Below, in pieces: positions 1-64,000 of a stretch of DNA of 64,000 nucleotides. The notes under the pieces are model-generated. The model saw only the letters and a program-made list of their open reading frames with translations, searched no databases and was not told the DNA's origin. The stretch is from Firmicutes bacterium CAG:460. GTDB taxonomy: Bacteria > Bacillota_I > Bacilli_A > RF39 > UBA660. Every line of letters starts with the position of its first letter. Positions within the stretch are counted from its first letter, which is position 1. Made by a program: the position numbers and the translations under genes. Location of the stretch: NCBI GenBank assembly GCA_000437355.1, contig FR899774.1:114595-178594 (forward strand), given 5' to 3'.

Positions 1-67
1 AAGATAAAGAAAAAGTATCCATTGATAAGGATACTCCTATTAAAATAATGGATACTAATTCTTGCAT
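1..67 (-). CDS. First 22 codons of a membrane protein gene that runs off the left edge (MntP/YtaF DUF204-like N-terminus)
   Basis: Reverse-strand ATG at 67-65 with GGTGA 4 nt upstream. Reads MQELVSIILIGVSLSMDTFSLS: a hydrophobic helix followed by an S-x-D-x-F motif. Confidence 0.35.
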   Translation of the reverse strand, partial: MQELVSIILIGVSLSMDTFSLS

Positions 68-191
68 ATTATCACCAATTAATTATATGTGAAATACAAT
101 TTTATATACAAGCTATTATAGCAAAAACAAAAATAAAATAGCAAATCCAGTAATAATTATAATTGATTATACATACTTTTTTTCATTTAAT

Positions 192-371
192 TTAAAATAA
201 TAAAATTAATGTTTCATTATTTGGTAAGTTTCAGTTATTTTCATAACTACTTATTGCTTTAGCACTAATATTTATTTTTTGTGCTAATTCTTCTTGATTT
301 AATTCTTTTTCCTTTCTAAATTTTGCTATGTTTTTTCCAACATTCATACGTACTTCTCTTTCAAAATACAT
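192..371 (-). pseudogene. Short XRE-family HTH ORF interrupted by an in-frame TGA
   Basis: Reverse-strand ATG at 371 gives MYFEREVRMNVGKNIAKFRKEKELNQEELAQKINISAKAISSYENN, then TGA (233-231). The same frame continues NLPNNETLILLF to TAA (194-192). The HTH pattern S-x-x-E-N-x-x-x-P is split by the stop. Confidence 0.3.
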
Positions 372-373
372 AA

Positions 374-397
374 TACCACATTTAAATTAATGTGGTA
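374..397 (-). terminator. Hairpin downstream of spoIIR
   Basis: TACCACATT (374-382) pairs with AATGTGGTA (389-397). It lies between the spoIIR stop (414) and the next ORF and is followed on the minus strand by a T-rich stretch. Confidence 0.45.
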
Positions 398-413
398 CCT
401 ATTTATTCGAGAG

Positions 414-917
414 TTAATATTTATTCATTAATTCTTGGATGTATGAAGTGTAAGTTATATCATCATAATTGGTTTCATTCGCTTCAAGTAAACATAATGG
501 TGGAAATAAAACACACCACCAATTGTCACCGAGTCCATCACCTAAAGTTATAACTAATGATTCATAGTTTCCTTCTTTGTATGTTACTCCTTTATAATTC
601 TTTTCTGGAAAGAAATTTAAACCGTAATTTACATCATATGTTGTATTAAATTTATCTATTACATGATTTATTTTATATAGATTGTTATTTATTTCAGTTT
701 TGGTTTCTTCTTTTGTAGTGGAATTCGTTAAAATATCTCCGATGATTGGTTCTAATTCATTTCTTATTTCTATCTTTTCTTTTTGGTCTTCGATAGAATT
801 ACTATTTGCTATTATTCTAAATCTAATGGCATCTTCTGGAATTAATACTTTGGTTTCTTCTTTATTTACTAAAACTAATACTGTTACTATAAATAGACAT
901 ACTATTATTTTTTTCAT
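414..917 (-). CDS. spoIIR: Stage II sporulation protein R
   Basis: N-terminal signal anchor. Contains IRFRIIANSNSIEDQ and GDNWWCVLFPPLC, both characteristic of SpoIIR. Confidence 0.85.
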   Translation of the reverse strand: MKKIIVCLFIVTVLVLVNKEETKVLIPEDAIRFRIIANSNSIEDQKEKIEIRNELEPIIGDILTNSTTKEETKTEINNNLYKINHVIDKFNTTYDVNYGLNFFPEKNYKGVTYKEGNYESLVITLGDGLGDNWWCVLFPPLCLLEANETNYDDITYTSYIQELMNKY

Positions 918-959
918 ATGTTATCACCTTAAAAAGATGATGGGAAGAATAACAGTTAT

Positions 960-1679
960 TTATTCAAAAAAAATAAATAAATATCTTGGTAAACCTTGTA
1001 AATCATTTTCAAAACTGTATTTTAAGTTTAATTCTTTTACTAAAGGTTCTAGTAATTCTTTTTGGTTATCACCGATTTCAAAAGCTATTATTCCTGGTGA
1101 ATTTAAATTATCTAAATGCTTATTTAATATTTCTTTATAAAAATATAGTCCATTATCTTTAGCAAATAAAGCAATGTTTGGTTCATTGTTTTTTACCTTT
1201 TCTTCTACAAAACCATCATATGGAATGTAAGGAGGATTTGATATAATTATGTCATAGTTGTTAGTTAAATTATCTGTCATACTCTTATTTATAAATGTTA
1301 TTTCTGTGTTATTAAGTTGAGCATTAGTTTTAGCAAGAGATAAAGCATCCTTTGAAATATCTAAAGCTGTTAAGTTACAGTCCAAATTTTTCTTTAAAGA
1401 AATTGCTATACATCCACTACCTGTTCCGAGGTCAATGATATTTATTTTGTTAGTAAAAATTCTTTTGGCATATTTAATTGTTTTATCCACTAGTAATTCA
1501 GTTTCATATCTAGGTATTAATACTCTTTCATCAACATTTATAATTGAACCATAAAAATCTACATTACCAATTAAATATTGAGGTGGATAATTTGTTAGTT
1601 TATCTAATAATTCTTCAGCATTGGGATATTTCTTAGTTAAAATTATCCAGTCAGGTTCACTAATATAATCTGGTTTCAT
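960..1679 (-). CDS. prmC: Release-factor glutamine N5-methyltransferase
   Basis: SAM motif DLGTGSGCI and catalytic NPPY (IISNPPYI). Sits directly downstream of prfA, as in most bacteria. Confidence 0.9.
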   Translation of the reverse strand: MKPDYISEPDWIILTKKYPNAEELLDKLTNYPPQYLIGNVDFYGSIINVDERVLIPRYETELLVDKTIKYAKRIFTNKINIIDLGTGSGCIAISLKKNLDCNLTALDISKDALSLAKTNAQLNNTEITFINKSMTDNLTNNYDIIISNPPYIPYDGFVEEKVKNNEPNIALFAKDNGLYFYKEILNKHLDNLNSPGIIAFEIGDNQKELLEPLVKELNLKYSFENDLQGLPRYLFIFFE

Positions 1680-1707
1680 GTTACCTCCTTAAATTGAAAA
1701 AGCTGGT

Positions 1708-2772
1708 CTACTCTAAAGACATACCAGCTAGTTTTAATTTTAAATCTTCAGTTATTAAAGCTTCAATAACTGGTTCTAGTTCTCCATCCATAACTCTATC
1801 TAAAGTCATTGTTGAGAAATTTATTCTATGGTCCGTGACACGATTTTGTGGATAATTATATGTTCTTATCTTTTCCGAACGGTCACCGGTTCCAATTTTT
1901 GATTTTCTTTCAGCTCCGATTGCACTTTCTTGTTTATGCATTAATTCATCATTAATTTTAATTTTTAAAAGTTGCATTGCTCTTTCTTTGTTGCGAAGTT
2001 GACTTCTTTCAGTTTGACATGTAACAACTACTCCAGTTGGAACATGAGTTATACGAACTGCTGAGTTGGCGGTGTTAACTGATTGTCCACCAGCTCCACT
2101 AGAATGATATACATCTATTTTTAAATCACTTTCTTTAATATCGATATTGACATTATCAACTTCTGGCATTACAAGAACTGTTGATGTTGATGTATGTACC
2201 CTTCCTTGTGTTTCTGTTACAGGTACTCTTTGAACTCGGTGTGAACCACTTTCATATTTTAATTTACTATAAACATTAGCACCTTTTACCATGAATTCTA
2301 TTTGAGAATATCCTCCACTAGTACCTTCTAGAGCATGAATAACTTCAATCTTCCAACCATTTGCTTCTGCATAGTATGAATACATTCTAAATAAGTCTCC
2401 GGCGAAAATATTTGCTTCATCTCCTCCAGCTGCTCCTCTTATTTCCATAATAACATTCTTACCATCGTTTTCATCTTTTGGTACTAATAAAACTTCTAAC
2501 TCATGATATAACTTATCTATTACATTAGTTAAATTATCTATTTCTTCTAAAGCTATTTCTCTTAGTTCTGGGTCATTTTCCATAACTTTTGCTTCTTCTA
2601 AATTGTTTTTAGCTTGTTTATATTTTTGATAAGTCTTTACAGTTTCTTCTAAATCACTTTGTTCTTTTGATAATTCTTTTACTTTATTAAAATCATTTAG
2701 TATTTCAGGATTTGATAAATCCTTTGTTAATTCATTATATTTTTCTTCTATAGCATCTAATCTATTAAACAT
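1708..2772 (-). CDS. prfA: Peptide chain release factor 1
   Basis: GGQ motif (SSGAGGQSVN), PVT-like tripeptide region, RF1 length. Confidence 0.97.
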   Translation of the reverse strand: MFNRLDAIEEKYNELTKDLSNPEILNDFNKVKELSKEQSDLEETVKTYQKYKQAKNNLEEAKVMENDPELREIALEEIDNLTNVIDKLYHELEVLLVPKDENDGKNVIMEIRGAAGGDEANIFAGDLFRMYSYYAEANGWKIEVIHALEGTSGGYSQIEFMVKGANVYSKLKYESGSHRVQRVPVTETQGRVHTSTSTVLVMPEVDNVNIDIKESDLKIDVYHSSGAGGQSVNTANSAVRITHVPTGVVVTCQTERSQLRNKERAMQLLKIKINDELMHKQESAIGAERKSKIGTGDRSEKIRTYNYPQNRVTDHRINFSTMTLDRVMDGELEPVIEALITEDLKLKLAGMSLE

Positions 2773-2819
2773 TTTATCTTTCCTTTCTTTTTTAGTTATA
2801 ATAAATATTTAAAGTAGAG

Positions 2820-3251
2820 CTATAAATTACTTTCATCAAGGTCATCAACTACAACTAAATCTGCTAAATCATCATCTGGAACATCATCAGTATCATCATC
2901 TTTGTCATAGAAGATATCATCATCTTCTTCAATGTCTTCATCTTCCATGTCATTTTCATCTTCTTCGTCTTCTTCATCATCCATATCAAAAACAATATCT
3001 AATTTATGTCTTGATTGTAAATCCCAATAACCTTTGTCTAACATAACAAATTTTTTGTTGATAGACATTAGTTCAAAGAAATCCATTAATTCTTCATCAA
3101 TTCTTTCTTCAGGTAATTCTAAAACATTGATTACTTTAGCAAAAATATCACGAAGTTTCATTTTTTTGCCACTTTCTTGTAATATTAGTAAAGCAATGTC
3201 ATCATAACCCATTAATTCTAATTCTTCTTTTGGTATTTGCTTTAATTTCAT
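2820..3251 (-). CDS. rpoE: RNA polymerase delta subunit
   Basis: Folded N-terminal domain (YDDIALLILQESGKKMKLRDIF) followed by a long Asp/Glu-only tail, the Firmicute RpoE architecture. Confidence 0.8.
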   Translation of the reverse strand: MKLKQIPKEELELMGYDDIALLILQESGKKMKLRDIFAKVINVLELPEERIDEELMDFFELMSINKKFVMLDKGYWDLQSRHKLDIVFDMDDEEDEEDENDMEDEDIEEDDDIFYDKDDDTDDVPDDDLADLVVVDDLDESNL

Positions 3252-3264
3252 AAATCATTTCTCC

Positions 3265-4869
3265 TTACATTTGTTCTGGTGGGATAACCCCGATTAAATC
3301 TAGGGCATTAAATAATGTTTGTTTAACACCTTTTATTAAATTTAAATTTTCCAAAGTTTCTTGTTCGTTTTCAGTAAGTACACGATTTTTTGCATAGTAT
3401 AAATGGAATAAACTAGCAAGTTCATATACATAGTTAGTAATTAAATGTGGTAATTCTTTTAATGCCGCATTTTTTACTACTTCTGGGAACTCATAAACTT
3501 TTTCTAAAACATTATATGATGTATTGTCATTAATTGCAATATATTTTTCACATTTTTCAATATTTTCTTGTCCTTTTAAGATTGAACAAATTCTTGCATA
3601 GGCATAACATACATAAAATACTGGGTTTTCATTTGATTTACTTTTAGCTAAACTTAAGTCAAAATCCATTTGAGTATCTAAGCTATATTTAGAAAAATAA
3701 TATCTTGCTGCATTTACTCCGACTTCATCGATTAGTTCTTTTAATGTTACTGATTTACCTGTTCTTTTACTCATTTTTACAACTTCACCATTTTCTACAA
3801 GACGCACAAGTTGTAATAATTTTACTTCTAATTTTTCTGGATCATTTCCTAGAGCTTTTACACTGCTTTTTAAACGTGCTACATATCCATGATGGTCTGC
3901 TCCGAATATGTCAATCATTTTATCAAAGCCACGATTAAATTTATCCATGTGGTATGCGATATCTGGTAAAAAGTATGTTGGTATGCCATCTTCTTTAATT
4001 AATACATGGTCTTTATCATCAAACAAAGCACTACATTTAAACCATGTTGCTCCATCTAATTCATAAGTGTAGCCATTTTTATTTAAAATATTCACAACAC
4101 CCATTAAATCATATTTTTCCGATAAAGCTTTTTCACTGGTTTTAACATCATATTCAATTCTATATTCTTTTAAATCATCAAATATGTGCCCAACCATTTC
4201 ATTTGTACCTAACTTTTTAAAATAATCTAAATCATTATTTAATAAAGTATCTTGATGTTCTTCATAAAGTTTGCTCGCAATTTCAATTATTTCTTTTCCA
4301 TAATATCCATTTTTAGGCATGTTTGCTGGAAGTCCACAAGCTTCTTGATAACGAGCTAGAATTGATAAACCTAAGTTAGTTATTTGATTTCCTAAGTCAT
4401 TAATGTAATATTCTGTTGTTACATCAAAACCACTAAATCTCATGATACGAGCTAGTGAGTCACCATAAGCACCGCCACGAGCATTTCCTAAGTGTAGTAT
4501 TCCTGTTGGATTGGCACTTACAAACTCTATATTTATTTTTTTACCATTACCAATATTTGAACTACCATATCTTTCTTTTTCTTCTAAAACTTTATTTAGA
4601 TTAGCAAATAAATAATCTTTACTTACAAAGAAGTTTATAAATCCTGGAGCTTTTACTTCTATTTTTATTACATTTTCATCACTTATTTTACTAGCAATAT
4701 TATTTGCTATTTCTAAAGGATTTTTCTTTAAAACTTTAGCAAGCTTCATCGCAATATTACTTGAATAATCTCCATTTTCAGGTAATGCTGGTTTACTTAT
4801 TTCAATTTCTGCTTCAACATTTAATTCTTCTAAAGCTTTTTTAATTAATTCTTTTAATAATTCCTTCAT
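3265..4869 (-). CDS. argS: Arginine-tRNA ligase
   Basis: Class I HIGH-type motif (PTGILHLGNARG), MSKRTG (KMSKS-like), C-terminal anticodon-binding domain ending in ..PEQM. Confidence 0.95.
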   Translation of the reverse strand: MKELLKELIKKALEELNVEAEIEISKPALPENGDYSSNIAMKLAKVLKKNPLEIANNIASKISDENVIKIEVKAPGFINFFVSKDYLFANLNKVLEEKERYGSSNIGNGKKINIEFVSANPTGILHLGNARGGAYGDSLARIMRFSGFDVTTEYYINDLGNQITNLGLSILARYQEACGLPANMPKNGYYGKEIIEIASKLYEEHQDTLLNNDLDYFKKLGTNEMVGHIFDDLKEYRIEYDVKTSEKALSEKYDLMGVVNILNKNGYTYELDGATWFKCSALFDDKDHVLIKEDGIPTYFLPDIAYHMDKFNRGFDKMIDIFGADHHGYVARLKSSVKALGNDPEKLEVKLLQLVRLVENGEVVKMSKRTGKSVTLKELIDEVGVNAARYYFSKYSLDTQMDFDLSLAKSKSNENPVFYVCYAYARICSILKGQENIEKCEKYIAINDNTSYNVLEKVYEFPEVVKNAALKELPHLITNYVYELASLFHLYYAKNRVLTENEQETLENLNLIKGVKQTLFNALDLIGVIPPEQM

Positions 4870-5198
4870 TTTTCCTCTTTTCTGGTAATTTCTATTACCT
4901 TTTTTTCATCCGCTAAGCTATATGTTAACCTTATTATATTATCTTCTTCAAAATAATTTGTATTTATATTATATTTTAAATCATTACTTGCAAATTTTAC
5001 GGTTAATATGTTGTTATTAAAATCAACTCTGAATATATCTTCAGGACTTCTTCGTTCATAGATTTTATTTTGTAAATCTACAACATGAGTGCCATATTCA
5101 TCGATGTAATAAATGGTATTGTCTATAAATTCTACATCTTTATTTAGTTCTTCGATAACAATTTCTTCACCATCGAATAACCTCCAGTCGATTTTCAT
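4866..5198 (-). CDS. DUF1934-like small beta-barrel protein (YwiB-like), upstream of argS
   Basis: The track ORF is trimmed to the internal ATG at 5198, which has an AGAGGTGA SD. It overlaps the argS start by 4 nt, the usual synteny in Firmicutes. Confidence 0.5.
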   Translation of the reverse strand: MKIDWRLFDGEEIVIEELNKDVEFIDNTIYYIDEYGTHVVDLQNKIYERRSPEDIFRVDFNNNILTVKFASNDLKYNINTNYFEEDNIIRLTYSLADEKKVIEITRKEEK

Positions 5199-5319
5199 GC
5201 ACACATCACCTCTTTTTTTCTCACATATTATAACAAACTTTGTATTAATTGTATAGTAAAATTGCATATTTTTTTGAAACTTAACTCATACTACTTTTAG
5301 GTGATGCCTTTTGAGAGCC

Positions 5320-7266
5320 ATGAAATTTTTTGTTAAATCATTTATATTCTTATTTATTTCTTTTGTGGTTATCATAATAAGTCTTTATGTTTATGCTTAT
5401 TTGAGCCCGAAATTGGATTTGAAAACTAGTGGTAGTTTATATCTTTATGATAATCAAAATGGACTTATTTATCAAGGGTCTAGAAGTAATGAATGGGCTA
5501 ATTTAGAGGATATAAGCCAGTATTTGATTGATGCAGTTGTGGCTGTTGAAGATAAAAATTTTTATAATCACCATGGGTTTGACTATCCGAGAATAGCGAA
5601 AGCGATGTTAACAAACATTAAGAAGAAAGCGATTGTTCAAGGTGCTTCAACTATATCTCAACAATATATTAAGAATTTGTATTTGGATTTTGATAAAACT
5701 TGGGAAAGAAAGATTGAAGAAGCTTTTTTAACATTAGAATTAGAAGTACATTATAATAAGGATGAAATATTAGAAGGTTATTTAAATACAATTAATTATG
5801 GTCAAGGTAACATGGGGATTGTTAATGCTGCAAGTTATTATTTTAATAAAAAACCTAAAGATTTAACTTTAGAAGAAGCTATTATTTTGGCAGGTATTCC
5901 TAAAAATCCAGCAGGATATAATCCTGTTAGTAATTATGATGCATCTGTTAAACGCGCTTGGGTTGTTGCTAAATCTATGCTTAATAATAAGTATATTGAT
6001 AAAGATACATATAATAATTTGTTTAAAGAAAAATTAGAGATTTTTGGTCAAACTAAAAATAATAATCTACAAATGATTATGTATTATCAAGAGGCTGTTT
6101 TAAATGAACTTTCTAATATAAAAGAAGTTCCAGCTTCATTAGTAAATGCTGGTGGTTTAAAAATATATACTACACTCGATTTAGAAGAACAAACTAATAT
6201 GGAAGAAAATATTTTAAATAATAAAGTTGATGATGATTTACAAGTAGCAAGTGTTATTGTTGACCCCAAGAGTGGTGCTGTTAAAGCTTTAACTGGTGGT
6301 ATGAATTATGCTAAAAGTCAGTATAATAGAGCTTTAAAAAGTAAAAGACAGGTTGGGTCAACTATGAAACCGTTTTTGTACTATGCTGCTTTAGAAAATA
6401 ATATGACCATGTCAAGTAGTTTTAGAAGTGAAGAAACAACATTTAATTTATCAAATGGGAAAACTTATGCTCCACAGAATGCTGGAAATATCTATGCAAA
6501 TAAAGAAATAACTATGGCTGCAGCATTAGCTTTATCTGATAATATTTATGCTGTTAAAACTAATTTGTTTTTAGGTGTAGATAAAATGATTGATGTTGCT
6601 AAAAGAACTGGTATTGAAGCAAATTTAGATGAAGTTGCATCTCTTCCTTTAGGTACTAGTGAAATAAATATATTAGATTATGCAACTGGTTATACAACAT
6701 TTGCATCCGGCGGATATAAGAAGAACATATATTTTATAGAAAGAATTGAAGATTTAGATGGTAATTTGTTATATCAACATGAAACTGAAAATAGTTTAGT
6801 TATTAATCCAAACTATACTTATATATTAAATGAAATGATGAGGTCCACTACTAATGAAGCTTATGTTGATTATACAACGCCGACAGCTTTAAATATTGCT
6901 GCAAATTTAACACATAAATATGCATTAAAAACTGGGTCTACTAATACTGATTATTGGATTGTTGGTTATAATCCTGATAGAATGATGATGATGTGGATGG
7001 GTTATGATGATAATAAAAATGTGGATGGTAATGTTAGAAATAGCGCTAAGAAAATATGGGCTAGTACAATTGAAGCTTCCCTAGAAAATATCGGAGATAA
7101 TTGGTATGATACTCCGAAAAATGTTGTGGCAATTCCTTTAGATGCTGTAACTGGTAAAGTTACTAATAATCAAAATAAAGCTACTCTATACTATTATGTT
7201 AAAGGTAGTGAACCCGGTGTTACTAATGAACAATATGTTATGAGTGAAGAAAAAGAAAAAGACTAG
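5320..7266 (+). CDS. Class A penicillin-binding protein (glycosyltransferase + transpeptidase)
   Basis: GT51 motifs EDKNFYNHHG and RKIEEA. Transpeptidase motifs STMKP (SxxK), SDN and KTGST. N-terminal TM anchor. ATG at 5320 preferred over TTG at 5311. Confidence 0.92.
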   Translation: MKFFVKSFIFLFISFVVIIISLYVYAYLSPKLDLKTSGSLYLYDNQNGLIYQGSRSNEWANLEDISQYLIDAVVAVEDKNFYNHHGFDYPRIAKAMLTNIKKKAIVQGASTISQQYIKNLYLDFDKTWERKIEEAFLTLELEVHYNKDEILEGYLNTINYGQGNMGIVNAASYYFNKKPKDLTLEEAIILAGIPKNPAGYNPVSNYDASVKRAWVVAKSMLNNKYIDKDTYNNLFKEKLEIFGQTKNNNLQMIMYYQEAVLNELSNIKEVPASLVNAGGLKIYTTLDLEEQTNMEENILNNKVDDDLQVASVIVDPKSGAVKALTGGMNYAKSQYNRALKSKRQVGSTMKPFLYYAALENNMTMSSSFRSEETTFNLSNGKTYAPQNAGNIYANKEITMAAALALSDNIYAVKTNLFLGVDKMIDVAKRTGIEANLDEVASLPLGTSEINILDYATGYTTFASGGYKKNIYFIERIEDLDGNLLYQHETENSLVINPNYTYILNEMMRSTTNEAYVDYTTPTALNIAANLTHKYALKTGSTNTDYWIVGYNPDRMMMMWMGYDDNKNVDGNVRNSAKKIWASTIEASLENIGDNWYDTPKNVVAIPLDAVTGKVTNNQNKATLYYYVKGSEPGVTNEQYVMSEEKEKD

Positions 7267-7309
7267 ATATTTTTAATATTTTATAATATAATTGTTTTAG
7301 GTGATAAAG

Positions 7310-7633
7310 ATGTATAATTATCCTTTTAAAGAAAATGAAGAACATGTGTTAAATGAAACAGAAAACGTTAATATTAAATTTGCTAATAGAAATATACTTG
7401 TTAATATTTTGTTAACCAATAAAAATGTTTTAGTATTTTATGATACTGAGAAAGATAATGCTATGAAAGCTGGAGGAATGCAAGTAATGCCTCAGTATGA
7501 AATAGTTTTTAAAATTGATTTAGGTAATATGGATTATAAAATAAATGAAGAAGATACAGTAGTTAATATTGATGGTAAAGAAGTTATTTTATATAATTTT
7601 AATTTAAAAAATTTCATAGAAAAAGATGATTAG
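7310..7633 (+). CDS. Hypothetical small protein
   Basis: ATG at 7310 with AGGTGA SD. No recognisable motif. Convergent with the noc-like gene, overlapping its stop by 4 nt. Confidence 0.5.
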   Translation: MYNYPFKENEEHVLNETENVNIKFANRNILVNILLTNKNVLVFYDTEKDNAMKAGGMQVMPQYEIVFKIDLGNMDYKINEEDTVVNIDGKEVILYNFNLKNFIEKDD

Positions 7634-8730
7634 TTATCATCTTTTTTAATTATTATATTTATATGATATTCGTTTGGTAAACTCATTTCTTCTAGTTTAA
7701 CCTTGTTGCTATCTAAATTTAGGTCACGGATTGTTTTTATAACATAATTTAGATAATCATTGTTTTCATTATTTGTTGGAGTTTCTGGAAAATCTAGCAT
7801 TTCAATTTCTTCAGTTTGATTTTCAGGTACAACACTTTCTTGTTTTGGTATTTCAAATGTTGGGGTAACTTCTGTTGTGTCTAAGTTTGCTGCCGTATCT
7901 TCAAGAAAATTAAAGAATTTGTTTGGCATTTTTTCAGGATTTGAGAAGAATGCATCTGGGGTAATTGGTGTTGTATCAATTAATTTTTCAGGTTCTTCAT
8001 GTGGTACGATATCTTCACTTTCTAAAGCACTTGAAAATAAGTCTTCAATACTTGTTAGATTTTCTTTTTTTGGTTCTTCGTGAGTCTCAACATTAACTGG
8101 AGTTTCAACTGGAGGTAATGTATCAATGTTTTTTATTTCATCTTCAAGCTGTTTTACTGTTAATCTTTCATTTATTATTTTATTTAATAATTCTTTTTGT
8201 TTTTCATGTGATGGAACTTTTAGTAAAGTTCTAGCATGTCTTTCTGATATTTTTTCTGCCAGAATTGCTTCTTGAACTGCTTCATCTAGTGTTAATAACC
8301 TTAATTTATTAGAAATTGCTGATTGAGATAAGCCCATTTTTCTTGCTAATTCTTCTTGGGTCATGTAACCTTTATCAAGAAGTGCTTGGTAAGAACGTGC
8401 TTCTTCAATAGCTGTTAAATCCTTTCTTTGAATATTTTCAACAATTGCTACTTCAGCTGATGTATTATCATCAAGATTAGAGATTACTGCAGGTACTGAA
8501 GCAAGTCCAGCAAGTTTGGCTGCTTTATATCTTCTTTCACCAGCAATTATTTCATATTTATCATTTTTTCTTCTTAAAACTAGTGGTTGAATAATACCAT
8601 GTTGTTTAATAGAAGATGCTAAATCTGAAAGCGATGCATCATCAAAAGATAACCGTGGTTGAAAACGGTTAGGAATTATGTCCTCGATAGGAACTTGTAA
8701 TATTGTTTTTTCCATTTGTGTATTATTCAC
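7630..8730 (-). CDS. noc: ParB/Noc-family CTP-dependent DNA-binding protein, Noc-like HTH, with a ~170-aa low-complexity C-terminal extension
   Basis: Contains PNRFQPR, GERRYKAAKLAG (arginine patch), LSQSAISNKLRLLTL and ISERHARTLL. Immediately downstream of rsmG, the position noc holds in B. subtilis. Confidence 0.7.
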   Translation of the reverse strand: MNNTQMEKTILQVPIEDIIPNRFQPRLSFDDASLSDLASSIKQHGIIQPLVLRRKNDKYEIIAGERRYKAAKLAGLASVPAVISNLDDNTSAEVAIVENIQRKDLTAIEEARSYQALLDKGYMTQEELARKMGLSQSAISNKLRLLTLDEAVQEAILAEKISERHARTLLKVPSHEKQKELLNKIINERLTVKQLEDEIKNIDTLPPVETPVNVETHEEPKKENLTSIEDLFSSALESEDIVPHEEPEKLIDTTPITPDAFFSNPEKMPNKFFNFLEDTAANLDTTEVTPTFEIPKQESVVPENQTEEIEMLDFPETPTNNENNDYLNYVIKTIRDLNLDSNKVKLEEMSLPNEYHINIIIKKDDN

Positions 8731-8770
8731 TTAAATCAACCCTTTATCATCTATAATGATACATTATTTC

Positions 8771-9493
8771 TTAGATTTTTGCAAGGGGCTTTTTAATAAT
8801 TTTTTCATAAGGCCTTAATTCACTAGGTAATGTATCATTTATTTTTTTTATCTTAACAATATTTCTTGCTCCACCTTCATTTGGTAAAGAAAAAGTTTTA
8901 ATTTCTTTAACTTCTCCATGAGACTTAGTAATTGCAGGCAGGCTTTTTGCAATTTCTTCTTTATTACCACCTTTTAAAGCAATGAAATATCCACCATTTT
9001 TTATAAGGGGCAAAGCAAGTTCTGTTAAAACAGGCATGTTAGCTACTGCTCTAGCTGTTATGACATCATAAGAATTTAATCTTTCTTTTCTTATATTTTC
9101 TACTCTTGTGTTGATAAGTTCAAGGTTATCAACACAAATTTTTTCTTGTAATTCTGTTAGGAACTTTATCTTTTTATTATTACTATCTAACAAAGTTACC
9201 TTTAATTCTGGGAAAAATATCTTTAAAACCATTCCTGGAAAGCCTGCTCCAGTACCAAAATCAAGAAGATTTTTACAAGTCTTTAAATCAATTACTTTGG
9301 TTAGTGTTAAACTATCATAAAAATGTTTTAAATAAATATCTTCTAATTTAGTTATCGCTGTAAGATTAGTATGTTCATTATATTCTTGTAAAAACTTAGC
9401 ATAAATATCTAATTTTTCCAATATTTCTTTCGTAGGATTTAAACCTAAAGATTTTACTTCTTCAATAAATTCATTAATTGTCATTTTTGCCAT
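8771..9493 (-). CDS. rsmG: 16S rRNA (guanine527-N7)-methyltransferase
   Basis: SAM motif DFGTGAGFPG. Conserved mnmG-rsmG synteny. An alternative ATG at 9484 is possible. Confidence 0.92.
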   Translation of the reverse strand: MAKMTINEFIEEVKSLGLNPTKEILEKLDIYAKFLQEYNEHTNLTAITKLEDIYLKHFYDSLTLTKVIDLKTCKNLLDFGTGAGFPGMVLKIFFPELKVTLLDSNNKKIKFLTELQEKICVDNLELINTRVENIRKERLNSYDVITARAVANMPVLTELALPLIKNGGYFIALKGGNKEEIAKSLPAITKSHGEVKEIKTFSLPNEGGARNIVKIKKINDTLPSELRPYEKIIKKPLAKI

Positions 9494-11339
9494 ATTCCTT
9501 TTTTAAATAAATTGTTAAAACTGAGATATCAACTGGGTTTACTCCACTGATACGTGATGCTTGAGCAAGTGTTTTTGGTCTTATTTTTTCTAACTTTTGG
9601 CGTGCTTCACTAGCTAAGTTGGTAACTTTTTGATAATCAATATCTTCAGGTATTTGTTTTTCTTCTAATTTTGCTAATTTTTCAACTTCTTTATAGGCTT
9701 TTTTAATATAACCATCGTATTTAGCTTTTATTTCTACTTGTTCTTTTACTTCAGTAGGATAATCTAAAGTTATAAAGTTTTCAATAAATTCTAGATTTAT
9801 TTCTGGTCTTTTTAATAAATCATAATAATTTAAACCTGTCAAAGGTACATTTATGTTATTTTCATTAAATATTTTTGTTACTTCACTGGTTATATGAAGG
9901 GTATTTTCTTGTAAATACTTAGTTAATTCTTGTATTTTTTCTTCTTTATCTAGCAATCTTGCATATTGTTCTTCAGTAATTGTTCCAATATCATGGGCAT
10001 AGTGGCGAAGTCTTAAATCAGCATTATCATGTCTTAAAATAAGGCGAAATTCTGCACGAGAAGTTAACATACGATAAGGTTCTATTGTTCCTTTTGTTAC
10101 TAAGTCATCAATTAAAACACCGATGTAAGCATCACTTCTTTTTAGGATTAAAGCTTCTTTATTGTCTACTTTTAATGAGGCATTTATACCGGCGATTATC
10201 CCTTGGCCAGCAGCTTCTTCATAACCACTTGTACCATTGATTTGACCTGCAGTAAATAAATTTTCTAATACTTTATTTTCTAGTGATGGCTTTATTTGTA
10301 ATGGGTCAATGGCATCATATTCTATAGCATAAGCATATTTTGTTATTTCGGCATTTTCTAACCCATGTAAGCTATGAACCATTTTTTCTTGAACATCTTC
10401 TGGCATACTTGTGGAAAAACCTTGTAAATACCAATCATCATAGTAAAGACTTTCTGGTTCTAAAAATAGTTGATGTCTTTCTTTATCTGCAAATCTTACT
10501 ATTTTATCTTCAATTGATGGGCAATATCTAGGTCCTACTCCAGTTGCATAACCACCATACATTGCAGATTTATCAAGATTATCTCTGATAATTTGATGAG
10601 TTAATTCATTTGTGTATAATAAATAACATGATTTTTGGTCTTCAAGTTTGTATGAAGGAGCGAAGTCATTTGAAAAAGTCCAATAAGTGTTATCACCATG
10701 TTCTTCACTCATAACAGAAAAATCTATAGAACTTTTCTTTATTCTTTGTGGTGTTCCTGTTTTTAATCTAATTATTTTTAAACCATATTCATTTAATTTT
10801 GTTGATAAATAGTTACTTCTTCTTTCTCCATGAGGTCCTCCGGGAGTATTTTTACTACCAACTAAAATATTTCCACGTAAATAAGTACCAGTTGTTAAAA
10901 TAACTGTTTTACCAAATATTTTTTCGTTATTTTCAGTAATAACTCCTTTTACTACGTTATCTTCAACTATTAAATCTTCAACTAAAGCTTCTTTTATTTC
11001 TAAATTAGGCATTTTCATTAAATATTCTTGCATGTTTTTAGGATATGTAATTTTATCTGCTTGGGCACGTAGACTTCTTACAGCAGGCCCTTTAGAATTA
11101 TTAAGCATTTTTATTTGAATGTGTGAAATATCTGCAATATGTCCCATTAAACCACCGAGAGCATCAACTTCACGGACAATTATTCCTTTGGCAGTACCTC
11201 CGATTGATGGATTACATGGCATGTCCCCGATATTTTTGATATTTCCTGTTATAAGTAAAGTTTTTTTACCAATTTTAGCAGCGATATGACTTGCTTCAAT
11301 TCCTGCGTGTCCTCCTCCTACTACTATAACATCATACAT
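9474..11339 (-). CDS. mnmG: tRNA uridine 5-carboxymethylaminomethyl modification enzyme
   Basis: FAD motif MYDVIVVGGGHAGIEA. Start trimmed to ATG at 11339, which has an AGGTGA SD, leaving an 11-nt gap to the mnmE stop. Confidence 0.96.
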   Translation of the reverse strand: MYDVIVVGGGHAGIEASHIAAKIGKKTLLITGNIKNIGDMPCNPSIGGTAKGIIVREVDALGGLMGHIADISHIQIKMLNNSKGPAVRSLRAQADKITYPKNMQEYLMKMPNLEIKEALVEDLIVEDNVVKGVITENNEKIFGKTVILTTGTYLRGNILVGSKNTPGGPHGERRSNYLSTKLNEYGLKIIRLKTGTPQRIKKSSIDFSVMSEEHGDNTYWTFSNDFAPSYKLEDQKSCYLLYTNELTHQIIRDNLDKSAMYGGYATGVGPRYCPSIEDKIVRFADKERHQLFLEPESLYYDDWYLQGFSTSMPEDVQEKMVHSLHGLENAEITKYAYAIEYDAIDPLQIKPSLENKVLENLFTAGQINGTSGYEEAAGQGIIAGINASLKVDNKEALILKRSDAYIGVLIDDLVTKGTIEPYRMLTSRAEFRLILRHDNADLRLRHYAHDIGTITEEQYARLLDKEEKIQELTKYLQENTLHITSEVTKIFNENNINVPLTGLNYYDLLKRPEINLEFIENFITLDYPTEVKEQVEIKAKYDGYIKKAYKEVEKLAKLEEKQIPEDIDYQKVTNLASEARQKLEKIRPKTLAQASRISGVNPVDISVLTIYLKKEYGKNDN

Positions 11340-11350
11340 ATATTTTTCAC

Positions 11351-12700
11351 CTACTTTCCTAGACAAAAATTACTAAATATTTTGTCAATTAGTTCATTAT
11401 CATAACTGTCCCCAATAATTTGTCCTAGATACTCCCAGGCACTTTTTAAATCTATTTCTATCATATCAACAGAATAACCATTATCTAAGTTACTTTGGGC
11501 ACTTAATAAAGCTTCATGAGCTTTATTTATTAAATCTATTTCTCTTAGATTACATAGATAACTCATATCTTTATTTACAATATTATCTAAATTTAATTTA
11601 GTAATTATTCTTTCTTTTAATTTATCTAAACCATTTATATCTATGGTATTTCCATAAATTACATCTTGTAAATTAGTTGATAATACTAATTTTGTTTCTA
11701 AATCCATTTTATTTACAAAGATAATTAGTTTATCACTATTATATTTATCAAGCATTTGTTGTTCTTCTTCACTTAAAGCTTCGTTATTATTTAAAACAAG
11801 TAAAATTAAATCAGATGCATCAGCAGTTTTTTTACTTTTATCTACACCGATTTTTTCAACAATATCTTCAGTTTCACGAATTCCTGCTGTATCTATAAAA
11901 TTAATTGCTACCCCATTTAGGGTAATTGTTCCTTCAACTATGTCTCTAGTTGTTCCTGGAATATTTGTAACAATGGCTTTTTCTTCATCAAGTAAACTAT
12001 TTAAAATACTACTTTTACCTACATTTGGTTTACCTATTATAGCTATATTTACACCATTTTTAATAAGCCTGCCATTTTTAGAACCACTAACTAAACTATC
12101 TAATTCTTCTTTAATTTCATTTAAATATCCATGCATTAAATCTTCTGTTACTTGTAGTTCATCAGTATATTCTGGATAATCAATATTTACTTCAATATTA
12201 GCAAGTATTTTAGCGATTTTATCCCTTAAAGTGCTTATTTGTTTACTAAGCTTTCCATCAACATTATTTATTGCTAAAGTTCTAGCAGCATCTGTTTTGG
12301 CAACAATTAAATCATTAACACTTTCTGCTTCTAAAAGATTTATTCTACCATTTAAATATGCTCTTTTTGTAAATTCTCCAGGTTCTGCTAATCTACATCC
12401 AGATGCAAGTAAGACTTCCATTATTTTTTTAGTGGTATTTATTCCTCCATGACAATTTATTTCAATTGTATCTTCAGTTGTATAAGTCTTTGGTCCACGC
12501 ATTAACATTACTAATACTTCATCAATTACTTCTTCATTATATTTAATATGTCCATAATGAATTGTGTGGCTAGAAGCATTTTTTAAATCATGGTCAAAAA
12601 TACTATCTACAATGTTGATAGCTTCAGGACCAGTTAAACGCACAATAGATATTGCTCCGATACCCATTGAAGTTGATATTGCACAGATTGTATCTTCCAT
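11351..12700 (-). CDS. mnmE: tRNA modification GTPase
   Basis: G1 motif GKPNVGKSS, G3 motif DTAGIR, C-terminal CLGK tetrapeptide. Confidence 0.96.
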   Translation of the reverse strand: MEDTICAISTSMGIGAISIVRLTGPEAINIVDSIFDHDLKNASSHTIHYGHIKYNEEVIDEVLVMLMRGPKTYTTEDTIEINCHGGINTTKKIMEVLLASGCRLAEPGEFTKRAYLNGRINLLEAESVNDLIVAKTDAARTLAINNVDGKLSKQISTLRDKIAKILANIEVNIDYPEYTDELQVTEDLMHGYLNEIKEELDSLVSGSKNGRLIKNGVNIAIIGKPNVGKSSILNSLLDEEKAIVTNIPGTTRDIVEGTITLNGVAINFIDTAGIRETEDIVEKIGVDKSKKTADASDLILLVLNNNEALSEEEQQMLDKYNSDKLIIFVNKMDLETKLVLSTNLQDVIYGNTIDINGLDKLKERIITKLNLDNIVNKDMSYLCNLREIDLINKAHEALLSAQSNLDNGYSVDMIEIDLKSAWEYLGQIIGDSYDNELIDKIFSNFCLGK

Positions 12701-12704
12701 AAAA

Positions 12705-12730
12705 AATACTTCCTTTCATTCGGAAGTATT
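12705..12730 (-). terminator. Hairpin plus T-run directly upstream of the mnmE start, overlapping the mnmE SD and -10
   Basis: AATACTTCC (12705-12713) pairs with GGAAGTATT (12722-12730). On the minus strand it is followed by TTTTTT, then the ATG. A TGTTATAAT extended -10 (rc, around 12728-12736) overlaps the upstream arm. Confidence 0.5.
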
Positions 12731-12860
12731 ATAACATACTTTTTAATAAATATAAACATTTTATGTAGCCACAAGATTATTATTTTGTAATTTGTAATTC
12801 TATTTAAATCGTTGGATATAAATGGATTTTGATAAAAATGTTTTATCATATAAAATATTA

Positions 12861-14177
12861 TCAACATCCTTTTACATTATGAACTAATATATTACTTTCT
12901 GATACATAATAAGTATGGTTATTTGCTACCTCAAAATTATAAACAATATTATTTTCTTTCATATATTCAATTTTATTTATGTTTATAAGTTCATTATTAC
13001 TATCTAATAATTTGTCAGTTAATTTCAAATCTTTAACAGCTATCCATTCGTAGTTGTTATTTCTTAATACATAAAATCTATGATATGGTGTAACTCTAAT
13101 TATTTCATTATTTAAATATAAATTATAAATTTCAATATCTTCATGAATAAATGTTTTTGTAACTTTGTTTAATTCAACTTTATTTGTTGTTTCATTGTAT
13201 GAGTATACAATGTCATTAACTCTAATGTCTTCAATATTTTTATAACCATTTTTAGTAAATATTTTTGTACCAGCTGTAAAACAAGATACAGTTACAGTTT
13301 CGGTTGTATATGTTTCAGATTTATTTCCCTCATTATCAATTATATACACTGTAAAATTAAATTCTCCTCCATTACAAAAAAGTCTATCATCCGTCGGTAT
13401 ATAATATGTAAATTCATTTAAAGATCTTGATTGTTGTTCAAAATATTCTCCTTCTTTACTTGGATTAGTTTTTTTTGCTTTAATATAAGAAGTACTGATC
13501 TCATTTTTGCTTGTATATTGAATATTTAATTTTATAACCCTCCAGTCTGCACTTACAACTGTAATAGAGTTAATAACAGGTTTTGATGCTTTAGTTGTAC
13601 TACTTAATGTATAATTAGATGATTTATTGCCTTTTGTATCATCAACATAAACTACAATATTATACGTTGTGCTATCATCAAGACTACTAAATGTATAAGT
13701 ATTACTGTTACTTTCTGTAAATGTTGTTCCATTATCTTTAGAATAATAATATTTATTTACATCAAATGTTCCCTTTTTAGATGTAGAATTTATCGTTATT
13801 GTACTATCTGTTACTTCTGTTACGGATGCGATTATCGTTGGTAAAATTAATTTATCAAAATAAATATAGCATTTATCTGACATATTTCCTGTCATTAAAA
13901 TAACTTTTCTTGTATCATCCCAACTTAGTTCTCCACCATTTTCACATTTTGATAATGTTGCATTAAAAAGATATCCAGTTGTTGGCCAATTTTCTCCAGA
14001 AGACATAATATAATCTCCACTATCATTTTCTAAATAATATGATAATAAATTTTTCTTTTTTCTAACAACTAGATTGTTCTCATCTTGAAATTCAATTTTC
14101 TCATTATTAGAAATTACATTTATTGTTATTGTGCATGCGATAAATACAGATGCTACTATCGCTAATTTTTTTCTCAC
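12861..14177 (-). CDS. Predicted lipoprotein with two FN3/Ig-like beta modules and a C-terminal Hint (intein/Hedgehog-type autoprocessing) domain
   Basis: GTG start with TAAGGA SD. Lipobox VFIAC (Cys16). The Hint domain spans residues 299-434: CFTAGTKIF (block A), TPYHRF (block B TxxH) and NHTYYVSESNILVHN (blocks F/G). Only VKGC follows. Confidence 0.75.
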   Translation of the reverse strand: MRKKLAIVASVFIACTITINVISNNEKIEFQDENNLVVRKKKNLLSYYLENDSGDYIMSSGENWPTTGYLFNATLSKCENGGELSWDDTRKVILMTGNMSDKCYIYFDKLILPTIIASVTEVTDSTITINSTSKKGTFDVNKYYYSKDNGTTFTESNSNTYTFSSLDDSTTYNIVVYVDDTKGNKSSNYTLSSTTKASKPVINSITVVSADWRVIKLNIQYTSKNEISTSYIKAKKTNPSKEGEYFEQQSRSLNEFTYYIPTDDRLFCNGGEFNFTVYIIDNEGNKSETYTTETVTVSCFTAGTKIFTKNGYKNIEDIRVNDIVYSYNETTNKVELNKVTKTFIHEDIEIYNLYLNNEIIRVTPYHRFYVLRNNNYEWIAVKDLKLTDKLLDSNNELININKIEYMKENNIVYNFEVANNHTYYVSESNILVHNVKGC

Positions 14178-14213
14178 TATATCACATCCTTACTTAATAA
14201 TATAATATTATTT

Positions 14214-14251
14214 TAAGCCAAAATGGCTTAAATGTCAATAAGCCATTTTGG
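14214..14251. promoter_or_regulatory. Two copies of a palindromic operator-like site in the divergent promoter region between the Hint gene and the XRE gene
   Basis: TAAGCCAAAATGGCTTA (14214-14230; AAGCCA/TGGCTT inverted repeat) and TAAGCCATTTTGG (14239-14251), which matches the reverse complement of the first site. Confidence 0.45.
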
Positions 14252-14282
14252 AATATGATATCTTTTTGTTGTAGGTGAAAAT

Positions 14283-14528
14283 ATGAATAGACTTAAAGAA
14301 TTACGTGAAGATAAAGATATAATACAGAAAGATATAGCTAAAATACTAGGAATAACACAGACTGGTTACTCTAAATATGAAGTTGAAACTAATGATATAC
14401 CAACTGATGTGTTAAAAAAATTAGCTAAGTTTTATAATACCTCAATTGATTATTTATTATATCTTACTGATGAGAGAAAACCTTATCCTAAATCTATTAT
14501 GGACATAGAAAAAACAAGTTCAAAATAA
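14283..14528 (+). CDS. XRE-family helix-turn-helix transcriptional regulator
   Basis: LKELREDKDIIQKDIAKILGITQTGYSKYE..IPTDVLKKLAKFYNTSIDYLL is the canonical Cro/C1-type HTH. Confidence 0.85.
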   Translation: MNRLKELREDKDIIQKDIAKILGITQTGYSKYEVETNDIPTDVLKKLAKFYNTSIDYLLYLTDERKPYPKSIMDIEKTSSK

Positions 14529-14542
14529 TACATGAACTTGTT

Positions 14543-14875
14543 TTAGTTTGTAACTTTAGCATTTAAAGAGTCAGCATAACCAATTAATCTAAGTTGGTCT
14601 TCAGTAGCTAAATAAGTAAATTTTTCTAATAGTGCTATTTCTTTTTCACTTAGGTTTTTTGTAATATATTTTATTGGGGTATCATCATCTGTTAAACCCA
14701 GCAAATAGTCTGTTGAAGTTTCTAAATATTTTGCTAATTTTATTAATACTGTTGCACTTGGATAACCAACTCCAGACTCATACATACTTATTGATTCTTG
14801 AGTTACTCCAACTTCTAAAGCTACATTCAATTGGTTCTTATGTCTTTTTTCTCTAATTTTTCTTAGATTTTCCAT
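14543..14875 (-). CDS. XRE-family helix-turn-helix transcriptional regulator with C-terminal extension
   Basis: LRKIREKRHKNQLNVALEVGVTQESISMYESGVGYPSATVLIKLAKYLETSTDYLL. ATG at 14875 preferred over the GTG at 14893. Confidence 0.8.
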   Translation of the reverse strand: MENLRKIREKRHKNQLNVALEVGVTQESISMYESGVGYPSATVLIKLAKYLETSTDYLLGLTDDDTPIKYITKNLSEKEIALLEKFTYLATEDQLRLIGYADSLNAKVTN

Positions 14876-15074
14876 GTTACTTATTCCTTTCACAAATTAA
14901 TTTTATAATATTAATTTATACTAAAAATAAGTATATATTATATTCTTTATAAAATAAATTTATACAGGCAATAATTTATTATGGTTATAGACATTTTCTT
15001 TACTTATGAAACTAAGAGATTATTGATTATTTTGAAATAATACTTTATAATTTAGCTAGAATATGGAGGTTACT

Positions 15075-15395
15075 ATGAAAAAGTTACTATATGTAAGTAT
15101 AATTTTTGTTGCTGTTTTGGGTATTTCTATTTATATTAATGGTAATAAAAAATTAGATAGTAATATAAATAATGATAAGTATGATACTTTAGGTTTATTA
15201 CTTGAAACTGAAGTTGGTTCTGGAATTTATGAAACATCTAGTTCTGATACTTACCCAACTAGTGGTTATAAATTTAATAGTGAGTTATCGAAATGTGAAA
15301 ATGGCGGAGAACTTTCTTGGGATGATGTAAATAAAAAAGTGGTTTTTTCAGGAAATGTTTCTGATAAATGTTATATCTATTTTGATAAAGAATAA
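15075..15395 (+). CDS. Small secreted/membrane-anchored protein, paralogue of the N-terminal module of the Hint lipoprotein
   Basis: ATG at 15075 with GGAGG SD and an N-terminal hydrophobic anchor. SGIYETSSSDTYPTSGYKFNSELSKCENGGELSWDD..GNVSDKCYIYFDK aligns with residues 53-109 of the 12861-14177 product at about two-thirds identity. Confidence 0.7.
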   Translation: MKKLLYVSIIFVAVLGISIYINGNKKLDSNINNDKYDTLGLLLETEVGSGIYETSSSDTYPTSGYKFNSELSKCENGGELSWDDVNKKVVFSGNVSDKCYIYFDKE

Positions 15396-15399
15396 TCTT

Positions 15400-15423
15400 A
15401 GAACCAAGTATGGTTCTTTTTTT
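15400..15423 (+). terminator. Rho-independent terminator
   Basis: AGAACCA-agta-TGGTTCT followed by TTTTTT. Confidence 0.8.
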
Positions 15424-15444
15424 GTAGGATTTATGGGATGGTTG

Positions 15445-15522
15445 CACCAAATTCCTGCTTTTTCTTTCGCATTTTCACACATTTTTCCATGGTTTTTACA
15501 CTTAATTTTACACAAAATTTCT
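15445..15522 (+). repeat. Left copy of an imperfect ~75-nt direct repeat bracketing the AAA ATPase gene
   Basis: CACCAAATTCC..ATTTTCACACATTTTTCC..ATTTTACACAAAATTTC aligns with 16920-16993. Blocks CACAAAATTCC, ATTTTACACATTTTTCC and ATTTTACACAAAATT are shared, about three-quarters identity by eye. Confidence 0.6.
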
Positions 15523-15552
15523 TAAAAAAAGTAGTTTTTATTTTAACTACTT

Positions 15553-16893
15553 TTATAGTTTTGTCTCAGATATGTATCTTTTTAGTAAGAATGTTAAAAA
15601 ATATGGAAATGTGTAAAATTTACCATTAAAACCAATGTTTTTACTACATAACTTAATACCATATTTTATATCTTTGTACTTTTCGCTATTTATCAAGTTG
15701 TTCAATGAAACAGTTGCATTATCATTTGCTTTAACTTCAACTGGAATTAATGAATTTTTATCTCTAATAAAGAAATCCATTTCTATTGTGCCTTTTTCAT
15801 TTTTATAAAAATACAACCTGTATCCTTCTTTAACTAGCATTTCCCCAATAATATTTTCATATATTGCACCTTTATAAGTATTAAAATTATTATTTTTTCT
15901 TAAATCTTCTTGAGCTTCATCATCTAATGATGCAATTAATAATCCAGTATCTGAGAAATATAATCTATAATTTTCTGGATTATAATTTCCTTTTAAAGGT
16001 AGTTCACAGACCTCCATGCAATATGATATATTCACTATTCCAGCATCAGACAACCAATCTGATACACCTCGATATTCACGATTTCTAGCACCTTCAGTTA
16101 TTTTTGAAATTTGAAATTTCTTGTTTTCATTTCCTAAAAATGCAGCTATCTTTCTATATGCATTTAAAACTCTTGCTTTATCTAAACCTTGAGCATATTT
16201 TGCTATATCCTCTTCATAGTCAAGTAATATTTGTTTTTGCATATCTAGGATGCCACTAAAGTTTTTTTCCTCTACAAATTTAGATACAATGGCTGGCATA
16301 CCACCAACTAACATATATTCTTTAAATAATTCCATCATCACATTCATTTCTGTACTTGATAAAGGTGTACAATTTTTCATACATACATAAAGGTCCTCTA
16401 TTTGACTTTCTTTATAACCTTTAGCCCATAAAAATTCTTCAAAATCCATTGAATACATAATGTAATCCTGTTTATTACCTACACTATTTGACTCAATTTC
16501 ATTATAATTAATGCCCATCATTGAACCAGAACATATTACATCAAACCTTTTATCAATATTAAACGACTTTAATGATGTTGCACAATTAATACAATCTTGA
16601 ATTTCATCGAAAAATATTAATGTTTCGCCAGGTTCAAAAACAAGCTCATTATTAATTAATGATATATTTTTAATTATTTCATCTACTCCAAAGCCACTGT
16701 CAAATATGCTTTTATATTCTTTATGTATTGCAAAATTTATTTCAATAAAGTTTTTATAATTATTTTTCGCAAAATTTTCTATTGCATCTGTTTTTCCTAT
16801 TTGTCTAGCACCTTTTACTATAAGTGGCATTTTAAAATCTGAGTTTTTCCAATCTATTAAAAATTGGTCAATTTTTCGCTTTAATCTTGGCAT
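15553..16893 (-). CDS. AAA+ ATPase of the AAA_14/DUF4143 type
   Basis: Walker A GARQIGKT and Walker B LIFFDEIQ. The long C-terminal region has the DUF4143-like layout. GAGGTGA SD upstream of ATG at 16893. Confidence 0.75.
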   Translation of the reverse strand: MPRLKRKIDQFLIDWKNSDFKMPLIVKGARQIGKTDAIENFAKNNYKNFIEINFAIHKEYKSIFDSGFGVDEIIKNISLINNELVFEPGETLIFFDEIQDCINCATSLKSFNIDKRFDVICSGSMMGINYNEIESNSVGNKQDYIMYSMDFEEFLWAKGYKESQIEDLYVCMKNCTPLSSTEMNVMMELFKEYMLVGGMPAIVSKFVEEKNFSGILDMQKQILLDYEEDIAKYAQGLDKARVLNAYRKIAAFLGNENKKFQISKITEGARNREYRGVSDWLSDAGIVNISYCMEVCELPLKGNYNPENYRLYFSDTGLLIASLDDEAQEDLRKNNNFNTYKGAIYENIIGEMLVKEGYRLYFYKNEKGTIEMDFFIRDKNSLIPVEVKANDNATVSLNNLINSEKYKDIKYGIKLCSKNIGFNGKFYTFPYFLTFLLKRYISETKL

Positions 16894-16919
16894 TTTTATT
16901 CACCTCATTATTAATTTAT

Positions 16920-16993
16920 CACAAAATTCCAGTTATTTCAAGATATTTTACACATTTTTCCTCTTTTTTTTGACTTATTTTACACAAAATTCC
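16920..16993 (+). repeat. Right copy of the direct repeat bracketing the AAA ATPase gene (also its promoter region)
   Basis: CACAAAATTCC..ATTTTACACATTTTTCC..ATTTTACACAAAATTCC; see 15445-15522. Confidence 0.6.
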
Positions 16994-17043
16994 ACGTAAT
17001 TTAGTTCGTTTTTTACTTTTTTTTCCAGAATTATAGTATTTAA

Positions 17044-17064
17044 AAACCGCTGTTATAGCGGTTT
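17044..17064 (-). terminator. Hairpin overlapping the jag stop codon
   Basis: AAACCGCT-gttat-AGCGGTTT, flanked by A/T runs on both sides, so possibly bidirectional. Confidence 0.5.
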
Positions 17065-17658
17065 AATTACGATATGTCTGTTTGGTTCTTCGCCTTCACT
17101 TTCGGTTTTTACACCTTTAAAATCAGTTAAGGCACTGTGAACTATTCTTCTTTCATAAGAAGTCATGTTATCTAAAGCAACTGGAACATTTGTAGAGGCT
17201 ACTTCTTTAGCTGTTTTTTTTGCTAACCATTCTAGTCTTTTAATGTTCTTTTCTTTATAATTTGAAACATCTAAATTAAATTTATAATATATTCCTGTTG
17301 TATTTTGAATATATTGTTTTGCTAACGTTTCTAAAGCTTTTAGGGTTGCACCTTCTTTACCAATTAAGATATAGTCTTTATTAGAAAACATTCTTATTGT
17401 AACTCTGTCATCTTTATTAGTAAGTTCCATTGTTACTTCAAGTCCCATGTTTTCTACAACTTTTCTTAAGAATTCTTTAATTTCATTGTTGATATCAGTC
17501 TTTAAATAGGCTGTTACTTCATAGATAGTTCCTTGAAATAACTTACCTTTTTTAACTGTGCTTGTGTAAAGGAATTCTTCTTTTGAAAGATTATTTTCTT
17601 CCATTAAAGCACTTAGTGCTGCTTCAATACTTTTTCCCTCTTTAATTATCTTTTCCAT
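17053..17658 (-). CDS. jag: KH/R3H RNA-binding protein Jag (KhpB)
   Basis: Jag N-terminal domain, KH-like core, R3H motif (SYERRIVHSAL). Downstream of yidC as usual. Confidence 0.88.
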   Translation of the reverse strand: MEKIIKEGKSIEAALSALMEENNLSKEEFLYTSTVKKGKLFQGTIYEVTAYLKTDINNEIKEFLRKVVENMGLEVTMELTNKDDRVTIRMFSNKDYILIGKEGATLKALETLAKQYIQNTTGIYYKFNLDVSNYKEKNIKRLEWLAKKTAKEVASTNVPVALDNMTSYERRIVHSALTDFKGVKTESEGEEPNRHIVIKPL

Positions 17659-18670
17659 ACTTCATACCTTCTTTCTTAACTAATTTATCTTTTATTTTAT
17701 CATTTTTCTTTTTATTAGTTAAGTCTTTGTTATTAACTTTATTAATAATAATATTTTGTACTGCGATGAATGCATATGTTACAATCCAGTAGAATGCTAA
17801 TGCTGTTGGAAGTGTAAGTGATGCATAAGTTATTACAACAAGCATTACATATAACATTGTTTTCATTTGTTTTGCTGCTTCAGGTGCTGCACTTCCTGTT
17901 TGTGACATTGTTTGTTTAAATGAGAAATATGTTGATACGGCGATTAAAACTAAAAGTAATAAATATAGATAATTACCTGTTTTAATTCCCACAAGTGGGG
18001 TCATACCTAAATTAAATGTTAATAATGTTTCTTCATAAATGGCTGGTGTTCTATAAATTGCTTGTAAGAATGCAAAGAATAATGGTAATTGAATGAACGC
18101 CATTAAGCAACCAATCATTGGATTTACTTTATATTTTTTATAAACCATCATTGTTTCTTGACTTTTAGCCATTAATGACTCATTATCTGTTCTATTACGA
18201 TATTTTCTTTCAATCTTTTCTATTTCAGGTTGAGCTTTTTTCATATTCATTGTTTGCTTAGTACTTTTAATTGTAAATGGTAAAAGAATAAGTCTGATAG
18301 CTAAACCAATAAGTATTAAAGAAATACCAAAGTTACCAACAAGTTTTCCTAAAGCAAGAATTAAGAATGCTAAAGGTTTTACAAATAAGAATTCCCACAA
18401 TCCTGATGATTCATTTGAATTAACTTTAAAATCAGTACATGCTGGTAAATCTTCAAAATCAACATTAAGTTGGTCTTTATATTCTTTATAAAGGTTATAT
18501 AATTCTCCATCTTTTTCTGGTAAACATACAATATCTTTTTCAAGCATTTGACCAGTTGCTTCATATGTTACTATTTTGTTATCTTTATCTTTTATATACT
18601 TGTTATCTCCACAACCACTAGTAAGAAGAAGGACACATACAAGTATTATTGCCATTATTTTATTTTTCAT
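17642..18670 (-). CDS. yidC: Membrane protein insertase YidC/SpoIIIJ (lipoprotein type)
   Basis: Lipobox LLTSGC, five-TM YidC core (PLFFAFLQAIY..), basic C-terminal tail. Confidence 0.92.
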   Translation of the reverse strand: MKNKIMAIILVCVLLLTSGCGDNKYIKDKDNKIVTYEATGQMLEKDIVCLPEKDGELYNLYKEYKDQLNVDFEDLPACTDFKVNSNESSGLWEFLFVKPLAFLILALGKLVGNFGISLILIGLAIRLILLPFTIKSTKQTMNMKKAQPEIEKIERKYRNRTDNESLMAKSQETMMVYKKYKVNPMIGCLMAFIQLPLFFAFLQAIYRTPAIYEETLLTFNLGMTPLVGIKTGNYLYLLLLVLIAVSTYFSFKQTMSQTGSAAPEAAKQMKTMLYVMLVVITYASLTLPTALAFYWIVTYAFIAVQNIIINKVNNKDLTNKKKNDKIKDKLVKKEGMKYGKDN

Positions 18671-18995
18671 GTATTTCCTTTCTTAGTGTATTTATTAAAT
18701 CTTTTTCTAAATCACTAAATGAAGCATTATTTGCTTCCCTTTTAATCATTATAATATAATTATGATTATTTTTAAAGAGAAATTTGTTATTATCTACAAT
18801 ATTTCGAAATTGTCGTTTAAATTTGTTTCTAACTACAGCATTACCAAGCTTTTTTCCTACGGCAATACCAAAGTTAGGTTTAGGATATTCTTTTTCTTTA
18901 GAAAATATTAGTACATATTTTCCTTTTTGTTTGTATCCTTTATTTATAATCTCATTAAATTCTTCATGAGATTTTACCATTTCATATCTTTTCAT
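18660..18995 (-). CDS. rnpA: Ribonuclease P protein component
   Basis: Basic RNR-like motif KKLGNAVVRNKFKRQFR. Start trimmed to ATG at 18995. rpmH-rnpA-yidC synteny. Confidence 0.9.
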   Translation of the reverse strand: MKRYEMVKSHEEFNEIINKGYKQKGKYVLIFSKEKEYPKPNFGIAVGKKLGNAVVRNKFKRQFRNIVDNNKFLFKNNHNYIIMIKREANNASFSDLEKDLINTLRKEIHEK

Positions 18996-19034
18996 AATAG
19001 TTTCTAGGAAAAAAAACCACATTAAAGTGGTTTT

Positions 19035-19157
19035 TTACTTACATAAAACTTTGCGTCCTTTTCTACGACGATTCTTTAAAATATCAGTTTCTTTACGAGC
19101 AAAAAATCCATGTTTCTTTGCTGCTTTTCTTTTATTTGGTTGATATGTTCTTTTCAT
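19035..19157 (-). CDS. rpmH: 50S ribosomal protein L34
   Basis: Not in the ORF track (40 codons). The reverse strand reads [40 protein letters not shown], with an AAGGAG SD. A TTGACT..TATAAT promoter lies upstream (rc of 19180-19215). Confidence 0.9.
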
Positions 19158-19260
19158 AATATAATTTCTCCTTTTCTTTAATAGCGTTATTATTATAATA
19201 TTAAAATTAATGATAAGTCAAGGAAAATTGCTATTTATATACTTATAAATGTCAAATTTC

Positions 19261-19899
19261 TTACTTTTTTGGGTAAATTTCTTGATGTAATTCATGCATA
19301 AATGTTATTTTAGGAATAGTTCTTACTAATTTTGTTTCTACTAAAATACTTTTTTTAGTTGTAATTTGTTTTGGTGATACATTATTATATTGAATATCTT
19401 CTAAAGCAAATTCTGTTAGTAATTTGTTGTGTAATTCACTGGATAATGCTTGTTTTTTAGCAAAATCTCGAGCAGTTTTTGATGAAACATCTCCTTCATA
19501 AGATAAATAATAGTCATTTATAATAGAAATATTTTTCCAATCATTAAAATTATATAAAATTCTTATTAAACGACATAATTCATATTCTCTAGATTGATAT
19601 AAGCCTTGCATTTCAAATCTATCATAATGTTGGTTTCTATCATAACTTACAAATTTTACTGTATCTAAGCCACTTAAAATTCTATCTATAATATGATAAA
19701 TGTTATAAAGGGCCACTTGGTAATAAATATCGGTGTTAATTATTTGTTCTTTTCCACTTTTACTTAAATAATCTTTTGTTACTGCAAATTCTAGTTCTAT
19801 TAAAGATAATAAGTACTCATAAACTTCATTTGTTAATTTATCTTTGTTTTGGAGTAATAGTTGTTTTAAATTAGATTTTGCTTCAAAAATACTTGCCAT
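19261..19899 (-). CDS. Hypothetical protein (212 aa from ATG at 19899)
   Basis: GAGGAAG SD. No motif recognised. Lies between rpmH and the dnaA upstream region. Confidence 0.55.
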   Translation of the reverse strand: MASIFEAKSNLKQLLLQNKDKLTNEVYEYLLSLIELEFAVTKDYLSKSGKEQIINTDIYYQVALYNIYHIIDRILSGLDTVKFVSYDRNQHYDRFEMQGLYQSREYELCRLIRILYNFNDWKNISIINDYYLSYEGDVSSKTARDFAKKQALSSELHNKLLTEFALEDIQYNNVSPKQITTKKSILVETKLVRTIPKITFMHELHQEIYPKK

Positions 19900-19947
19900 A
19901 ATAATACTTCCTCTCAAATTAAGAAATATTTTAACATATTTTCAAAA

Positions 19948-20766
19948 TTAATCAACTATTTTAGGTAGATTATAGATAAATGTAAATTTATAATAGTTTG
20001 TTTTTAAACTTTTGTTGTAGTCGTACATTTTAGAAAATTTTGTATTATATTCAATACCATCTTTTAGTATATATAATATAATGTTGCACCATTCAGGATG
20101 TCTTAAATAGAAATTACTTGTTGTGTAATATTTTTTTACTTCATAAAAATCATATTCTAAAATTACTTGTTCATAAATTGTTATATCTTCATTAATCGTT
20201 AAAATACCAAATGTTGTGACTTTAGGTTTACCCATGAACATACTTATAGCGCCGGAGTTTATAAATAAATGATGACGATATTCTAATTCAAAATTACGAT
20301 GGGTGTGTGCAAAAAGGTAAATGTCTGCATTAAAATCGTTGATAAGTTTATTAAAAAGATTTAGGGATGATTTGGTAACAATTTCTCTGGTTTTATATGG
20401 ACTTCCATGTGACATACATATTTTTTTATTAGCAATAGTGATGGTTTTTGTAGTAGGTAGTGTTTTTAAATATTCTAGGTTTTTTTTAGTTAAAGAGTGA
20501 TAAGTGTAATAAAATGAATCAAATTTTTCTGTTAATTCTGCACTTTTTGGAGTTAGTTTTAAAATAGCTTCTTCACGGTTTCCTAGAATTATTTCAGCAT
20601 TTAGGGATTTTAGAGTATCAATTATCTTGTTATCATCAGGTCCATCAGTTAAAAAATCTCCGCAGACTAAAAATTTAGATATATTTTTATCTTTTAAATA
20701 TTCTAAGGCTTTATTTAATAAATATAGATTTCCGTGGATATCATTTAATATTGCTACTTTTTCCAT
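19948..20766 (-). CDS. Calcineurin-like metallophosphoesterase
   Basis: Motifs DIHGN, GDFLTDGPD, GNRE and AHTH in the canonical order. Confidence 0.8.
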   Translation of the reverse strand: MEKVAILNDIHGNLYLLNKALEYLKDKNISKFLVCGDFLTDGPDDNKIIDTLKSLNAEIILGNREEAILKLTPKSAELTEKFDSFYYTYHSLTKKNLEYLKTLPTTKTITIANKKICMSHGSPYKTREIVTKSSLNLFNKLINDFNADIYLFAHTHRNFELEYRHHLFINSGAISMFMGKPKVTTFGILTINEDITIYEQVILEYDFYEVKKYYTTSNFYLRHPEWCNIILYILKDGIEYNTKFSKMYDYNKSLKTNYYKFTFIYNLPKIVD

Positions 20767-20817
20767 TTTACATCATTATGATTATAACACAAATTTTTGT
20801 TAATAACTAGCTATTTT

Positions 20818-21023
20818 TGTGGATTGTGGATAAAATGTTGATAACTAATAAAAATTATCCACGAAATTAACAACATTTTATCAAAATAGAGTTTGTTGAT
20901 ATAATGGGGATAAGTTCATTGTTAACAAAAATTTGTTGATAGTGTTGATAAGTCGTTTTAAGTAGCATATATTAGGGATTTTTTAGGTGAATAATTTTGT
21001 GGATAAAAAAAAAGTTATCAAAA
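20818..21023. other. oriC part 1: DnaA-box cluster upstream of dnaA
   Basis: Perfect TGTGGATAA at 20825-20833 and 20998-21006. One-mismatch boxes: TGTTGATAA at 20836-20844 and 20943-20951, TTATCCACG at 20855-20863. Weaker boxes at 20818, 20894, 20934 and 21015. Confidence 0.85.
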
Positions 21024-21099
21024 TTGCAAATTTACTCTTTTATTTTTTGTAAAAATAGGTTAAAATTTAGTTATGAAATTTAGTTAGCGGGGTGAGGTT

Positions 21100-22443
21100 T
21101 TGAAAACTGATGAAATTTTTACACGTTTTTTAGAAGAGATGCAAAATCAAGTAACTCCTTCGGCTTATAGTATTTGGTTTTCAAAATTAGAGCTTCTTTC
21201 TATTGTTAACAATGTTGTTACAATAAAGGTTCCTCTTAACGTGCATAAACAAATGCTTGGAGGTACTTATAAAGAAATTATCGCTAATTCTTTCTTTTCA
21301 ATAACTGGTATTTATTATACATTTAATTTTATAACGGAAGATGAAGTGGAAACTTTTGTGGAACCAGTTGTACCTGAAGATGCTGTGGATAAAGAAATTG
21401 CATGGAATACTAATTTAAATCCAAAATTTACTTTTGATAATTATGTTGTTGGTAATTCAAATAGATTAGCATTTGTGGCGGCGAGAGCTGTTGCAGAAGC
21501 ACCGGGGACTATTCATAATCCATTATTTATTTATGGAAGAAGTGGAATAGGGAAGACACATTTGATGCAAGCAATAGGTAATTATATTAAAGACCATTCT
21601 AAGTTAAAAGTATTATATACGACAAGTAATGAATTTAGAGATGAATTTACTGGAATTGCTACAAGTAATAATAAAATGGGTTATGCAAATGATTTTAAAG
21701 ATAAATATCGAAGTGTTGATGTATTAATAATAGATGATATTCAGTTTCTAGTAGAAGCTGAGAAAACTCAACAAGAGTTCTTCCATACATTTAATGCACT
21801 TCATCAAGCTAATAAACAGATAATTATTAGTAGTGATAAGAGCCCAGATGATTTGAAAAAGATTGAGGAACGTCTTAGAAGTAGATTTATGTGGGGACTT
21901 CCTGTTGATATTTATCCACCAGATTTCAACTTAAGATGTGATATTATAAGGTCAAAAATTAAAAATACAAGTATTGAAAATAAATTAAATGAAGATGTTA
22001 TAGAATATATTGCTAATTCATGTGTTAATGATGTTAGACACATTGAAGGAACTATAAACAGGTTGCTAGCTTACACTGCAATGATGGTTCCTGATAGAAT
22101 TACTTTGGATTTTGCTAATGAAGCTTTGAATGATTATGTTAATACTAACATATTTATCAACAATTCAATAGGTTCAATACAAAATGCTGTGGCAGAATAC
22201 TTTAAAATATCGGTAGATGACTTAAAAAGTAAGAGAAGAACAAATACAGTAGTTAAACCAAGGCATATTGCAATGTACTTATGTAGAGTTGAAACAGATG
22301 AAAATTTACAGAAAATTGGACTAGAATTCGGTGGAAGAGACCATTCTACAGTATCTACAGCAATTGATAAGATTAAAGAAGAGTTAGAAACTAATCCAAA
22401 TTTAAATAACATATTAAAAGAAATAAAAATGAAGTTACAATAA
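21100..22443 (+). CDS. dnaA: Chromosomal replication initiator protein DnaA
   Basis: Walker A GRSGIGKTHL, sensor/box VII region, C-terminal HTH (RHIAMYLCR..GGRDHSTV). TTG start. Confidence 0.98.
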   Translation: MKTDEIFTRFLEEMQNQVTPSAYSIWFSKLELLSIVNNVVTIKVPLNVHKQMLGGTYKEIIANSFFSITGIYYTFNFITEDEVETFVEPVVPEDAVDKEIAWNTNLNPKFTFDNYVVGNSNRLAFVAARAVAEAPGTIHNPLFIYGRSGIGKTHLMQAIGNYIKDHSKLKVLYTTSNEFRDEFTGIATSNNKMGYANDFKDKYRSVDVLIIDDIQFLVEAEKTQQEFFHTFNALHQANKQIIISSDKSPDDLKKIEERLRSRFMWGLPVDIYPPDFNLRCDIIRSKIKNTSIENKLNEDVIEYIANSCVNDVRHIEGTINRLLAYTAMMVPDRITLDFANEALNDYVNTNIFINNSIGSIQNAVAEYFKISVDDLKSKRRTNTVVKPRHIAMYLCRVETDENLQKIGLEFGGRDHSTVSTAIDKIKEELETNPNLNNILKEIKMKLQ

Positions 22444-22548
22444 TGTTGATAAAATGGGGGTAAAAAATTAAGATTTTTCTAGGAAATAAAAGAATGTTAA
22501 TTAGTTATCCACGTTATTAACGCTATTAATAAATAATAATAAATAAAC
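22444..22548. other. oriC part 2: DnaA boxes plus an AT-only candidate unwinding element between dnaA and dnaN
   Basis: TGTTGATAA at 22444-22452 and TTATCCACG at 22505-22513, followed by an uninterrupted A/T run with TAA repeats (about 22524-22548). Confidence 0.65.
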
Positions 22549-22571
22549 ATAAAGAAAGAAGGATGTAAAAT

Positions 22572-23690
22572 ATGAAATGGACAATTGAAAAAAATGTAAT
22601 TTTGGAAGCATTAAATAATGTTACTAAAGCTTTAAGTCAAAGAACAACAATTCCTGTACTTAATGGGATTGTGTTCGATGTAAATGAAAAGGGTATGGAA
22701 TTACTTGCTAGTGATTCAGAGCTTACTATTAAAGTATTAATTCCTAATAATGATATTAAAATGATTGAGGGTAGTGGAAGAATTATTATTCAAAGTAAGT
22801 ATTTTATTGATATGATTAGAAAGATGCCTAGTGATGTAATTGATTTTGAAGTTGAAGATAATTTAAAGATTAAAATAAGCACTCCGAATAATCAATATAG
22901 ATTAAATTGTTATAATCCATGTGATTATCCAAATATTTTAATAGATAAAAGTAATGATGTAATAAATATTAATTCTGAAAAATTAAGAGAATTAATTAAT
23001 CAAACTTCTTATGCGTTATCAACACAAGAAGTAAGACCACTTCTTACTGGTATTAATTTTAAAATAAATGGTGATATATTAGAATGTATTTGTACAGATT
23101 CTTATAGATTATCTAAAAAGAATATTAAATTAGATGTACCATGTGGAAAACAAGTTAATATTGTTATTCCTGGTAGAAGTATTACAGAACTTGAAAAGAT
23201 TATTGCAGATGAAGATAATGTGGAAATCTATGTATTTACTAACAAAATATTATTTGTTTATAAAAATATTTATGTTCAAAGTAATTTATTAAGTGGTACT
23301 TATCCAGAAACTAGTCATTTTATTCCAAAAGATTTTGCTTATATAATTAATTTAAATATGAAGGAATTTTATGATGCTGTTGATAGAGCGTCATTACTTG
23401 CTCAAAATAAAGAAAAAAATATTATAAAGATGCATATTCAAGATAAAGATATGGTTATAACATCAACAAGTAATGAACTTGGTAATGCTGAAGAAAAATT
23501 ACATATTGATTGTAATAATAAAGAAAAGATTGAAATATCATTCTCAAGTAAATTTATGATGGATGCTCTAAAAGTTATTAAAGAAGAAAATATTTTGTTA
23601 CTTCTTAATACTGATGATAAGCCAATTTTGATAAAACCAGTTGAAGATGAAACGTTGACAGAGCTTATTTTACCTATAAAAACATATTAA
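22572..23690 (+). CDS. dnaN: DNA polymerase III beta sliding clamp
   Basis: Three-domain clamp length, conserved dnaA-dnaN synteny, C-terminal ..LILPIKTY. Confidence 0.96.
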   Translation: MKWTIEKNVILEALNNVTKALSQRTTIPVLNGIVFDVNEKGMELLASDSELTIKVLIPNNDIKMIEGSGRIIIQSKYFIDMIRKMPSDVIDFEVEDNLKIKISTPNNQYRLNCYNPCDYPNILIDKSNDVININSEKLRELINQTSYALSTQEVRPLLTGINFKINGDILECICTDSYRLSKKNIKLDVPCGKQVNIVIPGRSITELEKIIADEDNVEIYVFTNKILFVYKNIYVQSNLLSGTYPETSHFIPKDFAYIINLNMKEFYDAVDRASLLAQNKEKNIIKMHIQDKDMVITSTSNELGNAEEKLHIDCNNKEKIEISFSSKFMMDALKVIKEENILLLLNTDDKPILIKPVEDETLTELILPIKTY

Positions 23691-23788
23691 TTATGAAGAA
23701 AATGAACAAAATTGCACTTGTTCGTTTTTTTTCGACAAATTTTTTTACTTTGATGTGGTATTATAACCAACTAAGAAAGGAGGATATT

Positions 23789-24214
23789 ATGTTTAAAATT
23801 AGTAATAATACCCTTTTTATGGAGTTTGATGGAAGTAATACTTTAGTTATGGAAGCTGATGCTGATTATGTATTTGATGGAGATGTAATAAATACTATTT
23901 TAGATGAAAGTTGTATTTATTATGGAAGTTCATTAAATGGAAGAATTAAAGGAAGTAAAAATATAATAGGAAGTTATTATAAATTACCAGTTATAGTTAG
24001 TGAAAGAAATAATATTGTGTTTTTTCCTCTTAAAAAAGGTAATTGTTGGTGGTGGATTAATTTTAATAGTGTTAAATATTTTGAAAAAACTAGTAATGGA
24101 GTTCTGGTAAGTTTTAAAAATGAACTAAAAAAATATATAAGTGTTAGTTATACAATATTTAATAATCAAATGCTTAAATGTAGTAGATTGTGGTTAGTTT
24201 ATACAACAAGATAA
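23789..24214 (+). CDS. comK: ComK-family competence transcription factor-like protein
   Basis: ATG at 23789 with AAGGAGG SD. ILDESCIYYGSSLNGRIKGS..YKLPVIVS..IVFFPL..CWWWIN..VSF..ISVSYTIFNNQ follows the ComK pattern SC.FFGSS..GR...K.PI....FP...C.WI....F....S...F.NQ. Confidence 0.7.
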   Translation: MFKISNNTLFMEFDGSNTLVMEADADYVFDGDVINTILDESCIYYGSSLNGRIKGSKNIIGSYYKLPVIVSERNNIVFFPLKKGNCWWWINFNSVKYFEKTSNGVLVSFKNELKKYISVSYTIFNNQMLKCSRLWLVYTTR

Positions 24215-24336
24215 TATTTTGAAAAAATATACGATTTTTCTTTTATTAGGGTTAATTTTGTGATATAATTAATATGTGTATAGGTATACCAAAATGCCTT
24301 GTATTTTTAATGTAGGGCACTAAAGGGGGTAAATTA

Positions 24337-25425
24337 ATGAAAATTGATAGTTTAAGTTTAATGAATTTTCGTAACTATGAAACATTAAATATCTCTTTTG
24401 GTGACTTAAATATTATATATGGTTTAAATGGAAGTGGAAAAACTAATATAATTGAGGCAATTTATACTCTGGCACTAACTAAATCATTTAGAATAAATAA
24501 TGATAAAGTCATGATTAAGAAAGGAAAAATTAAAGCTAAGATTAAAGGAAATGTCTTAAAAAATGGTGATGAAAATACTTTTGGGGTAGAAATAAGTAAT
24601 GATGGTAAGGTTGTTACTATTAATGGAGAAAAGCAAGATAAAGTAAGTGATTATGTATCAAGAATTAATGTTATTTTATTTAATCCAAGTGATACAAGGT
24701 TAATTGACGAAGCCCCTAGTGAAAGAAGAAAAATGCTTAATATTGAAATAAGTCAGATTTATAAAGAATATTTAGTTATTTTAACAAATTATCAAAGAAT
24801 TTTGAAACAAAGAAACTTTTATCTTAGAGGTATGTATGTTAATGGAAGTTATACAAATACTTATTTAGATATTTTAACTAAGAAATTGATTGAATATGGA
24901 AGTATTATTTGTAAATATAGGGAAAAATTTGTGGATAATATAAATAAATATATTGCAAGTAATTATGAGAAAATATTTGGTAGTGGAACATTAAAAATAA
25001 GATATGTATCAACGTTTAAAAATAAGAGTGAAGATGATTTAATTAAAAGATATAAAGATAATTATCAAAAAGAATTAAGTGTTGGTAAGACTTTAGAAGG
25101 TATACATCATGATGATATAGTATTTGTTTTAGATAATAATAATTTAAAGGAATGGGGAAGTGAAGGTCAAAGAAAGAATGCAATTATTTCCTTTAAATTA
25201 GCTGAAATTAGTGTTATTAATGAGATTAAAGGATTTTATCCAATACTTATTTTAGATGATTTGTTTAGTGAGTTAGATAAAGAGAAAGTTACTAATTTGT
25301 TAGGGATGTTAGATAGAAATGTACAGACATTTATGACAACAACTGATTTAAAAAATATTAATAAAAAAGTAATTAAAGATGCCAAAAAGTTTAAGGTTAA
25401 TGATGGTATATTAGAGGAGGAGTAA
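24337..25425 (+). CDS. recF: DNA replication and repair protein RecF
   Basis: Walker A GLNGSGKTN, signature SEGQRKN, Walker B ILILDDLFSELD. Confidence 0.95.
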   Translation: MKIDSLSLMNFRNYETLNISFGDLNIIYGLNGSGKTNIIEAIYTLALTKSFRINNDKVMIKKGKIKAKIKGNVLKNGDENTFGVEISNDGKVVTINGEKQDKVSDYVSRINVILFNPSDTRLIDEAPSERRKMLNIEISQIYKEYLVILTNYQRILKQRNFYLRGMYVNGSYTNTYLDILTKKLIEYGSIICKYREKFVDNINKYIASNYEKIFGSGTLKIRYVSTFKNKSEDDLIKRYKDNYQKELSVGKTLEGIHHDDIVFVLDNNNLKEWGSEGQRKNAIISFKLAEISVINEIKGFYPILILDDLFSELDKEKVTNLLGMLDRNVQTFMTTTDLKNINKKVIKDAKKFKVNDGILEEE

Positions 25426-25428
25426 AAA

Positions 25429-27351
25429 ATGAAAGAAACACATTATACTGATAGTGATATACAGGTTTTGGAAGGTTTAGAAGCTGTTAGAAAAAGACCA
25501 GGAATGTATATTGGTTCAACTGGTGAGAGAGGTCTTCATCATTTAGTTTGGGAAATTGTGGATAATGCAGTTGATGAAGCATTAGCTGGGTTTTGTGATG
25601 ATATTGAGGTTATAATTGATAAAGATGATATCATTGAAATAAGAGATGATGGTAGAGGTATTCCAACTGGTATAAATGCTAAGACAGGATTATCAACAGT
25701 TGAAACAATCTTTACTGTACTTCATGCTGGTGGTAAATTTGGTGGTGAAGGATATAAAGTTTCTGGAGGTCTTCATGGTGTTGGGGCTAGTGTTGTTAAT
25801 GCTTTGTCTAAATGGCTTGAAGTTAAGATTTATCGTGATGGAAATGTCTACTACCAAAGATTTGAAAATGGTGGACATCCTGTTGAAGCTTTAAAAGTTA
25901 TTGATAGTTGTGATGTAGATAGAACCGGTAGTACAGTTAGATTTAAACCAGATGAAGAAATATTTACGGAAACAACTGTATATAACTATGATACTTTATA
26001 TAAAAGATTACAAGAAATTGCTTTCTTAAATAAAGGGCTTAGAATTAATTTATATGATTTAAGAGAAATGCCTGAAAAACATGATACATTCCTTTATAAC
26101 GGTGGTATTATTGAATATGTTGAAATGCTTAATAAGAGTAAGACACCGATACATGATGATATAATTTATATGGATGGAGCAGAAAATGGAATCGAAATAG
26201 AAGTTGCTTGTCAATATAATGAAACTTATTCACCAAGTATTTATTCATTTACTAATAATATTAATACTTATGAAGGTGGAACTCATGAAGATGGTGTTAA
26301 AGTTGCTTTAACTAAAGTTATTAACAATTATGCTAAAAATGCTAAGATTTTAAAAGAAAATGATGCTGCATTAATTGGGGAAGATTGTCGTGAAGGTTTA
26401 ACAATGATTATTTCATGTAAGCATCCAGACCCTCAATTTGAAGGACAAACTAAAACTAAGTTAGGTAATAGTGAAGTAAGAAAGATAGCTAGTGATGTAT
26501 TTTCACAAGGTTTTGAACGATTTTTAATGGAAAATCCTAATGAAGCTAGAACTATTGTGGAAAAATGTATTAGTGCATCTCGTGGTAGAATAGCTGCGAA
26601 GAAGGCAAGAGAAGCCACTAGAAGAAAAAGTGATTTAGATATCGTAAACTTTGGAGGAAAACTTGTAGATTGTAAAGAAAAAGACCCGAGTGTTTGTGAA
26701 ATATTCCTAGTCGAAGGGGATAGTGCAGGTGGTTCTGCGATTAAGGGTAGAAATAGTATGACTCAAGCTATACTTCCTTTGAAAGGTAAAGTATTAAATG
26801 TTGAAAAAGCAAGACTTGATAGAGCTTTAAGTAATGATGAAATTAAAACAATTATTACAGCTTTCGGTACTGGTATTGGTCAAGAATTTGATTTAAGTAA
26901 AATGAGATATCATAAAGTTATTATTATGAGTGATGCCGATGTTGATGGATCTCATATTAGAGTTTTGTTATTAACATTATTTTATCGGTTCTTTAAACCA
27001 ATTGTGGAAGCTGGTTATGTTTATGCTGCGCAACCACCATTATATTGTATAAAACATGGACAAACTATTAAATATGTTTTAAATGATGATGAAAGAGATG
27101 AATATATCAAAACATTAAATGAAAAGAATGTTAGATATGATATAGCAAGAATGAAAGGTTTAGGGGAAATGGATGCTGAAGAATTAAATGAAACTACAAT
27201 GGATATAAATCATAGAATTCTTCGTAAAATAACTGTTGATGATGCTATTAGTGCTGATGCAGCATTTAGTAAATTAATGGGTGAAGAAGTTGAACCTAGA
27301 CGTAAGTTTATTGAAGAAAATGCAACTTATGCAAAGAATTTGGATTTTTAG
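25429..27351 (+). CDS. gyrB: DNA gyrase subunit B
   Basis: GHKL ATPase motifs ([28 protein letters not shown]), Toprim [18 protein letters not shown]. Confidence 0.98.
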
Positions 27352-27360
27352 GAGGTTATT

Positions 27361-29862
27361 ATGGATCATAGTAGAGATAGACTAGAAGAAAATAATATAG
27401 TAAGTGAAATTGAATCTTCTTTTATTGAATATTCAATGAGTGTTATTATTTCCAGAGCTTTACCAGATTTAAGAGATGGTTTAAAGCCAGTTCATAGAAG
27501 AATTATTTATGATATGTTAGAAAATGGTTTAACACCAGATAAAAAACATCGTAAGAGTGCGACGATAGTTGGGGATGTTATGGGGAAATATCACCCTCAT
27601 GGAGACTCATCAATTTATGAAGCTATGGTAAGAATGGCTCAAGATTTTAACTATCGTTATTTACTTGTTGATGGACATGGTAACTTTGGTAATATTGAAT
27701 ATCCTAGAGCAGCTGCTTATCGTTATACTGAAAGTAAACTTGCAAAGATATCAATGGAGCTTTTAAGGGATATCAACAAAAATACGGTTAATTTTGTACC
27801 AAATTATGATGATTCAACTGAAGAACCTGAAGTTTTACCTTCAAGATTTCCAAATATTTTAGTTAATGGAACAATGGGTATTGCTGTTGGTATGGCAACA
27901 AATATTCCACCACATAATTTAGGTGAGGTTATTGATGGATGTATTGCTTATATTGATAATCCTGAAATTACTACGGAAGAATTAATGCAATATGTTAAAG
28001 GCCCTGATTTTCCAACTGGTGGTATTATTCTAGGTAATTCTGGAATTAAAAAAGCGTATGAAACTGGTAGAGGTTCAATAACTATTAGAAGTAAAGCTAC
28101 AATTGAAGAAAAAAATGGAAGACATTATATTGTTATTGAAGAAGTTCCATACGGAGTAAATACACTAGATTTAAAACAAAAAGTTGCGGATTTAGTACAT
28201 AATAAAGTACTTGAAGGTATTACTGATTATCATACTGATTTAAAAGATGGTATTAAGATTACTATTACATTAAAGAAGGATGCAAATCCTCAAGTAGTTT
28301 TAAATAATTTGTATAAACATACTGCTTTTCAAACAACTTTTGGTATTATCTTCTTAATGCTTGATAAAGGTGTTCCAAGAACACTAGGTTTGAAAGATAT
28401 AATTAGTAAATATGTAGATTATCAACAAGAAATTATTATTAGAAGAACTCAATTTGAATTAGATAAAGCAGAAAAAAGAGTACATATCTTAGAAGGTTAC
28501 CAAATTGTATTTGATAATATCGATGAAGTTATTAAGATTATTAAAGAGTCTAAGGCTGATGGTGAAGCAAAGCTTAAATTAATGGAACGTTTTGGATTAA
28601 CTGAAGCTCAAACTGATAATATTTTAGAAATGAAATTACGTCGTTTAACAGGTCTAGAACGTGAAAAGATTGAAGAAGAACTAAATACTTTAAAACTAGA
28701 AATAGAACGCTTACGTGGCATTTTAGCAGATAATAATAAGGTGTTAGGTATCATTAAAGATGAAATGACTGAAATAAAAAATAAATATGGTGATGAAAGA
28801 AGAACTAAAATTGATATGACTGCGGTTGATTACATTGAAGATGAGTCTTTAATACCAGAAGAAAATATCTTAGTTGTGCTTACTAACAAAGGTTATATTA
28901 AGAGAACTACATCTGATACATTTAAGTCACAAAATAGAGGTGGCGTTGGAATTAAGGGAATGTCTACGAATGATGAAGACTTTGTTGAACACATGATTAA
29001 CTTATCAACACACGATTACATCTTGTTCTTTACTGATAAAGGTAAAGTTTATAGATTAAAAGGTTATGAAATTCCAGAGTTTTCACGTCAATCTAAAGGA
29101 ATTCCAATTGTTAACTTACTTCAAGTTGAAAAAGATGAAAGAGTTAATGCTGTTATCCAAATAAGTCGTGAAGAAGAATGTAAATATTTATTATTCGCTA
29201 CTGAAGGTGGAGTTGTAAAGAAAACATTAATTAGTGAATTTGCTAATATTAGAAATAGTGGTAAGATTTGTATTTCTCTAAGAGAAAATGATAAATTAAT
29301 TGATGTTAAGAAAACAACTGGTAATGATTTAGTACTTTTAGGTAGTGATAGCGGTAGAATGGTTAAGTTTAATGAAGATGAAATCAGAGTTATGGGACGT
29401 ACTGCTTCAGGTGTTCGTGGTATTTCTCTAGATGGAAGCAAATGTATTTGTTCTGAAATCGTTAAAGAAGATGATACTATCTTACTTGTAACAGAAAAAG
29501 GTTACGGTAAACAAACAAAAGTTAGTGAATATCGCCAAACAAGAAGAGGTTCTAAAGGTGTTAAAGCAATGAATATCACTGAAAAGAACGGAAATCTTGT
29601 TAGTGTTAAAATTGTTTATGAAGGTAAAGAACTTGTTATTATGACAAATTCAGGTATGACAATGAGAATGCCTTTAGAACAAATATCTTTATTAGGTCGT
29701 GTTACACAAGGTTTAAGACTTATCAACTTAAAAGATAATCAAAAGGTATCAACTATAAGCTTAGTAGATAAAGAAGAAGAACCAGATATTGTTTCAGAAC
29801 CTACTGTAAATGAAACACCTAGTGAAAATACTGAAAATATTGAAGTAAATGAGGCTGAATAA
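27361..29862 (+). CDS. gyrA: DNA gyrase subunit A
   Basis: DGLKPVHRR, catalytic-Tyr region AAYRYTE, QRDR-like [11 protein letters not shown]-terminal beta-pinwheel repeats. Confidence 0.98.
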
Positions 29863-30036
29863 GCCTTTTTTATTTTATTGTAACAGTGTATATAAAGTAT
29901 ATACAATGTTATTTTTGCTATAAGATTATGATATTATAACTAAAGCAAAAAAGAAGAATATAAGTTATCAACAAAATATTTATTTTAAGTACTCTTTAAT
30001 TGGTAAAACAATTTATTATTTTTTTGTAAAGTGTTA

Positions 30037-30783
30037 TGTTTCACGTGAAACAATGTGTGAATAATATGTTAGTTTAGGATTTATTTTTTTTAATATATTT
30101 TTAAAATTATAATACAATAACAATAATTAAAAATAATTAATATTGTTTTCGATGTTTAAATTCTTTTTCTAATTATTATTATAATTATAGTGATGTTTCA
30201 CGTGAAACATTGTGTTGATAAGTTGTTGATTTAAGATATATTTATAATATTAAATATTTTATATTTTAAATTATCTTTTTATTATTATTAATTACTATAT
30301 TTTAATATATATTTATTTTATATATTTTAAAATACATGTTTCACGTGAAACATTGTTGATAAGTTGTTTATATTAATATTATTTCTATTAATTCTAATCT
30401 TTTTTAATAATATAAATACCATGTGATTATTAAAATAATTTAATGTTTCACGTGAAACATTGTGTTGATAATATGTTTATATTCTGTTTTAGTTTAATTA
30501 TTATATTAAATTTAATCTTTTTCCAATTTAAATTATATGTTTCACGTGAAACATATTGTTGATAACGTGTTAATTTAAGGTTTATCTATATTAATATGTA
30601 TTTTTAATATTATAATACAAGATTTTCGTAAATATATATTTAATATTATTAATCGTTAATTATTATTTTTAAATTCTATATAATTTCCTATTAAAAATTT
30701 AGGTAATGTTTCACGTGAAACATTGTTAATAGGTTGTGAATAGTTTTATTGAAAATTAATACCCATATGTTACACGTGAAACA
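30037..30783. promoter_or_regulatory. Array of seven parS (ParB-binding centromere) sites
   Basis: TGTTTCACGTGAAACA at 30037-30052, 30194-30209, 30337-30352, 30444-30459, 30538-30553 and 30707-30722. TGTTACACGTGAAACA at 30768-30783. All fit the Firmicute parS consensus TGTTNCACGTGAAACA. Confidence 0.85.
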
Positions 30784-30865
30784 TATGGACGAACAAATGT
30801 ACAATAAACTAATACTTTAACATAAGAATTTAATTATTCATTTTTATCAAATCGTATTTATAAAT

Positions 30866-30881
30866 TATTTCCCGGGAAATA
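30866..30881. promoter_or_regulatory. Noc-binding site (NBS), perfect 16-mer
   Basis: TATTTCCCGGGAAATA, containing the published B. subtilis NBS core ATTTCCCGGGAAAT. It lies inside a 22-bp perfect palindrome (30863-30884). Confidence 0.75.
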
Positions 30882-31022
30882 ATTAGTTAACATAATATTT
30901 TAGTATATTTGTGTTTTTTTGAAAAAATAAATGTTAATTAAAGCTAGATACAATAAGGTAAAAACAAGAATAGCAAGATTAAAAAAATTATTATTTTAAC
31001 AATTATTTAATTTTTGAATAAA

Positions 31023-31038
31023 TATTTCCCGGGAAATA
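31023..31038. promoter_or_regulatory. Noc-binding site (NBS), perfect 16-mer
   Basis: TATTTCCCGGGAAATA. It is part of a 38-nt direct repeat (31024-31061) that matches 30867-30904 at 37 of 38 positions and also carries a GTTAAC palindrome. Confidence 0.75.
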
Positions 31039-31207
31039 ATTGGTTAACATAATATTTTAGTCGATTAAACTTATATTAATATTTAATTTTTGGCATATTT
31101 TAGCCAAAATATTAATCATAATTAAAAATAGTACATGAGTTATCAACATAAAAATTAGTTAAATATTTAATACTATAATAACTATATAATAAATGTTGGT
31201 ATTTTAC

Positions 31208-31236
31208 TTGACTTTTAAATAGTAATTTGATACGAT
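31208..31236 (+). promoter_or_regulatory. Sigma-A type promoter of the SRP RNA gene
   Basis: TTGACT (31208-31213), 17-nt spacer, TACGAT (31231-31236). Confidence 0.6.
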
Positions 31237-31240
31237 GTAA

Positions 31241-31320
31241 ACGTGCAACAAATATGCTGTAACCTGGTCAGGATTGGAAAATAGCAGCCACATCAGCCTA
31301 TGTTTGTGTGCACATTTTTT
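31241..31320 (+). ncRNA. ffs: Small (4.5S-type) signal recognition particle RNA
   Basis: CCUGGUCAGGAUUGGAAAAUAGCAGCC matches the conserved domain IV (GGUCAGG..GGAA..AGCAGCC). The 5' GTGCAACAAATATGCTG pairs with the 3' CAGCCTATGTTTGTGTGCAC. A T-run follows. The position upstream of tadA/dnaX is typical. Confidence 0.8.
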
Positions 31321-31331
31321 TTGGAGGTAAA

Positions 31332-31754
31332 ATGAATAAAGAGTTAATAGATAAAATTATTGATAATTCTAAGTGTTCTTTGAGTTCTTTAGATGTACCA
31401 GTCGGAGCAATAATAATTAAAGATGGTATTATTATAGGCAGTGGTTATAATACTAAAGAGAAAAATCAAAATGTGCTTGAACATGCTGAGATTAATGCTA
31501 TTAGAGAAGCTCAAAAAAATTTTAACAATTGGAATTTAAATGGAAGTGATATGTATGTAACTTTAAATCCTTGTTCAATGTGTATGGAAGTAATCAAACA
31601 AGCTAGAATTAGTAATGTTTATTATTTAGCTTCAAAACCTAGTTCTAAAAAAGAATTTAATAAAACTAATTTTGTTAAAATTGATAATGAAAGTAAAGAA
31701 GAAGAATATTTAGAAATATTATGTGATTTTTTTAAAAAATTAAGAGAAAAATAA
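31332..31754 (+). CDS. tadA: tRNA-specific adenosine deaminase
   Basis: Zinc motifs HAEINAI and PCSMC. ATG at 31332 with GGAGG SD; the track ORF start lies inside ffs. Confidence 0.9.
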   Translation: MNKELIDKIIDNSKCSLSSLDVPVGAIIIKDGIIIGSGYNTKEKNQNVLEHAEINAIREAQKNFNNWNLNGSDMYVTLNPCSMCMEVIKQARISNVYYLASKPSSKKEFNKTNFVKIDNESKEEEYLEILCDFFKKLREK

Positions 31755-31791
31755 CTATTTTTATGTTATACTATTTATTAGGGAGGTTTCT

Positions 31792-33366
31792 ATGAATTAT
31801 AAAGTTTTGTATCGAAAATATAGACCAGATGGATTTGATACTTTAATTGGTCAAAAACATGTTGTAGAAATTTTAAAAAATTCTATTAAAGAACAAAAAT
31901 TAGCTCATGCATATTTATTTTCAGGTCCAAGAGGAACTGGAAAAACATCAACTGCAAGAATTTTAGCTAAATCAGTAAACTGTTTGGATAATAAGAATGG
32001 TATTGCATGTGAAAAATGTGAAAATTGTTTATCTTTTAATGGAAATCCAGATATTATTGAAATAGATGCTGCATCTAATAATGGTGTTGATGAAATAAGA
32101 GAACTTATAAATAATGTTAAAATAATGCCAACAAGTTTGAAATATAAAGTTTATATTATTGATGAAGTTCATATGTTAAGTCAAAGTGCTTTTAATGCGT
32201 TATTACTTACTTTAGAAGAACCACCAGAACATGTAATATTTATTCTAGCAACAACAAATTTAGAAAGTGTTCCAATTACAATTGTTTCCAGATGTCAAAG
32301 ATTTGAGTTTCATAGAATTACAGATAAAGACATTGTTGAAAGACTTAAGTTTGTTTGTGATGAAGAAAATATTAAATATGAAGATGATGGTTTAAAAGAA
32401 ATAGCTATTTTGGCGGATGGTGGACTTAGAGATGCTTTAAGTATTTTAGACCAGTTATCAAAAAATGAAGAAGTAATTACAAGCACTTTAGTAGCAAATG
32501 AAATAGGTAGTATATCTAATAAAAAGATAGAAGATTTAGTTCAATCTCTTGGTGAAAATGACATTTTAAATATTGAAAAAATATTTGATGAGTTACAAAG
32601 TTCTAATTTAAATTATAAAGTTTTTGTTAAAAAAGTAATTGAAGTTCTAAGCAATTTAGGAGTTAAATTATTAACATCTCCAGAAGCTTCTAGATTATCT
32701 TTTGATGATTGTAAAAATTTAGTATTAGAATTAAATAATATTTTAATGAAGATTAATATTAGTGTAAATCCATATATATTAATTAAAATGCTTATGCTAG
32801 GATATGTTGAAAAAACAAATAATTTTAATAAAGTTAGTATTGAAAAAGTACCAGAAATAAGAGAAGAAAATGAAGAAATAAAGATAGAAAAAATTATAAA
32901 AAAAGAACCAGTTAATACTGAAAAAAATTTAAAAGTTGATATTAGAATTAATAATTGTTTTGTAGATGCTTCTAAAAAAGAATTGGAAAGAATGAAAGAT
33001 TTATGGAGTTCTTTTATTAATAATATGGAAGATGCTATTATGAAAGGAACTCTTAGTGATACTATTCCTGTTGCTTCATCAAATGATTATACTATTATTG
33101 AAGTTACTATTCCTCATAAAGATATGGAACTAAATAATATGTTAGAGAAAATAGAATATTTATTTAATAGTCAAAATCAAGAAAATTTTAAATTTGTTTT
33201 TATTGGTGAAGCTAGGTGGAGTAAGGAAAAAGTTGAATATATTAATAATATAAAAAATGGAAAAAAATATGAGATATTAGAAGAAAATCACGAAAAGATG
33301 CAAAAAAGTATTGATGTATCAGAAGTAGCTGATATATTTGATATAAATAAAATTGAAGTTGAGTAA
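31792..33366 (+). CDS. dnaX: DNA polymerase III subunit tau/gamma
   Basis: Walker A GPRGTGKTS, zinc module CEKCENC, Walker B IIDEVHML, SRC motif. Confidence 0.95.
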   Translation: MNYKVLYRKYRPDGFDTLIGQKHVVEILKNSIKEQKLAHAYLFSGPRGTGKTSTARILAKSVNCLDNKNGIACEKCENCLSFNGNPDIIEIDAASNNGVDEIRELINNVKIMPTSLKYKVYIIDEVHMLSQSAFNALLLTLEEPPEHVIFILATTNLESVPITIVSRCQRFEFHRITDKDIVERLKFVCDEENIKYEDDGLKEIAILADGGLRDALSILDQLSKNEEVITSTLVANEIGSISNKKIEDLVQSLGENDILNIEKIFDELQSSNLNYKVFVKKVIEVLSNLGVKLLTSPEASRLSFDDCKNLVLELNNILMKINISVNPYILIKMLMLGYVEKTNNFNKVSIEKVPEIREENEEIKIEKIIKKEPVNTEKNLKVDIRINNCFVDASKKELERMKDLWSSFINNMEDAIMKGTLSDTIPVASSNDYTIIEVTIPHKDMELNNMLEKIEYLFNSQNQENFKFVFIGEARWSKEKVEYINNIKNGKKYEILEENHEKMQKSIDVSEVADIFDINKIEVE

Positions 33367-33383
33367 AGAAAGAGGGAAAAATT

Positions 33384-33677
33384 ATGAATATGCAACAAAT
33401 AATGCAACAAGCGCAAAGAATGCAAAGGGATATTACAAAGAAAAAAGAAGAAATTGATGGAATGGAGTTTCTTGGAAAATCTGAGTGGGTTGAAATAGTT
33501 TTTAATGGTAAACGAGAAATTAAATCATTTAAAATATTAAAAGATGTAATTGATGAAGATGATAAAGAAATGTTAGAAGATATGATTATGTTAGCAATAA
33601 AAGATGCGTTTAGTAAAATTGATAAAGAAACTGAAAGTAAATTAGGAAGTTATGCATCAATGAATGGGCTTTTCTAG
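33384..33677 (+). CDS. ybaB: Nucleoid-associated protein YbaB/EbfC
   Basis: About 97 aa, N-terminal MNMQQIMQQAQRMQ, dnaX-ybaB-recR synteny. Confidence 0.9.
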   Translation: MNMQQIMQQAQRMQRDITKKKEEIDGMEFLGKSEWVEIVFNGKREIKSFKILKDVIDEDDKEMLEDMIMLAIKDAFSKIDKETESKLGSYASMNGLF

Positions 33678-33678
33678 T

Positions 33679-34278
33679 ATGATATATCCAGATTCATTAG
33701 AAAAATTGATAAATTATTATAAGAAATTACCTGGAATTGGTGAGAAAAACGCCGAAAGATTAGCATTAGCAACATTAAATTTTAAAAAAGAAGAAATTGA
33801 TAAGTTTAAAGATGCATTAGGAAATATAAAAAAAATACATAGATGTAGTATTTGTGGGCATTTAACAGATAATGAAATATGTAATATATGTAGTGATGCT
33901 TCAAGAGATAAAAACTTAATATGTGTTATTGAAGATTCAAAAAGTGTATTTTCTTTTGAAAAAGTTGGTAATTATCGTGGAGTTTATCATGTGTTAAATG
34001 GTTTAATTAGTCCAGCTGATAATATTGGTCCTGATAATATTAATTTATCAAGTTTAGTTAAAAGAGTAAATGAAGCTTCAAAACCTGAATTGATACTAGC
34101 CTTAAAATCAACAATTGAAGGTGAAACAACAACATTATATATTAAAAAAATATTTGAAAAAAAGAATGTTTTAATATCAAGGCTTTCTTATGGTATACCT
34201 ATGGGAGCTGAAATAGATTATCTAGATATAATTACATTAGATAAGGCATTAGAAGATAGAAAAAAAATAAGTGATTAA
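33679..34278 (+). CDS. recR: Recombination protein RecR
   Basis: HhH (LPGIGEKNAERLA), C4 zinc finger CSICGHLTDNEICNIC, Toprim region. ATG at 33679 directly after the ybaB stop. Confidence 0.95.
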   Translation: MIYPDSLEKLINYYKKLPGIGEKNAERLALATLNFKKEEIDKFKDALGNIKKIHRCSICGHLTDNEICNICSDASRDKNLICVIEDSKSVFSFEKVGNYRGVYHVLNGLISPADNIGPDNINLSSLVKRVNEASKPELILALKSTIEGETTTLYIKKIFEKKNVLISRLSYGIPMGAEIDYLDIITLDKALEDRKKISD

Positions 34279-34315
34279 AATAAATATTTTTCATATAGTT
34301 TTAATGGAGAAACGT

Positions 34316-34504
34316 ATGAAAAAGGTTATATTTGTAGTAATAAAAAAAATAGTGTTAGCAATATGTTTAGTTTATGCTTTTAATTTACTAGCTAGTGGAT
34401 TAAAAGTATTTATTCCAATAAATGTTATAACTGTGAGTGTTGTGGCATCTTTAGGAATGAGTGGACTTTTAGCATTGGTAGCAATATATTTTGTTTTATT
34501 GTAG
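34316..34504 (+). CDS. bofA: BofA-like pro-sigma-K processing inhibitor
   Basis: Two-TM protein of 62 aa. IPINVITVSVVASLGMSGLLALVAIYFV resembles B. subtilis BofA VPINLVTTAISGILGIPGIAALVVI. It sits after recR, as in Bacillus. Confidence 0.6.
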   Translation: MKKVIFVVIKKIVLAICLVYAFNLLASGLKVFIPINVITVSVVASLGMSGLLALVAIYFVLL

Positions 34505-34512
34505 GAGGATTT

Positions 34513-35382
34513 GTGGAAGTAAATGTATTAGAAAATTTAGTTAAATATTATCATGAGAATAAAATATCTCATGCTTATTTAATTGAAACAAATAATTTAG
34601 AAAAATGCTATTTGGATTTACTTGAAGTAATAAAACAAATATTTTGTCAAAATGAATATAATAAAGAATGTAATAAATGCAATATTTGTAATTTAGTTAA
34701 TCAAAATTATTTACCATCTTTAGTTGTAATAAGTCCGGATGGAATGAATATAAAAAAAGAACAAATTGTGGAATTAAAAAAGAAGTTTAGTACTGTTCCA
34801 ATTTATACAAAAGAAAATATTTATGTAATTAAAAATGCTGAAAAGTTAAATGGTGCTTCGGCGAATACAATGTTAAAATTTTTAGAGGAGCCAGAACAAA
34901 ATATATTAGGTTTTTTTATAACAAATAATGCAAATAATGTTATATCTACGATTAGAAGTAGATGTGAAGTAATAAAAGTACTCTATGATATTCATGAACT
35001 TGATATAAATAATATAACAAATGATATAAATAAAGATAAGTTTGATGTAGCAATAGAATATTTATTTAAAATAGAGGTAGAAAAAAAACTAGGAATAATG
35101 TATAATAGAGATGTAGTTTTAAATAAATTTAGTGAAAGAGAAGATATCAAGACTGTTTTTAAAATTATATTTATTATTTATGAAGAATTGTTAAAGAAAG
35201 TAATGGGATTAGATAATAAATTTGATTTTGAAAAGATAAATGAATTAAGTAGTTTAGATAAAGATAAAGTGTTAAGAAGAATTAATTTAGTAACTAAGTT
35301 TATTGATGATATTGATAGTAATGTAAATGTTGAATTATTGCTAGATAAATTTGTTATAGAATTAGGTGATTATATTGAATAA
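34513..35382 (+). CDS. holB: DNA polymerase III delta' subunit
   Basis: HAYL motif, zinc-module-like CNKCNIC, SRC motif (IRSRCEV), size and synteny. GTG start. Confidence 0.8.
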   Translation: MEVNVLENLVKYYHENKISHAYLIETNNLEKCYLDLLEVIKQIFCQNEYNKECNKCNICNLVNQNYLPSLVVISPDGMNIKKEQIVELKKKFSTVPIYTKENIYVIKNAEKLNGASANTMLKFLEEPEQNILGFFITNNANNVISTIRSRCEVIKVLYDIHELDINNITNDINKDKFDVAIEYLFKIEVEKKLGIMYNRDVVLNKFSEREDIKTVFKIIFIIYEELLKKVMGLDNKFDFEKINELSSLDKDKVLRRINLVTKFIDDIDSNVNVELLLDKFVIELGDYIE

Positions 35383-36148
35383 AGTTTATGGTGTTATATT
35401 TAATGATATTGATAAGAAGTATTATTATTTAGGTGATGAAGAATTTGCTGAGGGTTCCTTAGTTATTGTTAATACTGAAAGAGGAATGCAACTAGTTAAA
35501 GTTGTTCAAGTTATAGATAAAATAAGTGAAGAAATAACTGATAAAATTGAAAGACTTGCAACAGAAGAAGAGTATGAACAATATTTAGAAAATTTAAAAG
35601 ATGCAAGTATTGCATTAAAAAAATGTATTGAGTTTGTACGAGAATTGGAATTAGAAATGAATGTTGTAAGTGCTCAATTTAATTTAGATAGAAGTCAATT
35701 ATTATTTAATTTTACTGCAGATGGTAGAGTTGATTTTAGAGAGCTTGCTAAGAAACTTGCAAGTATATATCATACAAGAATTGAATTAAGACAAATAGGT
35801 GCTCGTGATAAAGCTAAAGAAATTGGTGGAATTGGTGTTTGTGGCGGAGAACTTTGTTGTCTTAGATTTTTGAAAAAAATGGATACAATTAGTATGAATA
35901 TGGCTAAAAATCAAAATTTAGCATTAAATCCTTCAAAGATAAATGGGGCTTGTGGAAGGCTTCTTTGTTGTTTAGCATATGAAGATGAAACTTATATTGA
36001 AGCAGCTAAAAAGCTACCTAAAGTTGGAGATAAAATTAAAACTAGAAGTGGTGATGCTCAAGTTTTAAGTGTTGATATAATAAATCATCGAGGAAAAATT
36101 TTATTAGATGGAGAAAGAATAAATTATGATTTCGAAAGTGAAGAATGA
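35375..36148 (+). CDS. ricT: PSP1-domain protein RicT (YaaT)
   Basis: TTG at 35375 with AGGTGA SD gives MNKVYGVIFND.., as in YaaT. Cys cluster GVCGGELCCLRF..ACGRLLCCLAYE. Confidence 0.85.
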   Translation: MNKVYGVIFNDIDKKYYYLGDEEFAEGSLVIVNTERGMQLVKVVQVIDKISEEITDKIERLATEEEYEQYLENLKDASIALKKCIEFVRELELEMNVVSAQFNLDRSQLLFNFTADGRVDFRELAKKLASIYHTRIELRQIGARDKAKEIGGIGVCGGELCCLRFLKKMDTISMNMAKNQNLALNPSKINGACGRLLCCLAYEDETYIEAAKKLPKVGDKIKTRSGDAQVLSVDIINHRGKILLDGERINYDFESEE

Positions 36149-36842
36149 TTTATTTGATTATCCAAATAGATACATTATGCAAATAAAAGATGGATTTAAG
36201 TTTTCTTTAGATTCTTTATTGTTAGCAGAGTTTGTAAATATTAGAAAAAGTGATAAGATTATTTTGGATATGTGTACTGGAAATGCTCCGATTCCTTTAA
36301 TTTTAAGTTTAAAAACAGATGCTTTAATTGTAGGATTTGAAATTCAAAAAGATATTAGTGATTTGGCTCAAGAGTCTGTAATACTCAATGGATTAAAAGA
36401 TAATATTAGAATAATAAATGATGATATAAAAAATATAAATAAACATTATAAAACGGGAACATTTGATATAATAACATGTAATCCCCCATATTTTAAAACT
36501 AGTGAGGATGGTTACAAAAATAAAAATGATTATTTAACACTTGCAAGACATGAAATAACAATTGATTTAGATAGTTTGTTTAGTATAGCAAAGAGTTATT
36601 TAAAAGATAATGGTGTTTTTTGTTTAGTTCATCGTGCTGAAAGATTAGATGATATTATGTATTTGGGAAGAATAAATAATTTAAATGTAAAAGATTTACA
36701 ATTTATATCTACTAAAAATGGAAGTATTCCAAATACAATATTAGTTAAATGTGTTAAAAATAGTAAACCAGGTGTTAAATTAAGAAAAGAAATTTGTGTT
36801 GATAACCTTAGTACTTATCAACATATATTTGAAAGTAGGTGA
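36126..36842 (+). CDS. SAM-dependent tRNA (adenine-N6)-methyltransferase, YabB/TrmN6-like
   Basis: DMCTGNAPIPL SAM motif and NPPYF catalytic motif. Synteny after ricT. Confidence 0.75.
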   Translation: MISKVKNDLFDYPNRYIMQIKDGFKFSLDSLLLAEFVNIRKSDKIILDMCTGNAPIPLILSLKTDALIVGFEIQKDISDLAQESVILNGLKDNIRIINDDIKNINKHYKTGTFDIITCNPPYFKTSEDGYKNKNDYLTLARHEITIDLDSLFSIAKSYLKDNGVFCLVHRAERLDDIMYLGRINNLNVKDLQFISTKNGSIPNTILVKCVKNSKPGVKLRKEICVDNLSTYQHIFESR

Positions 36843-36847
36843 AATAA

Positions 36848-37399
36848 ATGAAACTTATTGTGGGATTAGGTAATCCTGACAAAGAATACGATAAGACTAG
36901 ACATAATGTTGGTTTTATGGTAATTGATAATTATTTGGGTAGTGTTAATTGGTCAAATAAGTTTAATGCTTTATATTGTGAAAAAGTAATTAATGGAGAA
37001 AAAATTATTTTTGTTAAACCATTAACATATATGAATAATTCAGGTAATGCAGTAGGAGAATTTGTTAGATATTTTAATATAGATAATAAAGATATTTTAG
37101 TTATTCAAGATGATTTAGATTTAAATGTCGGTGATTATAAATTAAAAATGCATTCTTCAAGTGGGGGTCATAATGGAATTAAATCAATCATTGCATCTTT
37201 AGGTAATCAAGATTTTCCGCGTTTAAAAGTTGGTATTGGAAGTGTTAAAAAAGATGAAGTTATTGATTATGTTCTTGGTAAATTTAGTAAATCTGAGTTA
37301 GAAGTTCTAAATGAACTTTTTAATACTTTTGATAAAATAATTAATTCATTTATAAATGAAGGAATAGATAAAACAATGAATGTTTATAATACTAAATAA
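36848..37399 (+). CDS. pth: Peptidyl-tRNA hydrolase
   Basis: GLGNPDKEYDKTRHNVGF and GGHNGIKS motifs. Confidence 0.96.
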   Translation: MKLIVGLGNPDKEYDKTRHNVGFMVIDNYLGSVNWSNKFNALYCEKVINGEKIIFVKPLTYMNNSGNAVGEFVRYFNIDNKDILVIQDDLDLNVGDYKLKMHSSSGGHNGIKSIIASLGNQDFPRLKVGIGSVKKDEVIDYVLGKFSKSELEVLNELFNTFDKIINSFINEGIDKTMNVYNTK

Positions 37400-37407
37400 G
37401 AGGTAAT

Positions 37408-40400
37408 ATGAATTTTTTAGATGAATATTTTAAATATGAAATTGGTACAGAAATATCTGGTTTAACTCATGAGTTAAACGTTTTTTACGTTCAAAAATTA
37501 TGTGAAAAATATGATAGAAATATAATTGTTCTTACTAGTTCTTTATTTGAAGCTAATAAGATATATGATAGTTTGGTTAAAATACATGATAATACATTAT
37601 TGTTTCCAATGGATGATTTTTTATCTTCGATGATTGTTGCAAGTAGTCCAGAACTTAAGTATAAAAGATTAGAAACTTTAGATAAATTAAAAAGTGATAA
37701 AAAATATATAATTGTTACTAATTTAATGGGGTATTTGAAATATTTACCTAGTGCTAATATTAAAAATTATATAGATATTAAACAAAATGATGTTATTAAA
37801 AGAGATATTTTAGCTGAAGAAATAAATAAATTAGGTTATCATAGAGAGTCTTTGGTTACAATGTCTGGAGAATATGCTGTTCGTGGGTTTATTTTAGATT
37901 TATACCCAATAGATTATGAACATCCAATAAGAATTGAATTTGATGGAAATATTATAGATAATATTAAATATTTTAATGAAAATACCCAAATGTCGACGGA
38001 AGAAACAAATAAAATTAAAATTAAAGCTATTGATGAAATGCCATCAGATGATAAGAATTCTTTATTTGATTATGCTAAAAATCCTTTAGTGGTTTATGTC
38101 GATAAATCTCAAATTGAGGCAACATATACACATTTATATGATGATATTATTGAATATAAAGAAGCAAAAGATATCAAAGAAGATTTAATGTATTCTTTAG
38201 ATGATATTAAAGATAATGATAAAATATTTATTAATTTATTTTCAACTGATGGTATTGATTTAAAAGCCCAAAGTATAATAAATTATAAAGAAAATTTTCT
38301 AAAGTTAGAAAGTGATTATAATAAATGGATTAAAGAAGGAAAAATTGTTTATTTTTATTTAAGTAATAATAATGAAAAGAAACAATTATTAAAAATAATT
38401 CCTAGTGCTCACATTATTATGAAAGAATTAGAACATGGATTTATATTAGATAAATATGTAATTATTTCTGAAAATGATATTGAAGATGTTAAAGTAACTC
38501 ACGGGGTTTATAAAAATAATTTTCATGTTGGTAAAAAAATTAAAGATTTTAATCAATTAGAAAAAGGAGATTATGTAGTTCATATTTCTCATGGTATTGG
38601 TATTTATCAAGGAATTACAACACTTTCTGTTCGTGGAGTTCAAAAAGATTTTTTAACTATTTATTATGAAGGTACAGATAAAATATATGTTCCAGTTGAA
38701 AAAATAGATTTAATATATAAATATACTTGTAAAGATGGTGTTAAACCTAAACTTAATAAGCTTGGAAGTACTAATTGGGAAAAAACTAAGAAATATATTT
38801 CTGAGAAAGTTAAAGATATTTCAAGAGAGTTAATATTACTTTATAAAAAAAGATTAGAATTAAAAAAGAAACCTTATAAAGATTATCCAGAAGAAGAAGT
38901 ATTTGCAAGTGAATTTAAATATAAGTTAACTCCAGACCAAAAAAAGGCTGTTGTGGAAATTAACAATGACTTAAAGAAAGATAATCCAATGGATAGATTA
39001 CTATGTGGGGATGTAGGTTTTGGTAAAACAGAAGTTGCAATGAGAGCAATGTTTAAGGCAGTTTTAAATAATGAACAAGTTTTATATTTGTGTCCAACTA
39101 CAATACTTTCAAAACAACAATATAATGTTGCAAAAGAAAGATTTAAAAATTGGCCGATAGAAATAGCACTTTTAAATCGACATGTAAGTGCACGAGAAAC
39201 TCATAGAATACTTGAGGATTTAAAAAAAGGTAAAATTGATATATTATTTGGGACACATAGAATACTTAGTGATGATATTGTTTGTAAGAATTTAGGTATG
39301 CTTGTAGTTGATGAAGAGCAAAGATTTGGTGTTACCCACAAAGAAAAAATTAAAACTATGAAAAGTGATGTTAATGTTTTGACACTTAGTGCAACTCCGA
39401 TACCTAGAACTTTAAAAATGGCTATGTCTGGCCTTAGAGATTTATCAGTTATTGATACACCTCCAGTTAATAGATATCCAGTTCAAACTTATGTGGCGGT
39501 TGAAGATGATTTTTTAATTAAAGATGCTATTTATAAGGAGCTTGCTAGAAAAGGTCAAATATTTATTCTTTATAATAGGGTGGAAACTATTGAAAAATAT
39601 ATGAACCATATTCATGAGTTAGTGCCTGATGCTAAAATAAATTTTGCACATGGAAAAATGGAAAAAGATGAACTTGATAATATAATGACATCTTTTATAA
39701 ATAATGAATTTGATATTTTGATTTGTACAACAATAATTGAAAGTGGAATTGATATTCCAAATGTAAATACATTAATAATTCATGATGCTGATAATTTTGG
39801 TTTAAGTCAACTTTATCAAATTAGAGGTCGTGTTGGTCGTAGTAATAAAATTGCTTATGCTTATTTAATGTATGAAAAAAATAAAATGTTAAATGATATT
39901 GCCATTAAAAGACTTAATACTATCAAAGAATTTACGGAACTTGGTAGTGGATATAGAATAGCCATGAGGGATTTAAGTTTAAGAGGTGCTGGAGATATAT
40001 TTGGAGCTTCTCAGGCTGGATTTGTTGATAGTGTTGGTATTTCTTTATATATGAAAATGATTGAAGATGAAATTAAACGTCAACAAGGAGAATTTGCCCC
40101 AGAAGAAGATAAAGAAACTCAAGCTTTGATTAATGTAAGTACTCATATTAGTGATACTTATGTAACAGATGAAGATATTAAAATTGAAATACATCAAAAA
40201 ATTAATGAAATTGATTCTTATGAAAAGATGTTAGAAATTAAAAATGAACTTGAAGATAGATTTGGTAAGGTTACTGCTGATATGCTTGTTTATATGTATG
40301 AAGAATGGTTTGAAAAACTAGCTAAGAAATATAATATTAAACAAGTTGTTCAAACTGATAGAAGTATTGAGATTACTTTACCAGAAGATGTATCAAGTAA

Positions 40401-40557
40401 TATTAAAGGCGATAAACTTTTAATTGAAGCTATGAACTTATCAAGAAGTTTTAATATAAAATATGTTAATAAGAAAATTAGTATTTTACTTTATACTAAA
40501 GATTTACCTAAACATTTTATATTTTATATAGTAACTTTACTTGAAAAGATACTTTAA
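37408..40557 (+). CDS. mfd: Transcription-repair coupling factor
   Basis: UvrB-homology N-terminus, CarD-like RNAP-interacting domain, SF2 helicase motifs (GDVGFGKTEV, DEEQRFG), TRG motif. pth-mfd synteny. Confidence 0.96.
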   Translation: MNFLDEYFKYEIGTEISGLTHELNVFYVQKLCEKYDRNIIVLTSSLFEANKIYDSLVKIHDNTLLFPMDDFLSSMIVASSPELKYKRLETLDKLKSDKKYIIVTNLMGYLKYLPSANIKNYIDIKQNDVIKRDILAEEINKLGYHRESLVTMSGEYAVRGFILDLYPIDYEHPIRIEFDGNIIDNIKYFNENTQMSTEETNKIKIKAIDEMPSDDKNSLFDYAKNPLVVYVDKSQIEATYTHLYDDIIEYKEAKDIKEDLMYSLDDIKDNDKIFINLFSTDGIDLKAQSIINYKENFLKLESDYNKWIKEGKIVYFYLSNNNEKKQLLKIIPSAHIIMKELEHGFILDKYVIISENDIEDVKVTHGVYKNNFHVGKKIKDFNQLEKGDYVVHISHGIGIYQGITTLSVRGVQKDFLTIYYEGTDKIYVPVEKIDLIYKYTCKDGVKPKLNKLGSTNWEKTKKYISEKVKDISRELILLYKKRLELKKKPYKDYPEEEVFASEFKYKLTPDQKKAVVEINNDLKKDNPMDRLLCGDVGFGKTEVAMRAMFKAVLNNEQVLYLCPTTILSKQQYNVAKERFKNWPIEIALLNRHVSARETHRILEDLKKGKIDILFGTHRILSDDIVCKNLGMLVVDEEQRFGVTHKEKIKTMKSDVNVLTLSATPIPRTLKMAMSGLRDLSVIDTPPVNRYPVQTYVAVEDDFLIKDAIYKELARKGQIFILYNRVETIEKYMNHIHELVPDAKINFAHGKMEKDELDNIMTSFINNEFDILICTTIIESGIDIPNVNTLIIHDADNFGLSQLYQIRGRVGRSNKIAYAYLMYEKNKMLNDIAIKRLNTIKEFTELGSGYRIAMRDLSLRGAGDIFGASQAGFVDSVGISLYMKMIEDEIKRQQGEFAPEEDKETQALINVSTHISDTYVTDEDIKIEIHQKINEIDSYEKMLEIKNELEDRFGKVTADMLVYMYEEWFEKLAKKYNIKQVVQTDRSIEITLPEDVSSNIKGDKLLIEAMNLSRSFNIKYVNKKISILLYTKDLPKHFIFYIVTLLEKIL

Positions 40558-40611
40558 TACATAAAAAATTCAATTTGCTCCACAATAATTAATGAAGTGG
40601 AGTGAATTTTT

Positions 40612-41124
40612 TTGAAACAAACTGGTGTAACAAGAAAAATAGATGAACTTGGAAGAATAGTTATTCCTAAGGAAATTAGAAAGAATTTGGGGATTAGAGA
40701 TGGTGAGGCTTTAGAAATATTTACTAGTGAAGATAGTATAATATTAAAAAAATATTTTGAGGTTAGAAAATATGAAGATTTAAGTAGTAAGTTATGTGAA
40801 CTTATTAAGAATATTTATAATGTTGATTTAGTAATTACAGATAGAGAAAAGGTGATTACTTCATCAAATAAAGAAATTGTGGAAAACACTAAACTTAATA
40901 ACAAATTTTTAGAACTTATTGATAATAGAGAAATGTTTATAAGTAGAGAGTTATTAACAATAAATTTTGGAATAGATGTAAGTGGTTATTTTACAGTAAT
41001 ACCAATTATTGCATCGAGTGATTCATTGGGGCTTGTTATTTTAATAAGTGCAAATGGAAGTGACTATACTGCTTTAGGAAAGTTACTAGCCAAGATTATT
41101 GCTGATAAAATTGATATATTTTAA
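40612..41124 (+). CDS. spoVT: Stage V sporulation transcription regulator SpoVT (AbrB family)
   Basis: SpoVT/AbrB swapped-hairpin N-terminus TGVTRKIDELGRIVIPKEIRKNLGIRDGEALEIF plus a GAF-like C-terminal domain. TTG start with GGAGTGA SD. Confidence 0.88.
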   Translation: MKQTGVTRKIDELGRIVIPKEIRKNLGIRDGEALEIFTSEDSIILKKYFEVRKYEDLSSKLCELIKNIYNVDLVITDREKVITSSNKEIVENTKLNNKFLELIDNREMFISRELLTINFGIDVSGYFTVIPIIASSDSLGLVILISANGSDYTALGKLLAKIIADKIDIF

Positions 41125-41149
41125 CTTGAATTAATTGTTAATATGTGTT

Positions 41150-41360
41150 AAACTATGTTTAGTTTAACGAAGAAGGAAAGAGTAGGTATCTTAGTTTCAT
41201 AGAGATTTCTTGGTTGGTGGAAAAGAAAAAATGAAGATATACGAACATGGCTCTGGAGTTAAAATCGGGTAATTACGTTAAAGATTTTAAGTTGCATGAT
41301 AAATCATGAATTAAGGTGGTACCGCGGGTTATACTCGTCCTTAGTTTGTGATTTTTTTAT
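41150..41360 (+). promoter_or_regulatory. T-box leader (tRNA-sensing riboswitch), probable Met specifier
   Basis: AGAGA box and GGUGG distal region (41201-41220). Candidate specifier AUG followed by A at 41231-41234. F-box-like ACGUUA. T-box AAGGTGGTACCGCG at 41313-41326. Terminator arms 41301-41316 and 41339-41354 compete with the AAGG/CCTT antiterminator, and a T-run follows. Confidence 0.75.
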
Positions 41361-41370
41361 TGGAGGAAAT

Positions 41371-41868
41371 ATGAGAAAGTTTGAGAAAATAAGTTATCCT
41401 GAATTTGTTAAAGTCTTTGGTGATAATAAAACTTTATATGATGATTATATGCTCCCTTTAAGAGGGACAAAGTATAGTGCAGGTTATGATTTTTTTGCTA
41501 TAAAAGATTATGTTATAAAACCAAATGAAATTTTAAAAATACCAACTGGTTACAAAGCAACATTTGAAAGTGATGAAATGCTAATGATTGTAGTTAGAAG
41601 TAGCATGGGTTTTAAATATAATGTTAGACTTACAAATCAGGTGGGAATAATTGAAAGTGATTATTATAATAATCCAGATAATGAAGGACATATGTGGGTA
41701 TGTCTTCAAAATCATGGAGATAAAGAATATATAATTAATAAAGGAGATGCTTATGCTCAAGGGATTTTTGTTAAATTTTTAACAACGGATGATGATTGTG
41801 TTAATAAAACAAGAGTTGGCGGGCTAGGCAGTACAAATAAAAAGAAAGAAGGAAATGAAAATGAATAA
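41371..41868 (+). CDS. dut: dUTP diphosphatase (trimeric dUTPase family)
   Basis: Motifs SAGYDF, VRSSMG, GIIESDYY and C-terminal RVGGLGST. ATG at 41371 with GGAGG SD; the track ORF start lies in the T-box leader. Confidence 0.8.
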   Translation: MRKFEKISYPEFVKVFGDNKTLYDDYMLPLRGTKYSAGYDFFAIKDYVIKPNEILKIPTGYKATFESDEMLMIVVRSSMGFKYNVRLTNQVGIIESDYYNNPDNEGHMWVCLQNHGDKEYIINKGDAYAQGIFVKFLTTDDDCVNKTRVGGLGSTNKKKEGNENE

Positions 41869-43393
41869 AAAATATTATATTACTACACCAATATATTATC
41901 CAAGTGCGGATTTTCATATTGGACATTGTTATACAACTATTATTGCAGATGCTATTGCAAGATATAAAAGATTAAATGGTTATGATGTGTTTTTCCAAAC
42001 AGGAACTGATGAACACGGAGCAAAAATTGAACAAAAAGCTAAAGATGCTGGTGTTACCCCAAAAGAATATGTTGATGTTATAATTGAAAATGCTAAAAAT
42101 TTATGGAAAAGTTTAAATATCTCATATGATTATTTTATTAGAACAACTGATGAAAATCACGTAAAAGCTGTTCAAAAAATATTTAGAAAATTATATGACC
42201 AAGGAGATATTTATAAAGGTTCTTATGAAGGACTTTATTGTGTTCCTTGTGAATCTTTTTGGACAGAAACTCAACTTGTTGATGGTAAATGTCCAGATTG
42301 TGGTCGTGAAGTTAAAACTGTTACTGAAGAAGCTTATTTCTTTAAGTTATCTAAGTATCAAGATAAATTAATTGAATTATATGATAAAAATCCAGAATTT
42401 ATTTTACCAGTTTCAAGAAAAAATGAACTTGTAAATAACTTCATTAAACCAGGACTTGAAGACTTATGTGTTTCAAGAACTTCAGTTAAATGGGGAATTC
42501 CTGTAGATTTTGACCCAAAACATGTTATTTATGTATGGATTGATGCTTTATCAAACTATATTACATCATTAGGTTATCCAGATGAAAATGCTCCATTGTT
42601 TAAAAAATATTGGCCAGCAGACCTACATTTAGTAGGTAAAGAAATCACAAGATTTCATGCTATTATTTGGCCAGCACTTCTTATGGCTTTAGGAATTGAA
42701 ATACCTCATCAAGTGTTTGGTCATGGATGGTTAATTATTAATGGCGGTAAAATTTCTAAATCATTAGGAAACTATAAAGACCCAAGAGAATATATTGATG
42801 CTTATGGAGTTGATGCCGTTAGATATTTTGCTTTAAGAGAGGTATCTTTTGGTAGTGATGGCGCTTTCTCTGAAGAAGCATTAATTAATAGAACAAATGC
42901 TGATTTGGTAAATAACTTAGGAAATTTAGTTAATAGAACTATAAGTATGAGCCATAAATACTTTGATGGTGTGGTAGAAAATCCAAAAGTAAATGAAGAA
43001 ATAGATAATGATTTAATTAGTGCTGTTACAAGTTTAAAAGCAAAAGTTGATGAAAAAATGGCTGGTTTAAAAGTAAATGAAGCTTTAGAAGAAATATTTG
43101 AAGTATTAAAAAGATGTAATAAATATATTGATGAAACTACACCATGGATACTTGCTAAAGATGAAACAAAACATGATAGATTAAAAACAGTTTTATATAA
43201 TATCTTAGAAGGTATTAGAGTATGTGCTATACTTCTTGAACCATTTATTAATGTTACAAGTGAAAAGATATTAAATGAACTTAATACAAATGAAAGAAGT
43301 ATTGAAAGCATAAGTGATTTTGGTAATTTAGAATGTGGAATTACTTTAAATAAGCCAGAAATATTATTTAATAGGATTGAGATTAATGAATAA
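41861..43393 (+). CDS. metG: Methionine-tRNA ligase (short form)
   Basis: HIGH (ADFHIGH), KISKS, zinc knuckles CVPCESF..CPDCG. ATG at 41861 has better SD spacing than 41855. Confidence 0.95.
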   Translation: MNKKYYITTPIYYPSADFHIGHCYTTIIADAIARYKRLNGYDVFFQTGTDEHGAKIEQKAKDAGVTPKEYVDVIIENAKNLWKSLNISYDYFIRTTDENHVKAVQKIFRKLYDQGDIYKGSYEGLYCVPCESFWTETQLVDGKCPDCGREVKTVTEEAYFFKLSKYQDKLIELYDKNPEFILPVSRKNELVNNFIKPGLEDLCVSRTSVKWGIPVDFDPKHVIYVWIDALSNYITSLGYPDENAPLFKKYWPADLHLVGKEITRFHAIIWPALLMALGIEIPHQVFGHGWLIINGGKISKSLGNYKDPREYIDAYGVDAVRYFALREVSFGSDGAFSEEALINRTNADLVNNLGNLVNRTISMSHKYFDGVVENPKVNEEIDNDLISAVTSLKAKVDEKMAGLKVNEALEEIFEVLKRCNKYIDETTPWILAKDETKHDRLKTVLYNILEGIRVCAILLEPFINVTSEKILNELNTNERSIESISDFGNLECGITLNKPEILFNRIEINE

Positions 43394-44156
43394 TTATTTT
43401 GTTGATACACATTGTCATGTATTTAAATCTGATTATGAAAATATAGATGAAGTTTTAAAAAATGCAAGTAATAATCATATAAAATATGTCATTAATAATG
43501 GAAGCAATAATGAATTTAATAAAGAAGTATTAGATTTAATTGAAAAATATCCAAATATGTATGGTGCAATTGGAATTCATCCAGAAGATGTTGATGGTGC
43601 AACACAAGAAGATATTAAGTTTATTGAAGTTAATTTAAGTAATGAAAAAATTGTTGCAATTGGTGAAATTGGATTGGATTATTATTATACAAAAGAAAAT
43701 AAAGAGAAACAAATAAAGTTATTTGAAACACAGTTAGCTTTAGCAGAAAAATATAATATACCTGTAATTGTTCACTCTAGGGATGCAACTGAAGATACAA
43801 TTAATTCTTTAAAGAAATTTAAATGTAAAGGTGTAATTCATTCTTTTTCTGGTAGTTTAGAAACTGCAAAAATTTATATTAAAATGGGTTATTTATTGGG
43901 GGTAAATGGAGTTATTACATTTAAAAATGCTAAGATAAAAGACGTAATTAAAGAAGTTGGACTTGAAAATGTTGTTTTAGAGACTGATAGTCCATACCTT
44001 ACTCCAGAACCTTTTAGGGGTAAACAAAATAATCCTGGACATGTATTTGAGGTTGCTAAGTTTGTAGCTGATTTATATAATATTTCATTAGAAGAGTTAG
44101 CAGAACAAACGAATAAAAATATTACAAATATGTATAAAAAGATGAAGTTAGATTAA
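43386..44156 (+). CDS. tatD: TatD-family metal-dependent hydrolase (YabD)
   Basis: DTHCH, GEIGLDY, HSRD, H..SG, ETDSPYL motifs. ATG at 43386 overlaps the metG stop. Confidence 0.92.
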   Translation: MNNYFVDTHCHVFKSDYENIDEVLKNASNNHIKYVINNGSNNEFNKEVLDLIEKYPNMYGAIGIHPEDVDGATQEDIKFIEVNLSNEKIVAIGEIGLDYYYTKENKEKQIKLFETQLALAEKYNIPVIVHSRDATEDTINSLKKFKCKGVIHSFSGSLETAKIYIKMGYLLGVNGVITFKNAKIKDVIKEVGLENVVLETDSPYLTPEPFRGKQNNPGHVFEVAKFVADLYNISLEELAEQTNKNITNMYKKMKLD

Positions 44157-44301
44157 TTCTTAACTTCATCTTTTTCTGACTAATTTAAAGTGAGTACCCT
44201 GACTAATTCAAAGTTTAAATGATTTTCTGTAAAATATTGTCAATTGCTTTATTACTATATTAATGTTATAATTTAGGTATCCAGTGAGAGGTGGATATTG
44301 A

Positions 44302-44829
44302 ATGAAAGTAGTAAATTATTTCGTTAGAATGTCAATTGTTATATTTATGCTTATTATTGCTAAAAGTAGTTCTGATATAAAAATGGCTGTTGTTGAAAAT
44401 GATAATTTAAATAAAACTGTTAATATTACAACAATGGCTATGAAAATAATGGAAGTTGAAGATGTTATAAAATATACTCCGATAGCTACATATACTGGAG
44501 ATTTAACTGGTTATGCCTATAATTGTCCATTATGTAATGGTACTCTTGGGTGTATGCCAAAATATAATATTAAAGATGGAACAACTACATATAAAGATTA
44601 TGAATATGGTGAAGTTAAAATTGTTGCTTCAAGTAAGAATTTAGCTTGTGGTTCTATTGTTAGATTTAACAGTAGCAGAGTTGGTGAAGGTGAACAATTT
44701 GCAATAGTACTTGACCGTGGTGTTGGAGGTTATGCACTTGATTTACTTACACCGAGTGAAGATTATGCTTCTAGATATATTGGAAGAAGTCAAATAACAT
44801 ATGATGTTTTAAGGAGCGGGTGGGAATAA
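44302..44829 (+). CDS. 3D-domain (RlpA/MltA-like double-psi beta-barrel) secreted protein, YabE-like
   Basis: Signal anchor. C-terminal TGYAYNCPLC..VKIVASS..CGSIVRF..FAIVLDRGVGGYALDLL with the conserved Asp residues. The slot between tatD and rsmA matches Bacillus yabE. Confidence 0.55.
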   Translation: MKVVNYFVRMSIVIFMLIIAKSSSDIKMAVVENDNLNKTVNITTMAMKIMEVEDVIKYTPIATYTGDLTGYAYNCPLCNGTLGCMPKYNIKDGTTTYKDYEYGEVKIVASSKNLACGSIVRFNSSRVGEGEQFAIVLDRGVGGYALDLLTPSEDYASRYIGRSQITYDVLRSGWE

Positions 44830-44848
44830 ACCCCATCCGAATTTTTTT
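44817..44848 (+). terminator. Rho-independent terminator ending at the rsmA start codon
   Basis: CGGGTGGG-aataaac-CCCATCCG (8 bp including one G:U), then AATTTTTTT. The ATG of rsmA follows immediately. Confidence 0.75.
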
Positions 44849-45628
44849 ATGAAAGCAAAAAAGAGTTTAGGACAAAATTTTTTAATAGATGATGAAGTAA
44901 TCAATAAAATAATTGATGAAGTTTCAGCATGCAAAGATGATTTAATTATTGAAATTGGCCCAGGTAGAGGAGCCCTTACAAGTAAGCTTAAAAATAAAGA
45001 ATGTAATGTAATTGCATATGAACTAGATAGAGATTTATGTAATATATTAAAAAGGTTTGAAGATGATAAATTACATGTAATTTATGGTGATTTTTTAAAA
45101 AGTAATATAAAAGAAGATATAAAAAATATTAAATATAATAATTTGTATTTAGTTGGCAATCTTCCTTATTATATTACAACACCGATTATAGAACATATTA
45201 TTGATGAAAATATAGAGTTTAGTAAGTTTACTATAATGATACAAAAAGAAGTTGCTGATAGATTTATGGCTAAGGTTGGCACAAAAGAATATGGTTATAT
45301 TACTTTAGTTTTAAAATATTATTTTGATATAAGTAAAGTTTGTGATGTATCTAAGTATGCGTTTAATCCAGTTCCTAAAGTAAAAAGTAGTGTTATTAGT
45401 TTTGTACCCAAAAAAGAAAAAATAGATATTGATGTAGAAGGATATTTTAAGTTTTTAAAAAATATATTTAGACAAAAAAGGAAGAATGTTAGAAATAATT
45501 TAAATGGTTTATATGACTTAGATAAGGTCTTGGAAGTGTTAAGTAAATATAATTTAGATTTAAGTGTTAGAGCAGAAGGATTATCTGAAGAAATATTAAT
45601 GGATATTTATAAAAATGTTACTCGTTAG
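44849..45628 (+). CDS. rsmA: 16S rRNA (adenine1518/1519-N6)-dimethyltransferase
   Basis: KKSLGQNFL, EIGPGRGALT, GNLPYYITTPI. Confidence 0.95.
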   Translation: MKAKKSLGQNFLIDDEVINKIIDEVSACKDDLIIEIGPGRGALTSKLKNKECNVIAYELDRDLCNILKRFEDDKLHVIYGDFLKSNIKEDIKNIKYNNLYLVGNLPYYITTPIIEHIIDENIEFSKFTIMIQKEVADRFMAKVGTKEYGYITLVLKYYFDISKVCDVSKYAFNPVPKVKSSVISFVPKKEKIDIDVEGYFKFLKNIFRQKRKNVRNNLNGLYDLDKVLEVLSKYNLDLSVRAEGLSEEILMDIYKNVTR

Positions 45629-45661
45629 AGTAATTTTTTTGTGTTTTTATCATAAACTTTA

Positions 45662-46453
45662 ATGGTGATATTTATTTTGAATATAGAAAAAGGTGATTAT
45701 GTAACTAGAAATAGTTATAATAATGATACTGTTTTTAAAGTAATTAATATTAAAAATGGCATTTATTATTTAAAAGGCGTAGAAGTAAGATTAGTTGCTG
45801 ATGCAGAAGTAACTGACTTAAGAAAAGAAGAAAATATAAATGAAGAAGATGTAATTGATGATATTGATTTATTAGAAGATAATTTAAATAGAGGAGAATT
45901 TTTTTATTTACCAGCGAAAGCTTTACATATTGACTCAGATGAAGAATATTTATCGAGATGTTTAAAATTTTATAAAAGAAATGGTATTATGGCAGTGGGT
46001 AAAAAAATTAATGAAAAAAATGTGTATGAACAATTACCAATGCTTTTAAAAGAATTTAAACCTGATATTGTTGTAATTACTGGACATGATGCTTATTACA
46101 GAAAAAAAGGAGATGCTAAAGATATTAAAAATTATAAGAATTCTCTTTATTTTGTTAAAGCTGTAAAGGCTGCGAGAAATTATGAAAAAAGTCATGAAAA
46201 ATTAGTCATTATTGCTGGAGCATGTCAAAGTGATTATGAAGAACTAATTAAAGCAGGAGCTAATTTTGCATCAAGTCCTAAAAGAGTTAATATACATGCC
46301 TTGGACCCAGCGATTATTGCAAGTACAGTAGCTTTAACAGAGAGAAATAAAGAAATTGATTTGAAAAAATTACTTGAGAAAACTAAATATAAAGAAGATG
46401 GAATGGGAGGTCTTATTTGTAATGGCCTTATGTATGTTGGGTATCCAAGATAA
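45662..46453 (+). CDS. yabG: Sporulation-specific protease YabG (peptidase U57)
   Basis: GDYVTRNSYNNDTVFKV.. N-terminus, VVITGHDAY and AGACQS motifs, synteny after rsmA. TTG at 45677 is an equally plausible start. Confidence 0.85.
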   Translation: MVIFILNIEKGDYVTRNSYNNDTVFKVINIKNGIYYLKGVEVRLVADAEVTDLRKEENINEEDVIDDIDLLEDNLNRGEFFYLPAKALHIDSDEEYLSRCLKFYKRNGIMAVGKKINEKNVYEQLPMLLKEFKPDIVVITGHDAYYRKKGDAKDIKNYKNSLYFVKAVKAARNYEKSHEKLVIIAGACQSDYEELIKAGANFASSPKRVNIHALDPAIIASTVALTERNKEIDLKKLLEKTKYKEDGMGGLICNGLMYVGYPR

Positions 46454-46462
46454 GGAGAGATA

Positions 46463-46675
46463 ATGAATATAAATATAATTAAACATGAGATACATAGTAA
46501 ATTAAATAGAAAAGTTATGGTATCTGTTTATGGAATGCGAAATAGAGTTAGTAGATTAGAAGGAATTTTATATAAAACATATCCTAATTTGTTTACAGTT
46601 TTAGTGGATGGAGAAGAAAAAAGTTTTTGTTATAGAGATGTTATAACTGGAGATGTAAAAATAAAATATTTATAA
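46463..46675 (+). CDS. veg: Veg protein
   Basis: 70 aa, RLEGILYKTYPNLFTV core, synteny yabG-veg. Confidence 0.85.
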   Translation: MNINIIKHEIHSKLNRKVMVSVYGMRNRVSRLEGILYKTYPNLFTVLVDGEEKSFCYRDVITGDVKIKYL

Positions 46676-46753
46676 ATTATTAAAAATATCTTGCAAAAAT
46701 TAAAATAATGTTTTACAATTAAGTTAGTAATACATCATAAGGAGGTTAAGATT

Positions 46754-47029
46754 ATGGAAATTACAAAACTAGAAATTTATAGAAGAGAAAAGGAAGGTTC
46801 AAGACTAAAAGCTTTTGTTGATTTTACCCTAGATGATTGCTTAGCAGTAAGAGGGGCTAAAATTATTGAAGGAAATTCAAGAGTATTTGTTTCTATGCCT
46901 GGTAAATTAAATAAAGAAGGTAAAGAAGAAAATGTTGTTTTTCCAACTAATAAAGAAACTAGAGATAAATTTGAAAAAGTTATATTAGATGAATATAATA
47001 AACTATTAGATAAGGAAGTTAGTGAATAA
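46754..47029 (+). CDS. spoVG: Septation/regulatory protein SpoVG
   Basis: MEITKLEIYRREKEGSRLKAFVDFTLDDCLAVRGAKIIEG..FVSMP is the canonical SpoVG N-terminal domain. Terminator GAAGTT/AACTTC plus T-run at 47015-47039. Confidence 0.93.
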   Translation: MEITKLEIYRREKEGSRLKAFVDFTLDDCLAVRGAKIIEGNSRVFVSMPGKLNKEGKEENVVFPTNKETRDKFEKVILDEYNKLLDKEVSE

Positions 47030-47119
47030 CTTCTTTTTTAGTACTATAAATTTTGGGGTTGACATATAATGTATATGTGGTATAATTAAATCCGTCGCTT
47101 AAAAAGGAGTGAAGAAATT

Positions 47120-47602
47120 ATGTTATATAGTATACAATATGTTTATGGTAAAGATAAAAAAGAAAAGAGTGTTTTAGAAGGAGCAAAAGTTATTAGTTTT
47201 GATGGGCAAAAAGCTTATGTTCAAGAAATTTATGTTGGATTAGAATTTACATTAGAAGATATTTTAGAAAATAAAATTAATAGAAATGCTATTGGAGTTA
47301 AAAACTTAGATGTATTTAAAAGTAAATATGAAAAACTTGGAGCAACTGGAGTTATTTATTTTCCTGAAATTGATAAATATGAATTCTTAGAAGCTGGGGA
47401 CATCGTTATTCCTTGGGTTAGTCATGAAAATGTAGAAAAATCTTTAGAAGAAGCTCTAAAACCATATAGAAAATTAGCGACTGATAAGGTTGTAAAACAA
47501 AGAGTGGCAGCTAAAAAAGCTTATGTTGAAAGTTTAGACCCAGAAGATGCCTTAGTTGAATTAAGTGGTTTATCTTTACAAAGACATGTATCAAGTAGAT
47601 AG
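47120..47602 (+). CDS. Hypothetical protein (160 aa)
   Basis: Own promoter: TTGACA (47059-47064), 16-nt spacer, TATAAT (47081-47086). GGAG SD. Terminator AGTAGAT/ATCTACT plus T-run. No motif recognised. Confidence 0.6.
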   Translation: MLYSIQYVYGKDKKEKSVLEGAKVISFDGQKAYVQEIYVGLEFTLEDILENKINRNAIGVKNLDVFKSKYEKLGATGVIYFPEIDKYEFLEAGDIVIPWVSHENVEKSLEEALKPYRKLATDKVVKQRVAAKKAYVESLDPEDALVELSGLSLQRHVSSR

Positions 47603-47645
47603 AATATTTTATCTACTTTTTTCATACAATTAATTGGTGATATAT

Positions 47646-47924
47646 ATGGGTGAAGTAAGTTTTGGAACACAAGAAGTTAAAATGGTTGATAGAAGTAATA
47701 TTAGTATAACTGGTGTTAATAAGATTGTTAGTTTTGATGATGAAGAGTTTTTGATGGAAACAGTAATGGGTAATTTAAGAATATTAGGTAATGGTCTTGA
47801 GTTGTTGAAATTAGATACTGGTGATGGTAATGTAAAGATAAAAGGAAAGATTAATTCATTTATGTATATTGATGGTAAAACTAAAAATAAAGAAGAAAGT
47901 ATTATAACTAAATTATTTAAATGA
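47646..47924 (+). CDS. yabP: Sporulation protein YabP
   Basis: ISITGVNKIVSFDDEEFLMETVMGNLRILGNGLELLKLD pattern. ATGA overlap with yabQ. Confidence 0.85.
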   Translation: MGEVSFGTQEVKMVDRSNISITGVNKIVSFDDEEFLMETVMGNLRILGNGLELLKLDTGDGNVKIKGKINSFMYIDGKTKNKEESIITKLFK

Positions 47925-48232
47925 ATAGTTATGTTCAAGTAATATCTTTCTTAGTATCTTTTATATATGGAATAGTGTTTTACTTGTTTGCAAGATTTAA
48001 TAAAGTTATGTTAAGTAATAAAGATAATGTTATTAAGTTTTTAATAACATTAGTGTTTGTGTTAGATATGGTTATTTTATATATTTATATGATGTATAAA
48101 ATTAATTTTGGTATGATACATCCTTATTTTGTTATTGTAGTTTTAATTGGTTATATTGTTATGATGTTGTTATATGATAAGTGTGTTGTTTTTATTAAAA
48201 ATGTTTTTTATAAGGTAAAGAGACCTCGATAG
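47921..48232 (+). CDS. yabQ: Spore cortex biosynthesis membrane protein YabQ
   Basis: Three-TM small protein directly after yabP. Terminator AGACCT-cgat-AGGTCT plus T-run at 48221-48242. Confidence 0.65.
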   Translation: MNSYVQVISFLVSFIYGIVFYLFARFNKVMLSNKDNVIKFLITLVFVLDMVILYIYMMYKINFGMIHPYFVIVVLIGYIVMMLLYDKCVVFIKNVFYKVKRPR

Positions 48233-48338
48233 GTCTTTTTTGTAAAATAAATGTAAAGAATTATAAAATAATTAATTAAGTATTTACAAGTAAGAAATAA
48301 TTAACTATAATGCAGATAAGAATGGGGAGGATGTCGGA

Positions 48339-48623
48339 TTGAAAAAGACAAGAAAAGAAAAAAAACGGCTTTTTGTTATTTCTGCCGTTATAATTCTTCT
48401 TATTGTTTCATTAGTTAGTTCTGTTGCTGGAGATTGGACTAAGATAATGGAAAATAAAAGTAAAATACAAAAGTTAAATAAAAAATATAATGAATTATTA
48501 AGTGAAGAAGAAAAATTACAAAGTGAAGTAACTAAATTACAAGATGATGATTATATACTTAGGTATGCAAAAGAAAAGTTTTTGTATTCTGAAAATGGAG
48601 AATTAATTATTAGAATGAACTAA
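48339..48623 (+). CDS. divIC: Septum formation initiator DivIC/FtsB family
   Basis: Basic N-terminus, one TM, coiled coil ([29 protein letters not shown]), [12 protein letters not shown] motif. TTG start with GGGGAGG SD. Confidence 0.8.
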
Positions 48624-49198
48624 AATTCATTCTTTTTTATGATATCATCAATAAGCCCATATTCTTTGGCTTCTTTAGCACTTAGGAAATTATCACGTTC
48701 AGTATCTTCATAGATTTTTTCTAATGGTTGATTGGTATTATCAGCTAAAATTCTATTTAATTTTTCTTTTAATTTAATGATACGTTCTGCAGCGATTTTA
48801 ATGTCTGTTGCTTGGCCTTGAGCTCCACCGAGAGGTTGATGTATCATAACTTCAGCATTTGGGAGGGCATATCTTTCATCACCACTGGAAAGAAGAAATG
48901 CTGCCATACTTGCACACATACCAACTCCGATAGTTATAACTTTACTTTCAATAAATTTCATTGTATCATAAATTCCCATTCCGGATGTGATAGCTCCTCC
49001 GGGAGAATTAATATAAATATAAATGTTTTCATGATTTATGTTATCTAAATAAAGTAGTTCACTGATAATGATATTAGACATTGTATCATCAATTTCACCA
49101 GTTAAGAAAATAATTCTGTCTTGTAAAAGTCTAGAATATAAATCATATGCATATTCTTTATTGTTAGTCTTTGTAATTACTGTTGGAATAATATTCAA
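48620..49198 (-). CDS. clpP: ATP-dependent Clp protease proteolytic subunit
   Basis: Catalytic Ser ([11 protein letters not shown]), His (MIHQPLGG), Asp region. TTG start with AGGTGA SD. Confidence 0.96.
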
Positions 49199-49294
49199 AA
49201 TTGATCACCTAAGTAAATAATAGTAAATATTGTGGATTTTTATTCACAAATTTAAAAAAAATTGATATAATTATAAAGAATAGAGGTTGGTTAG

Positions 49295-50941
49295 ATGGAT
49301 ATAGTTAAAGTAACATTTAATGATAATACTGTTCACGAGTACAAAAAAGGTACTTTGTTTTATGATGCAAGTAAAGATTTTGATATGGAAAACATTGTAG
49401 GTTATAAAATTAATAATGAGGTATTTTCTTTAGATAATAAGCTTCTAGAAGATGTTAAAGTTGATTTTATAAATACTAATGATTTAATAGGTAATAGAAT
49501 TTATAAAGCGGGATTAAAGTTTTTGTTTTTAGTTTCTTTACAAGAAGTTTTTAATGATTTTGATGTTGTTTATGAACATAGTGTTCCAAGGGGAATGCTG
49601 GGAGTTTTAAAAGGACCAAGGGTTTTAAGTCATGAAGATATATCAAAAATTAAAGCTAGAATGTGTAAATTAATTAGTGATAATGAAATAATTACGAAAT
49701 TAAATGTATCTGCTAAAGATGCAATAAAGTATTTTAATGATAAAAAAGAGTATGAAAAAGCTAATAATATCCAAAATATAAGTGATAAGGTAGTTAATTT
49801 ATATAAGTTAAAAAATAATTTAAATTATTTTTATTCATTAATGCCTTATAGTACAGGAGCTTTAGAAAAGTTTGAATTAGTTTATTTAGGAAATAATAGA
49901 ATAATATTGTTATTTCCAACAACTAGAAGTAATGGTATGGTTCCTGAATATGTTCACTATGATAAAATAATTGAAAGTTTTATGGATGGTAAAAGTTGGT
50001 TAAGCAACTTAAATATGCCATATATTACTGATTTAAATAAAGATGTAGGTAATGGTAAAATTATTAATTTTATTAAATCTTGTGAATTAATGTTTAATTT
50101 AAATATAGCTGATTGTGCTAGAATTATTGAAGATAGAAAAGATATTAAATTTATTTTAATAGCAGGTCCATCTTCAAGTGGAAAAACTACCACTACAAGT
50201 AGACTGGCATCTTATTTTGAGGCTCTGGGTTATAATCCAATTAAAATAAGTTTAGATGATTATTTTGTTAATAGAGAGGATACTCCGAAAGATGAATTTG
50301 GAGATTATGATTTTGAATGTTTAGAAGCTTTAGATGTTAAGTTATTTAATGAAAATTTAAATAAGTTATTAAAAGGTGAAAGTGTTAAATTTCCTAAATA
50401 TAATTTTATGACTGGATTAAGAGAATATTATAAAGAAGAAGTAAAGATGACTGATAAAAGTATTTTCTTAATTGAAGGTTTACATGCATTAAATGAAAAT
50501 TTAACAAAAGAAATTGAAGAAAAATATAAGTTTAAAATTTATTTAAGTCCTTTTATTCCTTTAAGTATAGATAAATATAATTATGTATCAACAATTGATT
50601 TAAGGTTACTTAGAAGAATAGTTAGGGATAATAGAACGAGAGGCTATGATGTAATTAAGACAATAGATAATTGGCAGAGTGTTAGAAATGGAGAAGAAAA
50701 ATATATTTTTCCATATATACACCAGGCAAATGTTATTATTAATACAGCATTAGCTTATGAAGTTGGGGTTTTGAAGGTTTATGTTGAGCCATTGCTTTTA
50801 TCGGTAAGTGTTGATAGCATTTATTATGAAGAAGCAAGAAGATTAGTGGATTTTTTAAAACAATTTTTCCCAATACCGGGAGAATATGTTAATGATGAAT
50901 CAATATTGCGAGAATTTATAGGAGGAAGATATAATGATTAA
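49295..50941 (+). CDS. Uridine-kinase-family nucleoside kinase with ThrRS/TGS-like N-terminal region
   Basis: P-loop AGPSSSGKTTTT in the C-terminal half. N-terminal TGS-like beta-grasp (DIVKVTFNDNTVHEYKKGT). Confidence 0.65.
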   Translation: MDIVKVTFNDNTVHEYKKGTLFYDASKDFDMENIVGYKINNEVFSLDNKLLEDVKVDFINTNDLIGNRIYKAGLKFLFLVSLQEVFNDFDVVYEHSVPRGMLGVLKGPRVLSHEDISKIKARMCKLISDNEIITKLNVSAKDAIKYFNDKKEYEKANNIQNISDKVVNLYKLKNNLNYFYSLMPYSTGALEKFELVYLGNNRIILLFPTTRSNGMVPEYVHYDKIIESFMDGKSWLSNLNMPYITDLNKDVGNGKIINFIKSCELMFNLNIADCARIIEDRKDIKFILIAGPSSSGKTTTTSRLASYFEALGYNPIKISLDDYFVNREDTPKDEFGDYDFECLEALDVKLFNENLNKLLKGESVKFPKYNFMTGLREYYKEEVKMTDKSIFLIEGLHALNENLTKEIEEKYKFKIYLSPFIPLSIDKYNYVSTIDLRLLRRIVRDNRTRGYDVIKTIDNWQSVRNGEEKYIFPYIHQANVIINTALAYEVGVLKVYVEPLLLSVSVDSIYYEEARRLVDFLKQFFPIPGEYVNDESILREFIGGRYND

Positions 50942-51935
50942 AGTAGCAATTAATGGTTTTGGCAGAATAGGTAGATTAGCATTTAGACAAATAGTTACAC
51001 AAACTGATTTTGATATTGTGGCTATTAATGACTTGACAAGTGCAGAGGATTTAGCTTATTTAGTTAAATATGATACTGTTCATGGAAGCTTTCATGAAGA
51101 TGAAATTAGAGCTGAAGGTAATGAAATAGTTGTGGCTGGTGTTAAGAGAATTAAAGTATTTAGTGAAACTGACCCAGCAAATTTACCTTGGGGAGAACTT
51201 GGAATTGATTTAGTTCTTGAATGTACTGGTAAATTTACTGCTAAGGAAGATGCAATGAAACATATTTCTGCAGGAGCTAAAAAAGTACTTATTAGTGCAC
51301 CAGGAAAAGGTGAAATGAAAACTGTTGTATATGGTGTTAATGATAATGTTTTAACAAATGAAGATGTTATTGTTAGTGCTGCAAGTTGTACAACAAATTG
51401 TTTAGCACCAGTTCTTAATATAATACATAAGAATATTGGTATTAAAAAAGGTTTTATGACAACTGTTCATGCTTATACAAATGACCAAGCAACTTTGGAT
51501 ATTGCTCATAAAAAAGGTATTAAATCTAGACGTGGTAGAGCTTGCGCTCAAAATATTGTTCCATCTAGTACTGGAGCTGCTAAAGCTATTGGCTTGGTTA
51601 TTCCTGAACTTTTAGGAAAACTTGATGGTAATGCCTTAAGAGTTCCAACTGCAGATGGTTCTGTTGTGGATTTAACACTAGAATTATCTAGAAATACAAG
51701 TGTTGAAGAAATAAATAAATTATTTCAAGATAATCAAAATGAAACAATTAAGTTTACTATGGACCCAATTGTTTCAAGTGATTGTTTAGGTAAAAAAGTT
51801 GGTGCTATAGTTGATGGTCTTTCAACAAGTATTGTTGAAGCTGAAGGTTCTCAACTTGTTAAAGTACTTGCTTGGTATGATAATGAATATGGTTATACTG
51901 CACAAATGCTTAGAACTGCTAAGAAAATGTTTTAA
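50934..51935 (+). CDS. gap: Type I glyceraldehyde-3-phosphate dehydrogenase
   Basis: INGFGRIGR, active site SCTTNCLAP, WYDNEYGY. Confidence 0.97.
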   Translation: MIKVAINGFGRIGRLAFRQIVTQTDFDIVAINDLTSAEDLAYLVKYDTVHGSFHEDEIRAEGNEIVVAGVKRIKVFSETDPANLPWGELGIDLVLECTGKFTAKEDAMKHISAGAKKVLISAPGKGEMKTVVYGVNDNVLTNEDVIVSAASCTTNCLAPVLNIIHKNIGIKKGFMTTVHAYTNDQATLDIAHKKGIKSRRGRACAQNIVPSSTGAAKAIGLVIPELLGKLDGNALRVPTADGSVVDLTLELSRNTSVEEINKLFQDNQNETIKFTMDPIVSSDCLGKKVGAIVDGLSTSIVEAEGSQLVKVLAWYDNEYGYTAQMLRTAKKMF

Positions 51936-52124
51936 TAAAAAGCTTAACTCTCAATAAATTTCGAGAGTTTTTTTGTTTTTTTAAAATGGTATATCGCAAA
52001 TTTAATGTTTTAAAATTATTTAGTTTAGATTTGATTACATGTTAGATAATCTATATTTGTTTCGTAATAAGCTGTTAAATCTGATAAATAGTTAATTGGT
52101 TTTAATCTTGATATATTGATAGAG

Positions 52125-53744
52125 TTATTTCTTTCTTTTAAACTTATTTATTAATCTGTTGCCAACTAGTTCATTTAGTAAATCTTTATTCATTATGTAA
52201 TAAAGAATTAAAGAGGCAAGCCCAATACCCGCTAGGGCAAGTAACATCGGTAATTTTCTAGTTATGTGATTAAATACTAATGGCTTCAATATTAAGCATA
52301 TTATTACTAAGATAACAATAGTTACTACTAGTTTTGGTATTGATTTAACTGTTTCTTTGTAACTAAAGTTATATTTGTGATGTAATGTGTAAAGTGGTAT
52401 AGCAAGTGATAGTAAATAACCAATTGTAGTTGCAAGAATTGCACCATAGAATGGGTATATACCTAGTTTATTAAATAAGAATATTAATGGTATATCTAAT
52501 ATTGTTTTAGTAATTAAACCTGTTGCACAAGATATGTAAATTAACTTTGTTTTAGATAGCCCTTGAAGAGCACTACATATCATTATGTAAGCAGAATCTA
52601 ATATGGCAAGTAAGATTGTATATTTAAATATTAAAGGTCCATAGAAGCTTTCTCCATAAAATATTGTCCATACTTGTTTTGAAAAAATACTTAAGAATAT
52701 TGATAATGGTAATATAACATAAAGTAGTACTTGTAATGTTTTATTAAATTGTAAATTAACTTCTTTCATATCTTTTTTAGTGTATGATTCCACGATTGTA
52801 GGGATTAAACTTATTACTAAACCTGTTGCGATTGCTGTAACTACACTCACTAATTTGCTTCCCCAGGTGGTAAATACTGATGAAATTGTTTCAATATCCC
52901 CGGCAGGATAACCAATCCAATTTAATCCTTTGATAACTAATATCATATCAACAGTGTTATAAATACTATTAGCAACATTTATAATTATAAATGGAATACA
53001 ATAACCAATTAATTTTTTTAAGATTGTTTTCTTTTCAGTTGCAGATACTTCTTCGTAAGGTACAAATAATTCTTTTTTTACTTTATTTGTTTTAATAAGA
53101 AGGTATAAATATGATACTAAAGCTCCTGCACAAGCTCCGAATACAGCGATTCCAACAGCCTCTGCAGTTGTTAAGTGGAATACTTTAAGTGCTAAGTAGG
53201 AACCAACAATTATAACTAGAACTCTGACAAATTGTTCAATTACTTGACCAATTGATGGAGCACTAATATAATGATGTCCTTGTAAATAACCTCTGAAAAT
53301 ACTTAAAAGAGGTACAACTAATATGGCAAATGATACACATCTAATTACAAAAGCAACATCTGATACAGTGTTTCCACCAGTTAAATCTCCAACAATAGCA
53401 TTAGCTATTAAATTTGCTCCGAAAAAACATATGCAAAATGATACAATAGAAAATATTCTAATAATTTTTTTTGAATATTTAAACATGTATGTTTTTTCTT
53501 TTAATTTACCTAATGTGTTGTACTCACTAGTTATTTTACTTATAGCTAAAGGTATACCTGCAGACGATATAATTAGAAAGAAATTATATATGTTGTAGGC
53601 ATAACCATATAAAGAACCACCATTTTCACCGATTATATTATAAAAAGGAATTACATAAAGTACTCCGAGTATTTTAGATATAATTATAGCAATTGTTGCT
53701 ATTAAAGCACCTTCGATAAATTCGTTTTTTTTCAAAAATACCAT
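52125..53744 (-). CDS. MOP-superfamily polysaccharide/lipid II flippase (SpoVB/MurJ-like)
   Basis: About 14 predicted TM helices, with an N-terminus like SpoVB/YabM. TTG at 53735 has better SD spacing than ATG at 53744. Confidence 0.7.
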   Translation of the reverse strand: MVFLKKNEFIEGALIATIAIIISKILGVLYVIPFYNIIGENGGSLYGYAYNIYNFFLIISSAGIPLAISKITSEYNTLGKLKEKTYMFKYSKKIIRIFSIVSFCICFFGANLIANAIVGDLTGGNTVSDVAFVIRCVSFAILVVPLLSIFRGYLQGHHYISAPSIGQVIEQFVRVLVIIVGSYLALKVFHLTTAEAVGIAVFGACAGALVSYLYLLIKTNKVKKELFVPYEEVSATEKKTILKKLIGYCIPFIIINVANSIYNTVDMILVIKGLNWIGYPAGDIETISSVFTTWGSKLVSVVTAIATGLVISLIPTIVESYTKKDMKEVNLQFNKTLQVLLYVILPLSIFLSIFSKQVWTIFYGESFYGPLIFKYTILLAILDSAYIMICSALQGLSKTKLIYISCATGLITKTILDIPLIFLFNKLGIYPFYGAILATTIGYLLSLAIPLYTLHHKYNFSYKETVKSIPKLVVTIVILVIICLILKPLVFNHITRKLPMLLALAGIGLASLILYYIMNKDLLNELVGNRLINKFKRKK

Positions 53745-53878
53745 CTCCGTATGTAATTATTATAATAAAATATTATAATGTTTACAAGTAAAGTTAAGTT
53801 AAATATATGTAAATTACATAAATTTGGCATTTATAAAATATAGAATTAATGATATAATTATGGTGGAGGATTTGCCAA

Positions 53879-54580
53879 ATGAAGTTTATAGAATTAAAAA
53901 ATGTTAATAAAACTTATAAAAATGGTATTACTGCTGTTGCTGATATGTCAGTAGAAGTTAGTAAGGGTGAGTTTGTTTTTGTTATTGGTCTTACTGCAAG
54001 TGGTAAATCAACATTTATTAAAATGCTTTATAGAGAAGAAAAACCTACGAAGGGAACAGTTTTTGTAGGTGGTTTAAATGTGGGAAAACTTAGAAATAGA
54101 AAAGTATATAAATTAAGAAGAAAAGAAGGAATTGTTTTCCAAGATTTTAAGCTGTTGCCTAGACTTACGGTTTATGAAAATGTAGCTTTTGCTTTAGAAT
54201 GTATTGGTATGAAAGGTTCTGAAATTAGACCTAAAGTTATGAGTGCTTTGGAAAGAGTAGGCTTAAAAGAAAAGGTTAGATCGTTTCCGGGAGAACTTTC
54301 TGGTGGAGAACAACAAAGAGTTTGTATAGCTAGAGCTATTGTTAATGAACCAAAGCTTTTAATATGTGATGAACCAACTGGTAATTTGGACCCTAAAACT
54401 AGTGAAGAAATTATGAATGTAATTGAAAAAATTAATAAAGAATTGGGTACTACAATTATTATGGCAACTCATGATAAAGATATAGTAAATAGAATGAAAA
54501 AAAGAGTTCTAGTTATTAATCATGGAGTACTTGTTGGTGATTATGCGAAAGGAAGTTATAAGACAAATGAGAGCGTTTAG
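53879..54580 (+). CDS. ftsE: Cell division ATP-binding protein FtsE
   Basis: Walker A GLTASGKST, signature LSGGEQQR, Walker B LLICDEPT. Followed by ftsX. Confidence 0.93.
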   Translation: MKFIELKNVNKTYKNGITAVADMSVEVSKGEFVFVIGLTASGKSTFIKMLYREEKPTKGTVFVGGLNVGKLRNRKVYKLRRKEGIVFQDFKLLPRLTVYENVAFALECIGMKGSEIRPKVMSALERVGLKEKVRSFPGELSGGEQQRVCIARAIVNEPKLLICDEPTGNLDPKTSEEIMNVIEKINKELGTTIIMATHDKDIVNRMKKRVLVINHGVLVGDYAKGSYKTNESV

Positions 54581-55460
54581 AATATTTTTTAGAAGTATAA
54601 GAGATGCGCTTAAGAGTGTTGTTAGAAACTTTTCTTTGAGCTTTGCATCAATTATGTGTACAACAATTACTTTAATTCTTGTAGCAGTTGCTGTAGTTGC
54701 TGCAGCTAATGTTAATAACGCTACAAGGTTAATTGAAGATGAATTAACAATTGTTACTTATTTAAAAAAAGATGTAACTGAAGAACAAATTGAAAATATT
54801 AAAAGTGAAATATCAAGTTATAAAAATATAGAAGAAGTAACATTTAAAAGTAAAGATGAATGGAAATTAGAAATGAGTGAATATGATGACTCATTTAAAA
54901 CTGTATTAAATTATTTAGATGAAAATCCATTAATGGACTCATTTGTGTTAAAAGTAAATGATGTAAAAAAATTAAGTGAAACAAGTGAATATATTAAAGC
55001 AATAAATGGTGTAGATACTGTTAAATATGGTGAAGGTATGGTTGAACAAGTAATATCTGTATTTGATATAGTACAAAAAATAGTAGTAGTTGTTGTAATT
55101 GCTTTAATAGTTGTAACAAGTTTTTTAATAAGTAATACAATTAAACTAACTATATTTAGTAGAAGAAATGAAATTGAAATTATGAGATTAGTTGGGGCAA
55201 GCAATATTACAATTAAATTACCTTTCTTATTTGAAGGGTTCATAATTGGTTTAATTGGTTCAATTATTCCAGTATGTATTACTATTTATGGATATGTAAT
55301 TCTTTATTCAAGATTGCATGGTAAATTATTTTCAAATATGATTATGTTAATTAAGCCATATCCATTTGTATTTTGGGTATCTTTAATAGTTATAGCAATT
55401 GGAGCTTTAGTAGGTATGTATGGTAGTATTAAAGCTGTAAGAAAGTATTTGAAGGTGTAA
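54567..55460 (+). CDS. ftsX: Cell division permease FtsX
   Basis: ATG at 54567 overlaps the ftsE stop. One TM, an extracellular domain, then three TM helices; EIEIMRLVGAS motif. Confidence 0.9.
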   Translation: MRAFRIFFRSIRDALKSVVRNFSLSFASIMCTTITLILVAVAVVAAANVNNATRLIEDELTIVTYLKKDVTEEQIENIKSEISSYKNIEEVTFKSKDEWKLEMSEYDDSFKTVLNYLDENPLMDSFVLKVNDVKKLSETSEYIKAINGVDTVKYGEGMVEQVISVFDIVQKIVVVVVIALIVVTSFLISNTIKLTIFSRRNEIEIMRLVGASNITIKLPFLFEGFIIGLIGSIIPVCITIYGYVILYSRLHGKLFSNMIMLIKPYPFVFWVSLIVIAIGALVGMYGSIKAVRKYLKV

Positions 55461-55462
55461 CT

Positions 55463-56716
55463 ATGGGTATAAAGAAACTAAGTAGTTATTTTGTAAGATA
55501 TATTTTAGTAATATTTATATTTGTTTCATGTTTTATATTTAAACCATCTGATGCTTATGCTAAGTCTGCAAATACTTTGGCGGGTCTTAGGGCTGATTTA
55601 AAGGATTTGGAAGCTCAAAAAAGAGCTAATGATAGTAAAAAGAATTTAACACAAAGTCAAATTAATAGTAAAAAAAATGAGATAAATAATGCCAATCAAG
55701 AGATAACAAATAGTAAAGAAAAGATAGAAAATGCAAAAGTGTTAATTGAAGAAACTGATAAAAAAATAACTGAGTTAGAAGAAAAAAATAAAGAATTAAT
55801 TACTTATTATCAAGTTATGTTAAGTAATAATGTTTATATGGAATTTATTACTGAGTCATCAAACATGACAGAATTAATAATGAGAAGTGATGCAATTAGA
55901 GAATTAACAAATTATCAACAAGAAAAATTAAAAGAATTAGAAGATTTAATAAAAGAAAATAAACAACTACAAGTTGATATGAAAAAGTATCAAGTAACTT
56001 TAGAAAAAAATATTATTGCTTATCAAGATGCTGTTTATTCTTTACAAGATAACTTAGCAGATTTAAATGATATTGCTTTAGATATTAATTCTCAGATTAG
56101 TTCACAAAAAGAATTAATTAAAGTTTATGAACAAATGGGGTGTAAAGAAGACCAAGATTTAGATGAATGTTCTAGAGTAGTGGGAAATGCTATGTGGTTA
56201 AAGCCTTTAATTAAGGGGAGAGTAAATAGTAATTTTGGAGTTAGAAATAATCCGTTAAAACCTGGTACTTATAAGGTTCATCAAGCTGTAGATATCGGTG
56301 GTAATGGTGAGGGAACTAAAGTTTATGCAGTTGGTTCTGGTTCTGTTGCAATGGTTATTAATGCTGAAAATACTTATAATACAAAGAAAACAAAAACTTG
56401 TGGGGGTAATCAAGTATATATTTGGATGCAAGTTGCTGGTAAATATTATACTGTTCAATATGCTCACTTGTTAAAAGTTTATGTTAAAGCCGGAGATGTT
56501 GTAACTAAGGATACTGTTATTGGTCTTCAAGGTGGTGGTGCAGGTACTAGAAAATGGGAAAGTTGTTCAACTGGTACACACTTACATTTTGGTATTGCTA
56601 AAGGTAAAATTGCTAATAATAAATATTTTATTGGTAATTGGATGGCAAATGCTATCAAACCCGAAGGTTACCCATCAGCAGGTGGTTGGTTCTATTCAAG
56701 AACTCAATGGTTTTAA
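55463..56716 (+). CDS. Coiled-coil M23 peptidase (EnvC/PcsB-like FtsEX partner)
   Basis: Signal peptide, ~200-aa coiled coil, M23 motifs HQAVDIGG and HLHFG. Directly downstream of ftsEX. Confidence 0.88.
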   Translation: MGIKKLSSYFVRYILVIFIFVSCFIFKPSDAYAKSANTLAGLRADLKDLEAQKRANDSKKNLTQSQINSKKNEINNANQEITNSKEKIENAKVLIEETDKKITELEEKNKELITYYQVMLSNNVYMEFITESSNMTELIMRSDAIRELTNYQQEKLKELEDLIKENKQLQVDMKKYQVTLEKNIIAYQDAVYSLQDNLADLNDIALDINSQISSQKELIKVYEQMGCKEDQDLDECSRVVGNAMWLKPLIKGRVNSNFGVRNNPLKPGTYKVHQAVDIGGNGEGTKVYAVGSGSVAMVINAENTYNTKKTKTCGGNQVYIWMQVAGKYYTVQYAHLLKVYVKAGDVVTKDTVIGLQGGGAGTRKWESCSTGTHLHFGIAKGKIANNKYFIGNWMANAIKPEGYPSAGGWFYSRTQWF

Positions 56717-56846
56717 AAATACTGTATAAAAAAAGCACTATTTACACAAAATGTGCGAATATAGTGTTTTTTTCTTTTTTCTTTTGTGGTAAAATGGATA
56801 TGTAAAATAAAATATCCGTGCGTGATATTGTGATGAGGTGAACAAA

Positions 56847-58301
56847 ATGCAAAATAAAAAACAAGCAATAATATTAAGTATAGTAGCAAGTTTAGCATTA
56901 CTTGTATTAATAGTCGGAGCAACATATGCATACTTTCAAGCAAGTGGTGGAACTGGTACAAGTGCAAACTTGAAAGTAACAACATATACAACAGATGTAT
57001 TTAATTTTGAAGTAGGAAATGATATATCAATATATGCAGATGCAACATCATTTGCTAGTGGTAAAGGTAATGCTAGTGGAAGTACTTTTGCAAAAGCAAT
57101 ATTAACAGCAAATAATAAAACAAATACTGCAACAGAACATTATTATTTGTATTTAAATATATCAAATAATACGTTTTTATATACTCAAAATGAAAGTACA
57201 CCAGAATTGCTTTTAACAATAACAGATGCCAGTGGCAATGCTGTAACTGATATAACAAGTCTAGCATATAAGACAGTAACAGATGGTAAGGGTACAAGTA
57301 TATCAGGATATGACATAACAAATAAAAGTGGATTAATAACTCTATTTAATAATAAAGAAATTACTGCAAGTCCAACAAAAACAGATGAATGGAATATAAC
57401 AGTAACATTAGTAAATTATGATAAAGATCAAAGTGAAAATGCAGGAAAAAGTTTTAGTGCTAAGTTAATGATACAAAAAGAAGAATATAAATTACCAACA
57501 TTAGCAGAATATGTAAAATCACAATATACAGGAACACAAGGGGATAATGGTATCTATTATCACGATAGTACATTAACAAATGGAGCAGGTGATAATTCAT
57601 ACAGATTTGCTGGAGCAAGTGATGCAGTAAATAATTATATTTGCTTGGGTTCGAATGAAGCAACATGTCCAGATGCAAATTTATTTAGAATAATCGGAGT
57701 ATTTGGAGATAGAGTAAAACTAATCAAATCAACATCTGTAGGAAAAATGAAATGGGATAGTAATGGTTCAAATACATGGTCAACATCAAGTCTAAATATA
57801 TATTTAAATAATGATTTTTTAAATGCGTTTGATGAAACAACAAAAGGTAAAATAGCAGATACAACATGGAAAGTTGGAGGATTTAGTAGTAGCGGTCAAA
57901 CAGCCCAAACAGCCCAAACAGTATATCAAAATGAAATAGTAAGTCCAGTAACAACAAATGCAACGGATAATGCAACTACATATAGTGCAAAAGTTGGATT
58001 AATGTATGTAAGTGATTATGGATTTGCAGCAGCACCAAGTGCATGGACAGCAAATTTTAACACTTATAATGGCGATGCCATTAAAAATGTTAATTGGATG
58101 TATATGGGACTTATGGAATGGACAATTTCCCGTTATGCGGACTATTCGAACCGTGCGTTCAGTGTGGCTAACACCGGCTACGTGAGCGACTACCGCGTTG
58201 GCAATTATGCGTTCGGTGCGCGTCCAGTCTTCAATCTCACATCTTCTGTGAACTATGCATCGGGAAGTGGCTCTGCCACTGATCCGATTTTGGTAAACTA
58301 G
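56847..58301 (+). CDS. Secreted protein with a TasA/SipW-type signal peptide and a C-terminal lectin-like W..S...G.RP module
   Basis: ATG at 56847 with GAGGTGA SD. N-terminus KKQAIILSIVASLALLVLIVGATYAYFQAS. C-terminus KVGLMYVSDYGF..EWTISRYADYSNRAFSVANTGYVSDYRVGNYAFGARPVFNL. Codon usage switches abruptly at about 58125. Confidence 0.8.
   Translation: MQNKKQAIILSIVASLALLVLIVGATYAYFQASGGTGTSANLKVTTYTTDVFNFEVGNDISIYADATSFASGKGNASGSTFAKAILTANNKTNTATEHYYLYLNISNNTFLYTQNESTPELLLTITDASGNAVTDITSLAYKTVTDGKGTSISGYDITNKSGLITLFNNKEITASPTKTDEWNITVTLVNYDKDQSENAGKSFSAKLMIQKEEYKLPTLAEYVKSQYTGTQGDNGIYYHDSTLTNGAGDNSYRFAGASDAVNNYICLGSNEATCPDANLFRIIGVFGDRVKLIKSTSVGKMKWDSNGSNTWSTSSLNIYLNNDFLNAFDETTKGKIADTTWKVGGFSSSGQTAQTAQTVYQNEIVSPVTTNATDNATTYSAKVGLMYVSDYGFAAAPSAWTANFNTYNGDAIKNVNWMYMGLMEWTISRYADYSNRAFSVANTGYVSDYRVGNYAFGARPVFNLTSSVNYASGSGSATDPILVN
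57897..57921 (+). repeat. In-frame 9-bp tandem repeat (CAAACAGCC x 2.8) encoding QTAQTAQT
   Basis: Read directly: caaacagcc caaacagcc caaacag. Confidence 0.9.
58134..58301 (+). other. GC-rich, NNY-codon-rich 3' segment of the CDS; candidate DGR variable region
   Basis: 23 of the 30 codons in 58134-58223 end in C or T (TAT GCG GAC TAT TCG AAC CGT ...). Hand count gives 156 G+C in 58141-58440 (52%) against 17 of 60 in 57001-57060. Confidence 0.4.
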
Positions 58302-58317
58302 GATCGGACATGCCTGT

Positions 58318-58337
58318 CTAGCGCGTCCGCGTGCTAG
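58318..58337 (+). other. GC-rich hairpin 17 nt downstream of the stop codon
   Basis: CTAGCGCG-tccg-CGTGCTAG: an 8-bp stem including one G:U, and a 4-nt loop. Confidence 0.6.
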
Positions 58338-58492
58338 GTAAACGGGGTAAAAAATTATGCAGTGGCAAGAAGGACAGCAGTAAATTATGCTAGAAAAATG
58401 TCTGTCGTGGCTCGCGGAAGAGTGCGAGGCGGGGCAGTAGGCGGGGGTGTTAAAATAGAAATTGATATAAATGTAGATATTAAAAGTAGTTT

Positions 58493-58516
58493 AAGAGCTT
58501 TTGCTCTTTTATTTTG
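58493..58516 (+). terminator. Rho-independent terminator closing the surface-protein transcript
   Basis: AAGAGC-tttt-GCTCTT followed by a T-rich tail. Confidence 0.65.
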
Positions 58517-58551
58517 GATGAAAATAGTGTAATATTAAGTTGGTGATATAT

Positions 58552-59049
58552 ATGGATATTAAAGTGTTAGTTGTCGGTGCTTTGCAAGAAAATTGTTATG
58601 TCTGTAGTATTGGAAATAATGCTTTTATTGTTGACCCAGGTGATGAAGCTGATAGAATAATTGATGCATGTATGGGTAAAAATGTTGTTGAGATAATTGT
58701 TACTCATCATCATTTTGACCATGTTGGAGCTTTAGATGAATTAAAGAAGTATTTTAAACTTGAAGAAAATGTTAAAAGTGATATCTTTGATTATGAAATA
58801 ATTGAAACTCCAGGGCATACAACTGATAGTAGAAGTATTTATTTTAAAAATGAAAAAGTTATGTTTACTGGAGATTTCTTGTTTTATCGTTCTATTGGAA
58901 GAACCGATTTAGATACAGGTAGTGATATAGATATGATAAAAAGTTTAGAAAAAATTAGTAAATATCCCGATGATATAATTATTTATCCTGGACATGGACC
59001 TAAAAGTACATTGGGTAGAGAAAAGAATAATTTTAAATATTATTATTAG
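58552..59049 (+). CDS. MBL-fold metallo-hydrolase (glyoxalase II-like)
   Basis: THHHFDH motif, TPGHT, later GD..F and PGHG. ATG at 58552 with GGTGA SD. Confidence 0.85.
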   Translation: MDIKVLVVGALQENCYVCSIGNNAFIVDPGDEADRIIDACMGKNVVEIIVTHHHFDHVGALDELKKYFKLEENVKSDIFDYEIIETPGHTTDSRSIYFKNEKVMFTGDFLFYRSIGRTDLDTGSDIDMIKSLEKISKYPDDIIIYPGHGPKSTLGREKNNFKYYY

Positions 59050-59074
59050 ATAATATAAATAGCTGAATAAAATT

Positions 59075-59105
59075 AAAACTGATAGGTTGTGCTATCAGTT
59101 TTTTT
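59075..59105. terminator. Bidirectional terminator between the convergent MBL and gerQ genes
   Basis: AAAACTGATAG-gttgtg-CTATCAGTTTT, with A-run and T-run on both sides. Confidence 0.75.
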
Positions 59106-59469
59106 AATAAGTCTTTTCTGAGAAACTATGTGAGTAAATAATTGGTTCCATGAATTCAACATAATTTAAATAAATTATTCTAATTAAGTACCAAAGATTA
59201 TTTGTGTTATCTCTGATTATAAGATGATCTCTTCCAGCTTCTTCAATAATTCCTTCATAAACTTTGTTTTGCCATGCACTACTGTCTGGATATGAAACAT
59301 AAGCTTTAATCTTTCTTCCTTTGTTTAGCCTTAAGATATTTTCAATATAACTTTGTTCATCTGGTAAAACATTATTGTTGTTATTTACTTCAGATACAGA
59401 CATGTTTCCTGGTGGTGTTCCGAAATTAGAACTTGGAAATGTTGGATTTTGGTAGAAATTACCATTCAT
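59104..59469 (-). CDS. gerQ: Spore coat protein GerQ-like
   Basis: ATG at 59469 with AGAGGTGA SD. EQSYIENILRLNKGRKIKAYVSY..YEGIIEEAGRDHLIIRD matches the GerQ core pattern. Confidence 0.6.
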   Translation of the reverse strand: MNGNFYQNPTFPSSNFGTPPGNMSVSEVNNNNNVLPDEQSYIENILRLNKGRKIKAYVSYPDSSAWQNKVYEGIIEEAGRDHLIIRDNTNNLWYLIRIIYLNYVEFMEPIIYSHSFSEKTY

Positions 59470-59567
59470 TTTATATTCACCTCTAAAACAATATATGTTT
59501 TTTATCAATAATAATTGCTAAAAAATAAATATTAGTTTATAATTAATATAGAAAAGTGGTTGAAGAT

Positions 59568-60443
59568 ATGGAAAAAATAAATTATAAAGAAATAATTTTT
59601 GATGGATGTTCATTAGTTTTTGGGCTTTTCTTTTATGCAATGTGTTTTAACTTGTTTTTAACTCCGAATGATTTAGTTGTATCTGGCTTTAGTGGTATTG
59701 CTATTGTTATGCAAAGATTATTTGGTTGGACCCCATCAATTTTCTTATTAATATCTAATATTATTTTGTTAGTTATTTGTTTTATATTTTTGGGATGGAA
59801 TACTACAAAGAAAAATATTATTGGTTCCTTGTTATATCCATTAATGGTTACATTATCAATGCCAGTTGCTAATTTTTTAACAAGTTATTTAGTTACTGAA
59901 GACTTTTATTTAACACTATTATTTGCAATATGTTTGTATGGAATTAGTAGTGGTTTTATATATAGAAGTGGTTTTACTGCGGGTGGTTCTGATATAATTA
60001 TGCAAATAATAAATAAGTATTGTAAAGTAAGTGAATCTAAGGCTATGCTATTTGCTAATGGATTTATTATACTTTCTGGTATGTTAGTATTTGGTTTTAC
60101 TAAAGGTGTTTATTCATTTATCATTTTATATTGTTCTACATTTTTTGTTGATAAGATTATGTTTGGTATTTCTGATAGTAAATTATTTTATATTTATACT
60201 AGAAAAACTAGAAAGATTAAAAAAGTTATTCTTGAAGAATTTGAAACAGGTTTTACAACAATTCCTGGTACTGGAGGATATTCTCATAAAAATGGTGTTA
60301 TAATTATGTGTGCTGTATCTAATAATGATTACTATTTACTTAAGAAAAGAATTTTAGAAATTGACCCGAGTGCATTTATGATTATTGATAAATGTTATGA
60401 AGTTAATGGAGGAGTTAAGAGAAGTAATATTCCATTTTTATAA
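59568..60443 (+). CDS. YitT-family membrane protein (DUF2179 C-terminal domain)
   Basis: Five TM helices with GGSD motif (FTAGGSDIIMQII), C-terminal soluble DUF2179-like domain. Confidence 0.8.
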   Translation: MEKINYKEIIFDGCSLVFGLFFYAMCFNLFLTPNDLVVSGFSGIAIVMQRLFGWTPSIFLLISNIILLVICFIFLGWNTTKKNIIGSLLYPLMVTLSMPVANFLTSYLVTEDFYLTLLFAICLYGISSGFIYRSGFTAGGSDIIMQIINKYCKVSESKAMLFANGFIILSGMLVFGFTKGVYSFIILYCSTFFVDKIMFGISDSKLFYIYTRKTRKIKKVILEEFETGFTTIPGTGGYSHKNGVIIMCAVSNNDYYLLKKRILEIDPSAFMIIDKCYEVNGGVKRSNIPFL

Positions 60444-60474
60444 TATTTGTGGTAAACTATTTATGTGATTGCTT

Positions 60475-61428
60475 ATGAAAAAAATTGTTATATTTGGTGG
60501 AGGAAGTGGACTTTCTCAACTTTTAAAAGGAATAAAATTATTTCCAGTGGAAATTACAGCGGTGGTATCAGTTGCTGATAATGGCGGAAGCACTGGTCTT
60601 CTTCGTCGTGAGTTAAAAATACCTGCGGTTGGGGATATAACTAAAGTTATGCTTAGTATGGCTGATACAAATCAAGATGTAATGGATTTAATGAATTATC
60701 GTTTTACTAAATCTAAAACTTTAGGTATTCATTCTGTTAAAAACTTGTTATTAATGGCTTTGATGGATTTAAAAGGTAATTTTGCGAGTGCTATGCCTGT
60801 TATGGAAAAACTTCTTGATGTAAAAGGTAATATTTTGCCATTAACTGAAGATAATGTTAATTTAGTTGGTATTACAAGTAATGGTAAAAAAGTAATCGGA
60901 GAACATCAAATAACTAAATGTGCAAGTAAGATTGTGGAAGTAAAATATGATAAAGATATAGTTGTTAATCCTAAAGTAATAAATGCTGTTAAAGATGCAG
61001 ATTTAATAATATTTTCATCTGGAAGTTTACTTACAAGTATTGTTCCACATTTAATTGATAAAAAGTTGGTTGATGTAATAAATAAAGCTAAGGGAGAAAA
61101 AGTTTATATATGTAATTTATTTACTCAACCTGGTGAAACTGATGGTTTTACTGTTTATGATCACATTAAATATCTAGAAAAATATTTAGGTAAAGGTAGT
61201 ATAGATGTTGTTATAGCTAATAATGAAGATATAAGTAGTGATTTAGCTATAAAATATAGAACTGAGGAACAAAAAGACCCAGTAGTTTTAAACATGAATG
61301 AATTAAGAGATAAAGATATTTATGTTATTTCTGATAAACTTTTTACAATAGAAGATGGTTGGTATAGACATGATGCTTTAAAAACAGGGTATTTGTTGTT
61401 CTCATATTTAATGGATGGTAGAAAATGA
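60475..61428 (+). CDS. yvcK: Gluconeogenesis factor YvcK (CofD-like, UPF0052)
   Basis: KIVIFGGGSGLS, DNGGSTG, GDI motifs. yvcK-whiA synteny. Confidence 0.9.
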   Translation: MKKIVIFGGGSGLSQLLKGIKLFPVEITAVVSVADNGGSTGLLRRELKIPAVGDITKVMLSMADTNQDVMDLMNYRFTKSKTLGIHSVKNLLLMALMDLKGNFASAMPVMEKLLDVKGNILPLTEDNVNLVGITSNGKKVIGEHQITKCASKIVEVKYDKDIVVNPKVINAVKDADLIIFSSGSLLTSIVPHLIDKKLVDVINKAKGEKVYICNLFTQPGETDGFTVYDHIKYLEKYLGKGSIDVVIANNEDISSDLAIKYRTEEQKDPVVLNMNELRDKDIYVISDKLFTIEDGWYRHDALKTGYLLFSYLMDGRK

Positions 61429-62351
61429 CGTTTACAACTAGTTTAAAAGAAGAAATAGCAAAGCATGAAATAAATAGTATTGAAGCTAGATATGAATTAA
61501 TGGCATTTTTAAATAGTGTTGCTAAGTTTAATAAAGATGAAATTAGTTTAACGCTAGAAAATGCAAGTATTGCGAGAAGAATTTATAAAGAAATAAAAGA
61601 AATATATGGGGTAAGTCCAAATATTGTAATAAGGGTTCAAAAAAGATTTAAAGTAAAGCAAATATATATATTAAATGTTAAAGAAAAAGTAGATTTTATA
61701 AAAAAAGATATTAGTGTGGGGATAAAAATTGAAGTTGATGATTTAGTTAGTGATGAAGAAAAAATTGCTTTTATTGAAGGTGCTTTCTTAGCTGTAGGTA
61801 ATGTTTCTAATCCAAGTACTAGTGGTTATCATTTAGAATTTATTTTTACGAAAGAAAGACTTGCTAAACAAGTACTTAATTTACTTAATTATTTCAATTT
61901 AAAAGCTAAATTAATTAAACGTGGTTATAAAAATATTGTTTATATTAAAGCTAGTGAAGCAATTAGTGATTTGATAAAAATGTTTAAAGCTACAAGTTCA
62001 TTGTTTTATTTTGAAGATATAAGAATTTATAGAGACCATAAAAATATGGTTAATAGGTTAAATAATTGTGAAATTGCTAATCAAGAGAAAACGTTTAGAA
62101 CAGGTCAAGCGCAACTTGAAAATATTAATTATTTAAAGATGCATGATTTATTTGATTTACTTGAAGAAAACACTAGAATTGTTGCAGATGCAAGAGTTAA
62201 GTATCCAGAAGTTTCTATGCAAGAACTTGCTGATATAGTAACCCTTGAAAATAATTATAAAATAGGTAAATCTGGTGTTAATCACCATTTTATTAAAATA
62301 AATAATTTAGTTAAAAGACATAAAGAAAGAAGTGAAGAAAATGGTAGTTAG
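61425..62351 (+). CDS. whiA: Sporulation/cell-division regulator WhiA
   Basis: LAGLIDADG-derived middle domain, C-terminal HTH (MQELADIV..GKSGVNHHF). Confidence 0.9.
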   Translation: MTFTTSLKEEIAKHEINSIEARYELMAFLNSVAKFNKDEISLTLENASIARRIYKEIKEIYGVSPNIVIRVQKRFKVKQIYILNVKEKVDFIKKDISVGIKIEVDDLVSDEEKIAFIEGAFLAVGNVSNPSTSGYHLEFIFTKERLAKQVLNLLNYFNLKAKLIKRGYKNIVYIKASEAISDLIKMFKATSSLFYFEDIRIYRDHKNMVNRLNNCEIANQEKTFRTGQAQLENINYLKMHDLFDLLEENTRIVADARVKYPEVSMQELADIVTLENNYKIGKSGVNHHFIKINNLVKRHKERSEENGS

Positions 62352-62838
62352 ACTTGCTGCAGATATACAACCAGATAGTATTTTAGATGGTTCTGGTATT
62401 AGAACTGTAATTTGGTTTCAAGGGTGTCTACATAATTGTGAAGGGTGCCAAAATCCTGAAACTCATGATATGAATAGTGGCATGGTTGTTGATATTGATG
62501 ATATAAAAATGAAACTTAAGAATTTGAAATATCAAAGTGGTATTACACTTTCTGGTGGTGACCCATTTTTTCAACCTGAGGCTGCCTTAGAAATAGCAAA
62601 ATTTGCTAAGAGTATTGGTTTAAATGTCTGGGCTTATACAGGATTTACTTTTGATGCATTGCTTAATGGAGATAAAAAAAGAAGAGATTTGTTAGAGTAT
62701 GTTGATGTTTTAGTAGATGGTAAATTTATGCTAGATAAAAAAAGTTTAAATTGTAAGTTTCGAGGAAGTACTAATCAAAGATTAATTGATGTTAAGAAAA
62801 GTTTAGAAAGCGGGAGTGTTATATTATATGGAATTTAG
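62341..62838 (+). CDS. nrdG: Anaerobic ribonucleoside-triphosphate reductase activating protein (radical SAM)
   Basis: DGSGIRTVIWFQGCLHNCEGCQNPET (CxxxCxxC cluster), GITLSGGDP, about 165 aa. Confidence 0.8.
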   Translation: MVVRLAADIQPDSILDGSGIRTVIWFQGCLHNCEGCQNPETHDMNSGMVVDIDDIKMKLKNLKYQSGITLSGGDPFFQPEAALEIAKFAKSIGLNVWAYTGFTFDALLNGDKKRRDLLEYVDVLVDGKFMLDKKSLNCKFRGSTNQRLIDVKKSLESGSVILYGI

Positions 62839-63304
62839 TGAAGGTGTTAATTATACAATACTCGTTAATAATGCAAATAAGGCTTTTTTTGAGAACTTCG
62901 AAAGTTACAAGGTTTTGGATACTATGGATGGTTTTGATGCAATTAAGATGCAGGTTGAGGTGTTTTTAAGTAAGAGAATTGTGTTTAATGAAATATGGTA
63001 TTATTTAAGTAAGGAAGAAAAGAGTGAATTATTAGAAATATTAAAAAGAAGAAATGTAAGTTTTGTTAATATAACTAGTAATGTAGAAGATGTAATATAT
63101 AGTGAGTATGTAATAGTTTATGATGATGATAAGAAAATATTAGAGGGTAATAAAGAAATGGTTTTAAGAAATGAAAAACTATTAAAAAGATTAGGTTATG
63201 GAATACCTTTTGTAGTGGATTTATCAATACAACTTAATTATTATGATATATTTGATACAGTTTATTATGATATGGATAAACTAACGGAGGCATTATGGAA
63301 TTAA
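62828..63304 (+). CDS. Degenerate ABC/ECF ATPase-like protein lacking Walker A
   Basis: The C-terminal half resembles EcfA (..VSFVNITSNVEDVIYSEYVIVYDDDKKILEGNKEMVL..LGYGIPFVVDL). There is no GxxGxGKS/T and it is only 158 aa. ATG at 62828 with GGGAG SD. Confidence 0.55.
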   Translation: MEFSEGVNYTILVNNANKAFFENFESYKVLDTMDGFDAIKMQVEVFLSKRIVFNEIWYYLSKEEKSELLEILKRRNVSFVNITSNVEDVIYSEYVIVYDDDKKILEGNKEMVLRNEKLLKRLGYGIPFVVDLSIQLNYYDIFDTVYYDMDKLTEALWN

Positions 63305-63846
63305 AATTAAATGGTAATATTATAGGTGTTGTAAGTAATGATTTTAAAGAAGATAATGTTAATGGTAAAGTAAGAGATATCATAGTAAAAAAGAGTAGTG
63401 ATGCTTTGAAAATGGTAGGTTTAGATGATACATATTTAGATAAAGATATAAGTGAGTTATCTTTGAGGGATAAAAATAAAATAATACTTGCTAGTAAGTT
63501 ACAAGATAAAGAAATTATGTTAATTAACTTTAGTAGAGGTTTAACTAATAAAGATATAGAGTTTTTTAAGAAATTGTTTAAAAAGATAATTAGTTATGGA
63601 AGAAAGATAGTTTTAGTAGATAGAAATAGTAATATGTTTATAAATTGTGTTGATAAGATGTATGTTATTAACAATAAAAAAATAGTTCTTGAAGTAAATG
63701 ATATATATGATAAAGGTTTAGAAAAATATATTGAAGTACCAAAGATAGTAGAATTTACTAATAAAACATTAGATTATGGTGTTAATATAAATCATTATAA
63801 TGAATTAGATGATTTATTGAAAGCTATTTATAGGATTAAATCATGA
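63295..63846 (+). CDS. Degenerate ABC/ECF ATPase-like protein lacking Walker A and Walker B acidic residues
   Basis: GNIIGVVSNDFKE replaces the P-loop, LSLRDKNKIILASKL replaces LSGGQ, and MLINFSRGL replaces LLLDEPT. Sits upstream of truA, where ecfA genes usually lie. Confidence 0.55.
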   Translation: MELKLNGNIIGVVSNDFKEDNVNGKVRDIIVKKSSDALKMVGLDDTYLDKDISELSLRDKNKIILASKLQDKEIMLINFSRGLTNKDIEFFKKLFKKIISYGRKIVLVDRNSNMFINCVDKMYVINNKKIVLEVNDIYDKGLEKYIEVPKIVEFTNKTLDYGVNINHYNELDDLLKAIYRIKS

Positions 63847-64000
63847 GATATTTAATTAAGTTTAGTTATGATGGAACAAGATTTCATGGCTTTCAAAGAC
63901 AAAAAGATGTTAAAAATGTACAAGGAACATTAGAAGTAGTTTTAAGTAAAGTGTTAGATGAACCAATTACTATAAAGGGAAGTGGCAGAACTGATGCAGG
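63843..64000 (+). CDS. truA: tRNA pseudouridine38-40 synthase TruA (5' part, continues past the right edge)
   Basis: MRYLIKFSYDGTRFHGFQRQ...GSGRTDAG includes the catalytic Asp motif. ATGA overlap with the preceding ORF. Confidence 0.9.
   Translation, partial: MRYLIKFSYDGTRFHGFQRQKDVKNVQGTLEVVLSKVLDEPITIKGSGRTDA

What the first reader, a model, noticed from the sequence alone, without database searches (positions are those of the whole stretch)
58125..58460. Abrupt ~52% G+C island covering the last ~55 codons and 3' UTR of a surface-protein gene: candidate orphan DGR variable region
Up to about 58120 the gene uses the host's A/T-ending codons. From about 58125 it switches to GCG, CGT, GGC, AGC and CCG. 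By hand count, G+C is 156 of 300 in 58141-58440, against 17 of 60 in 57001-57060. The reading frame and the protein fold motif continue across the junction (EWTISRYADYSNRAFSVANTGYVSDYRVGNYAFGARPVFNL). That motif follows the W..S....A[FY].V...G......G[AF]R[PC] ending typical of C-type-lectin/DUF1566-like scaffolds, which diversity-generating retroelements diversify. In 58134-58223, 23 of 30 codons are NNY, rich in Tyr, Asn, Asp, Ser and Gly, as expected for descendants of AAY template codons. An 8-bp GC hairpin with a 4-nt loop lies 17 nt after the stop (58318-58337), resembling the hairpin needed for target recognition in characterised DGRs. No template repeat, Avd or reverse transcriptase is present in this window, so this would be a remote or orphan VR. 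The alternative is a 3'-end graft acquired from a higher-GC donor.
Basis: partly seen in the sequence, partly recalled or inferred. Interest (0 to 1): 0.8.

Follow-up and report, generated by a model that had tools for sequence, protein, structure and literature searches.

The report
Grafted DGR variable region, no retroelement
The G+C-rich 3' end of this surface-protein gene is a variable-region module of a diversity-generating retroelement, pasted in by recombination from a related gene; the retroelement that could mutate it is not nearby, and this copy looks frozen.

Summary
The island has four parts: a DGR-type variable region (VR, 58125-58227), a conserved coding tail, a conserved GC hairpin (58318-58337), and about 110 nt that is 96% identical to the VR-to-TR spacer of a complete DGR cassette found next to a homologous gene in a related assembly.

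Six related cassettes have VR/TR pairs that differ almost only at template adenines. They also carry an RT, an Avd and a MutS-like accessory gene. The RT gene is 20% G+C and the TR/VR 43-48%, so the G+C richness belongs to the DGR module and does not point to a high-GC donor.

The window holds no TR or RT. Window 57687-58339 is a recombinational graft, 99.5% identical to a paralogue at another locus in another assembly. Sister strains carry other VR modules at this same locus.

The window's VR class is diversified elsewhere. However, this exact VR allele recurs unchanged in four gene contexts, and no matching TR was found in any sequence I could reach.

Verdict: a remote or orphan DGR VR, probably static in this strain. 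It is a new member of a known kind.

The parts
56847..58301 (+). Target-type gene, 484 aa (an alternative GTG start lies at 56838). It has an N-terminal hydrophobic helix (signal peptide or anchor), a beta-rich N-terminal half and a C-terminal DUF6273 domain.
   Evidence: ORF list. Pfam DUF6273 E 1.6e-7, 31.8 bits against a cut-off of 23.5, residues 305-468. The identical protein is recorded on 7 contigs. The AF2 model of the last 234 aa (pLDDT 76.5) matches phage DUF6273 proteins and PDB entry 9qa6.
57687..58339 (+). Recombinational graft covering the C-terminal domain, VR, tail and hairpin.
   Evidence: Only 3 mismatches in 653 nt against L183 (another sample, RecD2-MreC locus), versus 60-70% identity in the rest of the gene and about 35-50% after 58339. 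The left edge lies in the conserved NLFRIIGVFG motif. The right edge is the 3' end of the hairpin, whose outer stem is broken in the window.
58125..58227 (+). Variable region (VR), 103 nt, of the 114-nt class, encoding I S R Y A D Y S N R A F S V A N T G Y V S D Y R V G N Y A F G A R P.
   Evidence: It starts and ends where VR/TR homology starts and ends in related cassettes (ATTTCCCGT ... CGTCCAG). Against a TR inferred from two other VRs of this class, 15 of 33 adenine sites differ but only 7 of 72 other sites (Fisher p 7e-5). Against the L181 VR there are 20 differences, all at codon positions 1-2. G+C at third positions is 63% and A-ending codons 3%.
58228..58301 (+). Conserved coding tail after the VR (V F N L T S S V N Y A S G S G S A T D P I L V N, then stop). 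It is not part of the TR homology.
   Evidence: It is 93-97% identical in DNA to the tails of paralogues whose proteins are only 54-68% identical to the window's. It is 45% G+C.
58318..58337 (+). GC hairpin, 8 bp (one G-T pair) with a 4-nt loop TCCG. It is a candidate cruciform or target-recognition element and a recombination breakpoint.
   Evidence: Sequence, DNA fold. It is conserved in 23 loci. The flanking outer stem shows compensatory CG/UA changes in 6 and 10 sequences. Both the window-L183 identity and the L001-L056 identity end at its 3' edge.
58340..58455 (+). G+C-rich 3' untranslated element, homologous to the VR-to-TR spacer of a DGR cassette. It contains a second conserved hairpin at 58401-58437.
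   Evidence: 96% identical to L003 11478-11589, which lies between the VR and TR of a complete cassette. 100% identical in L001, whose genome is about 91% identical overall. RNA fold z -3.6. Consensus helices are 94.5% paired, against 24-47% for slid controls. No Rfam family matches.
58493..58518 (+). Intrinsic-terminator-like site that ends the transcript after the G+C-rich element.
   Evidence: Terminator scan.

Best explanation
The island is the 3' module of a DGR target gene. It consists of the VR (58125-58227), a conserved tail, a conserved GC hairpin and part of the spacer that separates VR from TR in related cassettes. The gene belongs to a large paralogous family of secreted DUF6273 proteins in small-genome human-gut Bacilli. 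In relatives, one family member sits directly upstream of a DGR cassette ordered TR, MutS-like gene, Avd, RT. That member's VR is rewritten from the TR with adenine-specific errors.

The G+C richness is a property of the DGR sequences themselves. Framework codons avoid adenine (GCG, GTG, GGC, CGT, TTC), variable codons descend from AAY, and each homing event would reset the VR to the TR's composition. This is why the module is shielded from the A+T drift that has taken the RT gene to 20% G+C.

In this strain the module arrived by homologous recombination. A 653-bp graft (57687-58339) from a paralogue of another lineage replaced the module seen in sister strains, with crossovers in a conserved protein motif and at the hairpin.

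The cognate TR and RT are not in the window. This VR allele is identical in four gene contexts, and the TR class implied by sister strains does not match it. It is therefore most likely a remote VR that is at present orphaned or frozen.

Shown: homology to genuine VR/TR pairs, the graft, adenine-type diversification of this VR class elsewhere, and the invariance of this allele. Inferred: the role of the hairpin and 3' element in target recognition, and the present inactivity.
For: Complete cassettes beside homologous genes have these adenine/non-adenine mismatch counts between TR and VR: L003 11/0, L017 17/0, L062 12/1, L089 22/1, L095 15/0, L097 24/0. Cassette proteins are an RT (RVT_1, E 3.4e-13) with IGNMTSQ and YMDD motifs, an Avd (NF033474, E 2.4e-8) and a MutS_I-like protein of 126 aa.

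In 14 orthologues that are at least 93% identical outside the VR, entropy is 2.3-2.95 bits at the AAY codons of the TR and 0 in most codons without adenine (at most 0.75 bit). G+C in the L003 cassette is RT 0.196, Avd 0.21, TR 0.43, VR 0.48, spacer 0.43. Window 58340-58450 is 96% identical to that spacer.

Graft: window 57687-58339 versus L183 has 3 mismatches in 653 nt. At the same chromosomal locus, sister strains L177 and L178 (L178 about 97% identical downstream of the island, L177 about 91% overall; both encode the identical neighbouring protein) carry a VR of the L003 class, with 16 adenine and 1 or 5 non-adenine differences from the L003 TR.

Class activity: L180 and L085b are the same remote locus in two samples. 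Their flanks are 100% identical, and 21 of their 22 VR differences lie at codon positions 1-2. The window VR and the L181 VR differ at 20 positions distributed 10/10/0 by codon position, while the flanks are 13-19% diverged. L087 is 218/220 identical upstream and 71/74 in the tail, but its VR core is 45/82 and 3 nt shorter.

Static allele: P0001, P0006, P0038 and P0042 share the identical VR, and the VR is nucleotide-identical in L183.
Against: No TR matching this VR was found. The closest TRs have 5-17 non-adenine mismatches, and a scan of all 183 fetched loci for a template that matches or has adenine at every position found none. The rest of this genome could not be searched, so an active cognate TR elsewhere is not excluded. 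Two features would fit a recently written, still competent target: the VR has acquired no new adenines and keeps a clean NNY pattern, and the 3' element is strongly conserved. VR-precise differences such as L087 could also arise by gene conversion between paralogues rather than by homing. The C-type-lectin fold was not demonstrated directly, because Foldseek matches to lectins were not significant.
Confidence: 0.68

Rival explanations
1. Active remote target. A DGR cassette elsewhere in this genome carries a TR of the 114-nt class that matches 58125-58227 at all non-adenine positions and still rewrites this VR in trans, using the conserved VR 3' end and hairpin. The allele looks invariant only because the lineage is rarely sampled or homing is infrequent.
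For: The same VR class is diversified at a remote locus between two samples with identical flanks. The window VR and the L181 VR share every framework base and every third codon position while their flanks differ by 13-19%, which implies a TR with exactly this framework. The VR has 1 A-ending codon in 35 and no adenine gains. The 3' element is intact. Remote targets are documented for chromosomal DGRs that have MutS-like and Avd accessory genes.
Against: The identical allele occurs in four gene contexts and in a nucleotide-identical donor-like locus. Sister strains at this locus carry the L003 class, which suggests the species' own TR is of that class and mismatches this VR at 16 non-adenine positions. 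No matching TR is present in 183 loci, the phage collection or the viral contigs.
Confidence: 0.27
2. Plain horizontal graft from a higher-GC organism, unrelated to any retroelement.
For: The composition change is abrupt, and a graft really is present (57687-58339).
Against: The graft begins 438 nt upstream of the G+C jump and its first two thirds are A+T-rich. The donor-like locus L183 belongs to an equally A+T-rich relative. The same G+C-rich segments occur in all paralogues and inside DGR cassettes whose RT is 20% G+C. The G+C-rich stretch aligns base for base with VR/TR repeats.
Confidence: 0.02
3. Assembly chimera or contaminant at about 58125.
For: Contigs of related samples often break in this region. 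L179 starts at 58388, and many homologous fragments sit on contigs shorter than 2 kb.
Against: The identical gene is recorded on 7 contigs (only one seen, so their independence is unverified). The sequence across 58125 is 99.5% identical in an unrelated sample (L183). The right-hand junction is shared with L001, L002, L177 and L178.
Confidence: 0.01

Closest known systems
Chromosomal DGRs with non-adjacent (remote) targets, such as the Treponema denticola DGR with seven remote targets (Wu et al. 2018, PMC5758913; Nimkulrat et al. 2016, PMC4891356)
   Same: One cassette with several paralogous surface-protein targets dispersed in the chromosome. The VR is at the extreme 3' end of the ORF. Non-adenine substitutions and 3-nt indels in AAC runs are frequent, as seen here.
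   Different: For the window's VR, no TR with adenine-only differences has been found, and that is the published criterion for assigning a remote target. The target domain is DUF6273. VR-bearing modules are also exchanged between paralogues and between lineages by recombination.
Legionella pneumophila-type DGRs that carry a MutS-like (MSL) accessory gene together with avd (Wu et al. 2018, PMC5758913)
   Same: The related cassettes encode a small MutS_I-like protein (126 aa, E 2.8e-5), an Avd and an RT. MSL-containing DGRs always also contain avd.
   Different: The gene order here is target, spacer, TR, MSL, avd, RT. The host is a low-GC gut Bacilli lineage. None of these components is present in the window.
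Bordetella phage BPP-1 DGR target site: IMH plus hairpin/cruciform (Guo et al. 2011, PMC3240598)
   Same: A G+C-rich 3' end of the VR, followed downstream by an 8-bp GC-rich stem with a 4-nt loop. In BPP-1 the stem structure, not its sequence, matters. Here the stem and its extension are conserved, with compensatory changes.
   Different: The hairpin is about 90 nt from the VR end (4-34 bp in phage DGRs). The loop is TCCG or GAAG rather than GRNA. It is followed by a further conserved structured element of about 110 nt that was not described for BPP-1. Its function here is untested.
Phage DGR targets with DUF6273 domains ('tentaclins', PMC10743442; Faecalibacterium prophages, PMC11792537)
   Same: The same Pfam domain carries the VR. 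AlphaFold models of such domains were reported to resemble C-type lectins. The model made here matches phage DUF6273 proteins (E 3.6e-7).
   Different: This is a cellular, chromosomal, multi-copy gene family with a signal peptide, not a phage receptor-binding protein. No phage genes are nearby.

Membership tests
Diversity-generating retroelement (the locus as a DGR target) | A template repeat (TR) that differs from the VR only, or almost only, at TR adenines | tested here: not met
   There is none in the window, none in 183 related loci, and none in the phage or viral collections. The closest TRs of relatives have 5-17 non-adenine mismatches. The rest of this genome could not be searched.
Diversity-generating retroelement (the locus as a DGR target) | A DGR-type reverse transcriptase (IGxxxSQ and YMDD motifs) and an accessory Avd in the same genome | not testable with these tools
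   Absent from the 64-kb window (tblastn best E 0.24). Present beside homologous genes in relatives. Only the window and about 10 kb around it are accessible for this genome.
Diversity-generating retroelement (the locus as a DGR target) | The VR lies at the 3' end of the target ORF and is homologous to the VRs of demonstrated VR/TR pairs | tested here: met
   Window 58125-58227 aligns with the VR and TR of L017, L003, L097 and others, with the same start (ATTTCCCGT) and end (CGTCCAG). Differences from an inferred class TR are enriched at adenines: 15/33 against 7/72, p 7e-5.
Diversity-generating retroelement (the locus as a DGR target) | Hypervariability between strains confined to codons templated by adenines | tested here: inconclusive
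   Met for the VR class: L180 versus L085b has 21 of 22 differences at codon positions 1-2 with identical flanks, and the window versus L181 gives 10/10/0. Not met for this allele, which is identical in P0001, P0006, P0038, P0042 and L183.
Diversity-generating retroelement (the locus as a DGR target) | G+C-rich VR 3' end (IMH-like) followed by a GC hairpin/cruciform with a 4-nt loop | tested here: inconclusive
   The hairpin is present and conserved. It is about 90 nt from the VR end and its loop is TCCG, not GRNA. No IMH/IMH* comparison is possible without the TR.
Pfam DUF6273 (PF19789) | A match above the curated gathering score | tested here: met
   31.8 bits against a cut-off of 23.5, E 1.6e-7, residues 305-468. 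The structure model matches DUF6273 proteins in BFVD (E 3.6e-7) and 9qa6, whose N-terminal domain is annotated DUF6273.
C-type lectin fold (the usual DGR variable-protein scaffold) | Significant structural similarity to solved C-type lectin or Mtd/TvpA-type domains | tested here: inconclusive
   The full-length model was poor (pLDDT 38.8). The domain model has pLDDT 76.5, but only one of five models was good. CD23, MBP-C and macrophage galactose lectin appear only at E 2-8. There are no sequence matches in the PDB. The lectin resemblance of DUF6273 rests on the literature.

The most novel reading that the evidence does not exclude
These gut Bacilli may run a two-tier surface-variation system. 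In the first tier, a single chromosomal DGR rewrites the VRs of a dozen or so dispersed DUF6273 paralogues in trans. Each target would be marked by a portable 'landing pad' of about 240 nt: the conserved tail, the hairpin and the structured 3' element. In the second tier, already diversified VR modules are shuffled between paralogues, strains and even species, by recombination whose breakpoints sit at the VR edges and at the hairpin. On this reading the window's island is one such transplanted, pre-diversified module.
Probability: 0.3. Interest if true: 0.7.

Novelty: new member of a known kind. Interest (0 to 1): 0.5.

Why it matters
Large surveys state that they miss DGR targets that are not adjacent to the RT. 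This case shows that an abrupt G+C and codon-usage island at the 3' end of a gene in an A+T-rich genome is a usable, composition-only signature of such remote or orphan VRs. It also documents that VR-bearing modules move between paralogues and lineages by recombination. Some apparent 'targets' are therefore transplanted, frozen alleles rather than sites of ongoing mutagenesis, which matters when DGR targets are counted or when surface variation in uncultured gut bacteria is interpreted.

Tried and rejected
1. TR in the window. A repeat search and blastn with word size 7 found nothing.

2. RT in the window. tblastn with a related DGR RT gave a best E of 0.24.

3. Phage origin. There was no DNA match in 50,697 phage records, no exact pattern match in viral contigs, and only distant RTs (at most 32% identity) in viral contigs.

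4. TRs of ten related cassettes as template for the window's VR. All were rejected, with 5-17 non-adenine mismatches.

5. A scan of all 183 fetched loci for a template that matches or has adenine at every VR position found none.

6. Remote paralogues of one MAG (CAKORY) against its only visible TR gave 7-28 non-adenine mismatches, so most remote copies there are not in register with that TR.

7. Known RNA family in the 3' element: none, at either gathering or E-value thresholds.

8. Small ORF in the 3' UTR (58398-58532, 44 codons). Rejected as a gene because a 2-nt indel in sister strains shifts its frame.

9. The full-length AlphaFold model was too poor to use (pLDDT 38.8). Sequence searches of the PDB returned nothing.

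10. Linking the window's strain to a cassette through sample accessions was not possible. Similar places are collapsed in the look-up output, and the single scans of the genome and metagenome collections had already been used.
Full report
**Observation**

The island is real, and it is unique in the window. The highest 300-nt G+C is 0.537, near 58150. The window mean is 0.264 (sd 0.039), and the highest value outside the island is 0.373.

Inside the gene (56847-58301, 484 aa), G+C at third codon positions rises from 10% in the 426 upstream codons to 63% in the 35 VR codons. A-ending codons fall from 51% to 3%. The 8-bp hairpin with a 4-nt loop is at 58318-58337. The window contains no second copy of the region and no reverse transcriptase.

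**What the gene is**

The protein has an N-terminal hydrophobic helix and a C-terminal Pfam DUF6273 domain (E 1.6e-7, above the gathering score). DUF6273 domains carry the VR of phage DGR targets, and their models were reported to resemble C-type lectins (PMC10743442).

A full-length AlphaFold model was useless (pLDDT 38.8). A model of the last 234 residues built on a deeper alignment reached pLDDT 76.5. It matches phage DUF6273 proteins (best E 3.6e-7) and the Thomasclavelia ramosa IgA peptidase 9qa6 (E 8.8e-5), whose N-terminal domain is annotated DUF6273. Classical C-type lectins appear only at non-significant E-values. The lectin fold is therefore plausible but was not shown here.

**Related loci with complete DGRs**

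The protein has thousands of relatives in human-gut metagenomes and in MAGs named 'Bacilli' or 'Tenericutes' bacterium. There are up to 13 paralogues per MAG.

In several assemblies a homologue lies immediately upstream of a complete DGR cassette. The order is target gene with VR, coding tail, G+C-rich spacer with hairpin, TR, about 300 nt, a 126-aa MutS_I-like protein, Avd, RT, and a 78-aa ORF. The RT carries the IGNMTSQ and YMDD motifs.

VR/TR pairs differ almost only at TR adenines. The adenine/non-adenine mismatch counts are L003 11/0, L017 17/0, L062 12/1, L089 22/1, L095 15/0 and L097 24/0. Two other cassettes (L091, L100) have 11-13 non-adenine differences, and one (L051) has a truncated TR, so decay also occurs.

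Among 14 orthologues of the L003 target that are at least 93% identical outside the VR, residue entropy is 2.3-2.95 bits at the codons templated by AAY and 0 in most codons without adenine (at most 0.75 bit). These are working DGRs of a known kind. MutS-like plus Avd accessory genes, remote targets, non-adenine substitutions and 3-nt indels are all described for non-phage DGR lineages (PMC5758913).

**Anatomy of the island**

The G+C jump at 58125 coincides with the first base of VR/TR homology in the relatives (ATTTCCCGT). The homology ends at CGTCCAG (58227).

The following 72 coding bases (the tail) are not templated by the TR. They are nevertheless 93-97% identical in DNA to the tails of paralogues whose proteins are only 54-68% identical to the window's.

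The hairpin and a second hairpin (58401-58437) are conserved in 23 cassette-adjacent and remote loci. In total 94.5% of cells are paired, against 24-47% when the partners are slid. Compensatory CG/UA changes occur in the extension of the first stem. Window 58340-58450 is 96% identical to the spacer between VR and TR of the L003 cassette. An intrinsic terminator follows at 58493-58518. No Rfam family matches.

**Why it is G+C-rich**

In the L003 cassette the RT gene is 19.6% G+C, avd 21% and the MutS-like gene 25%. The TR is 43%, the VR 48% and the spacer 43%. The retroelement's protein genes are thus fully adapted to the A+T-rich host, while its repeats and cis elements are not.

The composition is therefore a functional property of the DGR sequences: adenine-free framework codons, AAY-derived variable codons, and G+C-rich structured elements. 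It is not a mark of a higher-GC donor. That each homing event resets the VR to the TR's composition is an inference from the established copy-and-replace mechanism.

**The graft**

Window 57687-58339 differs at only 3 of 653 positions from L183, a contig of an unrelated sample. There the gene sits at a different locus (RecD2-MreC), and the rest of that gene is only 60-70% identical to the window's.

The identity starts in the conserved NLFRIIGVFG motif. It stops exactly at the 3' end of the hairpin. Beyond that point the window follows the L003 type, so the outer stem of the hairpin is mismatched.

At the same chromosomal locus (identical neighbouring MBL-fold protein), strains L177 and L178 (L178 about 97% identical downstream of the island, L177 about 91% overall) carry an L003-class VR. 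It has 16 adenine and 1 or 5 non-adenine differences from the L003 TR, plus a codon indel. L001 (about 91% identical genome) carries 825 nt that are 99.6% identical to a paralogue of another MAG, and this identity again ends at the hairpin.

The 3' half of this gene is therefore exchanged as a cassette between paralogues and lineages.

**Is this VR being diversified?**

Three results favour the class being active.

- L180 and L085b are the same remote locus in two samples, with no RT within 8 kb. They are 100% identical for at least 230 nt on either side of the VR. They differ at 22 of 105 VR positions, 21 of them at codon positions 1-2.
- The window's VR and that of L181 (another locus and sample) share every framework base and every third codon position. 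They differ at 20 positions split 10/10/0 by codon position, plus one codon in the AAC run. Their flanks are 13-19% diverged, mostly at third positions. This implies a TR with exactly the window's framework.
- L087 is 218/220 identical upstream and 71/74 in the tail, but it carries a VR of another class that is 3 nt shorter. That is a VR-precise replacement, as homing from another TR would produce, although gene conversion could do the same.

Four results count against activity at this copy.

- The identical VR allele occurs in four proteins that are otherwise 70-73% identical (P0001, P0006, P0038, P0042).
- It is nucleotide-identical in L183.
- No variant of this allele was retrieved.
- The TR class implied for this species by its sister strains mismatches this VR at 16 non-adenine positions.

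No matching TR exists in the window, in 183 fetched loci, or in the phage and viral collections.

**Verdict**

With high confidence (about 0.93), the island is a DGR variable-region module lying away from any cassette. With moderate confidence (about 0.65-0.7), it is a transplanted allele that is not being rewritten in this strain. An unseen cognate TR elsewhere in the genome remains possible (about 0.27). A high-GC donor and an assembly artefact are effectively excluded.

This is a new member of a known kind (remote or orphan DGR targets). Three features may be worth following up: the very large paralogue family, the module exchange with breakpoints at the VR edges and at the hairpin, and the conserved 3' element of about 110 nt shared by cassette-adjacent and remote targets.

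Noticed in passing
window 29863-31236: A 1.4-kb non-coding stretch (15-18% G+C) lies between an 833-aa ORF and the SRP RNA gene. It holds 7 copies of the 18-bp perfect palindrome ATGTTTCACGTGAAACAT (0 expected by chance), embedded in 50-100-nt direct repeats. It also holds two copies of a second palindrome, ATTTCCCGGGAAAT, 157 nt apart. This could be an operator array, an origin-like region or miniature repeats.
   Followed up: partly
window 57083-57502 and 58274-58573, compared with L001: These two tracts are 100% identical between the window and L001, although the two genomes are only about 91% identical in the surrounding 16 kb. This suggests recent exchange or gene conversion of the N-terminal part of the gene and of the 3' element.
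   Followed up: partly
L003 12065-12445 and 13835-14071; L017 2002-2382 and 3778-4014: The related DGR cassettes carry a small MutS domain I-like protein (126 aa, Pfam MutS_I E 2.8e-5) upstream of avd, and a conserved 78-aa ORF with no family match overlapping the end of the RT gene.
   Followed up: partly
L051 1590-1720: One MAG (CAKOKR) has a damaged cassette. The TR breaks off after about 35 nt and the MutS-like gene is missing, while avd and the RT (94% identical to L017) remain. This is either a decaying DGR or an assembly collapse.
   Followed up: no
L085 7434-8363, L086 5944-8513, L181 4628-6190, L182 5204-7456: Several remote paralogues are called as two or three consecutive short ORFs instead of one gene of about 480 aa. 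Either many remote copies are pseudogenes, or assemblies are error-prone in this family.
   Followed up: no
L179 (starts at window 58388); many hits lie on contigs shorter than 2 kb: Contigs of several assemblies end inside or next to the VR and 3' element. This is expected for sequence that is repeated among paralogues or heterogeneous within a population.
   Followed up: no
window 57918-57944: The short tandem repeat CAAACAGCC (encoding QTAQTAQT) in the C-terminal domain is one unit shorter in P0038 and P0042.
   Followed up: no
window 41161-41345 and 31237-31322: A T-box leader (105.7 bits) and the small SRP RNA (58.8 bits) are the only Rfam matches in the window.
   Followed up: no
window 56847-56945: The N-terminal motif VGATYAYF after the hydrophobic stretch is one of the two most conserved peptides of the family. 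From memory it resembles SipW-dependent (TasA/camelysin-type) signal peptides. NCBIfam gave no match.
   Followed up: partly
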